DNA of 64,000 nt, taken from contig JBHAZV010000006.1 in NCBI GenBank assembly GCA_041781135.1, positions 8,276 to 72,275 on the forward strand, in the 5' to 3' direction. This DNA is from Acidaminobacteraceae bacterium (GTDB lineage: Bacteria > Bacillota > Clostridia > Peptostreptococcales > Acidaminobacteraceae). Shown here piece by piece: positions 1-64,000 of the stretch; position 1 is the stretch's first letter; each line of letters opens with the position of its first letter. The notes under the pieces were generated by a model, which did not search any database, was not told the DNA's origin, and was given only the letters and a program-made list of their open reading frames with translations. The translations under genes were made by a program, and so were the position numbers.

Positions 1-692
1 TCCCTCTCCATCGCCATTCTGATTTTTTCGCGGTCCGCTACGAGCATCTCGCGCTCCAGCGCAGTTCCAAGCTGTGCACAGACAGCCTGAATTATCAGAA
101 GCTGCTGACCTGTCGGAGCCGCATCCAAAAGCGTAAGCCGCCCCAGCCTTCCGGAGGCACCTGCTATTTCAAACGAAATCGAATCGGACGCCGGAGCAAA
201 CGCCGTTTTGGACGCCGGATCCGGCTTATATTCTCCGAGACAGATGGAGCTTTTCAGCCCCGCATATTCCCGCACCAGTTCCTTTGCTTTTTTTATCACG
301 CTTTCTGTACCCCCGGCGGATAGAAACCCCGAAGCTATTCGATACAGTACGCCCGCTAATTTAGTTTCGCGCTGCAGGCGGGATGTAATCAGACCCGACA
401 CTATCCCGGTCGCAGCAAAAAACAGCAAAAGCATCAAATCGCTCGGACTGTACACGAAAAAAGAATAATAAGGTTCAGTAAACAGGAAATTAAACAAAAG
501 CGCGCAGATAAACGCCGAACCGATCGCCCACCAAAGACTGCTTGTAAAAACTGCGGCAAACAGCACGCCAAGCAAAAACATCATTATTATGCTCTCGTTG
601 GCAACGCCAAGCCAGGCTGCAAGTATTGCAAGTATAGTCGCCGCGCCGATGGTTGCAGCGGTTTTTCCGGCGTTTTTTAACGTAATGATCAC
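1..692 (-). CDS. KdpD-like sensor histidine kinase, N-terminal membrane (DUF4118-type) plus GAF-like part; 3' end runs off the window
   Basis: Not in the ORF track (no Met start). My own minus-strand translation from GTG 692 reads VIITLKNAGKTAATIGAATILAILAAWLGVANESIIMMFLLGVLFAAVFTSSLWWAIGSAFICALLFNFLFTEPYYSFFVYSPSDLMLLLFFAATGIVSGLITSRLQRE...LEREMLVADREKIRMAMER and reaches the edge. The FNFxFTEPxxSF motif and the TM helices are typical of the KdpD membrane module. Start codon is uncertain (no SD). Confidence 0.55.
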   Translation of the reverse strand, partial: MIITLKNAGKTAATIGAATILAILAAWLGVANESIIMMFLLGVLFAAVFTSSLWWAIGSAFICALLFNFLFTEPYYSFFVYSPSDLMLLLFFAATGIVSGLITSRLQRETKLAGVLYRIASGFLSAGGTESVIKKAKELVREYAGLKSSICLGEYKPDPASKTAFAPASDSISFEIAGASGRLGRLTLLDAAPTGQQLLIIQAVCAQLGTALEREMLVADREKIRMAMER

Positions 693-698
693 CCCTTG

Positions 699-1352
699 CT
701 AATTCATTTTATTTATCATTTTCAGTATATCTCTCTGTTCTCCCGCGACGATAATATGTTCGTGTTTGCGGAAAATATGATCCGCGCTGATCAACGGAAA
801 AATATGTTTGCCACTGCGCACGCCGATCACATTGACGCGATACCTCATTCGTACGTTAAGCTCGCGTACATCGCGTCCAATCCAGCCATCAGGCGACTCC
901 ACCTCCATAATAGCGTACTCAGGTGAAAGTTCAATATAGTCAAATGAACCCTTTGCAGAATATCGAACTGCGGTTCTCTGTGCCATATCCCTCTCCGGAT
1001 AAACCACATCGTCAGCGCCGATTTTTTTAAGCAGCTCCGCGTGAATCTCGCGATCGGACTTTGCAACGACATAATTTGCGCCGAGCTCTTTCAGAAGCGA
1101 AGTAATCTCCATTGAAGACTGAAAATTGTCGCTTATGCACACAAAGCATATGTCAAAATTACGAACCCCCAGCCCCGCAAGCACGTCGCGATCCATGCAA
1201 TCGCCGATCTGAACTCGCGTTACAAAAGGCTCGAGCTTCTGTACAGCCTCCTCGTCCATATCGACGAGCATCACCTCATTATGAAGCTCTGTCAACTTGA
1301 CCGCCAGATTTTTTCCGAAGCGCCCGGCGCCTATTACCAGCATCGACCTCAT
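699..1352 (-). CDS. ktrA: K+ uptake system NAD-binding subunit (TrkA/KtrA family)
   Basis: ORF 699..1382. Rossmann motif MLVIGAGRFGKNLA, with TrkA-N plus TrkA-C size. Start moved to ATG 1352, which is preceded by GGAGG (1357-1361). Confidence 0.85.
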   Translation of the reverse strand: MRSMLVIGAGRFGKNLAVKLTELHNEVMLVDMDEEAVQKLEPFVTRVQIGDCMDRDVLAGLGVRNFDICFVCISDNFQSSMEITSLLKELGANYVVAKSDREIHAELLKKIGADDVVYPERDMAQRTAVRYSAKGSFDYIELSPEYAIMEVESPDGWIGRDVRELNVRMRYRVNVIGVRSGKHIFPLISADHIFRKHEHIIVAGEQRDILKMINKMN

Positions 1353-1371
1353 TTTTCCTCCACTGTAAATT

Positions 1372-2712
1372 TTAACCAACAATAATTTTGCCGACGGGAT
1401 TTTTCAGCTTGCCCGTATTCCTCGGCTGAACCACCGCCATAAAAACCGCAAGACTCCCGACACGCCCGGCGTACATTAACAGAATAATCGTGATTTTCGA
1501 CAAAACAGTAAGCTCGGGAGTTATACCGACAGTGAGCCCCACAGTGCCTATTGCAGACAAGGATTCAAAAGCGGCGGCGCCAAGCGGCTGACCCTGCGCA
1601 CATAGGATCAGGATGCCGCACGCCGTCATCACAAGGTATATCGCCGCACCGCTAAAAGCGCGCCTTATAACCTCCGGCTCCAGTCTAAAATGGAAAATAT
1701 TTACATCTTCTCTTGCTCTGAGCTGTGCCGCCACAGAAGCTACGATCACGGCAAACGTCGTCACTTTTATGCCGCCTCCTGTGCCGCCGGGTGCAGCTCC
1801 TATCAACATTAGCAACATTATGACAAATTTACTTCCATCTGACATGGATGCTATATCGATGCTGCTAAATCCTGCCGTACGCGGCGTTATTGACTGAAAC
1901 AAAGCCGAAAGCATGCGCGTGCCGGTGTCCATCCGGCGCATAGTCCCGTCGTATTCAAGAATAAAAAAGGCGGCGGTTCCGGCAAGCAGAAGCGCCAGCG
2001 AGAAAAACAGCACGACCTTTGTATGCAGATGCAGGTACTTAAAGCGGAATTGACTCTCTATCAGATCATTCCATACCACAAACCCAATGCCGCCCGACAT
2101 AATGAGCACAGCCACAGTGAGAAGTACGACAGGATCGTCATAAAAACTTGTAAGAGAGGAAAACTGCGACCGCACTCCCATCAGATCGAAACCCGCATTG
2201 CAAAAAGCGGATACAGAATGAAACAAGGAAAACCAAATTCCGCGCCAAAACCCGAATATCGGAACAAAGCGAGTTGCCAAGAGCAAAGTGCCGATTCCCT
2301 CAAAAAATGCAGTGCCTATCAGCATTCTGCGAACAAGCCTGACCACTCCGCCCACCTGCATATAGCCGACCGCCTCTGCCAGCAGAGAGCGCTCCCGAAG
2401 GCCGATCCGCCTGCCGACGGCAAGAGAAAACAGTATGGCGACTGCCATAAACCCAAGTCCGCCAATTTGAATAAGCAGCAGGATTACCGCCTGTCCAAAA
2501 TACGAAAACTGAGTCCAAGTGTCATATACTGCAAGCCCTGTCACACAAGTAGCCGATGCGGATGTAAAAAGTGAATTCAGGAACGGTACACCGGAATCGC
2601 CTCGACTCGCCTCAGGCAAGCTAAGAAGCAACCCTCCAACCAAAATGAGCGCCGCAAATCCAAAAGAAATGACTTGAGTGGCGCTCAGCTTTTTAGCATT
2701 CACTGCCGACAC
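1372..2712 (-). CDS. ktrB: K+ transporter membrane subunit (TrkH/KtrB family)
   Basis: 446-aa polytopic protein with repeated pore-loop glycine motifs (TCVTGLAV, CNAGFD, TPRTAGF, IGTVGLTVG). GTG start at 2712 with AGGGAG just upstream. Adjacent to ktrA. Confidence 0.85.
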   Translation of the reverse strand: MSAVNAKKLSATQVISFGFAALILVGGLLLSLPEASRGDSGVPFLNSLFTSASATCVTGLAVYDTWTQFSYFGQAVILLLIQIGGLGFMAVAILFSLAVGRRIGLRERSLLAEAVGYMQVGGVVRLVRRMLIGTAFFEGIGTLLLATRFVPIFGFWRGIWFSLFHSVSAFCNAGFDLMGVRSQFSSLTSFYDDPVVLLTVAVLIMSGGIGFVVWNDLIESQFRFKYLHLHTKVVLFFSLALLLAGTAAFFILEYDGTMRRMDTGTRMLSALFQSITPRTAGFSSIDIASMSDGSKFVIMLLMLIGAAPGGTGGGIKVTTFAVIVASVAAQLRAREDVNIFHFRLEPEVIRRAFSGAAIYLVMTACGILILCAQGQPLGAAAFESLSAIGTVGLTVGITPELTVLSKITIILLMYAGRVGSLAVFMAVVQPRNTGKLKNPVGKIIVG

Positions 2713-2836
2713 TCCCTGACTTTGCCGGCAAAAATTTCATGACATCCACCGCCTTTCCGTACAACAATATCAGAAAGAGTATAATGGCAGTGTCCTATTT
2801 GCATACCCATGTATTATTTTTGTGTAAAGATTGCAA

Positions 2837-2883
2837 GTACATTTACTATACACAACAAAACATAACAAATATAGTAAATGTAC
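2837..2883. repeat. Perfect 14-bp-stem hairpin GTACATTTACTATA-N19-TATAGTAAATGTAC (module 1)
   Basis: Arms 2837-2850 and 2870-2883 are exact reverse complements. AT-rich, with no U-tract. Confidence 0.8.
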
Positions 2884-2943
2884 AATACAATACCTAAGAG
2901 GTGTACAAGTGAAACTCTTCGTATAGGCAAACGCGGCTAATAA

Positions 2944-2999
2944 GCAAACTCATTTACTATATACAATTAAGGTTATAAAAATATAGTAAATGAGCTTGC
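2944..2999. repeat. Hairpin CTCATTTACTATAT-N18-ATATAGTAAATGAG (module 2), related to module 1
   Basis: Arms 2949-2962 and 2981-2994 are exact reverse complements. The stem extends to 19 bp (2944-2999) with one mismatch. It shares the core TTTACTATA/TATAGTAAA with module 1. Confidence 0.8.
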
Positions 3000-3048
3000 A
3001 CAGTACCTAAAAGGCATATTTTCGATATGAAGCTAAGTTATGCTAAAT

Positions 3049-4089
3049 CTACTGCCACGGCAGTTCATTAATAATATCGCCTGGATTTACTTCATCGCGG
3101 TAGAGTACCTCTCGTGTAACACCCTGATATGTTACAGTCACATATGTTCCGTGAATCGTATCAATTCTATACGGACACCACTGATTGTATGGAACCTGCT
3201 GATAAAACCCACTTACATGCTCTAATAAATGCTGTACAAAAACCATATTTGCGGTAGGGACCGGATCGTCGTCATCGATATCTAAATCGTCGTACGCAAC
3301 ATCGTCGTAGCTGACATTTGCGGCAGGGATCTCCGCCGCTTCCGCCTCGCGCTTGTCCTCCGCAATTTGAGCCGCGGTCCGTTCCTCGTCTATGTCGTCT
3401 TCATCAAAACCGAGAGGGTTCAGCACTTCAGGTTCTAAAAATTCATAGTAAAGACCCTGTATTTTGAATTCCTTTGGCACTGCTCCAAAGCGCTCGCCGG
3501 CAACAGGGATGGAAAGGCACGAAGGCGCAGTGAGTATTTTTGTCTTTAGCTCTCCGCCCTCGACAAACATTGGCGCAAGCTTGTTTCCGTCCATCCTGTA
3601 ATCCACCTCTATAACACCCTCGGCAAGCCAGATATCCGCCTTGCCGTTTCTGATCTGCACATAGAACTCCGTTCCGCGGACTCCCATTACAGCCGTCGGC
3701 GTCTTGATCCTGTATTTTGAATTTAGGTCGAGCTTTTTATCTATCTTGCTCCCGATGCCGCCCGACTGCAAGGTAAATGTAGTCTGCGTCGAACTTGCGC
3801 TGTTTGCAAGTTCAGAAACTACAACAACAGTATTTGCGGCAAGTATCACCTCTTTGTCACCATCTAATTTAATTACCGCCTTGCTGTCCTTTCCGGTAAT
3901 TATGGTGTCTCCCTCATCGAGTCGCATATTCTTAAACGCCTTGATAGTCTTAGCCGAAGCTTCTCTCTTGACGAGCACATCTCCATAGAAATCGTCTATC
4001 CTCGCAGTCCTCTCTATCGCTGCAAATGCCGGCGCAACAGCCAGCACAGCCATAAGAACCACCACGGATATCGCAATTATTTTTCTCAT
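3049..4089 (-). CDS. Secreted FecR-domain protein
   Basis: ORF 3049..4164. The likely start is ATG 4089 (MRKIIAISVVVLMAVLAVAPAFA signal peptide, G-rich SD). FecR-like core: GDVLVKREASAKTIKAFKNMRLDEGDTIITGKDSKAVIKL...TPTAVMGVRGTEF. Confidence 0.7.
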   Translation of the reverse strand: MRKIIAISVVVLMAVLAVAPAFAAIERTARIDDFYGDVLVKREASAKTIKAFKNMRLDEGDTIITGKDSKAVIKLDGDKEVILAANTVVVVSELANSASSTQTTFTLQSGGIGSKIDKKLDLNSKYRIKTPTAVMGVRGTEFYVQIRNGKADIWLAEGVIEVDYRMDGNKLAPMFVEGGELKTKILTAPSCLSIPVAGERFGAVPKEFKIQGLYYEFLEPEVLNPLGFDEDDIDEERTAAQIAEDKREAEAAEIPAANVSYDDVAYDDLDIDDDDPVPTANMVFVQHLLEHVSGFYQQVPYNQWCPYRIDTIHGTYVTVTYQGVTREVLYRDEVNPGDIINELPWQ

Positions 4090-4111
4090 ACTACCCCCCT
4101 TTTTTGTTTTG

Positions 4112-5935
4112 TTAAATATTATTAACACCTTGTTTGCCCAATAAACCCTTAACTTCATATACATTTACACTCTGCTGCTTTCCCTTTACGCTGAGCGCTC
4201 CAAGCGGTGCAGCGACAACCCTGTTCTCTACGAGCCTGTATGTCGATTCAGATATGAGTATCTGTCCGGGCTTTGCGTTGCTTTCGAGCCTCGCTGCTGT
4301 GTTTACAGCGTCGCCTATCGCAGTATAGTCAAGTCTGTGCGAGGCGCCGATATTGCCGACGATAGCATCACCGGTATTTATTCCTACCCCGAAGCTGACT
4401 GTCCTTCCGTATTTCTCCATAAGATTTTTGGAAAGCTTTTCAGCTCCGCTCTGCATATGCAGCGCAGTTTGCACAGCACTGTATGCGTGGTCCTCTATTT
4501 CGAGCGGCGCTCCAAAAAGCCCCATTGCCGCGTCGCCGATATACTTGTCAAGAGTGCCGTCATATTTGAAAATCGCCTCTGCACAAAGGTCGAGGTACTC
4601 GTTCAAAATACCGACCACTTGCTCAGGTTCCAATTTTTCCGACATCGTAGTAAACCCACGTATATCGACAAAGAGCACAGATATATTTTTCTTTGTACCT
4701 CCAAGACCGAGCGCGTCCTCTCCGCCTCTGAGCAGCCTGTCGACCAGCCGCGGCTCCATGTACTTGCCAAAGACATTTGTGACCCTGCGCCTCTCCAAAG
4801 ACTCCTGTACATACTTTACCACATTTATCACGACAAATACGAAGAACACTGACGACAGCGGATACAGAAGGCTGAATATGTAACCGGCCTTCAGCCTCGA
4901 AAGCGACACCGCGCACCATACGAACGCAGCCATCAGGGCAAAAGTCGCGGCAGCTCCGTAAAGAAGTCTAAGCCTTGAAAACAACACTATCGCAAATGCT
5001 GATATCAGCAGCAATACAGCAATTTCGAGATATATCGGCATCCGCACCCAACTGAGCTGTTCGCGCATCTGCTGAATAATATTAGCGTGCACTTCTATGC
5101 CGTACATAGGATATGTTCTGTCAATGGCGGTAAAATAATAATCATCCGCCAGACCTATTGCGGTGACCCCCACCAGCACTACCTTGTCCCTGAAATATTC
5201 GGGGTCCACCTCTCCTGTCAGCACCATGTAGTATGGTACTTGCTCAAACGTACCTGCTCTTCCTGCATACCTGATATATGCCATTTCAAACGCATCGGCA
5301 GGAAGCAGCTGCAAATCGGAGGATTCTTCGGCATTTTTTCTATATGCCTCCCGAAATATGGCGCTCGCAAAGCTTTCGACTATTTTGTCGCCATTTTTAA
5401 TTTTTAGAACCGTCTTTCGCAAAATACCGTCCGAATCGGGGATAGTATTGATATGCGCAGTGTTTACATGTTTTCCCAGCAACTCAGTAGGCATATTGAA
5501 TATAAACGAGGATATCATCCCCTGCGCGGCGCTTTCGTCAAATACGCCATACCCTGCGAAAATCGGCTTTTTTGAGAGTTTCGAAAGACTTTCGGCAAAT
5601 TCGGCATCCGCATCGCTTTCTTCCATAAACAGCAAATCAACGCCTATCGCCTTAGGATCGCCGCTGTCGATAATTTCGAGCAGCATTCCATGGTAAGACC
5701 TATGCCATGGCCATCTGCCGAGCACATCCAGACTTTCGTCATCAATTGCCACAATTACAACATCCGTAGAAAGCTCCCGGTCTCTCTGATACACTAAATC
5801 GTCTATAAAATAATTTATGTCTTCGAATACATCAAAATACAGAAAAACTGCAAACAGAAGCGCTACAAATGACGACAAAACCACCGCAGCGTACCTGCCC
5901 CTGATAAATCCTCTGCTTTTGATAAATCCTTTCAT
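4112..5935 (-). CDS. CHASE2-domain class III adenylate/guanylate cyclase
   Basis: 607 aa with an N-terminal TM, an extracytoplasmic region, a TM cluster and a cyclase catalytic domain (VLFVDIRGFTTMSE...YIGDAAMGLFGAP...GINTGDAIVGNIG...YTAIGDAVNTAARLES). Confidence 0.85.
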   Translation of the reverse strand: MKGFIKSRGFIRGRYAAVVLSSFVALLFAVFLYFDVFEDINYFIDDLVYQRDRELSTDVVIVAIDDESLDVLGRWPWHRSYHGMLLEIIDSGDPKAIGVDLLFMEESDADAEFAESLSKLSKKPIFAGYGVFDESAAQGMISSFIFNMPTELLGKHVNTAHINTIPDSDGILRKTVLKIKNGDKIVESFASAIFREAYRKNAEESSDLQLLPADAFEMAYIRYAGRAGTFEQVPYYMVLTGEVDPEYFRDKVVLVGVTAIGLADDYYFTAIDRTYPMYGIEVHANIIQQMREQLSWVRMPIYLEIAVLLLISAFAIVLFSRLRLLYGAAATFALMAAFVWCAVSLSRLKAGYIFSLLYPLSSVFFVFVVINVVKYVQESLERRRVTNVFGKYMEPRLVDRLLRGGEDALGLGGTKKNISVLFVDIRGFTTMSEKLEPEQVVGILNEYLDLCAEAIFKYDGTLDKYIGDAAMGLFGAPLEIEDHAYSAVQTALHMQSGAEKLSKNLMEKYGRTVSFGVGINTGDAIVGNIGASHRLDYTAIGDAVNTAARLESNAKPGQILISESTYRLVENRVVAAPLGALSVKGKQQSVNVYEVKGLLGKQGVNNI

Positions 5936-5945
5936 AGACGCGCTC

Positions 5946-6881
5946 CTAAATATCTATCACAGAGCCGTCGCGCGCGCAGAAAGCGCCATCAAATATCGAA
6001 GAAGCTCTCGCCTCGATTTCGTCGAGTTCGGCATCTTTTCTGCGCTCTCTGTGGTGAAACAGCGCAAGCGCTTTTACACCAGCCGACGCTGCAAACGCAG
6101 AGGCATATTCGTAGCTCGAATGTCCCCAGTCCGTTCTGTCTACGCCGTCCAAAGCGCCAAGCATCTCGTCTCTGGCAAAAAAAGCGTCGTAGATGAGCAA
6201 ATCCGCACCGCGAACAAAGTCGGCAAATGCCGCAGCGCGCTCCCCGACAAGCTCCGAAGTATCAGTCGCATATACGAACACCCTCCTGCCGGACGGCAAG
6301 CGCTCCGTAAGCCTGTACGCTATCGAGCCTCCAGGATGACAAAGCTCAAATATATCGACACGCACATCTTCAGACAACGCGACCCCGCCCGCACCGACAC
6401 ATTCAAACACAATTCGGGCAGGGTAATTGCTGAGCGTAAACGGCAAAAACGGCGGACTGATAAATCGTTCGAATACCCTGCGCAGCGCGTCGCCGTGCTC
6501 CGTGCCTTGCCCGGAGCGCGTATCAGAAATTTGTTCGTCACATTGCCCGGTACACTCTGCACTATTTTGTCTGTCACCCCGACCAAAGCGCCATGCCGGA
6601 TTTCCGGCATATATATGCACCTCGGTCGAACCATCAAAAAGCGGTGCAAAAAACGGCAAGCCCTGTATGTGATCATAATGCATATGCGAAAGAAATATGT
6701 TGTATACTTTTGTTTGAGGGTATTCAGAAGCCAAAAATTCGGTTATGCCCGTCCCTGCGTCAAAAAACACCAAAAGCCCACCGGCAGAAACTTCCACGCA
6801 GCTTGTATTTCCTCCGTATTTAACGTACTCATCGCCCGAAACAGGTAATGTGCCTCTAGTACCTCTGATTTTGATTTTCAT
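5946..6881 (-). CDS. MBL-fold metallo-hydrolase
   Basis: HxHxDH motif (LSHMHYDHIQGLPFF), and 311 aa is typical of the beta-lactamase fold. Confidence 0.7.
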   Translation of the reverse strand: MKIKIRGTRGTLPVSGDEYVKYGGNTSCVEVSAGGLLVFFDAGTGITEFLASEYPQTKVYNIFLSHMHYDHIQGLPFFAPLFDGSTEVHIYAGNPAWRFGRGDRQNSAECTGQCDEQISDTRSGQGTEHGDALRRVFERFISPPFLPFTLSNYPARIVFECVGAGGVALSEDVRVDIFELCHPGGSIAYRLTERLPSGRRVFVYATDTSELVGERAAAFADFVRGADLLIYDAFFARDEMLGALDGVDRTDWGHSSYEYASAFAASAGVKALALFHHRERRKDAELDEIEARASSIFDGAFCARDGSVIDI

Positions 6882-6903
6882 AACGCTCTGCTTACTTTAC
6901 GCT

Positions 6904-8247
6904 CTACTTAATCGTATTGATTTCTATGACTCTTAGATCGCCTATCCAGTTTATTTCCATACCGAATGTCTCGACCACCTGCCTTAACGGAACAAACGAC
7001 CTGCCATCGTTAATAATAAGCCCGTCTTTTAGCTTAATCTGAAGATTCTCATACCTGCAGACTACCGCCCTCTCCGAAGCTATCCACTCGACATCTCCGC
7101 CGATAAACTCGACCAAAACCCTCAGCGGAACATATGTTCTGCCATTTACTATTATCGGCCGAACATCGTCAAACCTGACCTTTACTCCGTCTACATATAT
7201 ATCGGCGCTGTCTGGAACCAAACATTTTTCGTAATTCCTCACGGGCATAAGTTCCTTTGGCGAGCAGAACTTTAATACCCTGCTATTATTCGTATCGGCG
7301 ACAAACAGCCTTCCTGCGGCAACTAAAATAGATTTAGGACTGTCTAAAAGCAGGACTTCACCATCTACAAAGCCAACCCTGCCGCCTAAAAGGATATCGA
7401 CTGCCCTCTGGCCGTTAGAAGCGATGTACGCTTTTCGCACCGCGTGATTCCCAGTGTCGGCAATATAAAAAGCCGAGTCATAGACAAATATGTCTGACGG
7501 CGCGGCAAACCTTGCTATTCCTGCAAATCCGTTTACAAATCCCCTTTCTCCGCCCAAAACTTTGGCAGCCGCCTTATCGTTCTCTTTAAAATTTACTATT
7601 GAGCTCGTCTCAAGCTCGCACACGAAAACATCCTTGCCGCTTACATCGATGCCTGCCGGTTTCAAAACTTTAACATTTAAGGTGGTTACTCTGCCATCTT
7701 TTTCAATTTTGCGGATGGCGTTGTTTTCGGTATCGGAGACAAGTATGCTGCCATCGGCAAGAACAGCAAGTGCGCTCGGACCATCGAATTTAGCAACCTG
7801 CCTGTAACCGTTTACAAGGCCCGCTCCTTTCCCACCTGCAATAGTAGTGACCTCTCCCTGATATATCTGTCTGATAGCGTTATTTCCGGTATCAGCTACT
7901 ACAATCGCTCCGCTCTCCAGAACCGCAACATCAGATGGCGATAAAAACATTGCTTTTTCAAGCTTTCCATCGACATAACCGCCCACAGGCATACCGTATA
8001 AATCCGTGCCGACGCTGATTCCTGCGATCCGCTTGACTTTGAGCGTCTTTATATCTATCTCAAATATTGCGTTTGCAGCTGAATCGGCGACAATTATTCT
8101 TTCGTTTGCCTCGTCATAGCACATGCCGCGCGGCGAAATCATATCGGCATCGCGAATAATATCCGCCGCAAACCCGACCATCCCCGCAAAAACAATTGCA
8201 AAAAATATCAGCGAATACTTAAGCGAATACATTACGGTCTTTTTCAT
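6904..8247 (-). CDS. NHL-repeat protein with C-terminal copper-amine-oxidase-N-like (stalk) repeats
   Basis: ORF 6904..8319. The start is likely ATG 8247 (GGAGGA SD; TM/signal MKKTVMYSLKYSLIFFAIVFAG). Repeated ADTGNNAIR / SDTENNAIRKI / ADTGNHAVRK / ADTNNSRVLKF motifs are NHL-like. The C-terminal GRTYVPLRVLVE and GRSFVPLRQVVE repeats are stalk-like. Confidence 0.65.
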   Translation of the reverse strand: MKKTVMYSLKYSLIFFAIVFAGMVGFAADIIRDADMISPRGMCYDEANERIIVADSAANAIFEIDIKTLKVKRIAGISVGTDLYGMPVGGYVDGKLEKAMFLSPSDVAVLESGAIVVADTGNNAIRQIYQGEVTTIAGGKGAGLVNGYRQVAKFDGPSALAVLADGSILVSDTENNAIRKIEKDGRVTTLNVKVLKPAGIDVSGKDVFVCELETSSIVNFKENDKAAAKVLGGERGFVNGFAGIARFAAPSDIFVYDSAFYIADTGNHAVRKAYIASNGQRAVDILLGGRVGFVDGEVLLLDSPKSILVAAGRLFVADTNNSRVLKFCSPKELMPVRNYEKCLVPDSADIYVDGVKVRFDDVRPIIVNGRTYVPLRVLVEFIGGDVEWIASERAVVCRYENLQIKLKDGLIINDGRSFVPLRQVVETFGMEINWIGDLRVIEINTIK

Positions 8248-8412
8248 AAGTCCTCCAAATGTGATATAATTGGTTTGTCGTACACAGTCCATCCCGACTA
8301 TATTATAAACTCGGCGCATCGATTATTCAACATATGCCTTCAATAAATGAACAACTCGGACACAGGGCTGCAAGTGCGCGCAAAAATCCGCAAATATCTT
8401 AGGAGATCAATT

Positions 8413-9519
8413 GTGACAGAACTGAGCAACAGCCAAAAAATGGAACTTCTGCTCTCGTATGCCGGAAAAATAGCCGAGACAAGGGAGCTCGATAACCTGC
8501 TCTACGAAATCGCGACTATGGGCAAGCTGCTGATCGGCGCAGACCGTTCCACTGTCTGGCTTCTCAACCAAAAGCGCGAAACACTGTGGACAAAGGTAGC
8601 TCACGGCATACCTACAATCGAAGTGCCGATGCACAGCGGAGTTGTTGGCGAATCTGTCCGAACAGGAGAAATAATCGTCTCCAACAATCCGTACGAACTC
8701 CCATATTTCAATCCGGAAGTCGACAAAAATACCGGTTACAAGACCGAGTCGCTGCTGACAATTCCTCTGTTCAACGATATTAACGAGCCGCTCGGAGCGT
8801 TCCAGTGCGTCAACAAAATCGCGGGAGACAAAAAATTCGATGACGAAGATGTTAAGCTTTTGCAATTAGTTGCGGGCTACGCCCAAAAGTCTCTCGTCGC
8901 CGCAATGCTCGCGCTCGAAATAGAAAAAACACAGGTCGAAATTATAATGCTGATGGCAGAAATCGGCGAATCGCGCTCGCGCGAGACCGGCAACCATGTA
9001 AAGAGAGTCGCCGAGGTCTCGAAGGAGCTTGCGCGCCTTGCGGGTTTAAGCGCACAGGATGCCCGCCTGATAGAAGTCGCCTCGCCGATGCACGACATAG
9101 GCAAGGTTTCCATACCCGACAGCATACTAAACAAGCCCGGAAAACTGACAGACGAAGAATACAAAACGATGCAGAACCACACTGTCACTGGGTACAATCT
9201 GTTAAACAACTCAAATCGCCCGATAATCAAAGCTTCGGCGATCATCGCTCACGAGCACCACGAAAAATGGAACGGAAAAGGCTACCCAAGAGGACTCCGC
9301 GGCGAGGAAATCCATATTTTCGGAAGAATTACGGCAATAGCGGATGTTTTTGACGCGCTTGCGTGCAGGCGCTGCTACAAAGAGGCGTGGGAACTTCCGC
9401 GCGTATATGAACTGTTTCAGCGAGAACGCGGCGAGCAGTTCGACCCAAGACTGACCGATATTTTTTTAGAAAATTTTGATTTTTTAGTATCGATACTCGA
9501 AAAACATAAAGATTTTTAA
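8413..9519 (+). CDS. GAF-domain HD-GYP phosphohydrolase (c-di-GMP phosphodiesterase family)
   Basis: ORF 8347..9519. GTG 8413 is preferred because AGGAG lies 7 nt upstream. HD-GYP signature: HDIGKVSIPDSILNKPGKLTDEEY...HHEKWNGKGYPRGL. An N-terminal GAF-like region is present. Confidence 0.85.
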   Translation: MTELSNSQKMELLLSYAGKIAETRELDNLLYEIATMGKLLIGADRSTVWLLNQKRETLWTKVAHGIPTIEVPMHSGVVGESVRTGEIIVSNNPYELPYFNPEVDKNTGYKTESLLTIPLFNDINEPLGAFQCVNKIAGDKKFDDEDVKLLQLVAGYAQKSLVAAMLALEIEKTQVEIIMLMAEIGESRSRETGNHVKRVAEVSKELARLAGLSAQDARLIEVASPMHDIGKVSIPDSILNKPGKLTDEEYKTMQNHTVTGYNLLNNSNRPIIKASAIIAHEHHEKWNGKGYPRGLRGEEIHIFGRITAIADVFDALACRRCYKEAWELPRVYELFQRERGEQFDPRLTDIFLENFDFLVSILEKHKDF

Positions 9520-9524
9520 CTAAA

Positions 9525-9618
9525 TGGCGAGGGCGTGTGAGAATCGAACTCACCAAACCAGCAACCCAGTTTAGCCGGTTTTGAAGACCGGTAGGCACAC
9601 CAGCACCTATCCGCCCCC
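9525..9618 (-). tRNA. selC: tRNA-Sec (anticodon UCA)
   Basis: Hand fold of the minus strand:
- acceptor GGGGGCGG (one G.U and one terminal G/A mismatch);
- AU linker;
- D stem AGGUGC-UGGU-GUGCCU (6 bp, 4-nt loop);
- anticodon arm CCGGU-CUUCAAA-ACCGG;
- 21-nt variable arm;
- T arm GUGAG-UUCGAUU-CUCAC;
- 3' strand ACGCCCUC, then G-CCA.
This is the same 8+2+6+4+6+1+5+7+5 layout as E. coli selC, and it is 94 nt long. Confidence 0.88.
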
Positions 9619-9627
9619 ATCGTGTGA

Positions 9628-9656
9628 ATTATACTGATAAATTTGTGTTTGTGCAA
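9628..9656 (-). promoter_or_regulatory. sigma70-type promoter of selC (TTGCAC-17-TATAAT)
   Basis: -35 rc at 9651-9656, -10 rc at 9628-9633, 17-nt spacer. It lies about 10 nt upstream of the tRNA 5' end. Confidence 0.6.
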
Positions 9657-9878
9657 GCGCAATATTGATATTATCAAAACTTGTAATTTTGTGTAGGGCG
9701 GAAATTCGGCATATGCCAAATCCCTGTCCTGTACAAAGCGTCAAAGCCTATTTGCCAAAATACGGCGCAAGGGAAGCGCGCCGCAAAAGTAAATTCAGCA
9801 AGCGCTCGACAATCAATTAGCAAAATTCGCCTTAGAACTGCAAATAAGACGACAAACTCATAAAATTACTTCGAATAT

Positions 9879-10670
9879 CTAACTCAGCGCCACATCAAGC
9901 ATCATCATAAGAGCAAAACCCAGAGCATAGCTTATCGTTCCGACATTGGAATGACCGCCTTCCGCCATATCCGGAACAAGCTCCTCGACCACGACATAAA
10001 TCATCGCGCCTGCGGCAAAGCTCAGCAAATAAGGCAGCACAGGCACAATATAACCAGACAAAAGGATTGTCGCGACTGCCGCAACAGGCTCAAGCGCTCC
10101 CGAAAATACGCCAAGCCAAAACGATTTCATTTTGTTGCCGCCCGCAAGGCTAAGCGGCATCGAAACAATTGCGCCCTCAGGGAAATTCTGAAGCGCTATA
10201 CCTATCGAGAGCGAAAGCGCTCCCACTGCGGTGATGGAGGTTTCTCCGCTGAGCCACCCTGCGCATACGACGCCTACCGCCATGCCCTCCGGTATATTGT
10301 GAAGCGCCACTGCGAACACCATCATCATTGTCCTGCTCATACGGGATTTTGGCCCTTCAGCTTCTCCGCTGACTACATGTATATGCGGTATCACCATATC
10401 CAAAACAAGCAGAAAGAATATTCCGAGCATAAAACCCACAACTGCAGGAACAAATGCAAACTTCCCCATGCTTTCCGAATGGTCCATTGCAGGAATCAGC
10501 AGACTCCAAACGCTTGCAGCAGTCATAACACCTGCGGCAAACCCACTCAGAGATCTTCGGACCTTGTCTCCAAGGCCCTTTTTCAAAAAAAACACACCCA
10601 TCGAACCGAGCGATGTGCCCAAAAACGGCAGCAGCAACACCACTAATAATACAAAATCCTGTTCTTTCAT
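9879..10670 (-). CDS. zupT: ZIP-family divalent metal (zinc) transporter
   Basis: 263 aa, polytopic. Paired motifs HNIPEGMAVG and LQNFPEGA are typical of ZupT/ZIP. Confidence 0.8.
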   Translation of the reverse strand: MKEQDFVLLVVLLLPFLGTSLGSMGVFFLKKGLGDKVRRSLSGFAAGVMTAASVWSLLIPAMDHSESMGKFAFVPAVVGFMLGIFFLLVLDMVIPHIHVVSGEAEGPKSRMSRTMMMVFAVALHNIPEGMAVGVVCAGWLSGETSITAVGALSLSIGIALQNFPEGAIVSMPLSLAGGNKMKSFWLGVFSGALEPVAAVATILLSGYIVPVLPYLLSFAAGAMIYVVVEELVPDMAEGGHSNVGTISYALGFALMMMLDVALS

Positions 10671-10676
10671 ATATTC

Positions 10677-10705
10677 ATATAACTACGATTTCTCATAAAT
10701 GTCAA
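10677..10705 (-). promoter_or_regulatory. Promoter TTGACA-17-TTATAT placed 6 nt before the zupT ATG (leaderless geometry)
   Basis: -35 rc at 10700-10705, -10 rc at 10677-10682, then 6 nt (10671-10676), then ATG 10670. No SD is present. Confidence 0.55.
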
Positions 10706-10714
10706 CTGCACGAC

Positions 10715-10745
10715 AAAAAATCGGCGCTATCTGTGACAGCGCCGA
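10715..10745 (-). terminator. Intrinsic terminator after the SPFH gene
   Basis: Stem TCGGCGCT/AGCGCCGA (10721-10728 / 10738-10745), followed on the minus strand by U6 (10715-10720). Confidence 0.7.
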
Positions 10746-10770
10746 CTTAAATTCGAATATACCCGAAAAT

Positions 10771-11844
10771 TTACTGTAACGGATTTGCACATTCAGGGCA
10801 GAATTTAGGATTGCCCGAAATCTGATTTCCGCACTTAGGGCACGACCTCGCAGGAGATTTGCCGCATTCAGGACAGAACTTGTTGGTTGCGCCCATAGCA
10901 CTGCCGCAATGAGGACAAGCAATCGTCGCCGCCGCAGGCTGCTGCTGTACAGGCGGCTGTTGTACAGGCTGCTGAACCTGTCCCATATTCATCATGCTCG
11001 CAGCCATCGCCTGACCAATACCGGCTCCCGCGCCAAGACCCGCGCCCATGCCAGCCATTCCGCCTTCGTTTTTAGCTGCATCTCTTATCGCCTCCGCAGT
11101 CTGATACTTCATATACTGATCGAGGTTTCCGAGAGCCCCCATTTGAGAACGTTTATCAATAGCTTCTTCGACAGCAGGAGGAAGCGAAATATTTTCAATC
11201 GAAAAATCAGCAACCGAGAGACCAAACAACCCGAAGCGCTCCTGAAGCTTATTCTGAATAAGCTGCTCAAGTTCTCCGTATTTTGCGGCAAGATCGATTG
11301 CGGCAATCCCAGACTCGCCGAGCGCATCCGAGAAAGCGGAAACCACGAGCGATTTCAGGTGATCTATTATGCCATCGACCGTGTATAATTTTGCCGAACC
11401 AAACGCCTCGCGCAGGAACATCACAGCGTCTGTAACTTTGAACGAATATACGCCAAACGCCCTCAGCCTTACTGTGCCAAACTCTGAATCGCGCATCATC
11501 ACAGGATTTGGTGTTCCCCATTTCTGTCCGAGAAACTGCTTTGTATTCACAAAGTAGACATCGGTCTTAAAATGATTGTTAAACAGATACTTCCAGTTGG
11601 ATAAAGTCGTCAGAACCGGCATCGAATCAGTATTCAGAGTATACTTGCCCGGCTGATAAACATCGGCGATCTGCCCCTGGTACTGAAAAACTGCAACCTG
11701 CGACTCTCTTACGATCAGCTGCGCGCCTTCTTTGATCTGCTGTTTCTCGGGTACCGGAAACTTCCAGACCATGGTGTCGTGAGTGTCATCTTCCCATGCG
11801 ATAACCTCTAGAAATTCACCTTTGATAAAATCCAATATGCCCAT
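10771..11844 (-). CDS. SPFH/Band-7-like protein with C-terminal double zinc ribbon
   Basis: 357 aa. N-terminus MGILDFIKGEFLEVIAWEDD... (YdjI-like family as recalled), a Q/P/G/M-rich linker, then CPHCG...CPECG and CPKCG...CPEC zinc-ribbon pairs. Confidence 0.6.
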   Translation of the reverse strand: MGILDFIKGEFLEVIAWEDDTHDTMVWKFPVPEKQQIKEGAQLIVRESQVAVFQYQGQIADVYQPGKYTLNTDSMPVLTTLSNWKYLFNNHFKTDVYFVNTKQFLGQKWGTPNPVMMRDSEFGTVRLRAFGVYSFKVTDAVMFLREAFGSAKLYTVDGIIDHLKSLVVSAFSDALGESGIAAIDLAAKYGELEQLIQNKLQERFGLFGLSVADFSIENISLPPAVEEAIDKRSQMGALGNLDQYMKYQTAEAIRDAAKNEGGMAGMGAGLGAGAGIGQAMAASMMNMGQVQQPVQQPPVQQQPAAATIACPHCGSAMGATNKFCPECGKSPARSCPKCGNQISGNPKFCPECANPLQ

Positions 11845-11899
11845 AACACCTCCTGTTATGTTTTTACTTTATCATTTATTTTTATCAAACTCAATGGTT

Positions 11900-13318
11900 T
11901 TATGAGATTTTTTCAAGCGTATTTCTCAAAAATTGATAAACCCTTTCAATTGAAGAAATGCGCACTCTCTCATCAGGGGTATGCACATCATGATGCTCCG
12001 GCCCAATCGAAACCATGTCGATATCGCCGATTTTTTCGACCAAGTATCCACATTCAAGACCCGCGTGTATCGCGCTGATTTCCAATTCGCTGCCGTAAAG
12101 CTCCTTCCAAACCTTCTTCATGTGCTCTCTAAGATACGACTCTTCTCTGAACTGCCATTCCGGATAGCCGTCAGAAAGCTTTGTTTCGCCGCCAAAGCGC
12201 TCTGTAAGCTTTACAAGATTCTCTGCAAGCTCGTATTTTCTGCTCCTTACTGAAGATCTTACAGACTGATGCACCTCAAGGACACCGCCGTCTAAAACTG
12301 CAATCGCAAGATTGAGAGAAGTCTCTACAAGCCCGTCGACAGAATGGCTCATGCGCTGCACTCCATGTGGAGCGAGCAGCAGATAATCGATCATTTTTTT
12401 GGATTCTTCGACGCCAAGCACCGGAAGCTCTCCTTCAAAATCAGAAACCACCAAATTCACAGAATCCTCTATTCCCGCATATTCGTTATTAAAAACAGCC
12501 TGCATATCGGCGACAAAATCCATACTGCCATCAAATGCTACAACCGCCTCCGCGCTCTGCGGGATGGCATTCATTTTTATACCGCCCTTAAAGGAAGCAA
12601 TTTGAACGCCGCGGCATTTGTCGAGCACACGCGCAAGCAGTTTTATAGAATTGGCTCTCTCCTTGACTATCTCCTGACCGGAATGACCGCCTTTCAGACC
12701 GCCCACAGCAATCTTTTTTAACCCGCCTCTTGCAGCTCCGAAGCTGACAGGAAGCCTTGCCGTATGGTTTATGCCGCCGGCGCAGGAAGCAAGCAGGATG
12801 CCCTCTTCCTCCGAATCGATATTTATTAGCATATCGCCCTTTACCGCGCCCTTTTTGAGCCCTATAACACCGTCCATACCCGTCTCTTCGGTGGCAGTAA
12901 ACAAAAACGACATCGCAGGATACGCAGAGACCTTATCCTCCATAATGGCGAGCATCATTGCAGCGCCTATTCCGTTATCCGCGCCGAGAGTAGTGCCCTC
13001 GGTCATTATCCAGTCGCCATCAACCTTAACAGGTATCGGCGAACACGCGAAATCAAAATCATAGCCATCCCTTGCAATACATACCATATCGGTATGAGCC
13101 TGCAAAATCACAGTTTTTGAGCTATTGCTGCCCTGCGCGGGTTTTTCTACAATCACATTATGAAACTCATCCCTGACCACATGCAGCCCAAGCTCATTTG
13201 CCGTTCCCTCAATATACTTTGCGACCCTGAGCTCGTCACCTGAACATCTCGGTATTTTTGTCAGTTCTTCAAAATAGTAAAGCACCCTCTCCGGCTTTAA
13301 TCCCGTTAATTTGCCCAT
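11900..13318 (-). CDS. pepD: Aminoacyl-histidine dipeptidase (M20C, PepD family)
   Basis: ORF 11900..13345. ATG 13318 follows GGAGGGA. Motifs: LQAHTDMV, LGADNGIG, TATEETGMDG, GGHSG. Confidence 0.8.
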   Translation of the reverse strand: MGKLTGLKPERVLYYFEELTKIPRCSGDELRVAKYIEGTANELGLHVVRDEFHNVIVEKPAQGSNSSKTVILQAHTDMVCIARDGYDFDFACSPIPVKVDGDWIMTEGTTLGADNGIGAAMMLAIMEDKVSAYPAMSFLFTATEETGMDGVIGLKKGAVKGDMLINIDSEEEGILLASCAGGINHTARLPVSFGAARGGLKKIAVGGLKGGHSGQEIVKERANSIKLLARVLDKCRGVQIASFKGGIKMNAIPQSAEAVVAFDGSMDFVADMQAVFNNEYAGIEDSVNLVVSDFEGELPVLGVEESKKMIDYLLLAPHGVQRMSHSVDGLVETSLNLAIAVLDGGVLEVHQSVRSSVRSRKYELAENLVKLTERFGGETKLSDGYPEWQFREESYLREHMKKVWKELYGSELEISAIHAGLECGYLVEKIGDIDMVSIGPEHHDVHTPDERVRISSIERVYQFLRNTLEKIS

Positions 13319-13374
13319 GCTCCCTCCTATATTTAAACTATTCAAGATTTAAACTATTCAAGCAGCCATTCGAA

Positions 13375-13851
13375 CTATATAATAACTATGCTCTCTATGA
13401 CTACATCATTAAGCGGCCTGTCTCTGTGGTCGGTATCGACGGCGGCGATCTTGTCCACAACCTCTATTCCGCCGATAACCCTGCCGAACGCCGCATACCC
13501 GCCATCAAGATGAGGCGCAGCCTTGTGACAAATAAAAAACTGCGAGCTTGCCGAATCGGGATCTGCGCTCCTTGCCATGGAAATAACGCCTCTCTCATGC
13601 CGCAAATTATTATTATGCCCGTTTTGTGCAAACTCGCCGACTATATTTTGCTCCGCGCCGCCCATACCTGTTCCGTCGGGGCAGCCTCCCTGTATCATAA
13701 AATTATTTATGACCCTGTGGAAAATCAATCCGTCATAAAATCCTGCGCCTACAAGAGACAAAAAATTTTCGCAAGTCTTTGGAGCATGCTCCCCGAGCAG
13801 CTCTATGTCAATGACCCCAAAATCCTTTACAGTTAACCTTACCTTACTCAC
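13375..13851 (-). CDS. Cyclophilin-type peptidyl-prolyl cis-trans isomerase
   Basis: FHRVINNFMIQGGCPDGTGMGG and SMARS...SQFFI motifs. Start is uncertain (TTG 13869 or GTG 13851). Confidence 0.85.
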   Translation of the reverse strand: MSKVRLTVKDFGVIDIELLGEHAPKTCENFLSLVGAGFYDGLIFHRVINNFMIQGGCPDGTGMGGAEQNIVGEFAQNGHNNNLRHERGVISMARSADPDSASSQFFICHKAAPHLDGGYAAFGRVIGGIEVVDKIAAVDTDHRDRPLNDVVIESIVII

Positions 13852-14470
13852 ATTGCACCTGCCTTTCAATATGTATATTTAATTGTTTTTCCTCAAAAAT
13901 TGCATTGAACCTGTCCCACAGCTCGTACTTGCCCTGCCTGCTGTCCGCCGATGTGACAGTAATAGCCTCGCCTTGCACTCCGAGCGCATCTGATATTTCG
14001 GCGCAGCTCTGCCGCTGCCTCTGCCGTCCGAGCTTATCTCCCTTTGTGGCTGCAAGCACGCCATTAAATCCGCTCGCTTTTATCCATTCTATCATTTTTA
14101 TGTCGTCCTGCGTAGGTTTGTGCCTTATATCCACCAACATAACGACTTCAACTAAATTTTTTCTTGTGCCCAAGTACTCGCCAATGAGCTTGCCCCAACT
14201 ATTGCGAACCTGTTTGGAGACATTTGCAAAACCATATCCGGGCAAATCAACTATTCTGAAAAGACCATCTACACTGAAAAAATTTATCAGCTGCGTCTTG
14301 CCGGGAGTCGAAGATGTCTTTACAAGATTCCTGCGGCCGAGCAACATATTTATCAGCGAAGATTTGCCTACATTGGAGCGCCCGACTATAGCGAGCTCTG
14401 GCAAATCATCGTCCGGATACTGGTTCTTTCCCGCCGCAGAGCCGACAAATTTCGAAATTTTTATCTTCAT
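13844..14470 (-). CDS. engB: Ribosome-biogenesis GTPase YsxC/EngB
   Basis: GRSNVGKSSLIN P-loop, DLPGYG, ATKGDK. Position after lon is conserved in Firmicutes. Confidence 0.85.
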   Translation of the reverse strand: MKIKISKFVGSAAGKNQYPDDDLPELAIVGRSNVGKSSLINMLLGRRNLVKTSSTPGKTQLINFFSVDGLFRIVDLPGYGFANVSKQVRNSWGKLIGEYLGTRKNLVEVVMLVDIRHKPTQDDIKMIEWIKASGFNGVLAATKGDKLGRQRQRQSCAEISDALGVQGEAITVTSADSRQGKYELWDRFNAIFEEKQLNIHIERQVQCE

Positions 14471-16902
14471 TTTACAAGCGCCAACTTAAGAACCTGTTTC
14501 ATATTTTTAACAGGTACAAATTCCATAGCCGTTCTCAGCTCTTCCGGAAGTTCTTCGAAATCGCTCTGATTTTCTATTGGATAGAGCACCGTTTTGATTC
14601 CGGCTCTTAAGGCAGCGAGAGCCTTCTCCTTAAGACCGCCGATAGGAAGCACCCTGCCTCGCAGAGTGACCTCACCGGTCATCGCCACAAACCTGCTGAC
14701 CTTGATTCCGGAAAAAGCAGAAACAATAGCAGTTGCCATCGTAATACCCGCCGAAGGACCGTCCTTTGGTATCGCCCCCTCCGGAATATGTATATGGACA
14801 TCCTTGCTGGTGTAAAGCTTTTCGTCTATTTTATAGTCTTTGGAGATTGTTCTCACAAAACTGAGCGCCGCCTCTGCAGATTCCTTCATAACATCGCCCA
14901 CCTGCCCGGTGATTTTGAGCTTCCCGCTGCCTCCGTCCAGAATATTTACTTCTATCGACAAAGTTTCGCCGCCTACAGAAGTCCATGCAAGACCTGTAAC
15001 TACTCCTACCTGATCTTCGCCGGCGACTATATCGAATCTGTATTTTTTCTTGCCGAGGTACTTGGAAACACTGCGTTCAGCCACTTTCACGGAGCGAATG
15101 TCCTCCTTGACGATTCTGACCGCAGCCTTTCGGCATATATCAGCTATTTTTCGTTCGAGATTTCGAACGCCTGATTCCCGCGTATAACCCCTGATTATCT
15201 CTTTTATAGCGGTATCGCTGATAGTACAGGTGCTCGCGCTCAGACCATGCTCTGCAAGCTTTTTTGGAACGAGGTATTTTGCCGCAATATTCAGTTTTTC
15301 GTCCTCGGTATATCCGGAAATCTCAATAACCTCCATTCTGTCCAACAGCGGCCGAGGTATTGTAGACAGCGTGTTTGCGGTCGCAATAAAAATAACGTCG
15401 CTCAAATCAAACGGTATTTCGAGGTAATGGTCGGTAAAATCTTTGTTCTGCTCGGAATCGAGCACTTCCAGCAGCGCTCCTGCCGGATCGCCCCGGAAAT
15501 CGCCGGCAAGCTTATCTATTTCATCGAGCAGTATCAGCGGATTTCTTGTTCCGGCATCCTTTATGCAGCTGATTATCCTGCCGGGTATCGCGCCGATATA
15601 AGTGCGCCTGTGCCCCCTTATCTCCGCTTCATCTCTGACACCGCCAAGGGACATCCTCGTATAATTCCTGCCGAGAGCCTTTGCTATCGACTTGCCTATA
15701 GAGGTTTTTCCAACTCCGGGAGGCCCGACAAGGCATATTATCTGCCCTTTCATCTTTTTGTTAAGCTGCCTGACAGCCAGGTATTCAAGTATCCTCTCCT
15801 TCACCTTTTCGAGCCCATAATGGTCGCCCTCAAGGATACTCTCGGCTTTTACGATATCTTCATTATCCTTCGTGGTCTTTTTCCATGGAAGATCGAGTAT
15901 CAGACTGACATAAGAGCGTATTACCGCACTCTCGGCAGACGAGGCATTCATACGCGAATATCTGTCTATCTCTCTTTCCAACTTCACATTTATGGCTTTT
16001 GGAAGTTTAAGCGAGGCAAGCTTCTTCTTCATTTCCATGACTTCGGTTTCGAGCTCTGTATCGTCGCCGAGTTCAGTCTGAATGACCTTGATCTGCTCGC
16101 GCAAAAAATATTCCTTTTGGTTCTTATTGAGCTTCTTATGGAGTTTTTCTTCGATATCGCGCTGGGTTTCGGCGATTTCGATCTCTCCATACAGAGACAT
16201 CAGAAGGATTTCGAGCCTTTCCTCGACTACTATTGCATTCAGCACACTCTGCTTTGCTTCAAGGCCGATCGGCAGATTATCTGCGATTATATCAGCAACA
16301 AGCCCTGCATCCTGAAGCTTGGCAAGCTTGCCGGTAAGACTCGCCACGCGCTGATTCATAAGGGTTACATATTTTTCAAAGCCCTTTACCGCCACATTCT
16401 TGCGCTTCAGATTTTCGGCAGCAACATTGGCATCGTAGCCGTCGCAGTGGCGATCTTGCAAGACCTGCACCGCAACCTTTCCAAAACCGTCGGTCGATAT
16501 CGTATCGAGTTTGACCGCCCTCGCCTCGGTTTTCACAACAACTCTGACACTGCCGCCCTGTATATTGATCCTGTCGGTTATTTCCGCAATTACACCTATG
16601 CTGTGACAATCATCGGGAAGCAGCGGTTCGCTCGCGTTCTCCTTTTGGGTCGCGACAAACAGCGGCGTTTTATTGTCGACAGAATACTGCACCGCAAGAA
16701 TATCTCTCTCGGTAGAAATATCTATTTGGTAAATTCTTCCTGGGAAAAAGACCGCATTGCGCAGCGACAGCATTGCCACTATGTTCTTTTTAATCTCGGA
16801 CAAACCGCCGCCAACACCTGCACCCACCGAAGACACAGCGCTTTCTTCGTACGCCGTCGTCTCGATATCACCGCTGTTTGTTGAATTCTTCAAATCGTTC
16901 AT
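14467..16902 (-). CDS. lon: ATP-dependent Lon protease
   Basis: 811 aa. Walker [10 protein letters not shown] and the protease serine motif [14 protein letters not shown]. Confidence 0.95.
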
Positions 16903-16911
16903 ACCTCTCCG

Positions 16912-18144
16912 CTATCCGACTTTTTTATCAATAAAGTTCGAGATTGCCGACCTCACATCCTTTTCAGAAATTCTGACCCGCTTTATTTTTTTATTAGACG
17001 GAGTCTCGTACATATAGTCCATCAAAAGTTTTTCCATGACCGACCTTAGTCCGCGCGCGCCCATTTTTCGGCGGTGCGATTCGTCGGCTATCGCCTTAAG
17101 GGCATCCTTTGTTATCTGAAGCTCTACCCCGTCGAGCTCAAACAGCTTTTTGTACTGCTTGACAAGCGCATTTTTCGGCTCTGTGAGGACTCTTATGAGC
17201 GATTCCACAGTCAGTTCGCTCAAAGTGACGACAACCGGAAGCCTTCCCACCATTTCCGGGATTATCCCGTACTTTATGAGGTCGGAAGGCTCTATCCTTT
17301 CTAAAAGCTCGGTCTTTGACGCGTCATTTTTGCTCTTTATGTCCGCGCCGAATCCCATTACTTTTTGATCGACGCGGTTTTTTATAATTTTATCGATACC
17401 CTCAAATGCGCCGCCGCAAATAAACAATATGTTTGTAGTGTCGACTTTTATCATCTCCTGCTCAGGGTGCTTGCGGCCTCCCTGAGGCGGAACGCTTGCA
17501 ACCGTACCCTCGAGGATTTTCAGCAAAGCCTGCTGTACCCCCTCGCCGGAAACATCCCGCGTAATCGACGGATTTTCAGTCTTTCGGGTTATCTTGTCTA
17601 TTTCATCCACATAAATAATACCGCGCTCCGCAAGCTCTATATCGTAGTCGGCATCTTGTACAAGCTTGAGTATGATATTTTCCACGTCTTCGCCGACATA
17701 ACCAGCCTCTGTAAGCGTAGTGGCATCCGCAATGGCAAACGGAACCTTAAGTATTTTTGCCAAAGTCCTCGCAAGCAGCGTCTTTCCCGAACCAGTAGGG
17801 CCAAGCATCAGCACATTGCTTTTTTGAAGCTCTACGCCACCGTCCAGCTCATCAGAGTTGTAAATCCTCTTGTAATGATTATAGACTGCGACTGACAATA
17901 CCTTTTTAGCCTGCTCCTGACCTATGACATAGTCGTCGAGCATCGCCTTGATCTCGGCAGGCTTCGGAAGTTCGCCTACATCCTCCGTTTCTTTATCCGC
18001 CTTGTACTGCTCCTTTGTGACGTTATAGCATATTTGTATGCAGTTATGACAAATACAAGCGCCCGCCGGACCGCCAAACATCAGCAATCCGTCGTCCTCG
18101 CTCCTGCCGCAGAATGAACAGGTCAGTTTTTTATTAGCCATCAA
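16912..18144 (-). CDS. clpX: ATP-dependent Clp protease ATP-binding subunit ClpX
   Basis: N-terminal zinc finger CSFCG...CHNC, Walker A GPTGSGKT, and the IGF-like loop region. Confidence 0.95.
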
Positions 18145-18728
18145 TTCTCCTTCTTCTCGATCACTTCGTCTATCAGACCGTATGCCTTTGCCTCCTGCGC
18201 AGACATAAAATAGTCGCGCTCAGTATCCACAGATATCTTTTCGAGAGGCTGGCCAGTCATGTCAGACAGAAGCTTGTTCATGAGCTCCTTAGTCTTTTGC
18301 AGACGCTCAGCCTGAATCCTTACGTCAGTGGCCTGCCCCCTCGCTCCTCCAAGCGGCTGATGGATCATTATCTCTGAATGCGGCAGCGCGCTTCTCTTGC
18401 CTTTATCGCCCGCCGCAAGCAGCACAGCCCCCATAGAGGCGGCCATTCCAACGCATATAGTAGCAATTTTAGGGCGCACAAGCTTCATTGTGTCAAAAAT
18501 TGCCATTCCCGCGGTTATAGAACCGCCGGGACTGTTTATGTACACATTGATATCCTTGTCGGGATCCTCAGCCTCTAAAAACAAAAGCTGAGCGACCACA
18601 GTGTTCGCCATAGTATCTTCGATCTCGCCCGATATAAAAATTATCCTGTCTTTTAAGAGCCGCGAATAAATATCGTACGACCTTTCTCCACGGCTTGTCT
18701 GCTCTATTACATAAGGTATAAGCGACAT
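18141..18728 (-). CDS. clpP: ATP-dependent Clp protease proteolytic subunit
   Basis: 195 aa. Motifs: [31 protein letters not shown]. Confidence 0.95.
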
Positions 18729-18771
18729 AACTCCTCCTCCTGCGCCCGCAAGATGCGAGCCGCTGTTTTGT

Positions 18772-20049
18772 TTATTTTTCCACCGCGCCGTCGAGCAGCA
18801 GTTTTACTACTTTTTCAAACTGAATCTGCTCTGCAAGAGCCCTCTGCTGGCCCTCGTAAAACGATCTTACGGTGTCGACGGACATTTTGTACATATCCGC
18901 CATTCTTGCGTATTCTTTTTCTTTATCCTCGTCGGTGATCTCAAAATTTTCTTTTATGCGAATCTTTTCGAACACCAAATCCTGTTTGATCTTCTGAACG
19001 GCATCTTTTCTCATGTCGTTTCTGATTGAATCCTCGCCGCCCATAAATTCAAAATACTGTTCTGCAGAGAGCCCCTGGCGCTTCAGCTGATTCGAAAAAT
19101 GTTCGATCATTGAGTCTAGCTCCGTTTCTATCATTCTTTCCGGCAGTTCCTCTGTCATCAGAGCGGCAGCTGCTGCAAATACTCTTTGTCGTTTTAATTC
19201 TTCACTTGATTTTGCAACTTCCTTTTCCAATTCCTCTCTGATAAATTTTTTATACTCGTCAAGAGTGTCAAATTCAGAAACATCTTTTACAAATTCATCA
19301 TTTAGTTCAGGAAGAACAAGCTCTTTGACTTCATTGATCTTGCACGCAAACACCGCATCCTTTCCAGCAAGATGCTCAGCTCTGTAATCGTCGGGAAATC
19401 TCACGGAGACGCTCACATCCTCGCCTGCAACGTGACCTACGAGCTGATCTTCAAACCCCGGAATAAACGAGCCTGAGCCGAGCTTCAAATCGTGCGCCTT
19501 CATGCTTCCACCTTCGAAAATTTCTCCATCGACTCTGCCCTCGAAGTCTATATTCACTATGTCGCCGTTTTTCGCAGCCCTCTCCGCAACTGTTATCCTG
19601 CCATTTTTTTCGCGTTCTTCTTCTATTCTCTGATTTACTTTTTCATCGCTGACATTCCTGTCTATTGCTTCGATTTCGAGCGCCTTGTAATCTCCGATTT
19701 CAAATTCAGGAGTGACTGCAAAAATAGCGGTAAAGACAAGCCCTTCTTTCTCTCCTATGCTCTCGATCTCTATTTCCGGCTTGCTCGACGGACTTAGTTC
19801 GAGCGCATCGAGCGCTGCCGGGTATTTTTCGGAGACAAGTCTGTTGGCGGCATCTTCAAAAAATATGCCCTCGCCGTAGTACCTCTCCATAACTCCCCTT
19901 GGAGCCTTGCCCTTTCGGAATCCGGGAATTCCGTACCTGCTTTTATTTTTTGTATAGGAATAATTAAGCCCCTCAGCAAATTCTTTGGAATCTAACTCCA
20001 CTCTGATGGTAACTTCATTGTTTTCCCGTTTGACGACTGATTGATTCAT
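18772..20049 (-). CDS. tig: Trigger factor
   Basis: 425 aa. GFRKGKAP ribosome-binding motif and an FKBP-like middle domain. Located upstream of clpP-clpX. Confidence 0.9.
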
Positions 20050-20099
20050 TTTTCCCCCTATATTCCTTGATTATAGCCTTAATATGTTACTCTAATTAG

Positions 20100-20579
20100 C
20101 TAAAAAAGTAAATAATCGGCTTTAATAGCATCTATTTCGCGTTCTAACGCATCATTTGCCGCGTCAAAATCAAATCCCCTTCGCATCAGAGCCGCCAAAA
20201 TCCGCTGCCGCACCTTGTAATCGCGAGCATCCGCACCCTTTTCGATCTCTCTGCGAAGCCTTTGAGCTGCAATCTCTCGAATTGCAGAGGCTTCGCCGCA
20301 ATCCTGGGCGTCTGCAAAAACCTCATCAATAACATTCTTCGCTATGCCCTTTTGCCTCAAAAAAAATTCGAGCCTTCTCCTGCCGTACTTTTGAGAATTA
20401 AGCTCAACATAGTTCCTTGCATATCTTAAATCGCTAATAATGCCGCCTGCCGACAACTGCTCTAACACCCTGCGGATCTCCGGCTCGTCAAAACCTTTTT
20501 TTACAAGAGCTTCGCGGATTTTTTGCTCCGTATAGTCGCGCCTTGCGAGCAGCATCATTGCATATGCATCTGCCTTCAC
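20100..20579 (-). CDS. recX: Regulatory protein RecX
   Basis: 159-aa helical-repeat protein with RecX-like repeats (LLARRDYTEQKIREALVKKGF..., LRQKGI..., LMRRGFDFD). Confidence 0.7.
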   Translation of the reverse strand: MKADAYAMMLLARRDYTEQKIREALVKKGFDEPEIRRVLEQLSAGGIISDLRYARNYVELNSQKYGRRRLEFFLRQKGIAKNVIDEVFADAQDCGEASAIREIAAQRLRREIEKGADARDYKVRQRILAALMRRGFDFDAANDALEREIDAIKADYLLF

Positions 20580-21355
20580 TTATTTCTCCTGTACGATTTG
20601 TCGACAATGCTTATTTCTATGTAGTCGACCTCTATCAGGTTGTTGGAATCGCTGCCGTATGCGTGCATCAGGACTCTCACCGCGGGCTTGTCCATCGAAA
20701 ATGTCGTGAGTATCCTCTGCGACTGCCCCAGCTTGTATGTGAGGGCATTCGTGCGCGTGTCGTACGAAAACACTTCCTCGATCCATTCGCCATAGATGGG
20801 CTTAAAAATTTCATAATTCTGATTTATTTCCCAATCAGCCGCAAGCATGCGGAATACATCCTTGCCTGGTCGCCTCTCCTTGTGAATTAGATCATATGAA
20901 TACTCCACAAGCCCCATGCAGTCGCCGAGAGAACTAAACCAGCTGTTTCCCGTCCACGGCCTGGGTATGAGCTCCTCGTCATCAGTCTGATACATAGCCA
21001 TGCCACCAGCAAATATTCCCTCACCGCGAGTGATGCGTATTTTGCGCTTTATCGTTATGACGCTCCCCGGCGGAACATCTATAGGCTTTGAAACAAACAT
21101 AGGCATCCTGCCGCCGGAAGAACTGTAAAGTTCGAGATATCCATCCTCTATCCGAGAAAGTTCCGGAGCGCGCTCAAAGCTGCCAAAGCTGCTTACATGC
21201 CAAAAATCGTCAAGCTCTTCGCTTCCATTGAAATCGAAGCGATACACCTGATTCATTCTCTGGGAATCCGCTATCTGCAATATTGAAATTGCCATAATCG
21301 CAAGCAACGCCAACATCGCGCTAAAAAATATGAATTTTGTCCTCTTGCCGCTCAC
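20576..21355 (-). CDS. Hypothetical membrane-anchored protein
   Basis: 259 aa with an N-terminal TM (FIFFSAMLALLAIMAISIL). No motif recognised. 4-nt overlap with recX. GTG start. Confidence 0.5.
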   Translation of the reverse strand: MSGKRTKFIFFSAMLALLAIMAISILQIADSQRMNQVYRFDFNGSEELDDFWHVSSFGSFERAPELSRIEDGYLELYSSSGGRMPMFVSKPIDVPPGSVITIKRKIRITRGEGIFAGGMAMYQTDDEELIPRPWTGNSWFSSLGDCMGLVEYSYDLIHKERRPGKDVFRMLAADWEINQNYEIFKPIYGEWIEEVFSYDTRTNALTYKLGQSQRILTTFSMDKPAVRVLMHAYGSDSNNLIEVDYIEISIVDKSYRRNK

Positions 21356-21361
21356 CCTGCA

Positions 21362-21390
21362 AGTCTACCAAAAAAATGACTAAAAGTCAA
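21362..21390 (-). promoter_or_regulatory. Promoter TTGACT-17-TAGACT placed 6 nt before GTG 21355 (leaderless geometry)
   Basis: -35 rc at 21385-21390, -10 rc at 21362-21367, 6 nt at 21356-21361, start codon 21353-21355. No SD. Confidence 0.5.
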
Positions 21391-21464
21391 GAGCAGCGCG
21401 AAGCCGGAAATACTGGAATCACTGCGCTTTATCGTTTGTATACATTTTTTTACATTTGTTTTTA

Positions 21465-21493
21465 TTGCTAATTTAATCCGATTGCGCTAATAT
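21465..21493 (+). promoter_or_regulatory. Promoter TTGCTA-17-TAATAT placed 6 nt before the MATE ATG (leaderless geometry)
   Basis: -35 at 21465-21470, -10 at 21488-21493, 6 nt at 21494-21499, ATG 21500. No SD. Confidence 0.55.
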
Positions 21494-21499
21494 AGCCGT

Positions 21500-22855
21500 A
21501 TGAATTTAAGCATAAAAAACAACAGAGATTTTTACGATAAGATGCTGAGCATAGCTGTTCCTGTCACGATTTCAAACCTTATCTCATCCGCGCTTAGCCT
21601 CGTCGACAATATAATGATCGGTCAATTGGACGCACAGCACATATCCGCTACAGGACTGGCAAATCAAATTTCATTTATACTGATGCTCATTTTCTTCGGG
21701 ATAAACTCGGGAACTTGTATTTTCGTCGCTCAATACTGGGGAAATGGCGATAAATCGAGCGTAAAAAAAGTAATGGCAATAAGCTACCTCATATCTACCG
21801 CGCTTGCGGCGGTATTCTTTTTAATTTCGTTTTTCTTTACAGAAAGCATTATGAGCATGCTCACTCAGGACGCAAGAGTAGTAGAGCTCGGAGTACATTA
21901 CCTGCGCATTTTGGCTCCTTCCTTCCTACTGAGCGGAATAGGAGCTCCCATAATGTTCGCTACCCGCAGCGTAAACAGCGCAAAAATAGGGATGTACGCG
22001 AGCACCGCATCCATAGTTGTAAATGCCGTGCTCAACTATATCCTAATCTTCGGAAAACTGGGACTTCCGGCGCTCGGCATAAGCGGCGCTGCGATAGCGA
22101 CCGTAATAGCGCGAGTAGTAGAACTGAGCCTGCTCATATATCTTTCGCAAAAACTGACGCCTGTATTAAGCATTGGAATCAAAGACATTTTCAGTGTCCC
22201 CAAAGATCTGTTCAATAAGGTCGTAAAGAAAGCTCTGCCGGTAATTGCAAACGAGGGGTTATGGTCGCTCGGAATGGCTGCAATCACTGTTATTTACGCC
22301 AAAATATCCACCGAAGCATCCGCAGCCATATTTGTTGCCGATACTGTCCGAATGATATTCACAGTAATATCATTCGGAGTCGGAAACGCCGCCGCCGTAA
22401 TGCTCGGCAACGCATTGGGCAACGGAGAAATACAAAAGGCGATCGACTACAACAAAAAATTCCTCACAATAAACGTATTGCTCGGAATTATTATGGGCAC
22501 GTGCCTGTACCTCGTATCTAAATTTATTGTCACCACGTTCTATAATCTTGACGAATCGGCGAGCTCCATGGCTATTGCCGCGCTGCACATACTCGCATTC
22601 TCTCTGCCTATGAAATTCTATAATTTAGTCACCATCACGGGCACATTCAGAGCGGGCGGCGACACAGTTTTCTCGCTTATAATAGAAACTTTCGGCGTAT
22701 GGGGCGTAGGAATACCTATAACTTATTTTACCGGACTTGTGCTCGGGCTGCCGCTGCACTGGGTCGTGCTCGCCGCAAATGCCGACGAGCTGTTCAAAGT
22801 GCTGGCAGGGACTCCAAGAGTCCTCTCCAACAAATGGGCAAAAAGACTTGTATAG
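21500..22855 (+). CDS. MATE-family efflux transporter
   Basis: 451 aa with about 12 TM helices. N-terminus typical of MatE (MLSIAVPVTISNLISSALSLVDNIMIGQL). Confidence 0.85.
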   Translation: MNLSIKNNRDFYDKMLSIAVPVTISNLISSALSLVDNIMIGQLDAQHISATGLANQISFILMLIFFGINSGTCIFVAQYWGNGDKSSVKKVMAISYLISTALAAVFFLISFFFTESIMSMLTQDARVVELGVHYLRILAPSFLLSGIGAPIMFATRSVNSAKIGMYASTASIVVNAVLNYILIFGKLGLPALGISGAAIATVIARVVELSLLIYLSQKLTPVLSIGIKDIFSVPKDLFNKVVKKALPVIANEGLWSLGMAAITVIYAKISTEASAAIFVADTVRMIFTVISFGVGNAAAVMLGNALGNGEIQKAIDYNKKFLTINVLLGIIMGTCLYLVSKFIVTTFYNLDESASSMAIAALHILAFSLPMKFYNLVTITGTFRAGGDTVFSLIIETFGVWGVGIPITYFTGLVLGLPLHWVVLAANADELFKVLAGTPRVLSNKWAKRLV

Positions 22856-22860
22856 CAGTT

Positions 22861-24471
22861 CTATTTGAGAGCGCTTATCAATTGATTCATCGCGTCCGCC
22901 CTGTGGCTGATGCGGTTTTTTTCTTCCGGGGAAAGCTCAGCCATGGTATTCCCACACGGAAGCTCAAAGAGCGGATCATAGCCAAATCCGCCTTCTCCCC
23001 TCGGAATCCTGCCTATTACGCCGAGCACCTCTCCTCTGAAAGAACGTTTGACTTTCTTGCCACACCGATCCCTGAACACAAGTGTAATCACCGAAACAAA
23101 TCGCGCCGTTCTTTCCGCGGCGGAATCCGCCTCCAAATCGCGCAATTTTTTGAGCAGCAGCAAGTTATTTGCCTCGTCTGATTTCTCTTCTCCTGCATAT
23201 CTTGCGGAACGCACTCCCGGCTCGCCGCCGAGCGCATCGACCATAAGCCCCGAATCATCAGCTATCGCCTGAAAGCCGTACTTTTCAAAAATATAATCAG
23301 CCTTTATCGCCGAATTCTCTTCAAATGTGAGCCCATCCTCGACTATATCGTCATATATTCCGGCGTCCGCCATCGAAATAACATCTATTCCATACGGCGC
23401 AACCATTGCCTTTATCTCGGAAATCTTGTGTTTATTATTTGATGCGATCACAAATTTTTTGTCGTCTCCGAGCCTGATTTTTGAAGTATTATTCGATAAA
23501 GACGCGCATAAATCCAAGGATTTTGCCCTGTAAATTTCGTCGGAATTTGGAGGCTGTATTTCCACCGCCTCACCCGATTCTATGCCAAGAATCGCAGTTT
23601 CCTCCGTACATATACCTATACGAGTCAACCTGATGCCGCTGCCTTCAAACGCCGCTTCAAGCGCAGCGGAGTTCTCCGGCGCTACCGCTATGAGCATCGA
23701 ACCGCTCCCGATAAGCCTGAGCGGATCTATGCCTAATTCGCTGCATTTTTCAGCAGTTATACTTAGCATCGGGATGCTTGCAATATCTATCCTGGAACCA
23801 ACACCCGAAGCGGTGCACATCTCATGAATCGCACCGAGCACCCCTCCTTCGGTGATGTCATGCATTGCGCTTACTCCACAGCCTGATGCGATCTCGCCGT
23901 CACGCTTTACAGAAATAAATGAACCAATTTTGCTTCGAAGCGATTCATCATCCACAAGCAAAAATGTACCCTCTATTCCTGCATACTTTGTCATATAAAG
24001 CAGATCCTGCGGCTTCGCCCCACCTGTCCTCTTCAGCAGGGAGGCCGCAACCCTTCCGACGGCTACGGCGCTCACAACTATGCGATTCACCGAGGACGTG
24101 CGCTCTGTATGACCGCCTATTATCTCGACGCCAAACTCTGCGGCGCGCGCGCCGGCTTCCATTATGACAGACTCTATATCCTCGTCGCTTGAGCCTACAG
24201 GCGCAAGCACTGTCAAAAGCATACACACCGCAGCGCATCCGCTCGACGCGAGATCGTTTATACACACATCCACAGCAAGTCTGCCGTGATGCTCATCCGC
24301 CGCGGTTATCGGATCGCTCGTCAAAACTATCGCCTCGCCGTCCACTGCAAACGCAGCTACATCCTCGCCTATAGAAGGTCCTATCAGAATGTCGTTTCTA
24401 AATTTAGGAAGTTTTTCCAAAATTTTGCCCAGCTCCTGATTGGACAATTTTCCCTCTTTACTCACAAACAC
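22861..24471 (-). CDS. Fusion protein: AIR-synthase-related (PurM-like superfamily) N-domain + RdgB/HAM1 non-canonical purine NTP pyrophosphatase C-domain
   Basis: Residues about 1-330 read GEDVAAF...SDPIT...AVDVCINDLASSG...GGHTE...AMHDITEGG (PurM/ThiL/HypE-like). Residues about 340-536 read VIASNNKHKISE...ADDSGLMVDALGGEPGVRSARYAG...GGFGYDPLF...KNRISHRADA (RdgB). Confidence 0.75.
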   Translation of the reverse strand: MFVSKEGKLSNQELGKILEKLPKFRNDILIGPSIGEDVAAFAVDGEAIVLTSDPITAADEHHGRLAVDVCINDLASSGCAAVCMLLTVLAPVGSSDEDIESVIMEAGARAAEFGVEIIGGHTERTSSVNRIVVSAVAVGRVAASLLKRTGGAKPQDLLYMTKYAGIEGTFLLVDDESLRSKIGSFISVKRDGEIASGCGVSAMHDITEGGVLGAIHEMCTASGVGSRIDIASIPMLSITAEKCSELGIDPLRLIGSGSMLIAVAPENSAALEAAFEGSGIRLTRIGICTEETAILGIESGEAVEIQPPNSDEIYRAKSLDLCASLSNNTSKIRLGDDKKFVIASNNKHKISEIKAMVAPYGIDVISMADAGIYDDIVEDGLTFEENSAIKADYIFEKYGFQAIADDSGLMVDALGGEPGVRSARYAGEEKSDEANNLLLLKKLRDLEADSAAERTARFVSVITLVFRDRCGKKVKRSFRGEVLGVIGRIPRGEGGFGYDPLFELPCGNTMAELSPEEKNRISHRADAMNQLISALK

Positions 24472-24473
24472 CT

Positions 24474-26456
<1,983 letters not shown>

Positions 26457-28694
26457 CTATTTTTTCTTCATCGGCGCAAGCTTTGCACTCAGTTTTTTTA
26501 TGCCATTGTCGTCGAATGCTACTCTTACATATTCTTTCTCTACTTCGACTACAATGCCTTCTCCAAATGCGTCGTGAACCACCTTGTCGCCAGCGCGATA
26601 GTCCGCTTTGCTGACCGCGCCCTTGTTCAAATAGCTGCGTTTGTCGAGCGCAGGTGTTTTAACCTTGCCAAACCCCGCGCCGCCGTAGCCCGAACTGCCC
26701 CGAACCGACCTGCCGTAGTCAGATTCGCTAAAACCCGAACCGCCATAGCCTGCGCCGCGACCGCTAAATGCACTCGAAAAATCGACATCGCCTGCGGATA
26801 TGCTCCCGCCGCCCATATTTTTTATATATGAAAGCGGAATCTCGCCCAAAAATCTCGACGGAGCAATTCTCTGCGGCTGGTCGCCATACATATAGCGGGT
26901 CTGCATATTTGTTATATACAGCAATTCCTTGGCGCGCGTGATCGCGACATAGCAAAGCCTGCGCTCCTCTTCGAGCTGGCTCTGGTCATCTTTTGAACGC
27001 GCACTCGGCAGAATTTCTTCGCCAAAACCCACAATAAAAACAACTTCATATTCAAGTCCCTTAGCAGAATGTATTGTCATTAAGGTGACCTTGTCGTCAT
27101 CGTAATCCATGTCGTCCTGATCCGAACGCAGCGCAGTATCCTCTAAAAATTCCCTTAGATTGAGCAAGCCTGCATTTTCATTGACATAGCTCTGGAACTC
27201 GTAAATATTGTCTATTCGCGAATCTGCTTCCGTCGTGCCCTCTTTTTCGTAGAGTTCGATAATGCGCGTAACGCTGAGGAGCTGCCTGAACAACTCGTCG
27301 ATCCCGAGCACATCCGAGGCTGCGCTGAGCTCGAGCATATTCTGCGCAAAGCGCACTATCTCCATCTGAGTAGACTTTTTAATACCGGAAATCTCTTCCG
27401 CTCTAAGCGCTGCATTTATCAGCGAAAGCTTGTTTTTGTCCGCAAAACTGTACAGCTTCTCTAAGCTTGTCGCGCCGATTCCGCGCTTCGGAGTGTTTAT
27501 GACCCTTTCAAATGAAATATTGTCAGCCGGGTTGTATGCAAGGCGCAAATATGCAAGCATGTCCTTAATTTCCTTGCGGTCGAAAAACTTGTGCCCGCCG
27601 TAGACATTGTAAGGTATTCCGCGGTTTCTGAATTCAAGTTCAAGCTGCCGCGACTGGGCATTGTTGCGGTAGAGCACCGCAAAATGCTTGTAATCGTAGT
27701 CTCCATGCAGCTTCTCGATTTCCTGCGAGACAAAAATCGCCTCTTCTCTGTCGGTGGCAGCCCTGTAATAACGTATTTTTTCGCCATCTCCCTTATCGGA
27801 CCAGAGATTTTTGTCGGGTCGGTTTGTGTTGTTCTGAATTACGCTGTTTGCGGCATTCAATATATTGAGAGTTGAGCGATAATTTTGTTCAAGCACTACA
27901 AGCTTGGAATTGGAAAAATCCCGCTCAAAATTTTGTATATTCTTTATATTGGCTCCTCGCCATTTGTAGATGCTCTGATCTATATCGCCAACCGCAAACA
28001 CATTTACCCTTGTGTCGTCCTCGGAGCAGAGGAGCTTTACCAGCCTGAACTGCACCGAGTTTGTATCTTGGTATTCGTCGATATGTATATATCTGAAACG
28101 CTCCGTATAGCTGCGGCGCACCTCGGGAAAATCTTCTAAAAGCCGGATCACATTGAGTATGAGATCGTCAAAATCCATGCAGTTGTTCGATTTAAGTTCG
28201 TCGTTGTAACGCCTGATGAGTTCGAGTTCTATATCTTTGAGCCATGTGCGGCTGCCGTTCTTGTAGTTTGAAATGATGGAGAGCGCGTCCTTTGGGTCGT
28301 AGCTGAGATCGAGTTCTTTTATAACTTTTTTGGCGAGCGCTTTTTGGTCGGTGGTGTCGTATATCGCGAAGTTCGGTTCATATCCGAGCAGTTTCGCGTG
28401 CTGCCGGAGTATTCGCACGCATATTGAATGAAAAGTACCGGTCCACATTGTGCGTATGCCCGGTATATTCATCGCTATAAGCCTTGTCCTGACAACTTCT
28501 GCAGCCTTGTTTGTAAATGTGAATACGAGTATTTCATCCGGAAATGCCTTGCCGCTTGCTATCAGATTGCCTATCCTCATGGTAAGCACGCTCGTCTTTC
28601 CGCTGCCCGCGCCCGCCATAACAAGAACGGAGCGATCAAGCTCGCTGACCGCCTCCATTTGTCTGCTATTTAATCCAACTAAATTCAGTTCCAT
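26457..28694 (-). CDS. pcrA: ATP-dependent DNA helicase PcrA/UvrD
   Basis: 745 aa. Motifs: AGAGSGKT, TFTNKAA, IHIDEYQDTN, TIHSAKGLEY. Confidence 0.95.
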   Translation of the reverse strand: MELNLVGLNSRQMEAVSELDRSVLVMAGAGSGKTSVLTMRIGNLIASGKAFPDEILVFTFTNKAAEVVRTRLIAMNIPGIRTMWTGTFHSICVRILRQHAKLLGYEPNFAIYDTTDQKALAKKVIKELDLSYDPKDALSIISNYKNGSRTWLKDIELELIRRYNDELKSNNCMDFDDLILNVIRLLEDFPEVRRSYTERFRYIHIDEYQDTNSVQFRLVKLLCSEDDTRVNVFAVGDIDQSIYKWRGANIKNIQNFERDFSNSKLVVLEQNYRSTLNILNAANSVIQNNTNRPDKNLWSDKGDGEKIRYYRAATDREEAIFVSQEIEKLHGDYDYKHFAVLYRNNAQSRQLELEFRNRGIPYNVYGGHKFFDRKEIKDMLAYLRLAYNPADNISFERVINTPKRGIGATSLEKLYSFADKNKLSLINAALRAEEISGIKKSTQMEIVRFAQNMLELSAASDVLGIDELFRQLLSVTRIIELYEKEGTTEADSRIDNIYEFQSYVNENAGLLNLREFLEDTALRSDQDDMDYDDDKVTLMTIHSAKGLEYEVVFIVGFGEEILPSARSKDDQSQLEEERRLCYVAITRAKELLYITNMQTRYMYGDQPQRIAPSRFLGEIPLSYIKNMGGGSISAGDVDFSSAFSGRGAGYGGSGFSESDYGRSVRGSSGYGGAGFGKVKTPALDKRSYLNKGAVSKADYRAGDKVVHDAFGEGIVVEVEKEYVRVAFDDNGIKKLSAKLAPMKKK

Positions 28695-28707
28695 TTTTCT
28701 CCCTATG

Positions 28708-29142
28708 CTACAGAGTGAGATCCACGAGCAGCCCCTGTATCTCTCCTACTCTTTTTAGGAGGTTAAGTTCTCGCTGTTCCCGCCTGAGTATGATATTGGT
28801 GAGATCTATAAGTTTTTTGTCTATCTCGGAGACTGTTCTAAGTATTTTTGTCCTGCCTGCTCTCGAAAAACCGCGCCTTTCCTTTAATTCGAAACCTTTG
28901 TCGAGCACTTCCTCAATAAACTCTCTGATCATCTCCTTGTAAATATAGAGATTTTCGATAGTTCGCTCCTCTGTCAGCGCCTTTCCCTTTTTGTCTATCT
29001 CGCTGAGAGCCTGCTCCAGGGCGTGCTTTTGAGAATCGTAGTCCTTCTGTGCAAGTATCTCGGTAAAAGTGATTCGGGGGGCTTCTGTTTTTTTCTTGAT
29101 TCCGGCGCTGCTGTTTTTAGAATCTACTTTGCGTACCTTCAT
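28708..29142 (-). CDS. YaaR/DUF327-family protein
   Basis: 144 aa. Size and central/C-terminal pattern (LYIYKEMIREFIEEVL...RRGFSRAGRTKILRTVSEIDKKL) match my recollection of DUF327. Confidence 0.55.
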   Translation of the reverse strand: MKVRKVDSKNSSAGIKKKTEAPRITFTEILAQKDYDSQKHALEQALSEIDKKGKALTEERTIENLYIYKEMIREFIEEVLDKGFELKERRGFSRAGRTKILRTVSEIDKKLIDLTNIILRREQRELNLLKRVGEIQGLLVDLTL

Positions 29143-29143
29143 C

Positions 29144-29455
29144 TCATTTACCTCCCGGATTTCTTTTAATTCTTGCCGCGACTATGCCGACAAGTGCGTA
29201 AACCTGCGGCGGGATGCTGTCCCTTATGTCGGTAGTCAGCATGTGCTTAAGTTTTTCGGGGTCGCGCTCTATACCGACAGCGCGCCTTTCGGTCGAGCGA
29301 TCGCCTGCAAAATCTCCGGCTGAACTGCTGTCTGCCACACCGCGCGCCGTGCCGCCGCTGCATTTGTCGGCAGCGTCTTTACCGGCAGCATCTTTACCAG
29401 CTGATGCGATAAATTCCTCTGCAATCCGCTTCTTTGCCTGATTATCACATGTCAT
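29144..29455 (-). CDS. Small hypothetical protein, weak FlhB-C-terminal/YlqH-like tail
   Basis: 103 aa. The C-terminus RDPEKLKHMLTTDIRDSIPPQVYALVGIVAARI resembles the ...EDPxL...IPxELYxxVAEILAF end of EscU/FlhB-C-like proteins. Low-complexity middle. 4-nt overlap with the upstream ORF. Confidence 0.35.
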   Translation of the reverse strand: MTCDNQAKKRIAEEFIASAGKDAAGKDAADKCSGGTARGVADSSSAGDFAGDRSTERRAVGIERDPEKLKHMLTTDIRDSIPPQVYALVGIVAARIKRNPGGK

Positions 29456-31572
29456 ATTTTAGCCTCAAATCCGTACTCGCTGCGCTCACGGCCAAATTTC
29501 TCTTCGGAACGCCGCGCAGACGCCCCCTTTTCGACAAGGAGAGCCGGTTTATCAGAAAGAGGATTTTGCCTGACAGAAACAAGCCTGTAGCCTATGCCTG
29601 CAAGCTCGTCTTCAAGACCCGACCAGTCGAGTGTCTCTTCTCCATACATATCTATTTTAACATTAGCTCCATTTATTGAAAACCTAAGCCCTAATTTTTC
29701 GCGATCAGAAAAGCGCAGAGCAAAGTATACATCAGTATTGCGCCAATCTATTACATTTTCGTCGCATTTTCCGTTCACAAAAACCTTTAACCCACCTACC
29801 TCTCCATCCGCCTCTACCGGCACCTCAAAAACGTAAAAGCTGCGGCGTCTGCCGTCTGAATCATTAAGCATCTGCTGTCCTGTAAGCGAAGCTGAAAAAT
29901 TTCCGTCCCCGAAAATTTCCTTTAAGTTTTTGAGTCCGCCCGCAATACCTGTCGCCTCGTATTTCTCTATTTCGTGATTTATGCCTGTAAATCGCGCAAG
30001 TTCGAGCATATCTCTCGCGCTTCCGCCCGAAAACAAGGAAAGTGCCGAAGCGACTCTCTGAACAGGTTTTTCCGGCAGCACGCCCACTTCGGCAGCTAAC
30101 TTCTGCTGCGCCATAAGCTTTATTTTTCGGATAGACGGTTTAAAATTCAGCACTTCAAGCTGCTCCGACACCTCCCTGACTATCCGCCTTGCCGTTTCGT
30201 AATCTCTGTTTCCAAATGCTGCGGACGCTTCCTCGAGTCTTGCTATACTCAGCAAAAGCGTTTTTTCTGTCTTCATATCCGAAAGCATTGCAAAAGCGCT
30301 TTTGTTTATCGCCGAGTTCAGCGCTTCTATCGCACTCCTGACCGAAGAAAGATCGGCATTTTTGAGAGTGCTCAGCACCGAAGTCTGCACGGCGCGGAAC
30401 TCCCTTGCGGCCCTTATTGTAACTTCTGTCTGCTCAGTTACAAGGTATGTTCTCAGGTCAAAAGACTGCACCACGCTGTCAAGGGCTTCGAGCATCCCGG
30501 ATATTGCCGCGTCCACGAGCATTTCGATCCCGTCAAAATCCTCGGCACTGCAAACAGAAGAATCACTTGCAGGCTCATCGACGGATTTTGATGCTGTATC
30601 GGCAGAATCCACATCGCTTAATCCATCTGCCGTATCGTCGGAAAGCACTGTATCAGCCGATTTTGGTGAGGCTGTTCTATCTTCATTTTTTATACCTGAG
30701 GCATAGTCGACGGTCGATGCGGCTGACGTTTCACCTGCCTCTGCCCTAAAATCCGCCTTTGCACTTAAAAAAGCTCCGCCGGATTTTGAGCTGTGCGACG
30801 CCAAATTTTCTGTAGTTACTAACTCCTTGGCGGCTGCAGAAAAATCGCACGAATTTTCCTCAGCCAAAAACGCACGCTGAATATTTGAACTTTTTTGCAG
30901 CGCCCCATTGTTACCAACGGCGGCATCGAGATTTATTTGCAGCGCCTCATTGATATTTGCGGAGGCGTCAAGCTTTATTTGAAGAACAGAATCGATGTCT
31001 GCGAAGGCGATACCCTCACCTACGGCGTTAGAAAGCCGATCGGCATATTGCATAATTATTTCAGAATTTTGCGCCGCGGAATGCCTGCCCGAATCCGACA
31101 GGGTGCGAAGCGCCTGAATCCTCTCTACGCTAATATCATCATCCGCGCCGAACGAAAAACCGTTTTCACGCATATATGCTCTTATTTTTTGAATAACATC
31201 TTTGGGAATTGCGCTTTCTGCATCGGATTCCTGCGCCTCTATTGCCTGATTCAGCACCGCTTCATCCAAAATCTGATTTCCGTGAAGTGCGCCATACGCC
31301 ATTTCTAAATTTTCCTTTGTGGGTTCTATTCCCTTAAAAAGCACAGCCGCAACCGCGTCAGCGCGATTTTCGCCACCTGTGCCGAGAAATTCATTAATAT
31401 TTTTAATATGTGCCTTATCTATAACGACAAATTTTTCGCTGCCGACCAACATTTCGAAAACAGGCGCCGCGTCGCCGATACTTACAGCATAGGTCTTAGC
31501 GGCATCGTGCCTGATATTCTGCGTTTTGATTATTCCAGTATCTCCCGTACTTACGCCGATTTTGTTTATCAT
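29452..31572 (-). CDS. Large hypothetical protein with low-complexity centre, possible FliK-like C-terminal domain
   Basis: 706 aa with a GAGGG SD. The S/A/D-rich middle and a C-terminal beta-rich region (LGLRFSINGANVKIDMYGEE...ELAGIGYRLVSV) are reminiscent of hook-length-control C-domains. No firm motif. Confidence 0.4.
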   Translation of the reverse strand: MINKIGVSTGDTGIIKTQNIRHDAAKTYAVSIGDAAPVFEMLVGSEKFVVIDKAHIKNINEFLGTGGENRADAVAAVLFKGIEPTKENLEMAYGALHGNQILDEAVLNQAIEAQESDAESAIPKDVIQKIRAYMRENGFSFGADDDISVERIQALRTLSDSGRHSAAQNSEIIMQYADRLSNAVGEGIAFADIDSVLQIKLDASANINEALQINLDAAVGNNGALQKSSNIQRAFLAEENSCDFSAAAKELVTTENLASHSSKSGGAFLSAKADFRAEAGETSAASTVDYASGIKNEDRTASPKSADTVLSDDTADGLSDVDSADTASKSVDEPASDSSVCSAEDFDGIEMLVDAAISGMLEALDSVVQSFDLRTYLVTEQTEVTIRAAREFRAVQTSVLSTLKNADLSSVRSAIEALNSAINKSAFAMLSDMKTEKTLLLSIARLEEASAAFGNRDYETARRIVREVSEQLEVLNFKPSIRKIKLMAQQKLAAEVGVLPEKPVQRVASALSLFSGGSARDMLELARFTGINHEIEKYEATGIAGGLKNLKEIFGDGNFSASLTGQQMLNDSDGRRRSFYVFEVPVEADGEVGGLKVFVNGKCDENVIDWRNTDVYFALRFSDREKLGLRFSINGANVKIDMYGEETLDWSGLEDELAGIGYRLVSVRQNPLSDKPALLVEKGASARRSEEKFGRERSEYGFEAKI

Positions 31573-31678
31573 ATTCCCTCATATGATTTTATCGGCTGCA
31601 CCGGCGTTTTTTTTAGCAAAAAAGCAAAATCTGCGCCGATTCAAGCACAGGGAATAAAATGCCAGTTCAAGCATCAAA

Positions 31679-32563
31679 TCAAGCGCCGGAACTCTCGCGC
31701 GAGTTAAGAACTGAAACAGTTGCAGATATTATTATGATTATGCAGCCGATTATCTGAAAAGGCGAAACCGCGCTTCCAAGATAAAAGTAGCCAAATATCA
31801 ATGTAATAATCGGCATAAAATTCAAAAATACCGTGGATGAAGTTGCGCCGATATAATCCATTGCCTTGTTGTAAAAATAAAATCCGAGCACGGACGCCAT
31901 CACAGACAAAAAGATTATATGCGCCCATTGTTCAAATCCGACAAGCTGCCAGCTTGTATGTTCAAATGGCAGAAAGAATACAAAAAACGGAAGCGAAAAC
32001 AAAAATTGGTAGAATGTCAAATCGAGATACGGATAGTTCCCTATTAGCTTCTTTGTGGACATAATGTACACAACCCATGAAACTATCGCTAAAAGCATGT
32101 AGACATAGCCCACGGGGTTCGCGCCACCGGAGGAACTGCTGCCCCCAAAAACTATCAGGGCAACCCCTGCAAACGACGCCGCGACAGAGACAACATTCCA
32201 AATACCGAGCTTGTTTTTGTATATAAACGAATCCACAAGCATGGTTATTATCGGCATCGTAGCGACCATCAGCACCGAATCGTTTGCGCCGATATTAAGT
32301 ATTCCGATATTTTCAAAATAAAAATACGCAACGATGCCTATTCCTCCCGCGAGCAAAAAATATGGGATATGCTCGCGCTTTAGCTTCGCCGGACCTTTTT
32401 TTAGCTTCAGCAGTGCAAGCAGCGCCGCAGTTCCAATACAAAACCTGATCGCAACAATAATCATAGGTCCCATCGTCCGAAGCAAAAATTCCGTGCTCAC
32501 AAACGACACTCCCCACGCCAATGTCGGAATCAAAATATAGATAATACCAAGCAATAATCTCAT
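31679..32563 (-). CDS. EamA/DMT-family transporter
   Basis: 294 aa with 10 predicted TM helices in two EamA-like halves. Confidence 0.75.
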   Translation of the reverse strand: MRLLLGIIYILIPTLAWGVSFVSTEFLLRTMGPMIIVAIRFCIGTAALLALLKLKKGPAKLKREHIPYFLLAGGIGIVAYFYFENIGILNIGANDSVLMVATMPIITMLVDSFIYKNKLGIWNVVSVAASFAGVALIVFGGSSSSGGANPVGYVYMLLAIVSWVVYIMSTKKLIGNYPYLDLTFYQFLFSLPFFVFFLPFEHTSWQLVGFEQWAHIIFLSVMASVLGFYFYNKAMDYIGATSSTVFLNFMPIITLIFGYFYLGSAVSPFQIIGCIIIIISATVSVLNSRESSGA

Positions 32564-33987
32564 TTAATCACTGGAACGGTAAAGATAAACTCGGTGTAAT
32601 CGCCTGCACCGATCTCAAAATCCGCTCTTCCCCCAATTTGTTTTAATATATTCAAACATTTGTCAAAATTCCGAATGGTCTTTGATTCATCGTGTACAGC
32701 AGTTCCTACGATTATGTCATTGCTCCTGACATATCTTCCGTCTGTCATTTCGCTGATCTGCTGTTCGGAAATGCAGTCGCAATCTGTACGCACCCGTATT
32801 TTGACGGATTCATAAAACTGAACTGCCGATATCCAAACACTTATAAACTCCGATTTCCCTCTCCGGAATCTCTCGTTAGGCGCCTGCAGTGGGTGCATTA
32901 TAAGCGCTTCGACCACAGGCATAACGTTTGGCATAAATTTTAGAACTGCGTTCATTTCAGAATTGTTTACCGCCCAATCAAGCTCTATTCTATTAAGCTT
33001 TCTATTGCGTTCAAGCCCGTCCGAATTCAAATTATTTACAAAACCGTTTGTAACTTCAGTAAATAAAGTCTTTTTCGCCGCCAATAAAACTTCGTCATAA
33101 GGCGTTTGACTGTCAGCCCCGGCAAAGAACCTGTCTAAATCCGCCATAAGTTCCATTTTGAAAATATTAGCATCGCCGCCGTTTTCGATGCTGTTTCTGA
33201 GCCTTTCTCTGTCAGCGCGCGTGAGCAAAAGGCAGCGTTCTTCGTTGTACACTTCAAGAAAAGAAGGTATTGTCTTTTCTTTTTGTTCAAGTATAGCGCT
33301 CGTAAACTCGACATACGCGTTCGAAGTCGCCTTAAGATCCATGTCTGCAATATGAAGTACGAGCAGTCGCAATCTTCTGACAAATTCCATCCTGAGCTCG
33401 TCGACATCCGAAGATTTTTTTAAAGCCTCGCTTCGTGACTTGATAATGTATTCATCTATCCTGTCGAGCACCGAGGTCCTGTCGCTCTCGTATATACCGA
33501 CGAGGTCAGAGCGTTCTTCAAGCAGCAGGCTGAAAGGCGCCTCATCTACAAGGAATATATAGAGCAGACGGTTTACGACATCGTATGTGTTTTTTACGCT
33601 CCATCTTCTGCCGAGAAAATATATTCGGGTGGGCATACGCCTTACGGCATTCAGCGACTCCTGCCGAATATCTGAATTAAAAATTTCGTCCAAAATCGTG
33701 AGATGCGCGACACTGTTTGAAACAAAGTCGGTCCTGAACTGCTGCGCATCCGCATCTGTGACCGCGCCGAACAGCGGACTCACAACAAACTGATCGTTCA
33801 TTACAAATCCTATTTCCCACGCATTTTTGAGGGCATTTTCGATAATTCGAAGCGATTTTATGCTTTCTGCATCGAGCGCAGAGCCGGATGATTCGTCATC
33901 GCTTGAAGTATACACAAAATAATGCCCGATTGCCGCGAGCACAATGTACGAAATTATAAATATCAGAGCCACAAGCAGAAATTCCAT
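32560..33987 (-). CDS. Hypothetical protein with N-terminal TM helix
   Basis: 475 aa. No recognised motif. 4-nt overlap with the EamA gene. Confidence 0.45.
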   Translation of the reverse strand: MEFLLVALIFIISYIVLAAIGHYFVYTSSDDESSGSALDAESIKSLRIIENALKNAWEIGFVMNDQFVVSPLFGAVTDADAQQFRTDFVSNSVAHLTILDEIFNSDIRQESLNAVRRMPTRIYFLGRRWSVKNTYDVVNRLLYIFLVDEAPFSLLLEERSDLVGIYESDRTSVLDRIDEYIIKSRSEALKKSSDVDELRMEFVRRLRLLVLHIADMDLKATSNAYVEFTSAILEQKEKTIPSFLEVYNEERCLLLTRADRERLRNSIENGGDANIFKMELMADLDRFFAGADSQTPYDEVLLAAKKTLFTEVTNGFVNNLNSDGLERNRKLNRIELDWAVNNSEMNAVLKFMPNVMPVVEALIMHPLQAPNERFRRGKSEFISVWISAVQFYESVKIRVRTDCDCISEQQISEMTDGRYVRSNDIIVGTAVHDESKTIRNFDKCLNILKQIGGRADFEIGAGDYTEFIFTVPVIK

Positions 33988-33993
33988 GCACTG

Positions 33994-34002
33994 ATTTTAT
34001 CA
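33994..34002 (-). promoter_or_regulatory. Extended -10 (TGATAAAAT) placed 6 nt before ATG 33987 (leaderless geometry)
   Basis: rc of 33994-34002 is TGATAAAAT. Then 6 nt (33988-33993), then ATG. No SD. Confidence 0.5.
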
Positions 34003-34192
34003 CATATGCTATGCAGAATTCAGCAAATTTTTGTGATTTAATGTAGCCTCCGATATTTTTTTCGTACTATCTGCATATCCTCCAAGTAAATGCCATTGAA
34101 GCTTCGTAGACGGCGCTCACTCCAAATTCAGCGGAATTTTCGCCGCACACTTATTTACAATTAATCAAAATTTTATTTACACAAATTTTTGT

Positions 34193-34221
34193 TTGACATA
34201 TCCCTGAATTTATGATAGTAT
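34193..34221 (+). promoter_or_regulatory. Promoter of tRNA-fMet (TTGACA-17-TAGTAT, TG-extended)
   Basis: -35 at 34193-34198, -10 at 34216-34221 preceded by TGA. About 10 nt upstream of the tRNA. Confidence 0.6.
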
Positions 34222-34231
34222 GTCAAAGTAT

Positions 34232-34306
<75 letters not shown>

Positions 34307-34311
34307 CATTG

Positions 34312-34354
34312 GTACGGTAATTGATACATATATCAGTTGCCGTACTGTTTTTTT
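34312..34354 (+). terminator. Intrinsic terminator after tRNA-fMet
   Basis: 15-bp stem (34312-34326 / 34331-34345, two G.U pairs), followed by TG and T7. Confidence 0.8.
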
Positions 34355-34445
34355 ATGCCTTAAAAGTATTACAAATAAATGAAAAGGCCGCCGCAATTGC
34401 GGCAGCCTGTTTCATTCCATTGGCTAATAGAAAAAGAAAGGTATG

Positions 34446-35297
34446 TTAATTAGAAGAATTCCTGAAATATGCGACGCCTATGGTTCCAGGACCTGCGTGA
34501 GTTCCTACAACGCTTCCTATGCAAGTGTACTCAAAAACATTGCCTTTGCCATCCCACATACTCTTGCTGTCCGATATATACCTGAGAAGCATTTCGTCGC
34601 TTTGGCCTGTATAACCCAAAAGTATCGGCATATCAAAATTTACGCCGCCCGACTTGCGGATTTCCTCCGCAAGCAGATTGTTTCCGTTTTTTATCCCGCG
34701 CGCCTTGCCGAGTGGGACTATCTCGCCATTTTTGACCGCAATTACGGGTTTTATAGACAAAAGAGTACCAGCAAACGCTGCAGTCTTTGATATTCTGCCG
34801 CCGCGCTTCAAATATTCCAGCGTATCGAGCAAGGCTACAAGCGTTACTTTGCCTTTTTCGGCTTCAAGTATCCTGGCTATCTCCCTCGCATCTTTGCCCG
34901 CATCCACAAGCGACAAAGCAAATTCGGCAAGCACGCCCGCTCCTATGGACACTGTATCGCTGTCGACGACAAACACCTTGTCGCCGTAGTCTTGGGCAGC
35001 AATCACAGCGCTCTGATGTGTTCCCGATAATTTGGATGATATTGTTATGACGACGGCGCTGTCTCCGCATTCGACAACATTCCGAAATATCTCGTCAAAT
35101 GCGCGAGGGGTCGCCTGGCTTGTGCTCGGCGCCACTTTGCTGTTTACAAGTTTTTCGTAAAATTCTTTGTGAGTTATCGTCACACCGTCGATGAATTCGT
35201 CTTCGCCGAAATGCAGAGTCAGCGGAACAACATCAAGCCTTTCCGCAATATTTGCAGATACATCCGCAGTAGAGTCAACTACTATTCTTACACTCAT
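34446..35297 (-). CDS. DegV-family fatty-acid-binding protein
   Basis: 283 aa. N-terminus IVVDSTADV and overall pattern are typical of DegV. Confidence 0.85.
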   Translation of the reverse strand: MSVRIVVDSTADVSANIAERLDVVPLTLHFGEDEFIDGVTITHKEFYEKLVNSKVAPSTSQATPRAFDEIFRNVVECGDSAVVITISSKLSGTHQSAVIAAQDYGDKVFVVDSDTVSIGAGVLAEFALSLVDAGKDAREIARILEAEKGKVTLVALLDTLEYLKRGGRISKTAAFAGTLLSIKPVIAVKNGEIVPLGKARGIKNGNNLLAEEIRKSGGVNFDMPILLGYTGQSDEMLLRYISDSKSMWDGKGNVFEYTCIGSVVGTHAGPGTIGVAYFRNSSN

Positions 35298-35309
35298 TAA
35301 TCCCTCTGT

Positions 35310-35765
35310 CTATATTCCAGTCTCACATAAATCGGCCATATTGCCTGAAATCAGATCCAAAACCTCGTAAAAACTCTCCTTTTGGACTTCTGAAAGATTG
35401 CGGCTCGCATGTTCCACGGCAAGATCGACCTTTGCACGAATGCCGTCCGCCACCGCGCGCCCACTCTCCGTGAGCATAAACGCGCTGCCGTAGCACCTGT
35501 CTTTAGCGCACACTTTCTCAACAAACCGCAAGTGAGTCATTGTATTGAGAGCTCTTGAGACATCTGATTTATCCTTTGCGCATATTCTACACAACGAAGA
35601 AGCAGTAAGACCGCCCTCGTTTGCTCTGAGAGCAAGCAAGTATGTGAGATGTGCTCCGCTGAGTCCAATGCGCGACATCTCCACTGCCGCAATTTTGTGC
35701 CAGTACTTGAATATCCTGAAAATACCATAAGTAAAGCGTTCAAATTGCTCAAGATTCTGCATCAT
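35310..35765 (-). CDS. MarR-family transcriptional regulator
   Basis: 151 aa with a winged-HTH region (LTASSLCRICAKDKSDVSRALNTMTHLRFVEK). Confidence 0.75.
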   Translation of the reverse strand: MMQNLEQFERFTYGIFRIFKYWHKIAAVEMSRIGLSGAHLTYLLALRANEGGLTASSLCRICAKDKSDVSRALNTMTHLRFVEKVCAKDRCYGSAFMLTESGRAVADGIRAKVDLAVEHASRNLSEVQKESFYEVLDLISGNMADLCETGI

Positions 35766-35785
35766 TTCCCCTCCTCAGCAAAACC

Positions 35786-35816
35786 ATTTTACACCCAAAA
35801 TGTTGAGGCGTCAACA
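35786..35816 (-). promoter_or_regulatory. marR promoter (TTGACG-17-TAAAAT) overlapped by the palindrome TGTTGA-N4-TCAACA
   Basis: -35 rc at 35809-35814, -10 rc at 35786-35791. The inverted repeat at 35801-35816 covers the -35, so it is a likely autoregulatory operator. Confidence 0.55.
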
Positions 35817-36228
35817 ATTTTTTTGTGATAAATATATGAACTAATACGACTTATAATTCAGAAAAAGGTTGGACTAACGAACACCTCGACATCAGCAATG
35901 ATATTCATAAGTGTTATCCAGCAGATACTTCAGAATATACAGTGGTCTATTTTTTCAGCCATAAAAAGACTCTATAGTGTGGAAAATCCAAATGAGTTAA
36001 CTCCAGAAAGAAAAGAAAAGAATAATTGCGAGTGGCGACTTCGATTATTTCAGCGTTTATCTTAAAATGGAACCTGTCCATCTGCGGCAAAAAATTTGCA
36101 ACAAAATTCGCCTTTTCAGCACTTGCTCTAAAAGCGTTAATTGAAGAATTGCTGACCGATAGGAACAACGGAATCCTCTGAAAATGTGTAATTACACATA
36201 TTCACAAAAACGCAAGAGAAAGTAGACA

Positions 36229-37002
36229 TTATTTTTGCCTCCAATCGATCTTAAATTCAACCAAGTACACAGATATCACACAAAATGCTATTAGCATAAA
36301 AATGTTAAACCAATCAAAAATACCATTAAAACTGCTGCGTAACGCGGACGCAACATATGTGGTAGGAATAAACCACGAAATGACCTGCATAACTTTTGGC
36401 ATATTCTGCATTGGGACGAACACCGGAGCACAGTAAATAATTATGGGTTGGAGAATCTGAGTGATGGTGCTGGCGTGGCTCGAATTTCGGCTATAAATGC
36501 CTATAAAGGCTCCTAATCCAGCCAATGACATCCCTGATAGAAACACAATAACGAACAAGCTAATGTGAATGACAATTTGCACATTAAAGGCTATTTTGCC
36601 AACTGCTATTAGCATCACGATTGACGGAATCGTAATTATTGTTGCTCGAATCAAATACGCCATAATAAGTTGAACCTTATATAGCGGAAGGGAGGCATAA
36701 TAATCAAATCCTCGAACATCTTTCAAGAGGCCGAGTTCTTGGCCTAAAGTAAGCATTGTCCCCGTCACTAGAGACATTATGATATTTCCAGATAAGACAT
36801 AGGTCATATAATCGGAATCGGTGCGCCCTATTAACAGATATAGAAAAAGTAACATACTTAGCGGTGCAACCAATACAATAAAAAGCGACCATTGCCAATT
36901 GACCCTTAAAGTCAACAATTCTGACTTTATTAGAAACCACTGAGTGACAGCTATTTTTTTAATTGATACGGGGAGCGTAATCTTAGATGAACTATTTCTC
37001 AT
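36229..37002 (-). CDS. ABC-2-type transporter permease
   Basis: 257 aa with 6 TM helices. Overlaps the upstream ATPase gene. AT-rich. Confidence 0.7.
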   Translation of the reverse strand: MRNSSSKITLPVSIKKIAVTQWFLIKSELLTLRVNWQWSLFIVLVAPLSMLLFLYLLIGRTDSDYMTYVLSGNIIMSLVTGTMLTLGQELGLLKDVRGFDYYASLPLYKVQLIMAYLIRATIITIPSIVMLIAVGKIAFNVQIVIHISLFVIVFLSGMSLAGLGAFIGIYSRNSSHASTITQILQPIIIYCAPVFVPMQNMPKVMQVISWFIPTTYVASALRSSFNGIFDWFNIFMLIAFCVISVYLVEFKIDWRQK

Positions 37003-37972
37003 TGTTATTCTCCTGAATGTTGCGAAGATATATATCTTCCAGCGATGGGGGGGTGATTTTTATGCTGCGTATATGCTCTCCGATTTGATCAGAGTACAAG
37101 TCATTTAGAGTTCTCTGAATACTTTCTTTATTTACATATATACGAATATGTTCATCATCAATCCTATCAACGCGATGATTACATAGTATTTTTTCGGAAA
37201 TATCAAGATTATATGGAATCAACAAATCGATTTTTATGTCCATTCCCATAGAATCTGCAAGTTCATTTGGGACACCTTCTTTTATTATTTCTCCATTGTT
37301 TATTATTGCAACAGTATCCACAACATCAGCCGCTTCATGAATGTTGTGCGTGACTAACAAAAATGATATATTGTAATCATTTTTTAGCGCTTTTACAAGT
37401 TTCCATAATTTTATTCTCTTCTCCGGGTCAACATCATTTGTTGGCTCATCAAGAACAACAAGAGGCTTAAATCCAATAATCGCTGCAATAAAGGCAACAA
37501 TTCTCGTTTCTCCACCACTCAAATATTCCAGCAATTGGTTTTCTAATGAAAGCATATCAAAATACTCAAGATATTCCCTTGCCTGAGTTATTGCTTGTTT
37601 AGGAGTTAACCCTCTATAAACACCGGTAAATTGAATAAACTCTATTACTTTAAGAGCTCGATGCGTATAGGCGATTTGTCCCAGATATGAAATAATTTGT
37701 GACACATAATTCCTTTGAGTGGCAATATCAAGCCCTCCCACCTCGATTCGTCCTGATGTTGGGCGCAAAAGACCGCACGCCTGCCTTACAAATGTTGTTT
37801 TTCCTGCCCCATTTGGTCCAAGCAAACCACAAACTTGCCCTCGTGCAATGGATAAATTAATATTAATGTTTGCATAAGTCGTTGAGCCGGTATATTTCTT
37901 ATAGACACCATATGAGGCGAGAATCGGAGATTCCTGTCCTTGAGTATTGGTGTTGCCGATTATCGAACCCAT
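36992..37972 (-). CDS. ABC transporter ATP-binding protein
   Basis: Walker A GPNGAGKTT, signature LSGGETR, Walker B VVLDEPT. Confidence 0.9.
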   Translation of the reverse strand: MGSIIGNTNTQGQESPILASYGVYKKYTGSTTYANININLSIARGQVCGLLGPNGAGKTTFVRQACGLLRPTSGRIEVGGLDIATQRNYVSQIISYLGQIAYTHRALKVIEFIQFTGVYRGLTPKQAITQAREYLEYFDMLSLENQLLEYLSGGETRIVAFIAAIIGFKPLVVLDEPTNDVDPEKRIKLWKLVKALKNDYNISFLLVTHNIHEAADVVDTVAIINNGEIIKEGVPNELADSMGMDIKIDLLIPYNLDISEKILCNHRVDRIDDEHIRIYVNKESIQRTLNDLYSDQIGEHIRSIKITPPSLEDIYLRNIQENNNEK

Positions 37973-37989
37973 GTAATTACATCTCCTTA

Positions 37990-38334
37990 TTAGTTAATTT
38001 CTCGATATGTCAATCGCGTTTCTATCTCATCAGATGGAAAGAGACCTAACTCATAAAGCGACTGACAAAAAGGATCTGGAGCATTTATGTCGTGGTATTT
38101 TGAAAAAGCATCTGCGCGGCAAGCGCCCCAACAATAGGGGAGTTCTTTACAAATTGAACAAACTCCCTTTATTTTGTGAAGATCCGTCTTCTTTTTCCGT
38201 TCAATTGGCGTTAGTTTATCAACAATATCAGAATTATCATCAAGAAGAATAAAAGTCAATACTTGTTTGGTTGATTTTAGTATATTACTTATGAAAGGAC
38301 GGCGAAAATAATGAAGGATCAGAGGCATGTACAT
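37990..38334 (-). pseudogene. C-terminal remnant of a radical-SAM/SPASM-domain peptide maturase
   Basis: The 114-aa ORF keeps only the Cys-rich SPASM tail (CSICKELPYCWGACRADAF...PDPFC). There is no CxxxCxxC radical-SAM core upstream in any frame that I could read. Confidence 0.55.
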
Positions 38335-38469
38335 TTGGACTTTATGAAGTCTACAGCTGACGGCTCTACATGAGAGTCAGTATGTTTCAATTATTTTCGG
38401 GGCTGCAACTTCTTTTTGAATTGCAGCCTTTTATGTAACGATTTTTAAGTTTTGTTATGGCTATTTGGG

Positions 38470-38589
38470 TTAGTGTTCAGAGAGATAATTCGTTGAGAGT
38501 CCAACTATTTCTGAAAACTGCTGCTGCGTATAGCCATTTGTTTTTCGAATCTTTTGAATTCGTTTCCCACTGGAGCTTTTCGTACACAT
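38470..38589 (-). pseudogene. Truncated XRE-family HTH fragment
   Basis: Own translation gives MCTKSSSGKRIQKIRKTNGYTQQQFSEIVGLSTNYLSEH*, which is an HTH_3 helix-turn-helix cut short by a stop. Confidence 0.45.
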
Positions 38590-38738
38590 CGCAGATGCTG
38601 AGGGGAAAGTCCGACACGAGAGAGCCGCCGTCCTTGTTCTGTATTCAGTTATTACTTGGGTTCGGTTCTATCTTCAAAGGGAAAGAGCCGTTTTTTCATC
38701 TACGAATTTGAAACTTTGAAAAACGGCCTTTGGGCAGC

Positions 38739-38766
38739 AAAAAAGCCCGATAAAATCGGGCTTTTT
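38739..38766 (-). terminator. Intrinsic terminator downstream of tRNA-Ser
   Basis: Stem AAAGCCCGA/TCGGGCTTT flanked by A/T runs. It would work in either direction. Confidence 0.7.
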
Positions 38767-38796
38767 GCCGGGTACATCTTTTTCGTACCATTTTGA

Positions 38797-38884
38797 TGGC
38801 GGAGAAGAAGAGATTTGAACTCTTGCGACCTTGCAGCCCTACTCCCTTAGCAGGGGAGCCCCTTCACCACTTGGGTACTTCTCC
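38797..38884 (-). tRNA. tRNA-Ser (anticodon GCU)
   Basis: Class II tRNA. Acceptor GGAGAAG/CTTCTCC-G-CCA, anticodon arm CTCCC-CTGCTAA-GGGAG, long variable arm, T arm AAGAG-TTCAAAT-CTCTT. Confidence 0.92.
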
Positions 38885-38895
38885 ACACGCGCAAT

Positions 38896-38924
38896 ATTTT
38901 ACTCACTTATCGGCAAAAAGTCAA
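38896..38924 (-). promoter_or_regulatory. Promoter of tRNA-Ser (TTGACT-17-TAAAAT)
   Basis: -35 rc at 38919-38924, -10 rc at 38896-38901. Confidence 0.6.
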
Positions 38925-38972
38925 GTAAATTTATAAAAATTCACGTTCTATCTTCTAGAGTCGTCAAACATT

Positions 38973-40053
38973 TGTGACACGGAGGGGAAAGAAAAAGCGA
39001 TATGACCACTTCGATTCCCCCTTGGGTGCATCCCGCCCCTGGGGGCGGGATGAGTGCGAGCCTTGGTATTTCTTGAGCATTTCATCCGGGCTTAAAATCC
39101 AAGTACCCTTCTCGCTGTCCGGTTGTATCGCTTCTCGTATCGCACAAGAGAAGCTCTTAGTTCCTCTTCACTACGAAATCTTCGACCGCTATAAAAATTC
39201 TCACTGTCGAGGCGGTGAGAGCGCTCCACCACCCCGTTTTGCCAAGGGAAGTAAGGTCTCGTGCGGCGATAAGCAATCCAGAGCCTCGTCAGAGTGGTTT
39301 CAAACCCACTTCGCCTTTCCTTCTCCCACGGGTTCGTAAACTCACGCCCGTTGTCCGTTTGGATCTCATGAATCGCAAAGCCCACGCGAGACGAAAGCGT
39401 CTCCAAGAACGCGCTTGTATGCGTTACACTGCACTCATCGACGATCGATAAGACGCGCTTGCGGGTATAAAGATCGATCGCTGTGATTTGGTAATACTGC
39501 GAAATATAGCCCTCAAACATCACGCTGCTGCGGGGAACATACTTGATATCCATCTGCACCATTTCGCCCGGAAAACGCGCGCGAAACGGCGTATAACGCG
39601 ACCGAGGAAGATGAGGTGGTCGAGAAGGCGGAGAAGAAAAGTGGCGGCGAATCTGATGACACATCGAGCCATAGCTCCGCGTATATCCTGCATCCCGGCA
39701 CCAACATACACTTCCGCAAGACCCCGTTTTTTGTGTCGCCGATAGGTCACTTCGATCAGAGCAAGCTCCTCCGCCGTATGAGCACGGCTGTGAGACTTCG
39801 GACAACGAGAGTGAGGACGAAGGGAGTGGATCGTTCCATAGTAGCGCTTGAGCCAGCGTGACACATTTTGACGCGAGGTATGATACCGCCTCGCAGCTTC
39901 TGCGTTGTTCCCGCAAGAGAGTGCATAGTCACAGATTCGCTTTCGAAGTCTGAGTTCTTCTGTTATAATCGGTTTCAAGAGAGTCTCCTTTGGCTTTAGT
40001 GTGGTAACCAAAGTATATCAGAGGGCTCTCTCTTTTTTTCCCTCCGTGTCACA
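38973..40053 (-). mobile_element. IS481-family-like insertion sequence (1081 bp)
   Basis: Terminal inverted repeats are TGTGACACGGAGGGGAAAGAAAAAG (38973-) and the rc of ...CTTTTTTTCCCTCCGTGTCACA (-40053). They share 14 identical outer bases starting with TGT. One HTH + rve (DDE) transposase gene lies inside. Confidence 0.8.
39092..39978 (-). pseudogene. IS481-like transposase, split by a frameshift near 39697-39699
   Basis: The N-terminal frame (TTG 39978 after AAGGAG) reads KPIITEELRLRKRICDYAL...RRHKKRGLAEVYVGA. The -1 frame continues RDAGYTRSYGSM...PGEMVQMDIKYVP...ITAIDLYTR...QTDNGREF...WQNGVVERSHR. The junction lies in GCCGGG, consistent with one C lost from GCCCGG. Confidence 0.7.
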
Positions 40054-40382
40054 TATGTATTATAACCTTACAGTTCAAGGAAATGGAAGATGCTGGACTT
40101 CCTGCTCCTGAATACACTGATAACGCCTTTATGCTCAATGTGACAATCCGGAATGGCAAATTAAATGGCGAATTAAATCCTGCTCTCCTTTATCTCAACA
40201 AAAGCGAATTAGCAGTTTATCATCTCATTGAAAAATCTCTGCAAAACTCTCGTCAGGAAATTGCTGACCAACTTAATATATCTACAAGAACCGTAGATAG
40301 AGCTATTAAGTCCCTTATCCAAAAAGACTTGATTGTGCGTGAAGGCTCAAAGAAAACCGGACATTGGAAAATCATCAAGTGA
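40054..40382 (+). pseudogene. 3' fragment of an ATP-binding/HTH (AlbA_2/RecG-like transcriptional regulator) gene, truncated at the IS end
   Basis: The reading frame is open from the IS boundary. The C-terminal pattern AGLPAPEY...F.L.V...ELAVYHLIE...SRQEIADQLNISTRTVDRAIKSLIQKDLIVREGSKKTGHW is typical of the tail of that family. Confidence 0.5.
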
Positions 40383-40397
40383 TTTTTCTCAAATTCC

Positions 40398-40426
40398 TTG
40401 ACACAAGCAAAACTCAGGAGTATAAT
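40398..40426 (+). promoter_or_regulatory. Consensus promoter TTGACA-17-TATAAT
   Basis: -35 at 40398-40403, -10 at 40421-40426. Confidence 0.7.
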
Positions 40427-40453
40427 ATATAAAATTATTCAGGAGGTAATGCA

Positions 40454-40567
40454 ATGTTGAATCGTATCGGCTGTTTTAATAATGTAGTCGTTATGCAGTC
40501 CGCAGTCCCTGCTTATTATTGGCAGAACAACGGGCTTACATTGCTATACCCTTTTTCAAGTAATTAG
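40454..40567 (+). CDS. 37-codon leader ORF (MLNRIGCFNNVVVMQSAVPAYYWQNNGLTLLYPFSSN)
   Basis: AGGAGG (40441-40446) lies 7 nt before ATG 40454. The ORF is below the track's size cut-off. A terminator follows. Confidence 0.45.
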   Translation: MLNRIGCFNNVVVMQSAVPAYYWQNNGLTLLYPFSSN

Positions 40568-40597
40568 AGTGTTTTTCTAATTTGATTAAGCTAAACG

Positions 40598-40639
40598 CAG
40601 TGCAAGCTATGAGTGAATCTTAGCCTGCACTGTTTTTTT
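40598..40639 (+). terminator. Intrinsic terminator between the leader ORF and the methyltransferase gene
   Basis: Stem CAGTGCAAGCT/AGCCTGCACTG (one mismatch), followed by T7 (40633-40639). Confidence 0.7.
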
Positions 40640-40664
40640 ATACTTTTTTATAGGAGGTTTCGAG

Positions 40665-41453
40665 ATGGAAACAAAAGACTACTTAACAAATTATTATGAG
40701 AGGTATGATGAGAACGGTCGTCTTATCTCCAAACACGGTATGGTGGAGTATCTTACCACTATGAAATATGTGGAAAAGTATCTCAAACCCAATATGCGAA
40801 TCTTGGAGATCGGCGCAGCAACAGGTCGATATAGTCACGCCTTAGCACAGAAAGGTTATCGAGTGGATGCGGTCGAATTAGTTGAGCATAATATCGAAAT
40901 CTTCAAACAAAACACCATCGAAGGCGAACCCGTCACAATCACACAAGGTAATGCTATGGATCTATCTGCTTTTGAAAGCGACACTTATGACATTACTCTG
41001 TTGCTCGGTCCGATGTATCATTTATTCACAAAAGAGGATAAGTTAAAAGCCTTATCAGAAGCTATCCGAGTCACAAAGAAAGGCGGTATAATTTTTGCTG
41101 CTTATTGTATGGGTGATGCAAGCGTTTTGTCATACGGTTTTATTCGTGGCGAAATCTACAACATTATTGAAAAATGTATGCTTAATACAGAAACATTTGA
41201 TACCTTCTCAAATCCGTGGGACATATTTGAGTTACACAGAAAGGAAGATACTGATGATCTCCGTTCGGAGTTCAATGTTACTCAGCTTCACTTTGTTGCT
41301 TCAGATGGCTACACAAATCATATGAGAGAAACCGTAGACCAAATGGATGACCGAATGTACGAACTATATCTAAAGTATCATCTTGCAATTTGCGAAAGAC
41401 AAGATATGATTGGTTACTCTCATCACACACTTGATATATTTAGAAAGGAATAG
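40665..41453 (+). CDS. Class I SAM-dependent methyltransferase
   Basis: 262 aa. Motif I is ILEIGAATGRYS. SD is AGGAGG. Confidence 0.8.
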   Translation: METKDYLTNYYERYDENGRLISKHGMVEYLTTMKYVEKYLKPNMRILEIGAATGRYSHALAQKGYRVDAVELVEHNIEIFKQNTIEGEPVTITQGNAMDLSAFESDTYDITLLLGPMYHLFTKEDKLKALSEAIRVTKKGGIIFAAYCMGDASVLSYGFIRGEIYNIIEKCMLNTETFDTFSNPWDIFELHRKEDTDDLRSEFNVTQLHFVASDGYTNHMRETVDQMDDRMYELYLKYHLAICERQDMIGYSHHTLDIFRKE

Positions 41454-41458
41454 AAAAA

Positions 41459-41941
41459 ATGAACATAAATATACGAAACGCTGTCATAGATGATTGCGAG
41501 CGTATTCGCCCGCTTCAAAAAGAAATCGCAGACTTACACCATAAAGGCAGACCTGATTTGTTCAAAACCGAAGCTCGCTACTTTACAAAGGAAGCATTTA
41601 CAGAACGGTTAAATGATCCGAAACACACCATCTACATTGCCGAAACTGATAATGGCAATGTAGTAGGATATGCTTTTGCTTGGATTGTATCTTACAGAAA
41701 TCACTCTACATACATTGACTTTGACTGTTTCTACATTGATGATATTTGTGTCCTAAAATCTCATCAGAGAAACGGGATAGGAAAACAACTTTTCGAGTGT
41801 TGTAAGCAAAAAGCTCAAGAAAAGAAATGTAAAATGATCGAACTTGGCGTTTGGGGATTTAATAAGGATGCGATTGCATTTTATGAGAATTGCGGAATGA
41901 CAGACCGTATCCGCAGAATGGAATACAGATTGGAGGACTAA
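41459..41941 (+). CDS. GNAT-family N-acetyltransferase
   Basis: 160 aa. Acetyl-CoA motif HQRNGIGKQL. Confidence 0.8.
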   Translation: MNINIRNAVIDDCERIRPLQKEIADLHHKGRPDLFKTEARYFTKEAFTERLNDPKHTIYIAETDNGNVVGYAFAWIVSYRNHSTYIDFDCFYIDDICVLKSHQRNGIGKQLFECCKQKAQEKKCKMIELGVWGFNKDAIAFYENCGMTDRIRRMEYRLED

Positions 41942-41944
41942 AAA

Positions 41945-42010
41945 ATGATTACACATAAAGGAACACAAACTATACATACAGAAAGACTTATATTACGAAA
42001 ATTTACCTAA
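41945..42010 (+). pseudogene. 21-codon 5' stub of a second GNAT (RimJ/RimL-type) gene
   Basis: MITHKGTQTIHTERLILRKFT*. The TERLILRKF opening is characteristic of that family, and it stops abruptly at the island edge. Confidence 0.45.
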
Positions 42011-42078
42011 AAATATCTGCTTTTCATTTGTAATCCCTCCTTTGACTTTATTATATAAGGAAGAACACTCTTTCTCAA
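42007..42078 (-). promoter_or_regulatory. Orphan promoter + SD + 6-codon stub (TTGAGA-17-TATAAT, AGGAGG, ATG AAA AGC AGA TAT TTT TAG)
   Basis: -35 rc at 42073-42078, -10 rc at 42050-42055, SD rc at 42036-42041, ATG 42027, stop at 42007-42009. It looks like the head of a gene cut off by the island. Confidence 0.5.
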
Positions 42079-42084
42079 ATGTGC

Positions 42085-42122
42085 AAAAAAATAAGGCTCT
42101 AACCAATTAAGGTTAAAGCCTT
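42085..42122 (-). terminator. Intrinsic terminator downstream of lysS
   Basis: Stem AAGGCTTTAACC/GGTTAGAGCCTT (one mismatch), followed on the minus strand by A-U7. Confidence 0.7.
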
Positions 42123-42140
42123 ATAATGAAAACTATTTGT

Positions 42141-42223
42141 GTTTACGACAGCGGTTTGTCGTAAGGTTCAAGAAGGGTTCAAAAATTCATTTGTCGTAAA
42201 TTTGTCGTAAACCCGCTGACGTG
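42141..42223. repeat. Iteron-like array: 3 direct TTTGTCGTAA + 1 inverted copy, 2 x GGTTCAA, bracketed by an ACG(A/T)CAGCGG inverted repeat
   Basis: Direct copies at 42155-42164, 42190-42199 and 42201-42210. Inverted copy GTTTACGACA at 42141-42150. CAGCGG at 42149-42154 pairs with CCGCTG at 42213-42218. Confidence 0.75.
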
Positions 42224-42283
42224 TTTCATTTTTGAATTAACAAAACGCCGCAAACGCTGCCAAAACCTGATTTTTGTGGGTTT

Positions 42284-43753
42284 TTAGTCTGCGAGGGGCT
42301 TCATTGTAGGGAAAGGAATAATCTCGCGAATGCTCGGTTTGCCGGTCAGTATCATAACAACCCTGTCCACACCTATGCCGAGCCCCCCTGTCGGCGGAAG
42401 CCCTACTTCGATTGCATTCAAAAAGTCGTAATCCATTACATGCGCCTCTTCGTCGCCGAGAGCCCTCTCCCGCTCCTGCGCTTCAAACCTGCTTCTCTGA
42501 TCGATCGGGTCATTTAGCTCCGAAAATCCATTTGCAATTTCCATCTTTGCCGCAAATGCCTCAAATCTATTGGTATACTCCGGATGCTCCGGATTGCGCT
42601 TTGCAAGCGGCGAAATTTCGACAGGATGATGCAGAACAAACGTAGGCTGTTCGAGATCCCCCTCGCAAAACTCCTCAAAAGCGAGCGAAACAAGATGCCC
42701 TCGCGTCATATGCGGTTTTATATCGAGATTGAGCTTATCCTTTGCTATTGCACGCGCCTCTTCGTCGGTAGCAAACCCGTAGAAATCCACTCCGGTTTTT
42801 TCTTCAACCATCTTGTGCATACTGACGCGCTTCCAAGGAGGAGTAAAATCGAGAGTCATTCCCTCGTATTCTGCAATCATGGAGCCGTTTACCTCCAAAC
42901 AGGCGCGAGATACACTCTGTTCAGTTATTTCAATCATATATTCGTAATTGCGGTAAGCTGCATAAAGCTCCACGCTCGTATATTCAGGATGATGCTTGTA
43001 CGAAACTCCCTCGTTTCTGAACATCTTACCCATCTCAAAAACCTTGTCAAAACCGCCCACAATAAGTCTTTTCAAGTAGAGCTCATTGGCTATGCGCATA
43101 TACATATCGATATCATATGCATTATGATGGGTGACAAAAGGTTTGGCATTCGCACCGCCGGCTATTACGCTGAGAACAGGCGTTTCAACCTCGAGGAATC
43201 CCTCGCTCACGAAGTATTTTTTCATGGCGGCCATTATCGCAAATCGCTTGATAAGATTTGTCCTGACATCGGGATTGACAATCATATCCACATACCTCTG
43301 ACGATACCTCGTCTCGACATCCCTTAGACCATGATACTTTTCGGGCAAAATCTGCAAAGATTTTGTAAGGAGCTGCACTTCCTCAGCCTTGACAGAAATC
43401 TCATTTTTCTGGGTCCTGAATACCTCGCCCCGAACGCCTACAATATCGCCGATGTCATAGGTCTTGAATACATCGTATTCTTCATCACCGATGGCATCGC
43501 GCCTCACATAGCTCTGTATCCTGCCAGTGGAATCCTGTATATCGATGAAGGAAGTCTTTCCCATATGCCTGTTCGCCATTATTCTTCCTGCTATCGCGAC
43601 AGTCTTGCCTTCAAAATCATCGAATTTATCAACTATATCTTTTGCAAAAGCAGTGCGGTCATATTTATCCACCCTATGCGGATCTCTCCCCATTTCCTGC
43701 AATTTTAACAGTTTTTCCCTTCTGATTTTGAGAATTTCGTTTAAGTTTTCCAT
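42284..43753 (-). CDS. lysS: Lysine--tRNA ligase (class II)
   Basis: 489 aa with an OB-fold N-domain and class II motifs (FRNEG, GGLGIGVDRVVM). Confidence 0.95.
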   Translation of the reverse strand: MENLNEILKIRREKLLKLQEMGRDPHRVDKYDRTAFAKDIVDKFDDFEGKTVAIAGRIMANRHMGKTSFIDIQDSTGRIQSYVRRDAIGDEEYDVFKTYDIGDIVGVRGEVFRTQKNEISVKAEEVQLLTKSLQILPEKYHGLRDVETRYRQRYVDMIVNPDVRTNLIKRFAIMAAMKKYFVSEGFLEVETPVLSVIAGGANAKPFVTHHNAYDIDMYMRIANELYLKRLIVGGFDKVFEMGKMFRNEGVSYKHHPEYTSVELYAAYRNYEYMIEITEQSVSRACLEVNGSMIAEYEGMTLDFTPPWKRVSMHKMVEEKTGVDFYGFATDEEARAIAKDKLNLDIKPHMTRGHLVSLAFEEFCEGDLEQPTFVLHHPVEISPLAKRNPEHPEYTNRFEAFAAKMEIANGFSELNDPIDQRSRFEAQERERALGDEEAHVMDYDFLNAIEVGLPPTGGLGIGVDRVVMILTGKPSIREIIPFPTMKPLAD

Positions 43754-43818
43754 ACTCCCTCCAAATTGGCCTATAAACCATTAATCAATTATACCCATCA
43801 TAATCAACTGATGCAAGG

Positions 43819-44925
43819 TCAATAAACAAGCACGCTCTCTCCATCTATAAGCTCGCTGTTGATATACTCCGCCTCGCTCTCGGGTATTGTGATGAGCTCC
43901 GGCACTCCGTCGCTTATATAGCGAAGCTCCGGTTTTTCAGAATAGACATCGAGCCACCAAGTCATCTGGAATTCATCTTCGCCACACTGTACCCTGTTTA
44001 TTCCCGCAGGATTCAAACCCTTTGTATAAAGCGGCCAGGTGGGCCTCCATCCGACCAGAAGCAAAACTTTGTTTTCGTATGCAGTATCTTCGTACACGCC
44101 GCTTACGGCATATTCCTCAAGTTCAGGAATCGGCGAAATCCCATAGGGCAGCGCCATGGAGTTCATCTCGATTTTTTCGTAAATATTCCGATAATACCTT
44201 AAATTTCTGCCTATAGTATCCTGAATTTCGTCAGCATTCAGCTGATTCAGATAATCATGCCCGTATGTATGATTTCCAACCTCGTAGCCGTTATCGAGCA
44301 AATATCGCAGCTTCCACTCCAAATGCTCGGATTCCCCAAACGCGCCCGCGTTCAGATAAAAAATGGCATTTCTTCCGAAATCGGGGTACTTCTTGTAAAA
44401 ATCGTCTAAAATACCTACGGCGCAGTCGGGATCAGGGATAAGCTTGCCATCCGAATCCCTCGCTGCCTTAAAATGCGATATATCCCCATCGTCAAACGTC
44501 AAAATCACAGGAGTTGTGCCGGCAGGAACATCTATATTGGAATTGATGTAATCGTCCATGGAAATCGTTCTGAATCCATTTTGGTACAATATTTCCAAGT
44601 CTTGCTTAAAACTTTCGACAGAACGGTCATAATCTATATTCTCGGCGCCTATCCGGTGATACATCAGCACCATTATTTCCCCAAGCTCGTTCGGCGCAAA
44701 TCCTTCGCCATTAATCTTTTCGAGCACATTTTTTTTATGCGCGTCAAGAGTTACAGAAGTCGTTTCGGTTTCAGAGGAAACCGAAGTCTGCGGAGGCGGG
44801 GTGGTAATAATTACAGTTGGTTCACCGCCAGGGCGATCTAAAACAAAATGCCTGACAACAAAAAAACCGCCCGCCGCAACGACCACCAACGCTAATATTA
44901 CCAATAAAAATTTACCGTAATTCAT
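43819..44925 (-). CDS. Polysaccharide deacetylase (NodB-family) membrane-anchored protein
   Basis: N-terminal TM. Motifs VILTFDDGDISHF and GNHTYGHDYL. Confidence 0.8.
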   Translation of the reverse strand: MNYGKFLLVILALVVVAAGGFFVVRHFVLDRPGGEPTVIITTPPPQTSVSSETETTSVTLDAHKKNVLEKINGEGFAPNELGEIMVLMYHRIGAENIDYDRSVESFKQDLEILYQNGFRTISMDDYINSNIDVPAGTTPVILTFDDGDISHFKAARDSDGKLIPDPDCAVGILDDFYKKYPDFGRNAIFYLNAGAFGESEHLEWKLRYLLDNGYEVGNHTYGHDYLNQLNADEIQDTIGRNLRYYRNIYEKIEMNSMALPYGISPIPELEEYAVSGVYEDTAYENKVLLLVGWRPTWPLYTKGLNPAGINRVQCGEDEFQMTWWLDVYSEKPELRYISDGVPELITIPESEAEYINSELIDGESVLVY

Positions 44926-45947
44926 CCTTCCCCCATTTTCAAGTATTCGAGCGCCTTACGCATTTCGGCTTCGGTAGACGCCTCGTTTATCTGCCTGCGA
45001 ACAGCGGCCGCGCCCGGCACAGACTTCATATACCACGACGCGTGCTTGCGCATTTCGAGCACGGCCCTTTTGCCCTTGTATTCAAGCAATTTGTCAAAGT
45101 GCAGGCACGCCGCTTCATAGCGGGACATAATGCTCAAATCAGGCTCTTCGCCTATGCGCGCCACAGCACGCATACCGATACAATCACTGATGAATTCACC
45201 GGTATAATCACTCGGCGATCCTTCTGCGCTCTCGTAAAGAATTCTTTCTACCTCGCCAAGCAGCCACGGATGACCCATTGCAGCCCTTCCAATCATCACT
45301 CCGTCGCATCCGGTCTCCATGACCATGCTCCGAGCATCCTGCACGGAGCGAATGTCGCCATTTCCTATTACAGGAATTTTTAGAGTATTCTTCAGCTTTC
45401 TGATATAACTCCAATCTGCGCTGCCACCGAACCCCTGTGCTCTCGTCCTGCCGTGAAGGCACACTCTTGCAGCTCCTGCAGCCTCGCACATCCTGCCAAA
45501 ATCGATGCAATTTATTGAAGACGAGTCCCAACCAAGCCTGAACTTTACCGATATCGGTTTATTTAATACCTCCACCGCCGTGCGTATAAAGCGCTCCGCC
45601 GAAGCGATGTCGCGCATCATCACTGCGCCGCCGCCGCTGGAAAGCACCTTGGGAGCAGGGCAACCGCAGTTTATATCAAATCCTGCAACATCCTGGGCGT
45701 TTAACGAATCTGCGACAGCTCTAAGCACCTCCGTGGAACTACCGAAAATCTGGCACACATCGTCCGGCTGCGCCTCTAAAATTTCGTAAGTCTTAAAATT
45801 TCCATTGTAGAGAGCGTTTATCGAAACCATTTCCGTAAACGCTGTTCCGTTAAAAAATAATCTGCAAACTTCCCTAAACGCTCTATCCGTGACTCCCGCA
45901 AGCGGCGCGAGATATGTGGTGGGATTTTTGCTGAAAAAACCTCCCAC
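44922..45947 (-). CDS. tRNA-dihydrouridine synthase
   Basis: 341 aa. Motifs: LAPLAGVTD, FDINCGCPAPKV, HGRTR. Confidence 0.85.
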   Translation of the reverse strand: MGGFFSKNPTTYLAPLAGVTDRAFREVCRLFFNGTAFTEMVSINALYNGNFKTYEILEAQPDDVCQIFGSSTEVLRAVADSLNAQDVAGFDINCGCPAPKVLSSGGGAVMMRDIASAERFIRTAVEVLNKPISVKFRLGWDSSSINCIDFGRMCEAAGAARVCLHGRTRAQGFGGSADWSYIRKLKNTLKIPVIGNGDIRSVQDARSMVMETGCDGVMIGRAAMGHPWLLGEVERILYESAEGSPSDYTGEFISDCIGMRAVARIGEEPDLSIMSRYEAACLHFDKLLEYKGKRAVLEMRKHASWYMKSVPGAAAVRRQINEASTEAEMRKALEYLKMGEG

Positions 45948-46744
45948 TAAAACACTTCTCCTATCCTGCCGCGCGTTTTTTTGGAATTCATATGGTAGAG
46001 AATATTTAATCCGTCAAGAGTAAGATTTTTATCTATGACGTCTATTTCCAGGCTGCCCTCGCTGATGAGAGTGGAAAAACCGCCGGTGGCGATAACCTTG
46101 GCATCTCCGCCGAGCTCCTCTTTCATCTTTTTGACAATGCAATCCACGCTTCCTACATAACCGAAGAAAATCCCCGCCTGAACGCTCTGGTTTGTATTTG
46201 TGCAAATAACCTTGTCCATCTTCATAAGCTCTACACGCGTGAGCTTTGCAGCCTTTTCATACAAGGCTTCGGCAGATATCTGAATGCCAGGTATTATCGA
46301 GCCGCCGAGATATTCAGAATTAGCGCTTATCGCACAAAAAGTCGTAGCAGTTCCGAAATCGACGATTATAAGCGGCGCGCCGTATTTTTTTACGCCGGCA
46401 ACAGCATTTACAATCCTGTCCGCCCCGACCTGCTTAGGATTTTCGTATTTTACATGTATGCCGGTTTTTGTTCCCGGTCCGATAACCATCGGCTCCATAC
46501 CGAAGTATTTTTGAGTCATATGCAGAACCGAATACATTACCTGAGGCACCACCGAAGAAATTACAATATCGGATATCTGTTTCTTGTTTATTCCCTCGTT
46601 CTGCAAAAACTGATAAATAATTATACCGAGTTCATCCGCCGTCCTGCGGCTGTTTGTCTGCACCCTCCAATTTGCAATCAGTTCGTCGCCTTTGTACACC
46701 CCGACAACGATATTTGTATTTCCTATATCAAGCAGTAATAACAT
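45947..46744 (-). CDS. coaX: Type III pantothenate kinase
   Basis: 265 aa. Motifs LLLDIGNTN, VDFGTATT and GGFS. Confidence 0.9.
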   Translation of the reverse strand: MLLLLDIGNTNIVVGVYKGDELIANWRVQTNSRRTADELGIIIYQFLQNEGINKKQISDIVISSVVPQVMYSVLHMTQKYFGMEPMVIGPGTKTGIHVKYENPKQVGADRIVNAVAGVKKYGAPLIIVDFGTATTFCAISANSEYLGGSIIPGIQISAEALYEKAAKLTRVELMKMDKVICTNTNQSVQAGIFFGYVGSVDCIVKKMKEELGGDAKVIATGGFSTLISEGSLEIDVIDKNLTLDGLNILYHMNSKKTRGRIGEVF

Positions 46745-46776
46745 TTATCTCCTTTATAACTTCCGCTCCGCAAAAA

Positions 46777-48288
46777 CTAAGCCGCCAGTTCATACACAAA
46801 CCCGACAGGCTCGCCGTAATTATGATAAAAATCGTCGATAATCGGTTCGAGTGGATCGCCATACCAGTCGTGACCTTCCCTGAAGTAGTCAAAACGATGA
46901 TCATTTGATAATACATCGAGTTCCATATTAAAGTATTCGCTTACAGGCGCTAACGACTTAAAAATGCCATCGCGAAGCTCGTTTTTATTATCCCATGTAG
47001 AATCCACAACCATCCATTTCCCATTTACAAACACGACATTCCAGGCATGATTGTTGGTATCGACATCGAATTGATCGGTCATCGCATTGTGTCTGATCGG
47101 TCCCACCACTTTTGTAGCAGGAATGCCCTGAATTCTGCACATATCCGTCAGCAATATGGACATCCCCCAGCACTGAGTAAAGCGATGTAAGATTATTAGG
47201 GCGCTGGTATCAACGTTGAAACCTTCTTGCTCGCCCCCGCCGAGATCCTTGTAATCAAAGTTATAGTATACATGGCGAGCTATCCAGTCGTGCATTGCGC
47301 GGACCTTTTCATAATCGGTTGTAAGCCCTTTGCATATCTCATCTGACAGTTTCCTTATGGCAGTATACTCCTCCTGACTGAGCTGCGCTTTGCTGAGATA
47401 GTACTCAGGTGCAAGCAGAGAATTGTATACTTCATAATTGTTTTCCACAGCATCGGACTTCTTAAATACCAATTTGCCGTTCACTCTTTCAATATTAATA
47501 ACTCCGTCGTAAATGCTGTTAAAAATATACAAATCTTCATTCTCCGAATCGTTCGACCGCACATCTATGTACACCTTGTAGCTTCTATTGCCGTTTATAT
47601 CAAAATATCCACTGAACGACTTGTCTGATTGGAACTTATGATAACCAGAGTTGCCGTCATGCACGATTTCATTCTCTATGTACAATTCCTCAGTATCACT
47701 AAGGATATGCGGAATAACATACACATTAATATAATTGGCGTCGTAATATGAAAGCATGCCCTCGTAGTAAACTCGATTGCCTCTTATTACAAGTTTAAAA
47801 TAATTGTTTTGATCGAGACTAGTGATCAGATAATTATCATAAAGCAAACCCGGAATCAAAGGCTTTGAGCCATCCGAAGTCATTCCGACCGCTTGGATAT
47901 CGCCATCCCAGACGACTTTCACGCCAAATGCCTCGCTTACTGCGCGCAAAGGAACGAGAGTCCTCCCACCATTTATTACAGGAGCAACATCGATTTCGGC
48001 AGCTTTTCCGTTGATATACATCGTATTGCTACCAATTGCAAGCTTTACGTTAAGATCGTTGCCACCATCGGCAGTTATGCTTCTTGTATCGGCATCCCAG
48101 GTTACTTCTGCGCCTAATTTTTCAAATATTGCCCTCATCGGAACCATCGTCCTGCCATCGATGATCATCGGCTCGACATCAAATTCCATTTTTTTGCCGT
48201 TCATGTACACGTCAATTGCAAATATCGGAGCTGCAAGTACGACCAGCACTACCAAAATAACCGTGACCCTTAGCATTAACTTTTTCAT
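46777..48288 (-). CDS. Secreted protein: 2 copper-amine-oxidase-N-like (stalk) repeats + transglutaminase-like core
   Basis: ORF 46777..48384. ATG 48288 follows AGGGGG (signal MKKLMLRVTVILVVLVVLAAPIFA). Repeats GRTMVPMRAIFE and GRTLVPLRAVSE. Catalytic-like C/H/D in QCWGMS, NHAWNVV, VDSTWD. Confidence 0.7.
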   Translation of the reverse strand: MKKLMLRVTVILVVLVVLAAPIFAIDVYMNGKKMEFDVEPMIIDGRTMVPMRAIFEKLGAEVTWDADTRSITADGGNDLNVKLAIGSNTMYINGKAAEIDVAPVINGGRTLVPLRAVSEAFGVKVVWDGDIQAVGMTSDGSKPLIPGLLYDNYLITSLDQNNYFKLVIRGNRVYYEGMLSYYDANYINVYVIPHILSDTEELYIENEIVHDGNSGYHKFQSDKSFSGYFDINGNRSYKVYIDVRSNDSENEDLYIFNSIYDGVINIERVNGKLVFKKSDAVENNYEVYNSLLAPEYYLSKAQLSQEEYTAIRKLSDEICKGLTTDYEKVRAMHDWIARHVYYNFDYKDLGGGEQEGFNVDTSALIILHRFTQCWGMSILLTDMCRIQGIPATKVVGPIRHNAMTDQFDVDTNNHAWNVVFVNGKWMVVDSTWDNKNELRDGIFKSLAPVSEYFNMELDVLSNDHRFDYFREGHDWYGDPLEPIIDDFYHNYGEPVGFVYELAA

Positions 48289-48392
48289 TTTAGCCCCCTT
48301 TCTCTTATAATCAATATTATACACCAAAACCCGATAATTTTTTGATAAAATCAAAAGCGCCGCCCAATCGGCAGGGGTTAACACAGAAAAAT

Positions 48393-48467
48393 CACATATC
48401 TAAGTAATATCTGTCTAAGCCTTATCTGTCCAAACCGTATCTGTCTAAACAATATCTATCTGAGCCT
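48393..48467. repeat. Five tandem 15-bp repeats (consensus TATCTGTCTAAnCCn)
   Basis: Units at 48393, 48408, 48423, 48438 and 48453: cacaTATCTAAGTAA / TATCTGTCTAAGCCT / TATCTGTCCAAACCG / TATCTGTCTAAACAA / TATCTATCTGAGCCT. The last unit overlaps the metI stop codon. Confidence 0.8.
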
Positions 48468-49148
48468 TTTATCCATTCGCTTTGCAAGCCTGTCGCCTAT
48501 CGCCTGAACCGCAAATACCAGCAAAACGAGCGCAATCACAGCAAAGATCATAACAAGAGTCTTGTAACGGTAATAACCATAATTTATTGCTATCTTTCCA
48601 AGGCCTCCGCCTCCTATTATTCCGCTCATTGCAGAGTATCCAAGTATAGTAGTAAAGGCAATAGTAGTTCCGGAAATAAGAGAAGGCACGCTTTCGGGTA
48701 CAAGAACCCTTGCGACTATCTGAAAAGGCGATGCTCCCATACTCTGCGCAGCCTCTACTATATTGGGATCGACCTCCCGTATCGACGACTCCACGAGTCT
48801 GGCAACAAACGGAAATGACGCTATCACTAATGGCACGATGGATGCAAATGTTCCGACCGCAGTACTTGCTATAAGCCTTGTCAGAGGCACTGCAAGCATC
48901 ATTATTATTAAAAACGGCACCGATCTCAAAAGATTTATTAAAGAGCCGACAAACGCGAGAATCGGTCTTGGTACTCTAAGCAAATCGCCTGCTGCAAGGA
49001 GCAGACCTATCGGCATACCGATGATCAGAGAAAATAAAGTTGAAAGTAATGTGACATAAACCGTCTCATATATTGCAAGCGGAAACTCTCTGACAAGTAT
49101 GTCGAATGCTTCTACAACATTCTTTTCTGCAAATACATTTTGAATCAT
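48456..49148 (-). CDS. metI: Methionine ABC transporter permease
   Basis: 230 aa. MetI-like N-terminus and an EAA-type loop (VEAAQSMGASPFQIV). Confidence 0.85.
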   Translation of the reverse strand: MIQNVFAEKNVVEAFDILVREFPLAIYETVYVTLLSTLFSLIIGMPIGLLLAAGDLLRVPRPILAFVGSLINLLRSVPFLIIMMLAVPLTRLIASTAVGTFASIVPLVIASFPFVARLVESSIREVDPNIVEAAQSMGASPFQIVARVLVPESVPSLISGTTIAFTTILGYSAMSGIIGGGGLGKIAINYGYYRYKTLVMIFAVIALVLLVFAVQAIGDRLAKRMDKRLR

Positions 49149-50209
49149 TATTCCTCCTCGCCCGGCGTATTAAGCAGCGAATTGCCCGGCGCGTCACACT
49201 GAGCACCCGAATCTCCAAGCTCTATTTCTTCGGCAAATATGTCGTTTTCACTTCGCAGAAAATCGATCGCCGCACACAGCTCCCTGTCGCCTCCGGATAT
49301 GCCCAGCAGCATATTTCCATATACTCTGCCCTCAATATTTCTCGTATTTGCAGAAAGTATATTTGCTCTTATGCCTTTATCCTGCGCAAGAGTCGCGATA
49401 AGCGGTGTATTTGTAGCTCTTTCGCCCCTGAATACCACTCTTATGTAACGCTCGCCCCGCGCCGACACCGCAAGCTCCTGCGGGTACACAAGCCTTTTTG
49501 CGGCATCTGAACGCGGGCTTGCAAAGACGTCAGAAACCCTGCCGGATTCCGCAAGCCTGCCTCCATCAAGTATGGCTACGCGGCTGCAAACTTCCTCCAC
49601 TATAGACATCTGATGAGTGATAATAACTATCGTTATTCCTAATTTTTTATTTATCTCACGCAAAAGTTCGAGCACAGAGCTCGTCGTCTTCGGGTCGAGC
49701 GCACTGGTCGCCTCGTCGCAGAGCAGCACCTTGGGTTCGGTTGCCAGCGCCCTTGCTATCGCAACCCTCTGCTTTTGTCCTCCCGATAACTGCGAAGGGT
49801 ATGACGCCGCCTTATCCTCCAGACCGACAAGCGCAAGCAGCTCACGCGCGCGCTTTTCCGCAGCTTTCTTTCCGGCTCCCGCAAGCAGCATCGGAAAACA
49901 CACATTTTGCAGGCAATTTCTCTGGAGAAGCAGGTTAAATCCCTGAAATATCATTGCAATACTGCGCCTCATCTGCCTGAGTTCTCTGTCATTCAAAGCT
50001 CCAATGTCCACCCCGTCTATTACGACACTCCCGCTTTCCGGTCTTTCGAGCATATTGATGCACCTCACAAGAGTGCTCTTGCCCGCCCCGCTCATGCCGA
50101 TGATTCCAAAAATTTCGCCGGTTTCAATCGTAATGGAAATATCGCGAAGTGCAGCCACATCTCCGGAAGCGGCCGAAAACGTCTTGGTAAGTTTGGTGAT
50201 CTCTATCAT
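49148..50209 (-). CDS. metN: Methionine ABC transporter ATP-binding protein
   Basis: Walker A GMSGAGKST, LSGGQKQRVAIARAL, a C-terminal NIL/ACT-like domain. ATG 50209 follows AGGAG. Confidence 0.9.
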   Translation of the reverse strand: MIEITKLTKTFSAASGDVAALRDISITIETGEIFGIIGMSGAGKSTLVRCINMLERPESGSVVIDGVDIGALNDRELRQMRRSIAMIFQGFNLLLQRNCLQNVCFPMLLAGAGKKAAEKRARELLALVGLEDKAASYPSQLSGGQKQRVAIARALATEPKVLLCDEATSALDPKTTSSVLELLREINKKLGITIVIITHQMSIVEEVCSRVAILDGGRLAESGRVSDVFASPRSDAAKRLVYPQELAVSARGERYIRVVFRGERATNTPLIATLAQDKGIRANILSANTRNIEGRVYGNMLLGISGGDRELCAAIDFLRSENDIFAEEIELGDSGAQCDAPGNSLLNTPGEEE

Positions 50210-50295
50210 GCATCTCCTCTCATTCACAAACAAACGCAGCGCTCACGCGCAGGCAGAGACAGATCCGCCGATACGCGCAGGCGCTGCACCGATAA

Positions 50296-51219
50296 CTATT
50301 TTATTTCTTCCAAGGACTTAAGTTTTCCGCCGTAAATCCCCATCGGTTCAACGTGAACAACAGATACCGGCACTATATTCGTTCCCTGCTCAGCATTGAA
50401 ATTATCGAGGTACGGCACATGCTGGAAATAATTAGCATCTATGTCGCCGCTCTCTACAGCAAGGTTCGGCTGTACATAATCGGTGAACTCCACAATCTTT
50501 AGAGTGATGCCCTTTTCCGCCAATATTTTTTCTGCAACTGCAAGTATTTCCGCGTGCGGAGTAGGCGATGCGCCTACAGAGATTGTCTTGCCTTTCAGAG
50601 CTTCGTAATCAAGCGCAGAGTCGTAACCATCCGTTAATGTCTCTGCTACAGATATTACCCCGCCGCCGTATTTTTCGGCAATAAAATCCGCTACCTGCCT
50701 GCTCTCAAGCGCCGCAACGAGCGCCTTTACAAGATCGCTGCCCTCATTGCCTTTTTTAACCGCAAGTATATTGCCGTAAGCCGAATAAGAGCCCTCTATT
50801 GCCACAGAATCTGTCACCGGATTAAGTCCGGCGTCTATTGCATAGTTGGAGTTTATCACCGCAAAATCGACATCTACGAGCACATTCGGAAGCTGTGCTG
50901 CCTCAACCTCAAAAAACTCGATATTGTAAGGATTTTCGACAATATCCCGCGGGGTTGCCGCAATTCCCGCATCATCCCTGAGCTTGATAAGCTCGTTAGC
51001 CTGAAGCAGCAGAAGCGCCCTCGCCTCATTTGTGGTGTCGTTAGGAACGGCTATCTTTATGCTTTTCTGCGACCCCACCGCCGAAGTCGTCTGTTCTTCC
51101 GATGACGCCGCAGAAACGGAAGCGCCTGAAGTTGCCTGCGTATTTCCGCACGACGATACCAAAAGCGCCGAAGCTAATACAAAAAGCGCCACAGTTAATT
51201 TCACCAAATTTTTCTTCAT
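50296..51219 (-). CDS. metQ: Methionine-binding lipoprotein (MetQ/NlpA family)
   Basis: Lipobox LLVSSCG and MetQ-like body. The preferred start is ATG 51219, 5 nt after GGAGG. The track start is 51231. Confidence 0.85.
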   Translation of the reverse strand: MKKNLVKLTVALFVLASALLVSSCGNTQATSGASVSAASSEEQTTSAVGSQKSIKIAVPNDTTNEARALLLLQANELIKLRDDAGIAATPRDIVENPYNIEFFEVEAAQLPNVLVDVDFAVINSNYAIDAGLNPVTDSVAIEGSYSAYGNILAVKKGNEGSDLVKALVAALESRQVADFIAEKYGGGVISVAETLTDGYDSALDYEALKGKTISVGASPTPHAEILAVAEKILAEKGITLKIVEFTDYVQPNLAVESGDIDANYFQHVPYLDNFNAEQGTNIVPVSVVHVEPMGIYGGKLKSLEEIK

Positions 51220-51322
51220 CATTTCCTCCATGCGATTAAATCGCTGATTATTTGCCGCGCCTAAGATAAATCATCCTTATCCCGCGCCCCCTCTGACAAG
51301 GGCAAAGTCTTTGGGTCAGAGA

Positions 51323-51352
51323 TAAAAAAAGAGGGAGAGTAACTCTCCCTCT
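51323..51352 (-). terminator. Intrinsic terminator between the Met-rich ORF and metQ
   Basis: Minus-strand RNA is AGAGGGAGAG-UUA-CUCUCCCUCU, a perfect stem of up to 10 bp, followed directly by a U-run (51324-51330). Confidence 0.8.
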
Positions 51353-51374
51353 GTCCTCAAAAACTATTATGCGG

Positions 51375-51488
51375 TTATACGCGCGCTATCGGGGGGTTAC
51401 ACTTAAAATTTTGTTCAGCAAGACACATGCACATCATTATGCACATGTTCATAGACATATTCATCATTGTCATTGCTGTGAAATTCAA
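51375..51488 (-). CDS. 37-codon Met/Cys-rich small ORF: (M)NFTAMTMMNMSMNMCIMMCMCLAEQNFKCNPPIARV
   Basis: AAGGAGG (rc of 51494-51500) lies 5 nt before TTG 51488, and the stop TAA is at 51375-51377. There are 9 internal AUG and 4 UGY codons, mostly within codons 6-22. Below the track's size cut-off; translated by hand. Confidence 0.5.
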   Translation of the reverse strand: MNFTAMTMMNMSMNMCIMMCMCLAEQNFKCNPPIARV

Positions 51489-51639
51489 GCCTGCCTCCTT
51501 ATTTTCGCCATTCGTATTCATAACACGAACAACATTGACGCAACTGTAGCACGCAGGATTTGCATTGTCCAGTTAATTTTTTGTAATTTTTATCGCCAAA
51601 TCACATCATGCTGTGTTGTCGCCACCGTCTGTCAAGCCA

Positions 51640-52680
51640 TTACTTAACAGGACAAAGATCTTCCTTACCTGTGAGCGACTTTATAAAATCGACCAGAAGT
51701 TTTATTTCAGCTTCTATGTCCTTGAGATTGACGACCTCGCTCGGAGAATGCATGTAGCGAAGCGGCAGAGATACCAGCGCAACCGGAACACCGGCTCCCG
51801 TAAAACGCATTGTGTCGGCGTCCGTGCCTGTCCTGCGCGGAGCGAGCTCGTACTGTATATCGTGCTTATTCTTTTTTGCAGATTCTATCAGCATATTGTT
51901 TACCACCCTGCTCACCTGCGGACCAAAAGCTATAACCGGCCCTCCTCCGAGCTTTACATCCCCGTCCTTTGCAGCCGAAGAGCTTGGATCATCCGTAGCA
52001 AATGTCACGTCACACGCGATTGCAATACTTGGCTTTAGAGATGACGCTGCAAAATATGCGCCTCCCTGATTTGTCTCCTCATTTACAGTACTGACAGCGT
52101 GAAGCGCCACATTTATTTTTTCCTTTGCAAGCTCCTTTACCACTTCGGATATTATAAACAGCCCGCTGCGGTTGTCGAGCGCCCTGCCAACAACATTATT
52201 ATTTTGAAGGTAATCCAGATTCAGATCATATATTACATAGTCGCCTACGCTGACTATTTTCTTTAGTTCCTTCCCATCCTTTGCGCCGCAGTCGATAAGC
52301 AGACCATCCACATCGAGCTCGCCCTTCTGGCCTCCCTTGTGTTCAGGCGGCACGGCAACCACTCCGATGATCGTCTTTTTACCGAGAACCCTCACTCTGC
52401 TGCCGATTGCCGGCTTTGCGCTAATACCGCCTATTGCGGCGACAGAAATATAACCCTTGTCGTCGATGTGGCGTACCATGAACGCGATCTCGTCAGAGTG
52501 CGCTGCCAAAAGTACACTGAAATCAGCCCCTCCGTTTAGGGTCGCAATCACATTGCCCGCACCGTCAGTGCTGATCTTGGCGTATTTTTTCATTTCGTCC
52601 TTCCAAAGCTTTTGGATACCAGCCTCCGCACCCGACGGCGACGGAGTAGATATCAGCTTTTCAAAAAATCCTAAATCCAT
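51640..52680 (-). CDS. M42-family aminopeptidase (FrvX/YsdC-like)
   Basis: 346 aa. Motifs: AAHSDEI, GRALDNRSG, VNEETN. Confidence 0.8.
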   Translation of the reverse strand: MDLGFFEKLISTPSPSGAEAGIQKLWKDEMKKYAKISTDGAGNVIATLNGGADFSVLLAAHSDEIAFMVRHIDDKGYISVAAIGGISAKPAIGSRVRVLGKKTIIGVVAVPPEHKGGQKGELDVDGLLIDCGAKDGKELKKIVSVGDYVIYDLNLDYLQNNNVVGRALDNRSGLFIISEVVKELAKEKINVALHAVSTVNEETNQGGAYFAASSLKPSIAIACDVTFATDDPSSSAAKDGDVKLGGGPVIAFGPQVSRVVNNMLIESAKKNKHDIQYELAPRRTGTDADTMRFTGAGVPVALVSLPLRYMHSPSEVVNLKDIEAEIKLLVDFIKSLTGKEDLCPVK

Positions 52681-52733
52681 TACTGTAAAACCTTCCTCGT
52701 TTTATTGTCTGTTCAAAATTACTTTGTGTTTAA

Positions 52734-53792
52734 TTACTTTGCATTTATATAGCGCTGCAATGTTTCAGGGTTGATGCTAAAATGCTTTGCATCGACCTCA
52801 GTTATAAGCCCGTCCTTATAAAGCTGGGCAAGTGAGTAATCCATGCTTATCATTCCCTCGGCGCGTCCTGAATGAATCGCAGCCTCTATCTGCGGGATTT
52901 TACCCTCCCTGATGAGGTTTCTGATAGCATGATTTACTATCATGATTTCGAATGCCGGAACTCTGCCGCCGCCTATTTTCGGCACTAATTGCTGAGATAC
53001 CACCGCTTTGAGCACTGTCGAGAGCTGAATCCTGATCTGATCCTGCTGATTGGAAGGGAATACGTCGATAACCCTGTCCACAGTCTTTGCGCCGCCCACG
53101 GTATGCAGAGTGGAAAGCACCAGATGCCCCGTCTCTGCGGCAGTCATAGCTATTGACATAGTCTCGTAATCGCGCATTTCGCCTATAAGTATGACATCAG
53201 GCGCCTGCCTGAGCGAAGCCCTGAGCCCCGCATGATAAGACTGAGTATCTATTCCTATTTCACGCTGATTTACAATGCTTTTGTCATGCTTGTGTATGAA
53301 CTCGATAGGGTCTTCTAAAGTGAGGATATGGCACTGCCTCTCACGATTTATCCTATCTATTATGCACGCAAGAGTTGTAGACTTTCCGCTACCGGTAGGG
53401 CCGGTTACGAGCACGAGCCCCTTGGTGAGATTCCTGACATCGAGGACCTCCTCTGGTATCATGAGTTTGCCCGTATCCAATATGTCGAATTTAAGCACCC
53501 TTATTGCAGCAGCGTGCGAATTCCTTTGAACATACACGTCTATCCTGAACCTTCCTACACCGGGGACCGAATACGAAAAGTCGAGCTCACCCCTCTTCAA
53601 AAACTCGTTGTACTTTACATCGTCCGAAAATAACTGATGTATAAGTTCGCGAGTGTCATTCGGCATAAGAGGTGCAGTTCCATATTTTTCCAAATTGCTG
53701 TCTATCTTAAATACCGGCGGAACACCGACTGTGAGAAAAATATCCGATGCATTTTTCTCTACTCCGATTTTCATAAGTTCTGTAATATGCAT
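52734..53792 (-). CDS. pilT: Type IV pilus retraction ATPase PilT family
   Basis: ORF 52734..53864. ATG 53792 follows GGAG. Walker A GPTGSGKST, plus LTLEDPIE, GEMRD and AIRNLIREGK. Confidence 0.85.
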   Translation of the reverse strand: MHITELMKIGVEKNASDIFLTVGVPPVFKIDSNLEKYGTAPLMPNDTRELIHQLFSDDVKYNEFLKRGELDFSYSVPGVGRFRIDVYVQRNSHAAAIRVLKFDILDTGKLMIPEEVLDVRNLTKGLVLVTGPTGSGKSTTLACIIDRINRERQCHILTLEDPIEFIHKHDKSIVNQREIGIDTQSYHAGLRASLRQAPDVILIGEMRDYETMSIAMTAAETGHLVLSTLHTVGGAKTVDRVIDVFPSNQQDQIRIQLSTVLKAVVSQQLVPKIGGGRVPAFEIMIVNHAIRNLIREGKIPQIEAAIHSGRAEGMISMDYSLAQLYKDGLITEVDAKHFSINPETLQRYINAK

Positions 53793-53800
53793 AACAACTC

Positions 53801-54205
53801 CTATCTTTTTATTTCGCCGTATTCGAGCAGTTCTGTATCGAAAATCCTCTCTGTCTCGTACCACGCCAATATTTTGAAATTATCTGTTCGCAGCTCTACA
53901 TAAAAGCTTCGCTCTCCGAGCGCGACACTGTAAATGATTTTTTGAGGGTTTACAACCGGATCGATGCAGCCCAGCGATATAAGTTTTTCAACAGTTATCT
54001 CTCCGCGTTCGAGACCGACTATAGCCGCATAACATCTGTCCGCCTCTGATTCGAGCAAGTAGTAATCCCGAAGCTGGTCGCTCATACGCTTTGAAAGCCT
54101 GTAGCCCGAATTACTCATACCCACCGATAACACCGACAGCGAAACGAGCAGCACGATTATAAGAATCACGAGAACCGTCGAGCTTCCGCTTCTTTTATCA
54201 ATCAC
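53801..54205 (-). CDS. Hypothetical pilus-cluster protein with N-terminal TM helix
   Basis: GTG 54205 lies 5 nt after AGGAGG and overlaps the upstream stop (GTGA). The hydrophobic N-terminus is SSTVLVILIIVLLVSLSVLSV. Confidence 0.45.
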   Translation of the reverse strand: MIDKRSGSSTVLVILIIVLLVSLSVLSVGMSNSGYRLSKRMSDQLRDYYLLESEADRCYAAIVGLERGEITVEKLISLGCIDPVVNPQKIIYSVALGERSFYVELRTDNFKILAWYETERIFDTELLEYGEIKR

Positions 54206-54630
54206 TTCTGCCTCCTGTAGTGCAGGTACTTCGTCATGCCGCATACCTCCGAATCATCGCGGAACGCCGCGACGTCTATCTCCAGCCTCTCTTCACTGAA
54301 ACTAAGTTCGACTCTCACCAAAAGACCGCTTTCGGTAAAAAAATCTGTTTTACCCTTTCCGCCCGAAATATCGAAATGCATTCCCGCAGCACTCACTTTG
54401 CCGTTTTTTTCACCGGAGCGGTATTGCTCAAAAAAATCTTGGAAATCCTCGTATGACATTCGCTCCAGCAGGTCAACCGCAATGAATGTAGCCTCGTCAT
54501 TGTCTGCGGTGCGATCCATAAGCCTGTCCGACGAAAAAAACACCTGCGCTATGATTGCAGCCGCCACCGCAACGATTGCAGCCGACAGTATTATTTCGAG
54601 CACTGTCAGCCCGCTTCGTTTTTTATTCAT
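54202..54630 (-). CDS. Prepilin-type N-terminal cleavage/methylation-domain protein (pseudopilin)
   Basis: MNKKRSG/LTVLEIILSAAIVAVAAAII matches the G-(F/L)T(L/V)xE prepilin motif. Confidence 0.65.
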   Translation of the reverse strand: MNKKRSGLTVLEIILSAAIVAVAAAIIAQVFFSSDRLMDRTADNDEATFIAVDLLERMSYEDFQDFFEQYRSGEKNGKVSAAGMHFDISGGKGKTDFFTESGLLVRVELSFSEERLEIDVAAFRDDSEVCGMTKYLHYRRQK

Positions 54631-55063
54631 AGGCAGCCCTCAGCGCAAAGCTGCACCTGCGCTTGAATCCGGATTTTTCTATGGTTATCTCTACGACCTC
54701 GCCATCCATCTCTATGTCCACCCCATCGATGCTCGCAATACTGAAAGCCGTGTCTACAGAATGCTCCACGCCGCTGATAACAGTCGATTCGAGTAAGCGC
54801 CCGTCCTCTACGAATATCATCGTGGATACCCCGTTTTCCTCGATCAAGATCCTGTCATCTTCTATTTTCAGTTTGCCGAGTTCATCGTTCTGGCGGAGCT
54901 TGGAAAGATAGTAAGACATTGCAATCCGCGATTCATCCATTACATCTTTGCTTTCGGTAAGCCTGTGATGATACGAAACCGAAACTCCGGAAACCTGCAG
55001 CAGGCACAAGCCTATTATCAGTATCAAAAATATTGTACAAAGAACTTCGTATTCTTTTTTCAT
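54623..55063 (-). CDS. Hypothetical pilus-cluster protein with N-terminal TM helix
   Basis: 146 aa with the hydrophobic segment VLCTIFLILIIGLCLL. Overlaps the next gene by 8 nt. Confidence 0.4.
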   Translation of the reverse strand: MKKEYEVLCTIFLILIIGLCLLQVSGVSVSYHHRLTESKDVMDESRIAMSYYLSKLRQNDELGKLKIEDDRILIEENGVSTMIFVEDGRLLESTVISGVEHSVDTAFSIASIDGVDIEMDGEVVEITIEKSGFKRRCSFALRAAYE

Positions 55064-55069
55064 AACACT

Positions 55070-55345
55070 CTACTTTCTGATAACCTTGATAATCGGGAGC
55101 AGATTCGAACCTAACATCTCATAATGATAGTAAAATTTGTCCCTGTTGAGCTGCACCCCATAATGTGCTTCCAGATAGCTGATAGGAGGATAGGAGCCTT
55201 CGAGCGCGTAGCAGGTGACAGCTGCTTTTCGTATGGCTGCTTCAGCATTTGTGACTTCCTCGGCGGCATTTGTATTCTCTATGCTCTGCACATAGGAAAA
55301 CGCTGCCAATATCAAAATCAGGAAAATTACAATGTTTATTTTCAT
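55070..55345 (-). CDS. Small hypothetical membrane-anchored/secreted protein in the pilus cluster
   Basis: 91 aa. N-terminus MKINIVIFLILILAAFSYVQS. Confidence 0.4.
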   Translation of the reverse strand: MKINIVIFLILILAAFSYVQSIENTNAAEEVTNAEAAIRKAAVTCYALEGSYPPISYLEAHYGVQLNRDKFYYHYEMLGSNLLPIIKVIRK

Positions 55346-55354
55346 AAATCCTCC

Positions 55355-56383
55355 CTAACCGATGGCGGATATGATTCCTATGAGCGGCAGCAGCGTCATA
55401 AGCAGCACCAGCCCCACCACTATCGACATCACGGTGACGAGCACCGGCTCGATTTTTGATGCGGTACTCTCCATGATTGCGTCGAGCTCGCCCTGATACG
55501 TGTCGGTAAATTTTGCAGCCATGTCCTCAAGAGTTCCGGTCTTTGCGCCGAGCCTGAACATCTTGAAAAACAAATTCGGAAATATGTCGATCTCCCTGAG
55601 CGAGTCATAAACGTCCTTTCCCTCGCCGATTTCCGACACCGCGCGATCTATCCTGTCCTGGATAACATCGTCATCGAGCAGCGGAAGAGCCTTCTCTGCC
55701 GCCATTTCAAACGAATAACCGCTTGCAATAAGCGTGGTGAGAGCGCGAGACAGCTTAACGAGTACGTTCTTTTTGTATATCCTGCCGGTGATCGGCATAT
55801 TTACTAAAAGATGACTCCTAAGCTTTGGAAACAGCCGGAATTTGAAAATCATCAGCATGAGCGCAAGAAACAGGACCAGTGCGATTATTATTCCCAAGAG
55901 CCCGCCGCGCAAAAATGAAGCCATTTTGAAAATCGCGCCCGAAGCGGCAGGAACCTCGCCCCCAAGCGAGATAAGCAGCGAATGAAAAACCGGAAGCACT
56001 TGGAATACCAAAAGTCCGAGAACCGCGAGCATCATTATTAGCAGTACGAGCGGATATGATATTGCGCTTCTGAGCTTCTTCTGAAAATCCGCCCTGCCGG
56101 TGTAGTAGCTGTGGAGTTCCTCAAAAACCTTTGGGAGCTTTCCGGCATTTTCTCCGACACGTATCATCTCTATCATATATTTGGGAAATTTGCCAGATTT
56201 TTCAAATGCCTCCGCTATCTGAAGCCCCTCGTCCAGGCAGGCGCTTATCTGATGAAGCGCATTTGAAACATCCTTTTGCTCAGTATCCTCGCCAAGTATT
56301 TTAATCCCGTCCGAAATCGGAAGCCCCGATTTAAATACCACCGATAGCTGATAGCTTATGTCAGCGAGCAGCACATTGTTCAT
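55355..56383 (-). CDS. Type II secretion system F-family platform protein (PilC/ComGB-like)
   Basis: 342 aa with two GspF repeats and 3 TM segments. Confidence 0.75.
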   Translation of the reverse strand: MNNVLLADISYQLSVVFKSGLPISDGIKILGEDTEQKDVSNALHQISACLDEGLQIAEAFEKSGKFPKYMIEMIRVGENAGKLPKVFEELHSYYTGRADFQKKLRSAISYPLVLLIMMLAVLGLLVFQVLPVFHSLLISLGGEVPAASGAIFKMASFLRGGLLGIIIALVLFLALMLMIFKFRLFPKLRSHLLVNMPITGRIYKKNVLVKLSRALTTLIASGYSFEMAAEKALPLLDDDVIQDRIDRAVSEIGEGKDVYDSLREIDIFPNLFFKMFRLGAKTGTLEDMAAKFTDTYQGELDAIMESTASKIEPVLVTVMSIVVGLVLLMTLLPLIGIISAIG

Positions 56384-57711
56384 TTTTTCCTCCTGTTCCT
56401 CCTGAATCGCTCGGCTTCATCACCTATTTCCTTTGGAAAATAATACTGTCTGGAAGCCAAGGATTCGGGCAGATACCTCTGTTCGACATAACCGCCGTCA
56501 TAGTCATGCGGATACTTGTAATATTCCGCACTTTTTTCGAGAGAGTGCCTGAGCTCCATCGCCCTTGACGTGCCGTCCCTCAGATACGGTGGTACCTCTA
56601 CAGGCGTTCCATTCCTTATCTCATCGATCGCAGAATCTATGGCAAGGTACGAAGCGTTGGATTTAGGCGATACAGCAATATAAATCGCAGCCTGCGCAAG
56701 CGGTATGCGCGCCTCCGGCATGCCGAGCTGATGCACGGCATTACACGCAGCGCTCGCGACCACAAGAGCCATAGGATCGGCGTTTCCGACGTCTTCACTC
56801 GCACATATAAGTATCCTGCGTGCAACAAACATCGGATCCTCGCCGCTTTCGAGCAGAACAGCCAAGTAGTAGACGGCGGCATCCGGGTCGCTGCCGCGCA
56901 TGGACTTTATAAATGCAGATACTACGTCGTAGTGATTGTCTTCCCTGTTCGCAAACGTCATCTTGCGGACGCTGAAAACATCTTCCTTTTCTATAACGAT
57001 GGAGCTTCCAAGCGAATATTTCAGATTTACGGCAGCTTCGAGCATGTTTAGAGCTCGGCGGGCATCGCCGTCCGAAAAAAGCGCAATGCTCTCCAAAACC
57101 TCGTCGGCTGCCTTGACATTGTAAGTCAGAAGCCCGCGCTCATCCGCAATCGCCTTTTTTAATATTTTCACAATATCAATAGGCGATAATTTTTCGAGCC
57201 TGCAGACGAGCGAACGCGATATAAGCGCAGAATTTATCTCGAAATACGGATTTTCGGTAGTTGCGCCCACAAGTATCAAAGACCCTTTTTCAATAAACGG
57301 CAGCAGCGCATCCTGCTGAAGCTTGTTGAAGCGATGTATCTCGTCAATAAAAAGCACGGTTTTTTTTCGGTAGAGCCGCAGATTTTCCTCTCCCTTAACA
57401 GCTGCTTCTTTAATATCCTTTATGCCCGCGATTACCGCATTTATAGTGATGTATTCCGCTTTTGTCGTGCTCGCTATGACTCTTGCGAGCGAAGTCTTGC
57501 CTGTGCCCGGCGGCCCGTACAGTATAAGGCTTGTGAGCCGATCCTGTTCGATCATGACCCTGAGCATCGGGCCCCCGCTCATTATCGCCTCCTGACCCAC
57601 AAAATCGTTTAATGAAGCCGGCTTCATCCGCTCTGCGAGCGGAGCAGAGCCGCGCGAAGCGGCGAAACCGCCGCTCTCGCCGGCATAATCAAACAAGTCA
57701 AACATTTGCAC
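56380..57711 (-). CDS. rarA: Replication-associated recombination protein A (AAA+ ATPase)
   Basis: 443 aa. Motifs GPPGTGKTS, FIDEIHRFNK, and the MgsA C-terminal region (DAAVYYLA, GEDP). Confidence 0.9.
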   Translation of the reverse strand: MQMFDLFDYAGESGGFAASRGSAPLAERMKPASLNDFVGQEAIMSGGPMLRVMIEQDRLTSLILYGPPGTGKTSLARVIASTTKAEYITINAVIAGIKDIKEAAVKGEENLRLYRKKTVLFIDEIHRFNKLQQDALLPFIEKGSLILVGATTENPYFEINSALISRSLVCRLEKLSPIDIVKILKKAIADERGLLTYNVKAADEVLESIALFSDGDARRALNMLEAAVNLKYSLGSSIVIEKEDVFSVRKMTFANREDNHYDVVSAFIKSMRGSDPDAAVYYLAVLLESGEDPMFVARRILICASEDVGNADPMALVVASAACNAVHQLGMPEARIPLAQAAIYIAVSPKSNASYLAIDSAIDEIRNGTPVEVPPYLRDGTSRAMELRHSLEKSAEYYKYPHDYDGGYVEQRYLPESLASRQYYFPKEIGDEAERFRRNRRKK

Positions 57712-57750
57712 CTCCGCAAGGCGATGGTAGCATTCCGGTACTCATCTTCA

Positions 57751-58581
57751 TCAAAGCGAAATCACTATCCCGTTTTTATCAGCGTACATCGAAGAAAGAC
57801 CCGCGCACTTTGATACAAAAACCTCAACCTGCTTATACGCATTTTCTATCTCGTGTTTTATCTGCATCGCCCTCTTGCTGGCTGTGACATATGACACATA
57901 CACCGAAACTTTCTTTGTTTTTTCGATATTCTCTTTGAGTATCTCGATGAGACGCCTGTAAACCTTCTCTATATTTCTGATCTTTTCAAGCACCTTTATA
58001 TCGCCGTTGTCCGACGACATAATCGGCACAATCTGGAGAGTTGCCGCAAGCAAGCCCTTCCATTTAGGCATCCTGCCATTTTTTATCAAATTGTTGAACG
58101 ACTCGAGCACAAAGTAAGTACACATGTTGTCGGTGAATTTTGTAATCTCCGTTACAACTTCGTCAAACGACATGCCAGCCTCCTTGAATTCCCGAATCTT
58201 TGCCACCACAAGAGTCTCGCCGCTTGCAGCGGATTTGCTGTCTATTACCGCAACCCTCCCGGTTCTCCCCTCTTCCTCGAAGAGTTTTTGAGCGAGCAGC
58301 GCAGAATTATGAGCGCCGGAAAGCTTGCTCGAAAGGCATACAATATAGTATTCGTCTGCGCCTACAAGCGCTTCCAAGTACTCAGCAGGAGCGGGACACG
58401 CAGACTTAGGCGCGTGTTTGGACTCGCTGAAATCCCGAACAAAACCGTCAGCATCAAAACCCTCTAAGTCTATATACTCTTTTTCGCCGAGGTACATCTT
58501 GTACGGTATGATAACAGGATCAAGCTTTGCCTTGATTTCCGGCGACATATCAGCCGAACTGTCAACTATGATCTTGTACAT
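57751..58581 (-). CDS. DegV-family protein (second copy)
   Basis: 276 aa. MYKIIVDSSADM N-terminus. Confidence 0.8.
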   Translation of the reverse strand: MYKIIVDSSADMSPEIKAKLDPVIIPYKMYLGEKEYIDLEGFDADGFVRDFSESKHAPKSACPAPAEYLEALVGADEYYIVCLSSKLSGAHNSALLAQKLFEEEGRTGRVAVIDSKSAASGETLVVAKIREFKEAGMSFDEVVTEITKFTDNMCTYFVLESFNNLIKNGRMPKWKGLLAATLQIVPIMSSDNGDIKVLEKIRNIEKVYRRLIEILKENIEKTKKVSVYVSYVTASKRAMQIKHEIENAYKQVEVFVSKCAGLSSMYADKNGIVISL

Positions 58582-58582
58582 A

Positions 58583-59194
58583 CTAACCTCCGAATACTAT
58601 CTCTCTCTCCCTTTTCTGAGCGAGGTCTTCCAAGATTCCCGCTTTTTCGCTCATCTCAGCGACAAACTCCTGATCCTTTATCGACTCCAGATTTATCCTC
58701 ACGTTAAATAGCGCTCCGAGCACAGCGGTTCTCGCCATCATCGTACCGACGAGAGCATCGCTCTTAGCGTTGCTGTTCCCGTGTTTAACCAAAAATTCCA
58801 AGGTATCAAAAAGCGCCGCCGATTTTTCAGCAACCTTCATCGGAATTTCCGCCGCGCCTTTAAGTGCGTTCTGAATTGCTGCTGTTCTCGCTTTTTTTTC
58901 GTCGTCGCTCGCCTTTGGAAGCCCAAACGCCGACATAACTTTATCAAACGCTTCCGCGTCTTCCTCCATAAAAAGCAAAAATTCCCCGGCAAGCGAATCG
59001 CATTTATCGATTATTTCGAGCGCCGAAGCACTGTGCTCCTCGTAGCCCTTTTTGCCGGAGGTCAGCCTTGCCACCATTGCCGCAAGCGAACACGCCACAG
59101 CAGAGCAAAGCGCCGCAACAGAGCCCCCCCCCGGAACGGGCTCGGACGAAGCAAGAGCTTCGCTGAACTGCACAATTGTCTTTTCCTTTAACAT
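58583..59194 (-). CDS. Formimidoyltetrahydrofolate cyclodeaminase-like (cyclodeaminase/cyclohydrolase family)
   Basis: 203-aa helical protein. SSEPVPGGGSVAAL motif. Neighbours the formimidoyltransferase and hutI genes. Confidence 0.7.
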   Translation of the reverse strand: MLKEKTIVQFSEALASSEPVPGGGSVAALCSAVACSLAAMVARLTSGKKGYEEHSASALEIIDKCDSLAGEFLLFMEEDAEAFDKVMSAFGLPKASDDEKKARTAAIQNALKGAAEIPMKVAEKSAALFDTLEFLVKHGNSNAKSDALVGTMMARTAVLGALFNVRINLESIKDQEFVAEMSEKAGILEDLAQKREREIVFGG

Positions 59195-59217
59195 ACTGTC
59201 TCCTTCCTTTGCTAAAA

Positions 59218-60474
59218 TCAGTAACTACGGGTAAACACTACCGCTCCGTCTTTTACGACCTGCCTTACCGTGCTCACCCCAATATGATAAGCCATAAATT
59301 TGTAGCTTGGAAATTCATGAATCAAGAGATCGGCGTTTTTGCCCACCACAATACTGCCGATCTTATCGGCTCTGCCGACCGCCGCAGCCCCGTTTATTGT
59401 AATTGCCGTAAGCACTTCCTCGGCAGTCATCTTCATCTTGTTTGTAGCTATTGCAATAAGAAGCGGAATACTCTCCGAAAAGCAGCTTCCCGGATTAAAA
59501 TCAGTTGCAAGAGCTACTGCAAGGCCGTTATCCACCATATACCTCGCCCTTGCGAAGGGTTCGTTTAGCGAAAACGCCGTAAGCGGAAGCAGCGTAGCCA
59601 CTACGCCCGCATCCCTCATTGCGAGCAGCCCGGCGTCAGAAGCCTTTAACAGATGATCTGCCGAACACACAGCAAGCTCTGCAGCAAGTTCTGCACCGCC
59701 AAGAGTGGTTATTTCGTCCGCGTGTATTTTCAGACCAAGGCCTAACTGCCTCGCCGCCATCAGGTACGAACGCGATTCATCCACAGAAAATACGCCTTCC
59801 TCGCAAAAAATGTCGGCAAAATCCGCAAGCCCCTCTATGCTTGCCTCAGTCATCACATCTATCATATCGCGCATAAACCGTTTTCGGTTTGTCTTCCATT
59901 CGGGCGGAACTGCATGCGGCCCCATAAAGGTCGGAACTACAGTCACAGTATGCCTGCTGCAGAGCTCCTTCATCACGCGAAGCTGCATAAGTTCAGTATC
60001 GCGATCGAGCCCATACCCGGATTTGCCCTCGACGGTAGTGACTCCAAAACTGAGCATAGAGTTCAGCCTTGCATAGCCGGCGTCAAAAAGTTCCTGTTCA
60101 CTTGCAGCCCTCGTACTGCCGACAGTGCTGACAATACCGCCGCCCGCCTGCATAATCTCCATATAGCTGCGGCCCTTAAGACGCATATCATACTCGTTTT
60201 CTCTGTAACCGCCAAACACAAAATGCGTATGTGAATCTACAAAACCCGGAGTAACGCAGCATCCTCCGGCATCCAAGACCTCGTAACCGTCAGATTTTAG
60301 CGCCTCCAGATCCACATCCGGGGTCGGAATGACATTTGTTATTATTCCATTTTCTGATAGTACAGAATGCTCCCTAAGCAACCCGATCTCGTTCATATCT
60401 TTGCCAAAACGGGCAGAATTACTTCCGCCCATTGTGACAATTTCAGATGCACCATATATTACAAGTTTTTTCAT
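59218..60474 (-). CDS. hutI: Imidazolonepropionase
   Basis: 418-aa amidohydrolase. Motifs: GFVDSHTH, KIHADE, ATDFNPGS. Confidence 0.85.
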   Translation of the reverse strand: MKKLVIYGASEIVTMGGSNSARFGKDMNEIGLLREHSVLSENGIITNVIPTPDVDLEALKSDGYEVLDAGGCCVTPGFVDSHTHFVFGGYRENEYDMRLKGRSYMEIMQAGGGIVSTVGSTRAASEQELFDAGYARLNSMLSFGVTTVEGKSGYGLDRDTELMQLRVMKELCSRHTVTVVPTFMGPHAVPPEWKTNRKRFMRDMIDVMTEASIEGLADFADIFCEEGVFSVDESRSYLMAARQLGLGLKIHADEITTLGGAELAAELAVCSADHLLKASDAGLLAMRDAGVVATLLPLTAFSLNEPFARARYMVDNGLAVALATDFNPGSCFSESIPLLIAIATNKMKMTAEEVLTAITINGAAAVGRADKIGSIVVGKNADLLIHEFPSYKFMAYHIGVSTVRQVVKDGAVVFTRSY

Positions 60475-61439
60475 TAACCCAATTTATCCTTGACAATTTT
60501 TTCGAGTATCTGATCTTTATTAAAATCAGTCGCTTTAAGATATTTCTTTGCAAGCGCCACAATACCGTCAAAATCGTCGCGGTCGTAATCGGCGTCTCTC
60601 ATATAAAAATCCAGGGTCTGGGTGATTGCAGCCTTCGGAACAAGCCCTATTATCTCACTCTCGACTATTTTAGCGCCGTAACGCATTGCCTCTATCCCGA
60701 CGAGCTCGTAAGAACGGTACAGCGGAGTTTTTGCATAATCAGTCATATTCATACTGATCTGCGACATTCCCCTGTCGGAGAGGTCAATCCCAATTGCCTT
60801 GCAATACCTGAGCCCGCCGCTTATATGCCTGACACACTTAGCTATTTTGTTGGCGTTTTCGACATTTGCATCGTCAATATTGACATTAAATGCCACGAGA
60901 AAAACCCTTGCCCCTATGGCGGAAACACCGGCAGAAGGATGAATATCGTTGCCGTAATCGAGCTTCCACTCCGGCAGCTTCACTTTTTCCGCCATGCCTT
61001 CGAACTGGCCTTTCCTGACATTTGCAAGGTTCTCTCTGTCGGGACTTGTCGCGGATTTTTCATAAAGATAGCTCGGAATCCCGTGCTTCTCGTATGCGAG
61101 CGCGGCGACTTCTTTCGAAAGCTGCACGCACTCCTCCATCGTAACATTTTCTACCGGAATAAACGGCACAACATCTGTCGCGCCCATTCTCGGATGCTGC
61201 CCCTCGTGGACTCTGAGGTCTATAAGCTCTGCAGCTCTGCCCATCGCGTCGACAACGGCGTGCTTCAGCGGCTCAGCCTCGCCAACCACTGTGACAACCG
61301 TCCTGTTGTGATCCGCATCGGACGAATAATCAAGCAGCAGCACCCCATCGACACCCCTGAAAGCGCCGAGGATTTTTTCCACCTTTTCGAGATCGCGCCC
61401 CTCGCTAAAATTTGGCACACATTCTATTACTTGCTTCAA
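60474..61439 (-). CDS. Glutamate formimidoyltransferase
   Basis: 321 aa. IECVPNFSEGRD N-terminus is diagnostic of the FTCD N-domain. Confidence 0.85.
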   Translation of the reverse strand: MKQVIECVPNFSEGRDLEKVEKILGAFRGVDGVLLLDYSSDADHNRTVVTVVGEAEPLKHAVVDAMGRAAELIDLRVHEGQHPRMGATDVVPFIPVENVTMEECVQLSKEVAALAYEKHGIPSYLYEKSATSPDRENLANVRKGQFEGMAEKVKLPEWKLDYGNDIHPSAGVSAIGARVFLVAFNVNIDDANVENANKIAKCVRHISGGLRYCKAIGIDLSDRGMSQISMNMTDYAKTPLYRSYELVGIEAMRYGAKIVESEIIGLVPKAAITQTLDFYMRDADYDRDDFDGIVALAKKYLKATDFNKDQILEKIVKDKLG

Positions 61440-62384
61440 TTATTTTGCCTCCAGCTTTATAGCCAATTTTTCGAGCATATCTCTTGTCATTGCATCGAGA
61501 TCGTACTCCGCCTTCCATCCCCACTCTTCGCGCGCAGCGCTGTCGTCGAGCGAATTCGGCCACGAATTTGCTATATTCTGTTTTATCTCGTCTATCTTGT
61601 AAGTCATTGTAAAATCAGGTCTGTATTTTCTTATTGAAGCGGCGATATCCTCCGGACAGAAACTCATTGCAGCAATATTAAACGCATTTCTGTGAACGAG
61701 CTTTGCAGGATCAGCTTCTGCAAGCATTATGATTGAATTGAGCGCATCCGGCATATACATCATGTCCATATATGTATCTGCAGCGAGGTTACACTCAAAA
61801 GTATTTTTCTTGAGCGCGTCATAATAGATATGTACAGCGTAGTCAGTAGTTCCACCCCCCGGAAGCGCCTTGTAAGAAATAAGACCCGGGAATCTGACGC
61901 CCCTCGTATCGACGCCGAATCTCTTGAAATAATAGTCGCAGAGCAATTCGCCGGCAACCTTTGAGACGCCGTAAATTGTCGTCGGCCTCTGAATAGTATC
62001 CTGCGGAGTATTGTCTTTAGGAGTGCTCGGACCAAATGCAGCGATCGAGCTTGGAGTAAAGAGCATAAGATTCTTTTCTCTTGCCACTTCAAGGCAGTTA
62101 TAAAGACCGTTCATATTAATGTCCCAAAGCTCGTGAGGCTTTGCTTCGCCAACTGCCGAAAGAAGCGCAGCAAGGTTTATAATTGTGTCAATCTTGTGCT
62201 TGTCGACAACCTCTGCAACCTGCTTAATATCGGTGATATTGCAGATTTCAAATAATCCGTCCATATCCGGATACTGCCTTCTGCCCGATGCAACGACATT
62301 GTTTTCGCCGTATTCCTTGCGCAACCTTTCTGTGAGCTCAAAACCTATCTGTCCGCCAGCGCCAGTGATTAGAATTTTTTTCAT
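61440..62384 (-). CDS. tdh: NAD-dependent epimerase/dehydratase-fold L-threonine 3-dehydrogenase
   Basis: 314 aa. Motifs: ILITGAGGQIG, YGVSK, LPGGGTTDYAV. Confidence 0.7.
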   Translation of the reverse strand: MKKILITGAGGQIGFELTERLRKEYGENNVVASGRRQYPDMDGLFEICNITDIKQVAEVVDKHKIDTIINLAALLSAVGEAKPHELWDINMNGLYNCLEVAREKNLMLFTPSSIAAFGPSTPKDNTPQDTIQRPTTIYGVSKVAGELLCDYYFKRFGVDTRGVRFPGLISYKALPGGGTTDYAVHIYYDALKKNTFECNLAADTYMDMMYMPDALNSIIMLAEADPAKLVHRNAFNIAAMSFCPEDIAASIRKYRPDFTMTYKIDEIKQNIANSWPNSLDDSAAREEWGWKAEYDLDAMTRDMLEKLAIKLEAK

Positions 62385-62426
62385 ACTATTCTCCTGTTTT
62401 TATTTGTAATATTTAACGCACACTGC

Positions 62427-63818
62427 TTAGTATGCTATGCTGCCTGGAGTTCTCGGAAACGGCTGCACATCCCTTATGTTCTCCATTCCCGTAACATACA
62501 TTATAAGCCTTTCGAGGCCGAGACCGAACCCGGCATGCTTGGACGTTCCGTACTTGCTGAGGTCGAGATACCACTCATAATCCTCCATCTTGAATCCGAG
62601 ATCTATAATTCTCTTTTTAAGATATTCGTGACGCTCTTCTCTCTGCGAGCAGCCGATTATCTCGCCTATGCCTGGCACAAGCAGATCTGTCGCCGCAACG
62701 GTTTTGCCGTCGTCATTCAATCTCATATAAAACGCCTTTACATCCTTAGGATAGTCGTAAACGAACACAGGCGAACCGAATACCTGATCGGTCAGGTATT
62801 TTTCGTGTTCCGTCTGCAGAGCTATACCCCATTCCGGTTTGAATTCGAACTCAGCCCCGGATTTTTTAAGTATCTCTATTGCATCTGTATACTTCAGCTT
62901 CTTAAATTCCGAATCGCGAACTTTTTCGAGCCTCTCGATAACTCCCTTCTGAATCCTCTCGTCAAAGAAATTCATCTCATCCCTGCAGGTTTTGAGAACA
63001 TCATCCGCGACATATTTTATCATATCCTCCGCAAGCGCCATGGCGTCGAACAGATCTGCAAATGATATTTCCGGCTCTATCTGCCAGAATTCTGCGGCAT
63101 GCCTCTTTGTATTGGAATTTTCTGCCCTGAAAGTAGGTCCAAATGTATATATTTTCCTGAATGCCTGAGCAAACGCCTCTCCTGCAAGCTGCGCGGAAAC
63201 CGAAAGGTGAGCTGTCTTTCCGAAAAAATCCTTTGACGTATCCACTTTGCCGTCTCTCATGGGCAGATTGTCAAAATCGAGGTTTGTAACCTTAAACATC
63301 TCTCCTGCACCTTCTGCGTCGGAGCTTGTCAGTATAGGAGCCAATACATATATGAAGCCGCGTGACTGGAAAAAATTGTGAATCGCACGACTTATTGCAT
63401 TGCTGACTCTAAACACCGCTTGAAATGTATTGCTCCTCGGACGCAGATGAGCGATAGTCCTGAGAAATTCCATGCTGTGCCTCTTCTTTTGAAGCGGATA
63501 ATCGGGCGCAGACGAACCCAAAAGCACTATTTCTTCGGCGTAAATTTCGAACGCCTGCTTTGCGCCCTCTGTAGCTCTGAGCACGCCGCTAACTTCTATT
63601 GAAGACGAAATTCCAAATTTTTCTATTTCATTGAAATTGTCGAGATGGTCGTCGTAGACAACCTGTATATTGTTCATCATAGAACCGTCGTTTACCTCGA
63701 TAAACCCGAAATTCTTAGACTTACGTGAAGTTCTGATCCAGCCGCTTATTGCCACCTTTTGTTCTGCAAGCGACTCCCAATCGCGGTACAGATCGCTTAT
63801 GAGTTTTTTGCTGTACAT
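62427..63818 (-). CDS. asnS: Asparagine--tRNA ligase
   Basis: ORF 62427..63836. ATG 63818 lies 5 nt after AAGGAGG. Class IIb motifs: [15 protein letters not shown]. Confidence 0.9.
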
Positions 63819-63851
63819 AGCACCCTCCTTGCCCATAAAAATCCAAATAGT

Positions 63852-63875
63852 ATTATACCAAAAACTTGGTATAAT
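63852..63875. promoter_or_regulatory. Perfect palindrome ATTATACCAA-N4-TTGGTATAAT, giving two back-to-back extended -10 elements (TGGTATAAT)
   Basis: The right arm serves the plus-strand response-regulator gene, with ATG 6 nt downstream. The left arm serves asnS on the minus strand, giving a leader of about 27 nt with an SD. Confidence 0.55.
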
Positions 63876-63881
63876 TAGAAT

Positions 63882-64000
63882 ATGGAAAAAATACTTATTG
63901 TCGACGATGAAGCAAAAATTCTGCGTATATTGAGGCTTCAGCTTGCTGCAGAGGGATATGACATACTTTCTGCAGAAAACGGCGCGGATGCCGTAGAAAT
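63882..64000 (+). CDS. Response regulator receiver domain (partial, continues beyond the window)
   Basis: [39 protein letters not shown] is a typical REC N-terminus. Confidence 0.8.

Follow-up and report, generated by a model that had tools for sequence, protein, structure and literature searches.

The window, by which we mean the whole 64,000-nucleotide stretch of DNA analysed here, contains a divergent gene pair: a 259 amino acid membrane-anchored protein and the recX operon on the minus strand, and a MATE efflux gene on the plus strand. The former is preceded (21353..21390, minus) by a -35 sequence TTGACT (21390-21385), a 17-nt spacer with a TGg extension, and the -10 hexamer TAGACT (21367-21362), from which six nucleotides (tgcagg) lead to a GTG start codon (21355-21353). 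Upstream of the MATE gene (21465..21502, plus) we located TTGCTA (21465-21470), a 17-nt spacer, TAATAT (21488-21493), the six nucleotides agccgt and an ATG (21500-21502). Three further sites end in the same manner. The gene for a zupT-like ZIP transporter (10668..10705, minus) has TTGACA (10705-10700), a 17-nt spacer and a -10-like TTATAT (10682-10677), followed by gaatat and ATG (10670-10668). A 475 amino acid orphan protein encoded with the EamA operon (33985..34002, minus) possesses the extended -10 sequence TGaTAAAAT (34002-33994, with the -10 itself at 33999-33994), then cagtgc and ATG (33987-33985). An OmpR-type response regulator (63867..63884, plus) has TGgTATAAT (63867-63875), tagaat and ATG (63882-63884).

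The initial annotation of this DNA had described five genes in which a -10 hexamer ends six nucleotides before the start codon, one of the starts being GTG and none having a Shine-Dalgarno (SD) site. All five arrangements were read in the sequence, the GTG being that of the 259 amino acid protein, and none of the five genes has a match of at least 4 nt to AGAAAGGAGGTGATC at 3–11 nt from the start. GGAGG-type sites do precede most of the remaining genes in the window, again as annotated. Four of the five hexamers fit TANNNT; the exception is zupT, in which position 2 of TTATAT is not A. In three of the five, the first three bases (TAA or TAG, from -12) form an in-frame stop, an arrangement that is trivially favoured when the start is chosen as the first one after a stop. 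Both members of the divergent pair had been credited with a good sigma70 promoter. In a consensus scan the promoter of the minus-strand gene scored 9/12 with a TG; that of the MATE gene scored 8/12, below the threshold, and has no TG. The genes for the 259 amino acid protein, the 475 amino acid protein and the response regulator are strong candidates for leaderless-type sites. Moderate candidates are the MATE pump, whose hexamer lacks a TG and opens with TAA at -12, and zupT, which has no A at -11; both are individually uncertain because the non-extended class of promoter shows little excess in a loose scan.

A genome-wide search for TANNNT before start codons, as the initial annotation had suggested, was carried out on 1.58 Mb. 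Genes were called with a home-made program (ORFs of at least 80 amino acids), which gave approximately 1,294 genes, with about 496 operon heads and 738 internal operon genes; these calls are crude, and the shares of heads and genes derived from them are therefore approximate. TANNNT was found exactly 6 nt from the 5'-most start in 42 of the 496 operon heads, versus 4–20 (mean ~9) at spacings of 1–10 nt. The extended form TGnTANNNT occurred at this spacing before 22 operon heads, versus 0–3 (~1.3) at other spacings (Poisson P ~1e-19). The peak is sharp and is restricted to operon heads: it is absent from the 738 internal genes, 13 of which have TANNNT at 6 nt (five with the extension). The five-site pattern thus exceeds chance at the level of the genome. 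An apparent second peak of TANNNT at 11 nt was considered as a further promoter class and rejected, since it is made up of TATGnT, which belongs to the TRTG motif in the same promoters, together with AT-rich sequence preceding SD sites. A repeat or contamination origin was likewise discarded, the sites differing in sequence and being spread over some 18 contigs.

Counts made independently of any annotation gave the same spacing. TGnTAWAWT-N6-ATG occurs 29 times, versus ~10.6 at other spacings, and the corresponding GTG form 14 times versus ~6, while TTG (3) and CTG (4) are rarer than expected at this position. Among the 90 TGnTANNNT-N6-RTG sites, 40 open an ORF of at least 100 amino acids, versus approximately 8 at in-phase control spacings. 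Sequences matching TTGACA in at least five of six positions peak at 29 nt from starts (9 versus ~3). For promoters without the extension, the 6-nt spacing is barely raised in the looser genome-wide scan (10 versus ~9), but an excess is seen among operon heads possessing a -35 that matches in at least four of six positions (9 versus ~1.7–3).

The 35 best sites yield the logo TRTGnTATAAT at positions that had not been used for their selection. Twenty-six of them have T at -17 and 28 have R at -16; A occurs at -9 in 32 and at -8 in 27, and TTgA is weakly favoured around -35. A pyrimidine occupies -1 in 30 of the 35, versus 57% of SD-led genes (P = 6.5e-4), and is accompanied by a purine at +1. 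The base at -1 of the 259 amino acid protein gene is G, not a pyrimidine.

Leaderless expression is a well-known mechanism that is uncommon in this phylum. We propose, with a probability of roughly 0.78, that in a discrete minority of transcription units in this genome sigma-A promoters abut the start codon and give rise to leaderless mRNAs. The promoters would be of the sigma-A (sigma-70) type, mostly in the TRTGnTATAAT form known as "extended -10" in Gram-positive bacteria, and RNA polymerase would begin transcription on the first base of the ATG or GTG, 7 nt beyond the final T of the -10. Such mRNAs would lack both a 5' UTR and an SD site, and the ribosome would bind the 5'-terminal start codon directly. 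The 16S rRNA tail is GGATCACCTCCTTTC, a canonical anti-SD, and the SD system is intact; most other genes would be initiated by pairing of their strong GGAGG sites with this tail. This fits the coexistence of two initiation modes suggested in the initial annotation. The leaderless reading itself, in which both the point where transcription begins and translation without a leader are inferred from sequence, is favoured in silico by the N6 peak at operon heads, the specificity for ATG and GTG, the sigma-A logo, start codons backed by homologues, and the same geometry in a sister species.

Alternatively, these mRNAs might possess leaders but lack SD sites, transcription beginning further upstream and ribosomes landing on an AT-rich, unstructured, standby-type site; the -10-like hexamers would then be incidental, at least at the MATE pump and zupT. 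No SD match precedes approximately 108 operon heads, and no more than a 4-mer precedes another 66, yet the N6 signature is present in just ~30 of these, so other SD-independent starts exist in the genome. The weakness of the MATE and zupT hexamers and the near absence of an excess of non-extended promoters in the loose scan are also in keeping with such leaders. However, a landing site predicts no peak at one exact spacing, and it predicts neither the TRTGnTATAAT logo, nor the bases preferred at -1 (pyrimidine) and +1 (purine), nor the depletion of TTG and CTG. In addition, the -35 of zupT is an exact TTGACA, located at the distance (29 nt) at which such hexamers are enriched. We consider this explanation unlikely.

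Perhaps the starts are mis-called, the true ones lying downstream with SD sites of their own and the promoters giving short leaders. The start calls were made ab initio, and that of the 475 amino acid orphan is not checkable by homology because no homologue was found in 30 relatives and no match in Pfam. Against this, the downstream in-frame starts near the five genes are not preceded by any SD of 5 nt or more, and initiation further downstream would truncate the first transmembrane helix of both the 259 amino acid protein and zupT. For the former, only the GTG start retains the K/R-rich N-terminus and transmembrane helix found in its orthologues. The N-termini of homologues match the called starts of the MATE pump, the 259 amino acid protein and zupT. 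The MATE start is at most one codon off those of its orthologues, which have GGAGG upstream (GAGGG in the neighbouring-genus genome G031), and a Pfam profile search places the beginning of the MatE domain at residue 21, in agreement with the N-termini of the family. The zupT orthologues start six codons earlier, with strong SD sites. Residue 4 of the response regulator corresponds to position 1 of the Response_reg profile, again as in other family members, and an in-frame TAG at -6 makes an upstream start impossible. Nine other leaderless candidates agree with NCBIfam profile starts; for these nine and the response regulator, the NCBIfam or Pfam profiles begin 1–10 residues from the called start. 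Mis-called starts are, in our opinion, very improbable.

Chance combined with a selection artefact is equally implausible: TANNNT is common in AT-rich intergenic DNA, the choice of the first start after a stop often puts TAA or TAG at -12 (as in three of the five hexamers), and TA[AG]NNT hexamers, with 24 occurrences at 6 nt, are not above the 26 at the in-phase spacing of 9 nt and only somewhat above the 15 at 3 nt, but the non-stop hexamers TA[TC]NNT number 34 at 6 nt versus 5–8 at spacings of 1–5 and 7 nt, and these counts, along with the excess of extended -10 sites at operon heads, the annotation-free N6 peak and the conservation of the layout in orthologues of another species, refute it as a genome-wide explanation and leave it applicable to individual weak sites only.

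The excess at 6 nt amounts to about 33 of the 496 operon heads which, with a smaller class at 7 nt, gives an estimated 35–50 putative leaderless units, or approximately 7–10% of operon heads and 3% of genes. The share of five in roughly a dozen operon heads (~40%) given previously was too high: there are about 17 operon heads in the window, which brings the local share to ~29%, well above the genome-wide value. Housekeeping genes are represented in the class, among them polA, glmU, cysS, prfC, smpB, tmk, ylqF, trkA and an ABC-F gene.

The layout is already known as a kind, both from the "TA-led" genes of Zheng et al. 2011 (BMC Genomics 12:361, PMC3160421) and from the promoter-abutting starts modelled by GeneMarkS-2. 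TA-led genes were reported from 56 of 209 Firmicutes, in which they constitute on average 4.2% of genes (range 2.4–16.6%). As here, they have a Pribnow-like TANNNT signal with its first T approximately 12 nt upstream of the start, lack an SD, and were read as having no 5' UTR. Since the ~3% of genes estimated for this genome lies inside that range, its share is less unexpected for a Firmicute than had been stated in the initial annotation. Unlike TA-led genes generally, the signal in this genome is almost wholly the extended TRTGnTATAAT, its spacing does not vary from 6 nt except in a minor class at 7 nt, and it occurs in only a few lineages, all of one family and with small genomes, whose relatives are SD-led for the same genes. 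The GeneMarkS-2 scheme (Lomsadze et al., bioRxiv 10.1101/193490) includes a group C, exemplified by Mycobacterium tuberculosis, Streptomyces and Deinococcus, to which only 36 of 1,064 Firmicutes belong. Its dual model of leaderless first genes and SD-led others resembles the situation described here, but 25–50% of group C operons are predicted to be leaderless, versus ~7–10% in this genome, which places it outside that group; it is probably a member of group A with a leaderless minority. In Clostridioides difficile, also of the class Clostridia and likewise with sigma-A promoters and 5' UTRs mostly of 20–60 nt carrying aGGAGg, transcription start site (TSS) maps revealed 15 and 6 leaderless mRNAs among about 1,600 or more TSSs, that is, ~1% or less (PMC7438776; PMC8237595). 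The predicted leaderless share here is approximately tenfold the mapped share in that species.

The layout was also followed in relatives. A scan of other genomes gave only distant MATE matches, in a Clostridiales MAG and Clostridium collagenovorans, at 30–33% identity, from which the taxon is placed as Clostridia-like. In G001, a genome of the same genus, some 10 of the 14 orthologue pairs shared with the present genome (G000) keep -10-N6/7-ATG, the letters of the spacer having diverged; these orthologues are 32–87% identical at the protein level. The response regulator orthologue in G001, with 66% identity, has TGcTATGAT-ttatgc-ATG. In G031, the 259 amino acid protein gene has conserved the layout as tttttttggTAAACT-N7-ATG, and cysS is of the leaderless type both there and in G000. 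TGNTAWAAT-N6-ATG outnumbers TGNTAWAAT-N9-ATG by 25 to 8 in G000, 19 to 4 in G001 and 11 to 2 in G031, versus a ratio of ~1 in most of the remaining 38 relatives. One of the latter, G015 (13 versus 6), at first appeared enriched, but nearly all of its matches open short ORFs only and are attributed to chance. A link with loss of ribosomal protein S1 in the leaderless-rich lineage was considered and rejected, since each of the 41 genomes searched contains an rpsA-like gene with four domains.

Orthologues of the window genes in family relatives have ordinary GGAGG SD sites. We tentatively suggest, at slightly less than even odds, that a small clade of Clostridia with reduced genomes, comprising this genus and at least one neighbouring genus (that of G031), has recently shifted dozens of genes, including polA, glmU, cysS, prfC and smpB, from SD-led to leaderless initiation by means of a strict TRTGnTATAAT-N6-RTG module, the corresponding genes of sister genera having retained GGAGG. 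If so, comparing the clade gene by gene would provide a natural series for examining how bacteria change their mode of initiation, and why. The present genome would be a further uncultured lineage of Clostridia to use leaderless expression as a discrete, conserved mode beside an intact SD system, a mode that extends to housekeeping genes whose sister-genus orthologues are SD-led. If they have no leader, as predicted, any operator of zupT, the MATE pump and the response regulator would have to sit on the promoter itself. Gene callers that expect an SD would also be predicted to misplace the starts of some 40–50 genes in this genome and its sister species.

The layout proposed in the initial annotation, a -10 hexamer ending exactly six nucleotides before the start codon, was read base by base at all five genes. 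These are the 259-amino acid gene of the recX operon (TTGACT-17-(TGg)TAGACT-tgcagg-GTG; GTG at 21355-21353, minus strand), the divergent MATE pump gene (TTGCTA-17-TAATAT-agccgt-ATG; ATG at 21500, plus strand), zupT (TTGACA-17-TTATAT-gaatat-ATG; ATG at 10670, minus strand), the 475-amino acid gene of the EamA operon (TGaTAAAAT-cagtgc-ATG; ATG at 33987, minus strand), and a response regulator gene (TGgTATAAT-tagaat-ATG; ATG at 63882, plus strand). The divergent pair had been described as devoid of Shine-Dalgarno (SD) sequences, and no match was found there or at the other three sites; GGAGG-type sites precede most of the remaining window genes, also as described. A good sigma70 promoter had been assigned to both divergent genes. 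Of these, only the minus-strand promoter was listed in a consensus scan, the MATE promoter being missed because it scores 8/12 without a TG extension. The zupT hexamer, TTATAT, does not fit TANNNT, and three of the five hexamers open with TAA or TAG, an in-frame stop at -12, which is trivially favoured whenever the start chosen is the first start codon past a stop. The window contains approximately 17 operon heads (first genes of transcription units), including the response regulator, rather than the dozen or so originally estimated; the five leaderless candidates constitute 29% of these, exceeding the genome average.

The whole genome (1.58 Mb, 53 contigs, 46% G+C) was scanned for TANNNT before starts, as the initial annotation had suggested. 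Approximately 1,294 genes were called, crudely, with a simple hexamer model, and TANNNT was placed relative to the 5'-most start codon. Among all called genes there was a sharp peak at exactly 6 nucleotides, and no other spacing peaks. The motif occurs at this spacing in 42 of 496 operon heads, versus 4-20 (mean ~9) at neighbouring spacings, and TGnTANNNT in 22 versus 0-3 (1.3 expected; Poisson P ~1e-19), while the 738 internal operon genes show no such peak. An artefact of in-frame stops was rejected using hexamers beginning with TAT or TAC, neither of which can be a stop: there were 34 at a spacing of 6, versus 5-8 at spacings 1-5 and 7. In an annotation-free count, TGnTAWAWT-N6-ATG was found 29 times (~10.6 at other spacings) and the GTG equivalent 14 times (~6), with TTG and CTG depleted at this position. 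Coding ORFs of at least 100 amino acids are opened by 40 of 90 TGnTANNNT-N6-RTG sites, versus ~8 at in-phase control spacings. The excess above background is ~33 operon heads at 6 nucleotides; in a looser scan it is ~31 at 6 and ~16 at 7. From these excesses the predicted leaderless class is put at 35-50 units, which corresponds to roughly 7-10% of operon heads and some 3% of genes.

We selected the 35 best sites by TG, TANNNT, spacing, ORF and lack of an SD alone. At the unselected positions these carry T at -17 (26/35), R at -16 (28/35), A at -9 (32/35) and A at -8 (27/35), that is, the Gram-positive TRTGnTATAAT promoter, with a weak TTgA motif around -35. A pyrimidine occupies -1 in 30 of the 35, versus 57% ahead of SD-led starts (P = 6.5e-4). 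This is the Y(-1)R(+1) preference known for RNA polymerase at start sites, and it also accounts for an enrichment of ATG and GTG that TTG and CTG do not share. Eight of these 35 sites start with GTG (23%, versus 8% of SD-led starts), smpB being among the GTG-starting cases; there are no TTG starts in the class. Ahead of operon heads, extended -10 boxes have their mode at 6 nucleotides, a second cluster at 15-20 and a tail to ~60, and are nearly absent at 0-5 and 9-14. Since the spacings fall into discrete modes, leaderless genes are a class of their own rather than the lower tail of a continuous distribution. The predicted 5' UTRs of this genome are very short overall; boxes at 15-20 nucleotides would give leaders of ~9-14 nucleotides, with room for an SD only, as at tig (20049) and a gene at 48288.

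The three TG-extended window sites (259-amino acid, 475-amino acid and response regulator genes) belong to a class of which we estimate about 85% to be real; in the looser genome-wide scan 35 such sites were observed and ~5 expected. The MATE pump has a non-extended box and a -35 of 4/6 (9 versus ~1.7-3 for its class among heads), and zupT a perfect -35 at an enriched 29-nucleotide distance (9 versus ~3 for its class). These two sites, each taken individually, are equally rated as somewhat better than an even chance.

With the geometry, statistics and conservation of the layout observed directly, we infer from sequence the transcription start point and translation mode at these sites. Housekeeping-sigma RNA polymerase would bind at the extended -10 (in many cases the -35 is poor) and begin transcription on the start codon's purine. 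The resulting mRNA, having no 5' UTR, would be translated through direct ribosome binding at the 5'-terminal AUG or GUG, and the remaining genes would rely on SD pairing with the 16S tail, which in this genome has the canonical sequence GGATCACCTCCTTTC. Loss of S1 as the cause was rejected, an S1-like gene being found in 41 of 41 genomes searched. The leaderless-type layout is real, but of a known kind. The signal is exactly the TANNNT-type signal reported in 56 of 209 Firmicutes, where it covers a mean of 4.2% and a maximum of 16.6% of genes (Zheng et al. 2011; PMC3160421). It is also modelled by "group C" of GeneMarkS-2 (36 of 1,064 Firmicutes, with 25-50% of operons leaderless; bioRxiv 10.1101/193490), a threshold below which the present genome falls. 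Experimental maps of C. difficile contain only 6-15 leaderless mRNAs (PMC7438776; PMC8237595).

TGNTAWAAT-N6-ATG and TGNTAWAAT-N9-ATG were counted in 40 relatives. The respective numbers are 25 and 8 in the genome itself, 19 and 4 in a genome of the same genus (G001), 11 and 2 in a neighbouring genus (G031), and 7 and 2 in G010, with ratios near 1 in nearly all remaining relatives. A signal in G015 was rejected, almost all its matches being chance. The relatives with the signal (G001, G031 and G010) are all small family genomes (1.3-1.8 Mb); the family also includes small genomes that lack it (G009, G032 and G033), so that genome reduction alone is not predictive. Among the 19 matches in G001, 14 open ORFs with homologs in the genome studied here, and in ~10 of these 14 orthologs a -10 box lies 6 or 7 nucleotides ahead of the same start codon (for example trkA, an ftsE-like gene, an ABC-F gene, polA and glmU). 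The six letters of the spacer differ between conserved pairs, and protein identities are 32-87%, which indicates that geometry is conserved and not sequence. In G031, 9-10 of the 11 matches open long ORFs, and cysS is of leaderless type in both genomes. The response regulator ortholog in G001 has TGcTATGAT-N6-ATG and the 259-amino acid ortholog in G031 has tttttttggTAAACT-N7-ATG; the MATE ortholog in G031 and the zupT ortholog in G032 are SD-led. Since GGAGG/GAGG sites precede family-level orthologs of the MATE pump, the 259-amino acid protein and zupT, the leaderless layout is probably derived.

Nine leaderless candidates elsewhere in the genome (SmpB, PolA, an ABC-F protein, YlqF, GlmU, Tmk, TrkA, CysS and PrfC) were compared with NCBIfam equivalog profiles, which begin 1-10 residues from the called start. 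Within the window, the called MATE start and those of 47-48%-identical orthologs are at most one codon apart in the alignment. The orthologs of ZupT are longer by six residues, but ZupT retains TM1, which the next in-frame start would truncate. The 259-amino acid protein (20576-21355, minus strand), a membrane-anchored protein heading the recX operon, requires the GTG for the K/R-rich N-terminus and TM helix found in 13 family orthologs. It has no Pfam match, and is family-specific: 13 of 18 genomes of the family conserve it, versus 0 of 12 from the order's other families. The 475-amino acid protein (32560-33987, minus strand) is an orphan with a single N-terminal TM helix, whose gene overlaps the downstream EamA gene via ATGA; it has no homolog among 30 relatives and no Pfam match, so that its start is a putative one. 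The response regulator has a receiver domain from residue 4 and an in-frame TAG two codons 5' of its ATG. No histidine kinase lies directly 3' of it, the next gene being on the opposite strand. At 63852-63884 its TGGTATAAT stands back to back with an opposite-strand TGGTATAAT serving asnS, the leader of which carries AAGGAGG.

Follow-up and report, generated by a model that had tools for sequence, protein, structure and literature searches.

What governs expression of metQNI, the operon of a methionine importer, at a locus where a short ORF crowded with methionine and cysteine codons and an intrinsic terminator stand directly in front of the first gene? In Firmicutes, S-box riboswitches, T-boxes and protein regulators are credited with the control of methionine, and the established cases of leader-peptide attenuation concern Trp, His, Leu, Thr, Phe and Ile/Val; we know of no validated attenuator for methionine with cysteine. 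An attenuator built on methionine codons is also conceptually odd, because methionine starts the leader peptide as well. Here we follow this question from the 64,000-nucleotide stretch of DNA in which the locus lies (the window) to its relatives in Clostridia and in metagenomes, and then to the pairings that its leader RNA is predicted to adopt.

A Met/Cys-rich leader ORF ahead of metQNI

Reading from the candidate promoter towards the operon, the locus comprises the following features.

51571-51543, minus strand: candidate sigma-70-type promoter from a promoter scan, with -35 TGGACA (51571-51566), a 17-nt spacer and a TG-extended -10 TACAGT (51548-51543)
51533-51507, minus strand: predicted 12-bp hairpin in the 5' UTR, adjoining the RBS on its upstream side (MFE folds)
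51500-51494, minus strand: Shine-Dalgarno sequence of the leader ORF, AAGGAGG, with a 5-nt spacer to the TTG (direct sequence reading)
51498-51484, minus strand: region 1, GGAGGCAGGCUUGAA, the leader's RBS and start codon, predicted 5' strand of the anti-antiterminator helix (MFE fold)
51488-51375, minus strand: leader ORF MNFTAMTMMNMSMNMCIMMCMCLAEQNFKCNPPIARV, 37 codons plus TAA, with the TTG start at 51488-51486 and the TAA at 51377-51375
51473-51423, minus strand: putative regulatory Met/Cys codon run, codons 6-22, with nine AUG and three UGY (sequence reading)
51448-51425, minus strand: predicted 10-bp hairpin inside the Met/Cys run, ACAUGUGCAU / AUGUGCAUGU, formed from Met-Cys-Met codons (predicted folds)
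51407-51391, minus strand: region 2, UUUAAGUGUAACCCCCC, pyrimidine tract close to the 3' end of the ORF, equivalent to the GCUUUCC of relatives, with region 1 or the terminator 5' arm as predicted partners
51359-51323, minus strand: intrinsic terminator (terminator search, folding), made up of region 3, the 5' arm UGAGGACAGAGGGAGAG (51359-51343), the loop UUA, region 4, CUCUCCCUCU (51339-51330), and U7 (51329-51323)
51219-50296, minus strand: metQ, methionine-binding lipoprotein and presumptive first regulated gene, with GGAGG at 51229-51225 and ATG at 51219 (PF03180, TIGR00363/NF008285)
50233-49148 as the longest ORF, minus strand: metN, ABC ATPase with NIL domain (TIGR02314 at 5.9e-105), whose start would be 50209 by MAG annotation
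49148-48456, minus strand: metI, permease (NF008049)

Internal methionines occupy codons 6, 8, 9, 11, 13, 15, 18, 19 and 21 of the leader peptide (n=9) and cysteines codons 16, 20, 22 and 30 (n=4), with 12 of these 13 residues inside codons 6-22. Across all six frames of the window, this ORF is the sole Met-rich segment, reaching 12 Met plus Cys per 17 residues against 5 in the runner-up, and its Met/Cys content is well past chance expectation. Next to it lie an M42 peptidase gene and metQNI. The terminator stem follows the stop codon at a distance of exactly 22 nt; it is a perfect core of 10 bp (AGAGGGAGAG-TTA-CTCTCCCTCT at 51352-51330, then T7 at 51329-51323) that comes to 16 bp when extended and has a folding energy of -16.6 kcal/mol. 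Downstream, the product of metQ belongs to the MetQ/NlpA family (Pfam PF03180 at 3.5e-84, plus TIGR00363), and its start at 51219, 103 nt past the U tract, is the start annotated in MAGs of the same species. An exact look-up found the 307-aa form of MetQ in many of these same-species MAGs and no record of a 311-aa form; the leaders of same-species MAGs are 100% identical to one another and therefore uninformative on variation. The first-pass annotation had described this same arrangement, from the consensus Shine-Dalgarno sequence 5 nt ahead of the TTG, through the codon counts of the 37-codon ORF and the perfect terminator 22 nt past its stop, to a metQ ribosome-binding site and ATG about 100 nt further on, followed by metN and metI, and our reading, recount and family models agree with it throughout.

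That annotation had also reported no convincing promoter between the terminator and metQ, and neither an S-box nor a T-box leader; both observations hold up. The best promoter-like match in the terminator-metQ interval of the window is weak (9/12), the scan of the corresponding intervals of the relatives' leaders returned random-level matches only, and in four loci the gap from terminator to metQ is just 21-51 nt. Each of the 43 leaders compared has an equivalent of the candidate leader promoter (TTGACA-17-TAnnAT), 30-59 nt 5' of its start codon. An Rfam search at E<=10 over 51150-51750 gave no match to SAM, T-box or other riboswitches, and a search of the window at the gathering score returned nothing relevant either. 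Weak Rfam matches to sraA, DUF3800-I and DapZ were rejected, since the terminator hairpin alone had matched. The leader peptides matched no family in Pfam or NCBIfam, and the leader element is without an entry in Rfam, Pfam and NCBIfam.

Recurrence of the leader unit in Clostridia and metagenomes

The conservation in relatives on which the first-pass annotation had made its reading depend is found: among 80 orthologous metQ loci drawn from GTDB species genomes, the leader unit, with ORF and terminator, stands at 42, in genomes of Clostridia that are mostly Oscillospiraceae (the relatives being MAGs or metagenome contigs throughout). The unit is composed of a near-consensus promoter, a strong RBS and start (mostly ATG), an ORF of 25-46 codons that contains the Met/Cys run, and an intrinsic terminator. 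Every relative has an RBS of the GGAG/AGGAGG type, and the start codon, TTG in the window, is ATG in 40 and GTG in 2 of the 42 other leaders. Met plus Cys amount to 7-13 per 17-residue segment of the family ORFs, methionine making up 22% and cysteine 9% of leader codons across the family, and Met-rich segments are nearly missing elsewhere in the orthologous loci when all six frames are considered. Of the AUG triplets across the family, 328 lie in frame, as opposed to 23 and 2 in the two other frames, an excess that arises partly because the frame was picked for its Met content. The terminator follows the leader stop by 18-48 nt in 43 of 43 leaders (median 27) and is never closer than 18 nt; the family terminators have stems of 10-16 bp and a U tract, with three weaker 5-bp matches.

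T-boxes (RF00230) occur at four of the 80 orthologous loci (L006, L036, L057 and L065), with AUG in the apparent specifier position, and the leader ORF is absent from all four; this points to an exchange of the sensor between lineages, in which a T-box takes the place of the leader ORF. No SAM riboswitch reached the gathering score at any of the 80 loci. Both the ORF and a T-box are missing from 34 loci, and an Rfam search at E<=0.01 on 10 such loci returned nothing relevant.

Wider searches place the unit in front of methionine genes as well. A protein search with the window's 48-aa ORF gave no candidates by a method that requires shared 5-mers; a profile search, which used a 41-aa first row, gathered 214 protein clusters that are without Pfam domains and go by no name past 'hypothetical protein'. 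One variant of the leader peptide is present on more than 1000 contigs, and an N-terminal MKK and a central MCM motif are conserved in the leader peptides. Furthermore, a metagenome scan with the bare DNA pattern ATGATGATGNNNATGTGCATG, to which no gene information was supplied, returned 119 matches, 79 of which show the layout of a short ORF followed by a terminator. The next gene encodes MetQ in 53 cases, MetN in 13, O-acetylhomoserine sulfhydrylase in 4 (TIGR01326, 561 bits) and something else in only 4, these last exceptions being two rearranged contigs and two chance matches.

Alternative pairings and rival readings

In the MFE fold of the window's leader, regions 1 and 2 form a helix of 12 bp (51498-51484 with 51407-51391), and a helix 1:2 is predicted in 37 of the 43 leaders. 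Native pairs of regions 1 and 2 average -19.3 kcal/mol as compared with -14.6 kcal/mol for cross-locus pairs (permutation test, p<=5e-5), and native pairs of regions 2 and 3 average -13.2 kcal/mol as compared with -11.6 kcal/mol (permutation test, p about 1.5e-4); the same test on the control pairing 1:3 gave p=0.37. The result was replicated on 15 metagenome leaders, with p<=2.5e-4 for 1:2, p about 0.002 for 2:3 and p 0.33 for 1:3. Both predicted pairings, 1:2 and 2:3, are lineage-specific in these two sequence sets. Alignment with MAFFT followed by RNAalifold found no consensus structure over whole leaders and, over their 5' two-thirds, recovered the run hairpin alone; the long-range helices were missed because the variable spacer between RBS and ATG shifts region 1 out of register, and their support therefore comes from energy-based permutation tests as opposed to column-wise covariation. 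A first duplex test, of the entire post-run region against the terminator arm, gave p=0.12, a clear signal emerging only once segments were defined and the set was made non-redundant, and an anchored flank test (best 6-mer core fixed, neighbours tested) gave p=0.2-0.3, the core search having already absorbed the covarying positions.

Region 2 is constrained in both position and sequence. It starts 27 nt past the last Met codon in 15 of the 31 leaders whose tract could be placed (range 19-31), and its end falls 5-9 nt before the stop in most leaders where the tract is the best partner of the terminator arm; this geometry of region 2, stop codon and terminator stem would fit ribosome footprints. 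The tract varies as CUY-UCY only, and its GCUUUC falls in different frames, giving Leu-Ser in one subfamily and Ala-Phe in another, a pattern that indicates constraint at the level of the RNA.

Because conservation of the post-run motif is at the level of nucleotides, with a frame that differs between subfamilies, we disfavour the alternative of a functional, sulfur-rich micropeptide, which the first-pass annotation had raised as a metal binder. In this alternative the product of the ORF would be metal-binding, or membrane- or transporter-associated, the hairpin would end the transcript of that gene, and metQNI would be expressed separately. Such a peptide would account for the strong RBS and the conserved ORF, on which grounds the leader is almost certainly translated, and for the conserved MKK N-terminus and central MCM. 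Met/Cys-rich peptides are able to bind Cu(I), and a dual role, of the kind reported for the leader peptide peTrpL, is conceivable here too. However, the peptide is free to vary beyond the Met/Cys run, separate expression of metQNI meets with no conserved promoter-like element between terminator and metQ and with a gap of about 20-50 nt in some loci, and the element accompanies met genes only (metQ, metN or metY). The peptides matched nothing in Pfam or NCBIfam, and peptide-level conservation together with nearby modification or export genes, as for peptides of the RiPP type, was not seen. We consider a micropeptide gene improbable as the explanation of the locus.

Where the first-pass annotation had found no antiterminator helix to compete with the terminator, the family comparison supplies one, region 2 being predicted to pair with either the terminator arm or the RBS; for the window itself, the earlier misgiving stands in part. 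Here, CCCCCCGA pairs with UUGAGG..GGG at -8.5 kcal/mol versus -16.6 kcal/mol for the terminator, and the full-length MFE of the window's leader always has the terminator formed; with an antiterminator of merely -8.5 kcal/mol, the 2:3 feature is therefore weak for this single locus. This weakness is one of two points in favour of the ORF acting mainly on metQ translation or mRNA stability, or through Rho, instead of through the intrinsic terminator; the other is that the poly-Cys leader ORFs of mycobacteria work translationally (bioRxiv 10.1101/834739). Against such a route, 43 of 43 leaders carry, at constrained spacing, a canonical intrinsic terminator and its U tract, region 2 is complementary to the terminator arm in a lineage-specific manner, and pairing of the leader with the metQ RBS is not apparent in the folds. 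We judge a translational or Rho-dependent action to be a little less probable again than a micropeptide.

The Met/Cys run also appears structured. RNAalifold recovers a 9-bp equivalent of the run hairpin in 22 relatives, and the predicted hairpin is more stable than those of codon-shuffled runs (mean z -1.1, with <=5% in 9 of 35 loci). The UGC:UGU ratio of cysteine codons is 66:5 for the runs as compared with 34:5 for metQ, a bias that is alike in the two and therefore silent on structural selection. Least probable of all, in our view, is that the AUG-rich RNA is a site for a ligand or protein (a novel riboswitch or a TRAP-like triplet binder) that decides between terminator and antiterminator: the near invariance of the second CAUGUGCAUG in nucleotides, the conserved run hairpin and the precedent of triplet-repeat control by B. 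subtilis TRAP (PMC3064811) would suit it, but every leader has a strong RBS, a start that lies 5-14 codons ahead of the run and shares its frame, and a stop in that frame 18-48 nt ahead of the terminator, the phase of the AUGs is constant across variable codons (by the counts above, in a frame picked for Met content), gaps across the run come in multiples of three, spacings between the triplets amount to 0 or to whole codons in one frame and not to the 2-3 nt, frame-free spacers of TRAP-type sites, and no Rfam family matched.

Proposed attenuation and relation to known systems

The best explanation of the locus, and one that we consider likely on the strength of comparative sequence and modelled folds, is that metQNI is controlled by a ribosome-mediated leader-peptide transcription attenuator, a sensor of methionine and probably also of cysteine. 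The first-pass annotation had recognised the layout of a classical attenuator, with regulatory codons matching the substrate of the operon, and this view has gained ground, with no riboswitch matched, no comparable internal promoter and an ORF conserved in relatives. The leader has its own RBS and start, a cluster of cognate codons, an intrinsic terminator, and the predicted helices 2:3 (weak in the window) and 1:2, which are the parts of an attenuator.

Specifically, transcription would begin at the 51571-51543 promoter, and a ribosome would load at AAGGAGG/TTG. With Met-tRNA and Cys-tRNA plentiful, this ribosome would clear the 17-codon run, cross region 2 and reach the stop, covering region 2, and after its release region 2 would be recaptured by region 1, the leader's own RBS; with region 2 either covered or recaptured, terminator 3:4 would form and RNA polymerase would halt ahead of metQ. 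Should charged tRNA-Met or tRNA-Cys run short, ribosomes would stall in the run, which opens only about 5-14 codons past the start codon, and the stalled and queued ribosomes would occupy region 1, so that region 2 stays free. Free region 2 would then pair with region 3, the terminator would not form, and read-through into metQNI would follow. We infer this choreography, including how a late-stalled ribosome would block 1:2, as well as the response to Met and Cys, from the modelled pairings, and the Met-Cys-Met hairpin possibly serves as a pause or coupling signal. Starvation for methionine can be expected to lower fMet-tRNA too and would therefore reduce initiation on the leader, favouring termination in this design; this counts against the proposed switch, whose quantitative logic is provisional.

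The first-pass annotation had regarded the mechanism as not established for methionine transport in Clostridia, and the literature bears this out: searches on Clostridial Met leader peptides, on the peptide strings and on metQ uORFs yielded nothing beyond the 'metL' leader peptide of Streptomyces lividans TK24, which lies upstream of metNIQ and has been proposed as a Met-dependent attenuator (PMC8079986). Like the leader in the window, metL is a short ORF ahead of a methionine importer, and its C-terminal CMCRRMCAF resembles the MCMCRMCMF of the window. Unlike the window's leader, metL is reported to be leaderless and to lack an RBS, and it holds 2 internal Met codons only, and a typical Rho-independent terminator is missing according to its authors; the proposal is a one-paragraph prediction, made without comparative or experimental support (PMC8079986).

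A broader reading, which we put forward tentatively, is that gut Clostridia, mainly Oscillospiraceae and their relatives, may hold widespread unannotated Met/Cys leader attenuators for metQNI/metNIQ import and metY synthesis, in which the RBS and start serve as the anti-antiterminator strand, three inputs converge (initiation by fMet, elongation by Met-tRNA and by Cys-tRNA), the Met-Cys-Met hairpin perhaps acts in pausing or coupling, and the Streptomyces metL is maybe a distant relative across phyla. If true, this would explain the control of methionine uptake and synthesis in many abundant gut Clostridia that have no S-box or T-box at the locus, and the repertoire of attenuators would gain an amino-acid specificity that it lacks. 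It would also give annotators a new model for a small gene and its cis-regulatory element, the ORF being now either uncalled or a 'hypothetical protein', and provide a compact Met/Cys-responsive switch for the engineering of anaerobes.

Several characterised or proposed systems share parts of this design. In the poly-Cys sORFs of mycobacteria (bioRxiv 10.1101/834739) and the Cys leader peptides of Actinobacteria (PMC1262725), as would be the case in the window, a small uORF senses a sulfur amino acid via tRNA charging and the RNA of the ORF doubles as a strand of the regulatory helix; these leaders are leaderless, carry consecutive Cys codons at the 3' end, sequester the downstream RBS and have no intrinsic terminator, whereas the window has a 5' UTR and RBS, Cys codons interspersed with Met and a canonical terminator. 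Met T-box and S-box (SAM-I) leaders hold the same position 5' of metQ/metNIQ and have the same terminator/antiterminator output, but they sense uncharged tRNA or SAM by RNA, while the sensor proposed for the Clostridial leader is the translating ribosome. The His leader peptides of hisS/hisZ in bacilli are 'regular' Firmicute attenuators found in place of a T-box at orthologous genes (Naville and Gautheret 2010, PMC2965389), and they concern another amino acid, lineage and sequence than the Clostridial Met leader. Finally, the Proteobacterial trpL, hisL, leuL, thrL, pheL and ilvL (Rfam Trp_leader, His_leader) have in common with the window a short translated ORF, cognate codons and a terminator and, with the Clostridial leader as modelled, the exclusive helices 1:2, 2:3 and 3:4 and a stop codon that lets the terminating ribosome mask region 2. 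Set against these Proteobacterial attenuators, the Clostridial leader has a long ORF (25-46 codons, 7-13 of them regulatory) with no matching Rfam model, would sense Met together with Cys and govern an importer, in relatives metY too, is predicted to fold its regulatory codons into a hairpin of their own, and appears to use as region 1 its own RBS and start codon in place of the regulatory codons.

Leader, terminator and operon in the window

The element was originally proposed in the first-pass annotation as a ribosome-binding site (RBS), a TTG start, a 37-codon Met/Cys-rich ORF and a terminator 22 nt past its stop, followed by metQ, metN and metI. All of these sequence features, Met and Cys counts included, are borne out by reading the minus strand, and the gene order is upheld by profile matches.

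Features of the leader and operon in the window
51571-51543, minus strand: candidate promoter, TGGACA-17-TG-TACAGT (promoter scan)
51507-51533, minus strand: 12-bp 5'-UTR hairpin, GUUGUUCGUGUU / AAUACGAAUGGC, between the predicted transcription start and the leader RBS (folding)
51500-51494, minus strand: Shine-Dalgarno sequence AAGGAGG, 5-nt spacer to the start (sequence reading)
51498-51484 with 51407-51391, minus strand: long-range helix (1:2), 12 bp (folding)
51488-51486, minus strand: TTG start codon of the leader ORF (sequence reading)
51377-51375, minus strand: TAA stop codon of the leader ORF (sequence reading)
51352-51330, minus strand: terminator stem AGAGGGAGAG-UUA-CUCUCCCUCU, exactly 22 nt past the leader stop (sequence reading)
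51329-51323, minus strand: U7 tract of the terminator (sequence reading)
51219-50296, minus strand: metQ (PF03180 at 3.5e-84; TIGR00363)
Then, minus strand: metN, with NIL domain (TIGR02314)
Then, minus strand: metI (NF008049)

The 37-codon product, MNFTAMTMMNMSMNMCIMMCMCLAEQNFKCNPPIARV, has 9 internal Met and 4 Cys residues, 12 of these 13 within codons 6-22 (the run). Among Met-rich windows in all six frames of the 64 kb it is unique, with 12 Met+Cys in 17 residues vs 5 in the next best. Folded alone, the terminator hairpin reaches -16.6 kcal/mol, and its stem can be extended to 16 bp by pairing 51359-51343 with 51339-51323. In agreement with the first reading, Rfam places no SAM riboswitch, T-box or other riboswitch at the leader, even at E<=10. 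The metQ start at 51219, preceded by GGAGG 5 nt upstream, is also the start annotated in same-species MAGs, in which the leader ORF is left uncalled.

Several further observations concern the surrounding genes. Residues 51-189 of the window's MetQ (50296-51219, minus strand) match profile positions 115-255, followed by a second stretch, and, compared with the MetQ/NlpA models of Pfam and NCBIfam, the protein appears to be a circular permutation; all 80 MetQ relatives in our comparison set (L001-L080) align in the same order, and canonical-order MetQ proteins in other contigs (e.g., L094, L113) have the halves reversed. Minus-strand neighbours of the operon (46777-48384 and 52734-54630) include a copper-amine-oxidase-N-domain/transglutaminase-like protein downstream and an M42 peptidase upstream; farther out than the peptidase there is a PilT-like type II/IV secretion ATPase, along with small ORFs whose N-termini are hydrophobic. 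Because a selenocysteine tRNA gene is present (9529-9618, minus strand; RF01852, 74 bits), the organism probably makes selenoproteins.

Conservation, promoters and associated genes

We compared 80 loci encoding MetQ relatives (58-72% identity); all derive from Clostridia-type MAGs or isolates serving as species representatives. A short Met/Cys-dense ORF (e.g., MKKLSNAMMMMYMCMCRMCMFRRAHFGQKLSETCLTA, MKRRSMAMMMCEMCMGMMSMCMFLRAQNDRLLSKNCLTA) lies on the same strand 90-560 nt upstream of the metQ match in 42 of them; the other 38 contain no Met/Cys-dense window in six frames of ~6.8 kb each. Counting the window, all 43 leaders have a GGAG/AGGAGG-type RBS and a start codon (ATG in 40), an ORF of 25-46 codons with the Met run typically at codons 8-21, and a terminator-like hairpin with U tract 18-48 nt (median 27) past the stop, its stem 10-16 bp long in 40 leaders and just 5 bp in three. 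Met accounts for 22% of codons and Cys for 9%, and AUG occurs 328 times in frame vs 23 and 2 times in the other frames, a bias partly due to construction, as the frame was picked for Met content. Among carriers, the labels are mainly Oscillospiraceae, Ruminococcaceae, Christensenellaceae, Anaerovoracaceae or 'Clostridia', and the Lachnospiraceae-labelled loci of the 80 are without the ORF. Neither leader ORF nor T-box is found at 34 of the 80 loci; 27 of these lack a leader terminator, ten that were tested gave no Rfam match at E<=0.01, and in many metQ seems to follow another gene. At one carrier locus (L034, 5809-6006, plus strand), a cobalamin riboswitch sits directly downstream of the leader-bearing operon.

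At four orthologous loci the sensor is swapped for a T-box with AUG in the apparent specifier position, and none of the four has the leader ORF, which supports the leader as a reporter of methionine status. In one locus, L036, a TwoAYGGAY RNA (RF01731, 103 bits; 2673-2837, minus strand) lies on the opposite strand between the adjoining Met T-box (2331-2582, plus strand) and metQ.

Each of the 43 leaders has a near-consensus promoter whose downstream end lies 30-59 nt ahead of the leader start codon; its -35 hexamer is exactly TTGACA in 39, its spacer is 17 nt long in 41 leaders and 18 nt in the other two, and its -10 hexamer is TAnnAT-like, often with TG upstream. Between terminator and metQ, promoter matches in the 43 leaders occur at random level only, and in four loci the terminator lies just 21-51 nt from where the MetQ match starts; together these arrangements argue that metQ must be transcribed through the terminator.

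Scanning a metagenome collection for the pattern ATGATGATGNNNATGTGCATG alone returned 120 loci (119 distinct hits), 79 of which have a short ORF followed by a terminator. The gene after these encodes MetQ in 53, MetN in 13 (metN-first gene order), a 428-aa protein matching TIGR01326 (O-acetylhomoserine/O-acetylserine sulfhydrylase; 561 bits vs a cutoff of 495) in four, and something else in four, two of these being contigs whose sequence departs at the metQ start. By this tally, the element associates exclusively with methionine import and synthesis genes, save for four exceptions: two rearranged contigs and two chance matches. In the two divergent contigs, L131 (~740-1000) and L172 (~4203-4450), a full leader and terminator are retained and the sequence departs exactly at the metQ RBS, into HPr/PTS enzyme I genes and unrelated sequence, respectively; this could reflect strain rearrangement or chimeric assembly. 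In five metagenome contigs (L093, L180, L193, L197, L175), an O-acetylhomoserine sulfhydrylase gene follows a very short leader with its own terminator; this leader may be just 14 codons, MMMSMCMCNRFRRV, if the start is the first AUG of the run. Such leaders widen the element's reach from methionine import to methionine synthesis. The pattern also matches a conserved, longer membrane-protein ORF containing ...LPCMMMMFMCMKHGT... in soil metagenome contigs (L098, L111, L116, L138, L151), unrelated to the met leaders, so the DNA pattern alone is not specific.

Searching a 5.8-billion-protein collection with a profile of 26 leader peptides yielded 214 protein clusters of 32-68 aa, none with a Pfam domain and with 'hypothetical protein' as the sole descriptive name from any source; Pfam and NCBIfam hold no models for these peptides. 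One 35-aa variant occurs on at least 1000 contigs, upstream of metQ-metN-metI in the contigs read. The element is widespread in gut Clostridia, and unannotated.

Competing helices and a proposed mechanism

Each leader was folded without the terminator 3' arm. We distinguish four regions: the RBS and start codon (1), a pyrimidine tract (2), and the terminator 5' (3) and 3' (4) arms. In many leaders the conserved tract (GCUUUCC in most, AACCCCCC in the window) pairs with the purine-rich terminator 5' arm (GGAAGG or GGGAG); it typically begins ~27 nt past the final Met codon (15 of 31 located core tracts at 27 nt, range 19-31). The same tract forms a long-range helix with the RBS/start region, enclosing the Met run, in the MFE structure of 37 of the 43 complete leaders (e.g., GGAAAGCAAC with GUUGCUUUCC; GGAGAGC.CUGC with GCAGGCUCUCC; GGAGAACAGCCG with CGGCGUGUUCUC).

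Permutation tests compared duplex energies of native pairs with those of pairs from different loci in 35 non-redundant leaders. Regions 1:2 averaged -19.3 kcal/mol native vs -14.6 cross-locus (p<=5e-5) and 2:3 averaged -13.2 vs -11.6 (p ~1.5e-4), with p=0.37 for the control pairing 1:3; 15 non-redundant metagenome leaders, including subfamilies absent from the first set, gave p=2.5e-4, 0.002 and 0.33, respectively. The attenuator parts are present and conserved, and both 1:2 and 2:3 show lineage-specific complementarity. At the family level, the 2:3 pairing supplies the antiterminator that the first-pass annotation had failed to find; in the window itself the antiterminator reaches just -8.5 kcal/mol, and the leader starts with TTG. 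The long-range helices did not emerge from sequence-only alignments and an anchored flank test was uninformative, so the structural support is energy-based, not column-wise covariation. Tract variants are CUY-UCY only, and the MTAYRSGMMMMCMCM...PVPAFLCA subfamily translates GCUUUC to Ala-Phe rather than Leu-Ser; the tract is constrained at the RNA level.

The run itself can fold. AUGUGCAUG (Met-Cys-Met) is self-complementary via G·U pairs, and a 9-10 bp in-run hairpin is recovered by RNAalifold in 22 relatives and lies at 51448-51425 in the window. The commonest non-Met codons in the runs are UGC (61) and CGC (14), then GAG, UCC and UAC (7 each); by inspection, UGC, CGC or UAC between two AUGs creates self-complementary octamers. 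Native codon order folds better than shuffled order (mean z -1.1; 9 of 35 loci at <=5%).

With ample Met-tRNA and Cys-tRNA, the ribosome would reach the stop, region 2 would be masked or later captured by region 1, and 3:4 would terminate transcription. When charged tRNA is scarce, ribosomes would stall and queue in the run, whose onset is just ~5-14 codons from the start codon, keeping region 1 occupied; 2:3 would then pair, with read-through into metQNI. Without any translation, both 1:2 and 3:4 would form, the superattenuation seen in the trp operon. The geometry is consistent with ribosome footprints: region 2, ~27 nt downstream of the last Met codon, is beyond reach of a ribosome stalled there; for most leaders in which the pyrimidine tract is the best partner of the terminator arm, the tract's end falls 5-9 nt short of the stop codon, so a terminating ribosome would cover it; and the terminator stem is never <18 nt from the stop and would stay clear of that ribosome. 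Methionine starvation would also lower fMet-tRNA, which should favour termination in this design. The comparative evidence supports the leader-peptide attenuator reading of the first-pass annotation, and the element is probably a translation-dependent, Met/Cys-responsive transcription attenuator.

Relation to known leader systems

No account of a Met-codon leader in Clostridia turned up in literature searches by concept, by peptide strings and for metQ with a uORF. The sole precedent found is 'metL' (MSTTSDRTPATEATTTPGARCMCRRMCAF) upstream of metNIQ in S. lividans TK24, a prediction given one paragraph and a table row; unlike the present element, it is reported to be leaderless and without a typical terminator (PMC8079986). 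Mycobacterial poly-Cys leaderless ORFs do sense cysteine, but act translationally and have no terminator (bioRxiv 10.1101/834739), and in Actinobacteria a 2005 survey uncovered Cys leaders and no RNA element for methionine (PMC1262725). In Firmicutes, His leader peptides were described by Naville and Gautheret as the first 'regular' leader peptides (PMC2965389). The mechanism class of the present element is that of the classical leader-peptide attenuator, in a design that is unusual in some respects: methionine is the sensed amino acid, the RBS serves as region 1, and the regulatory codons themselves form a hairpin.
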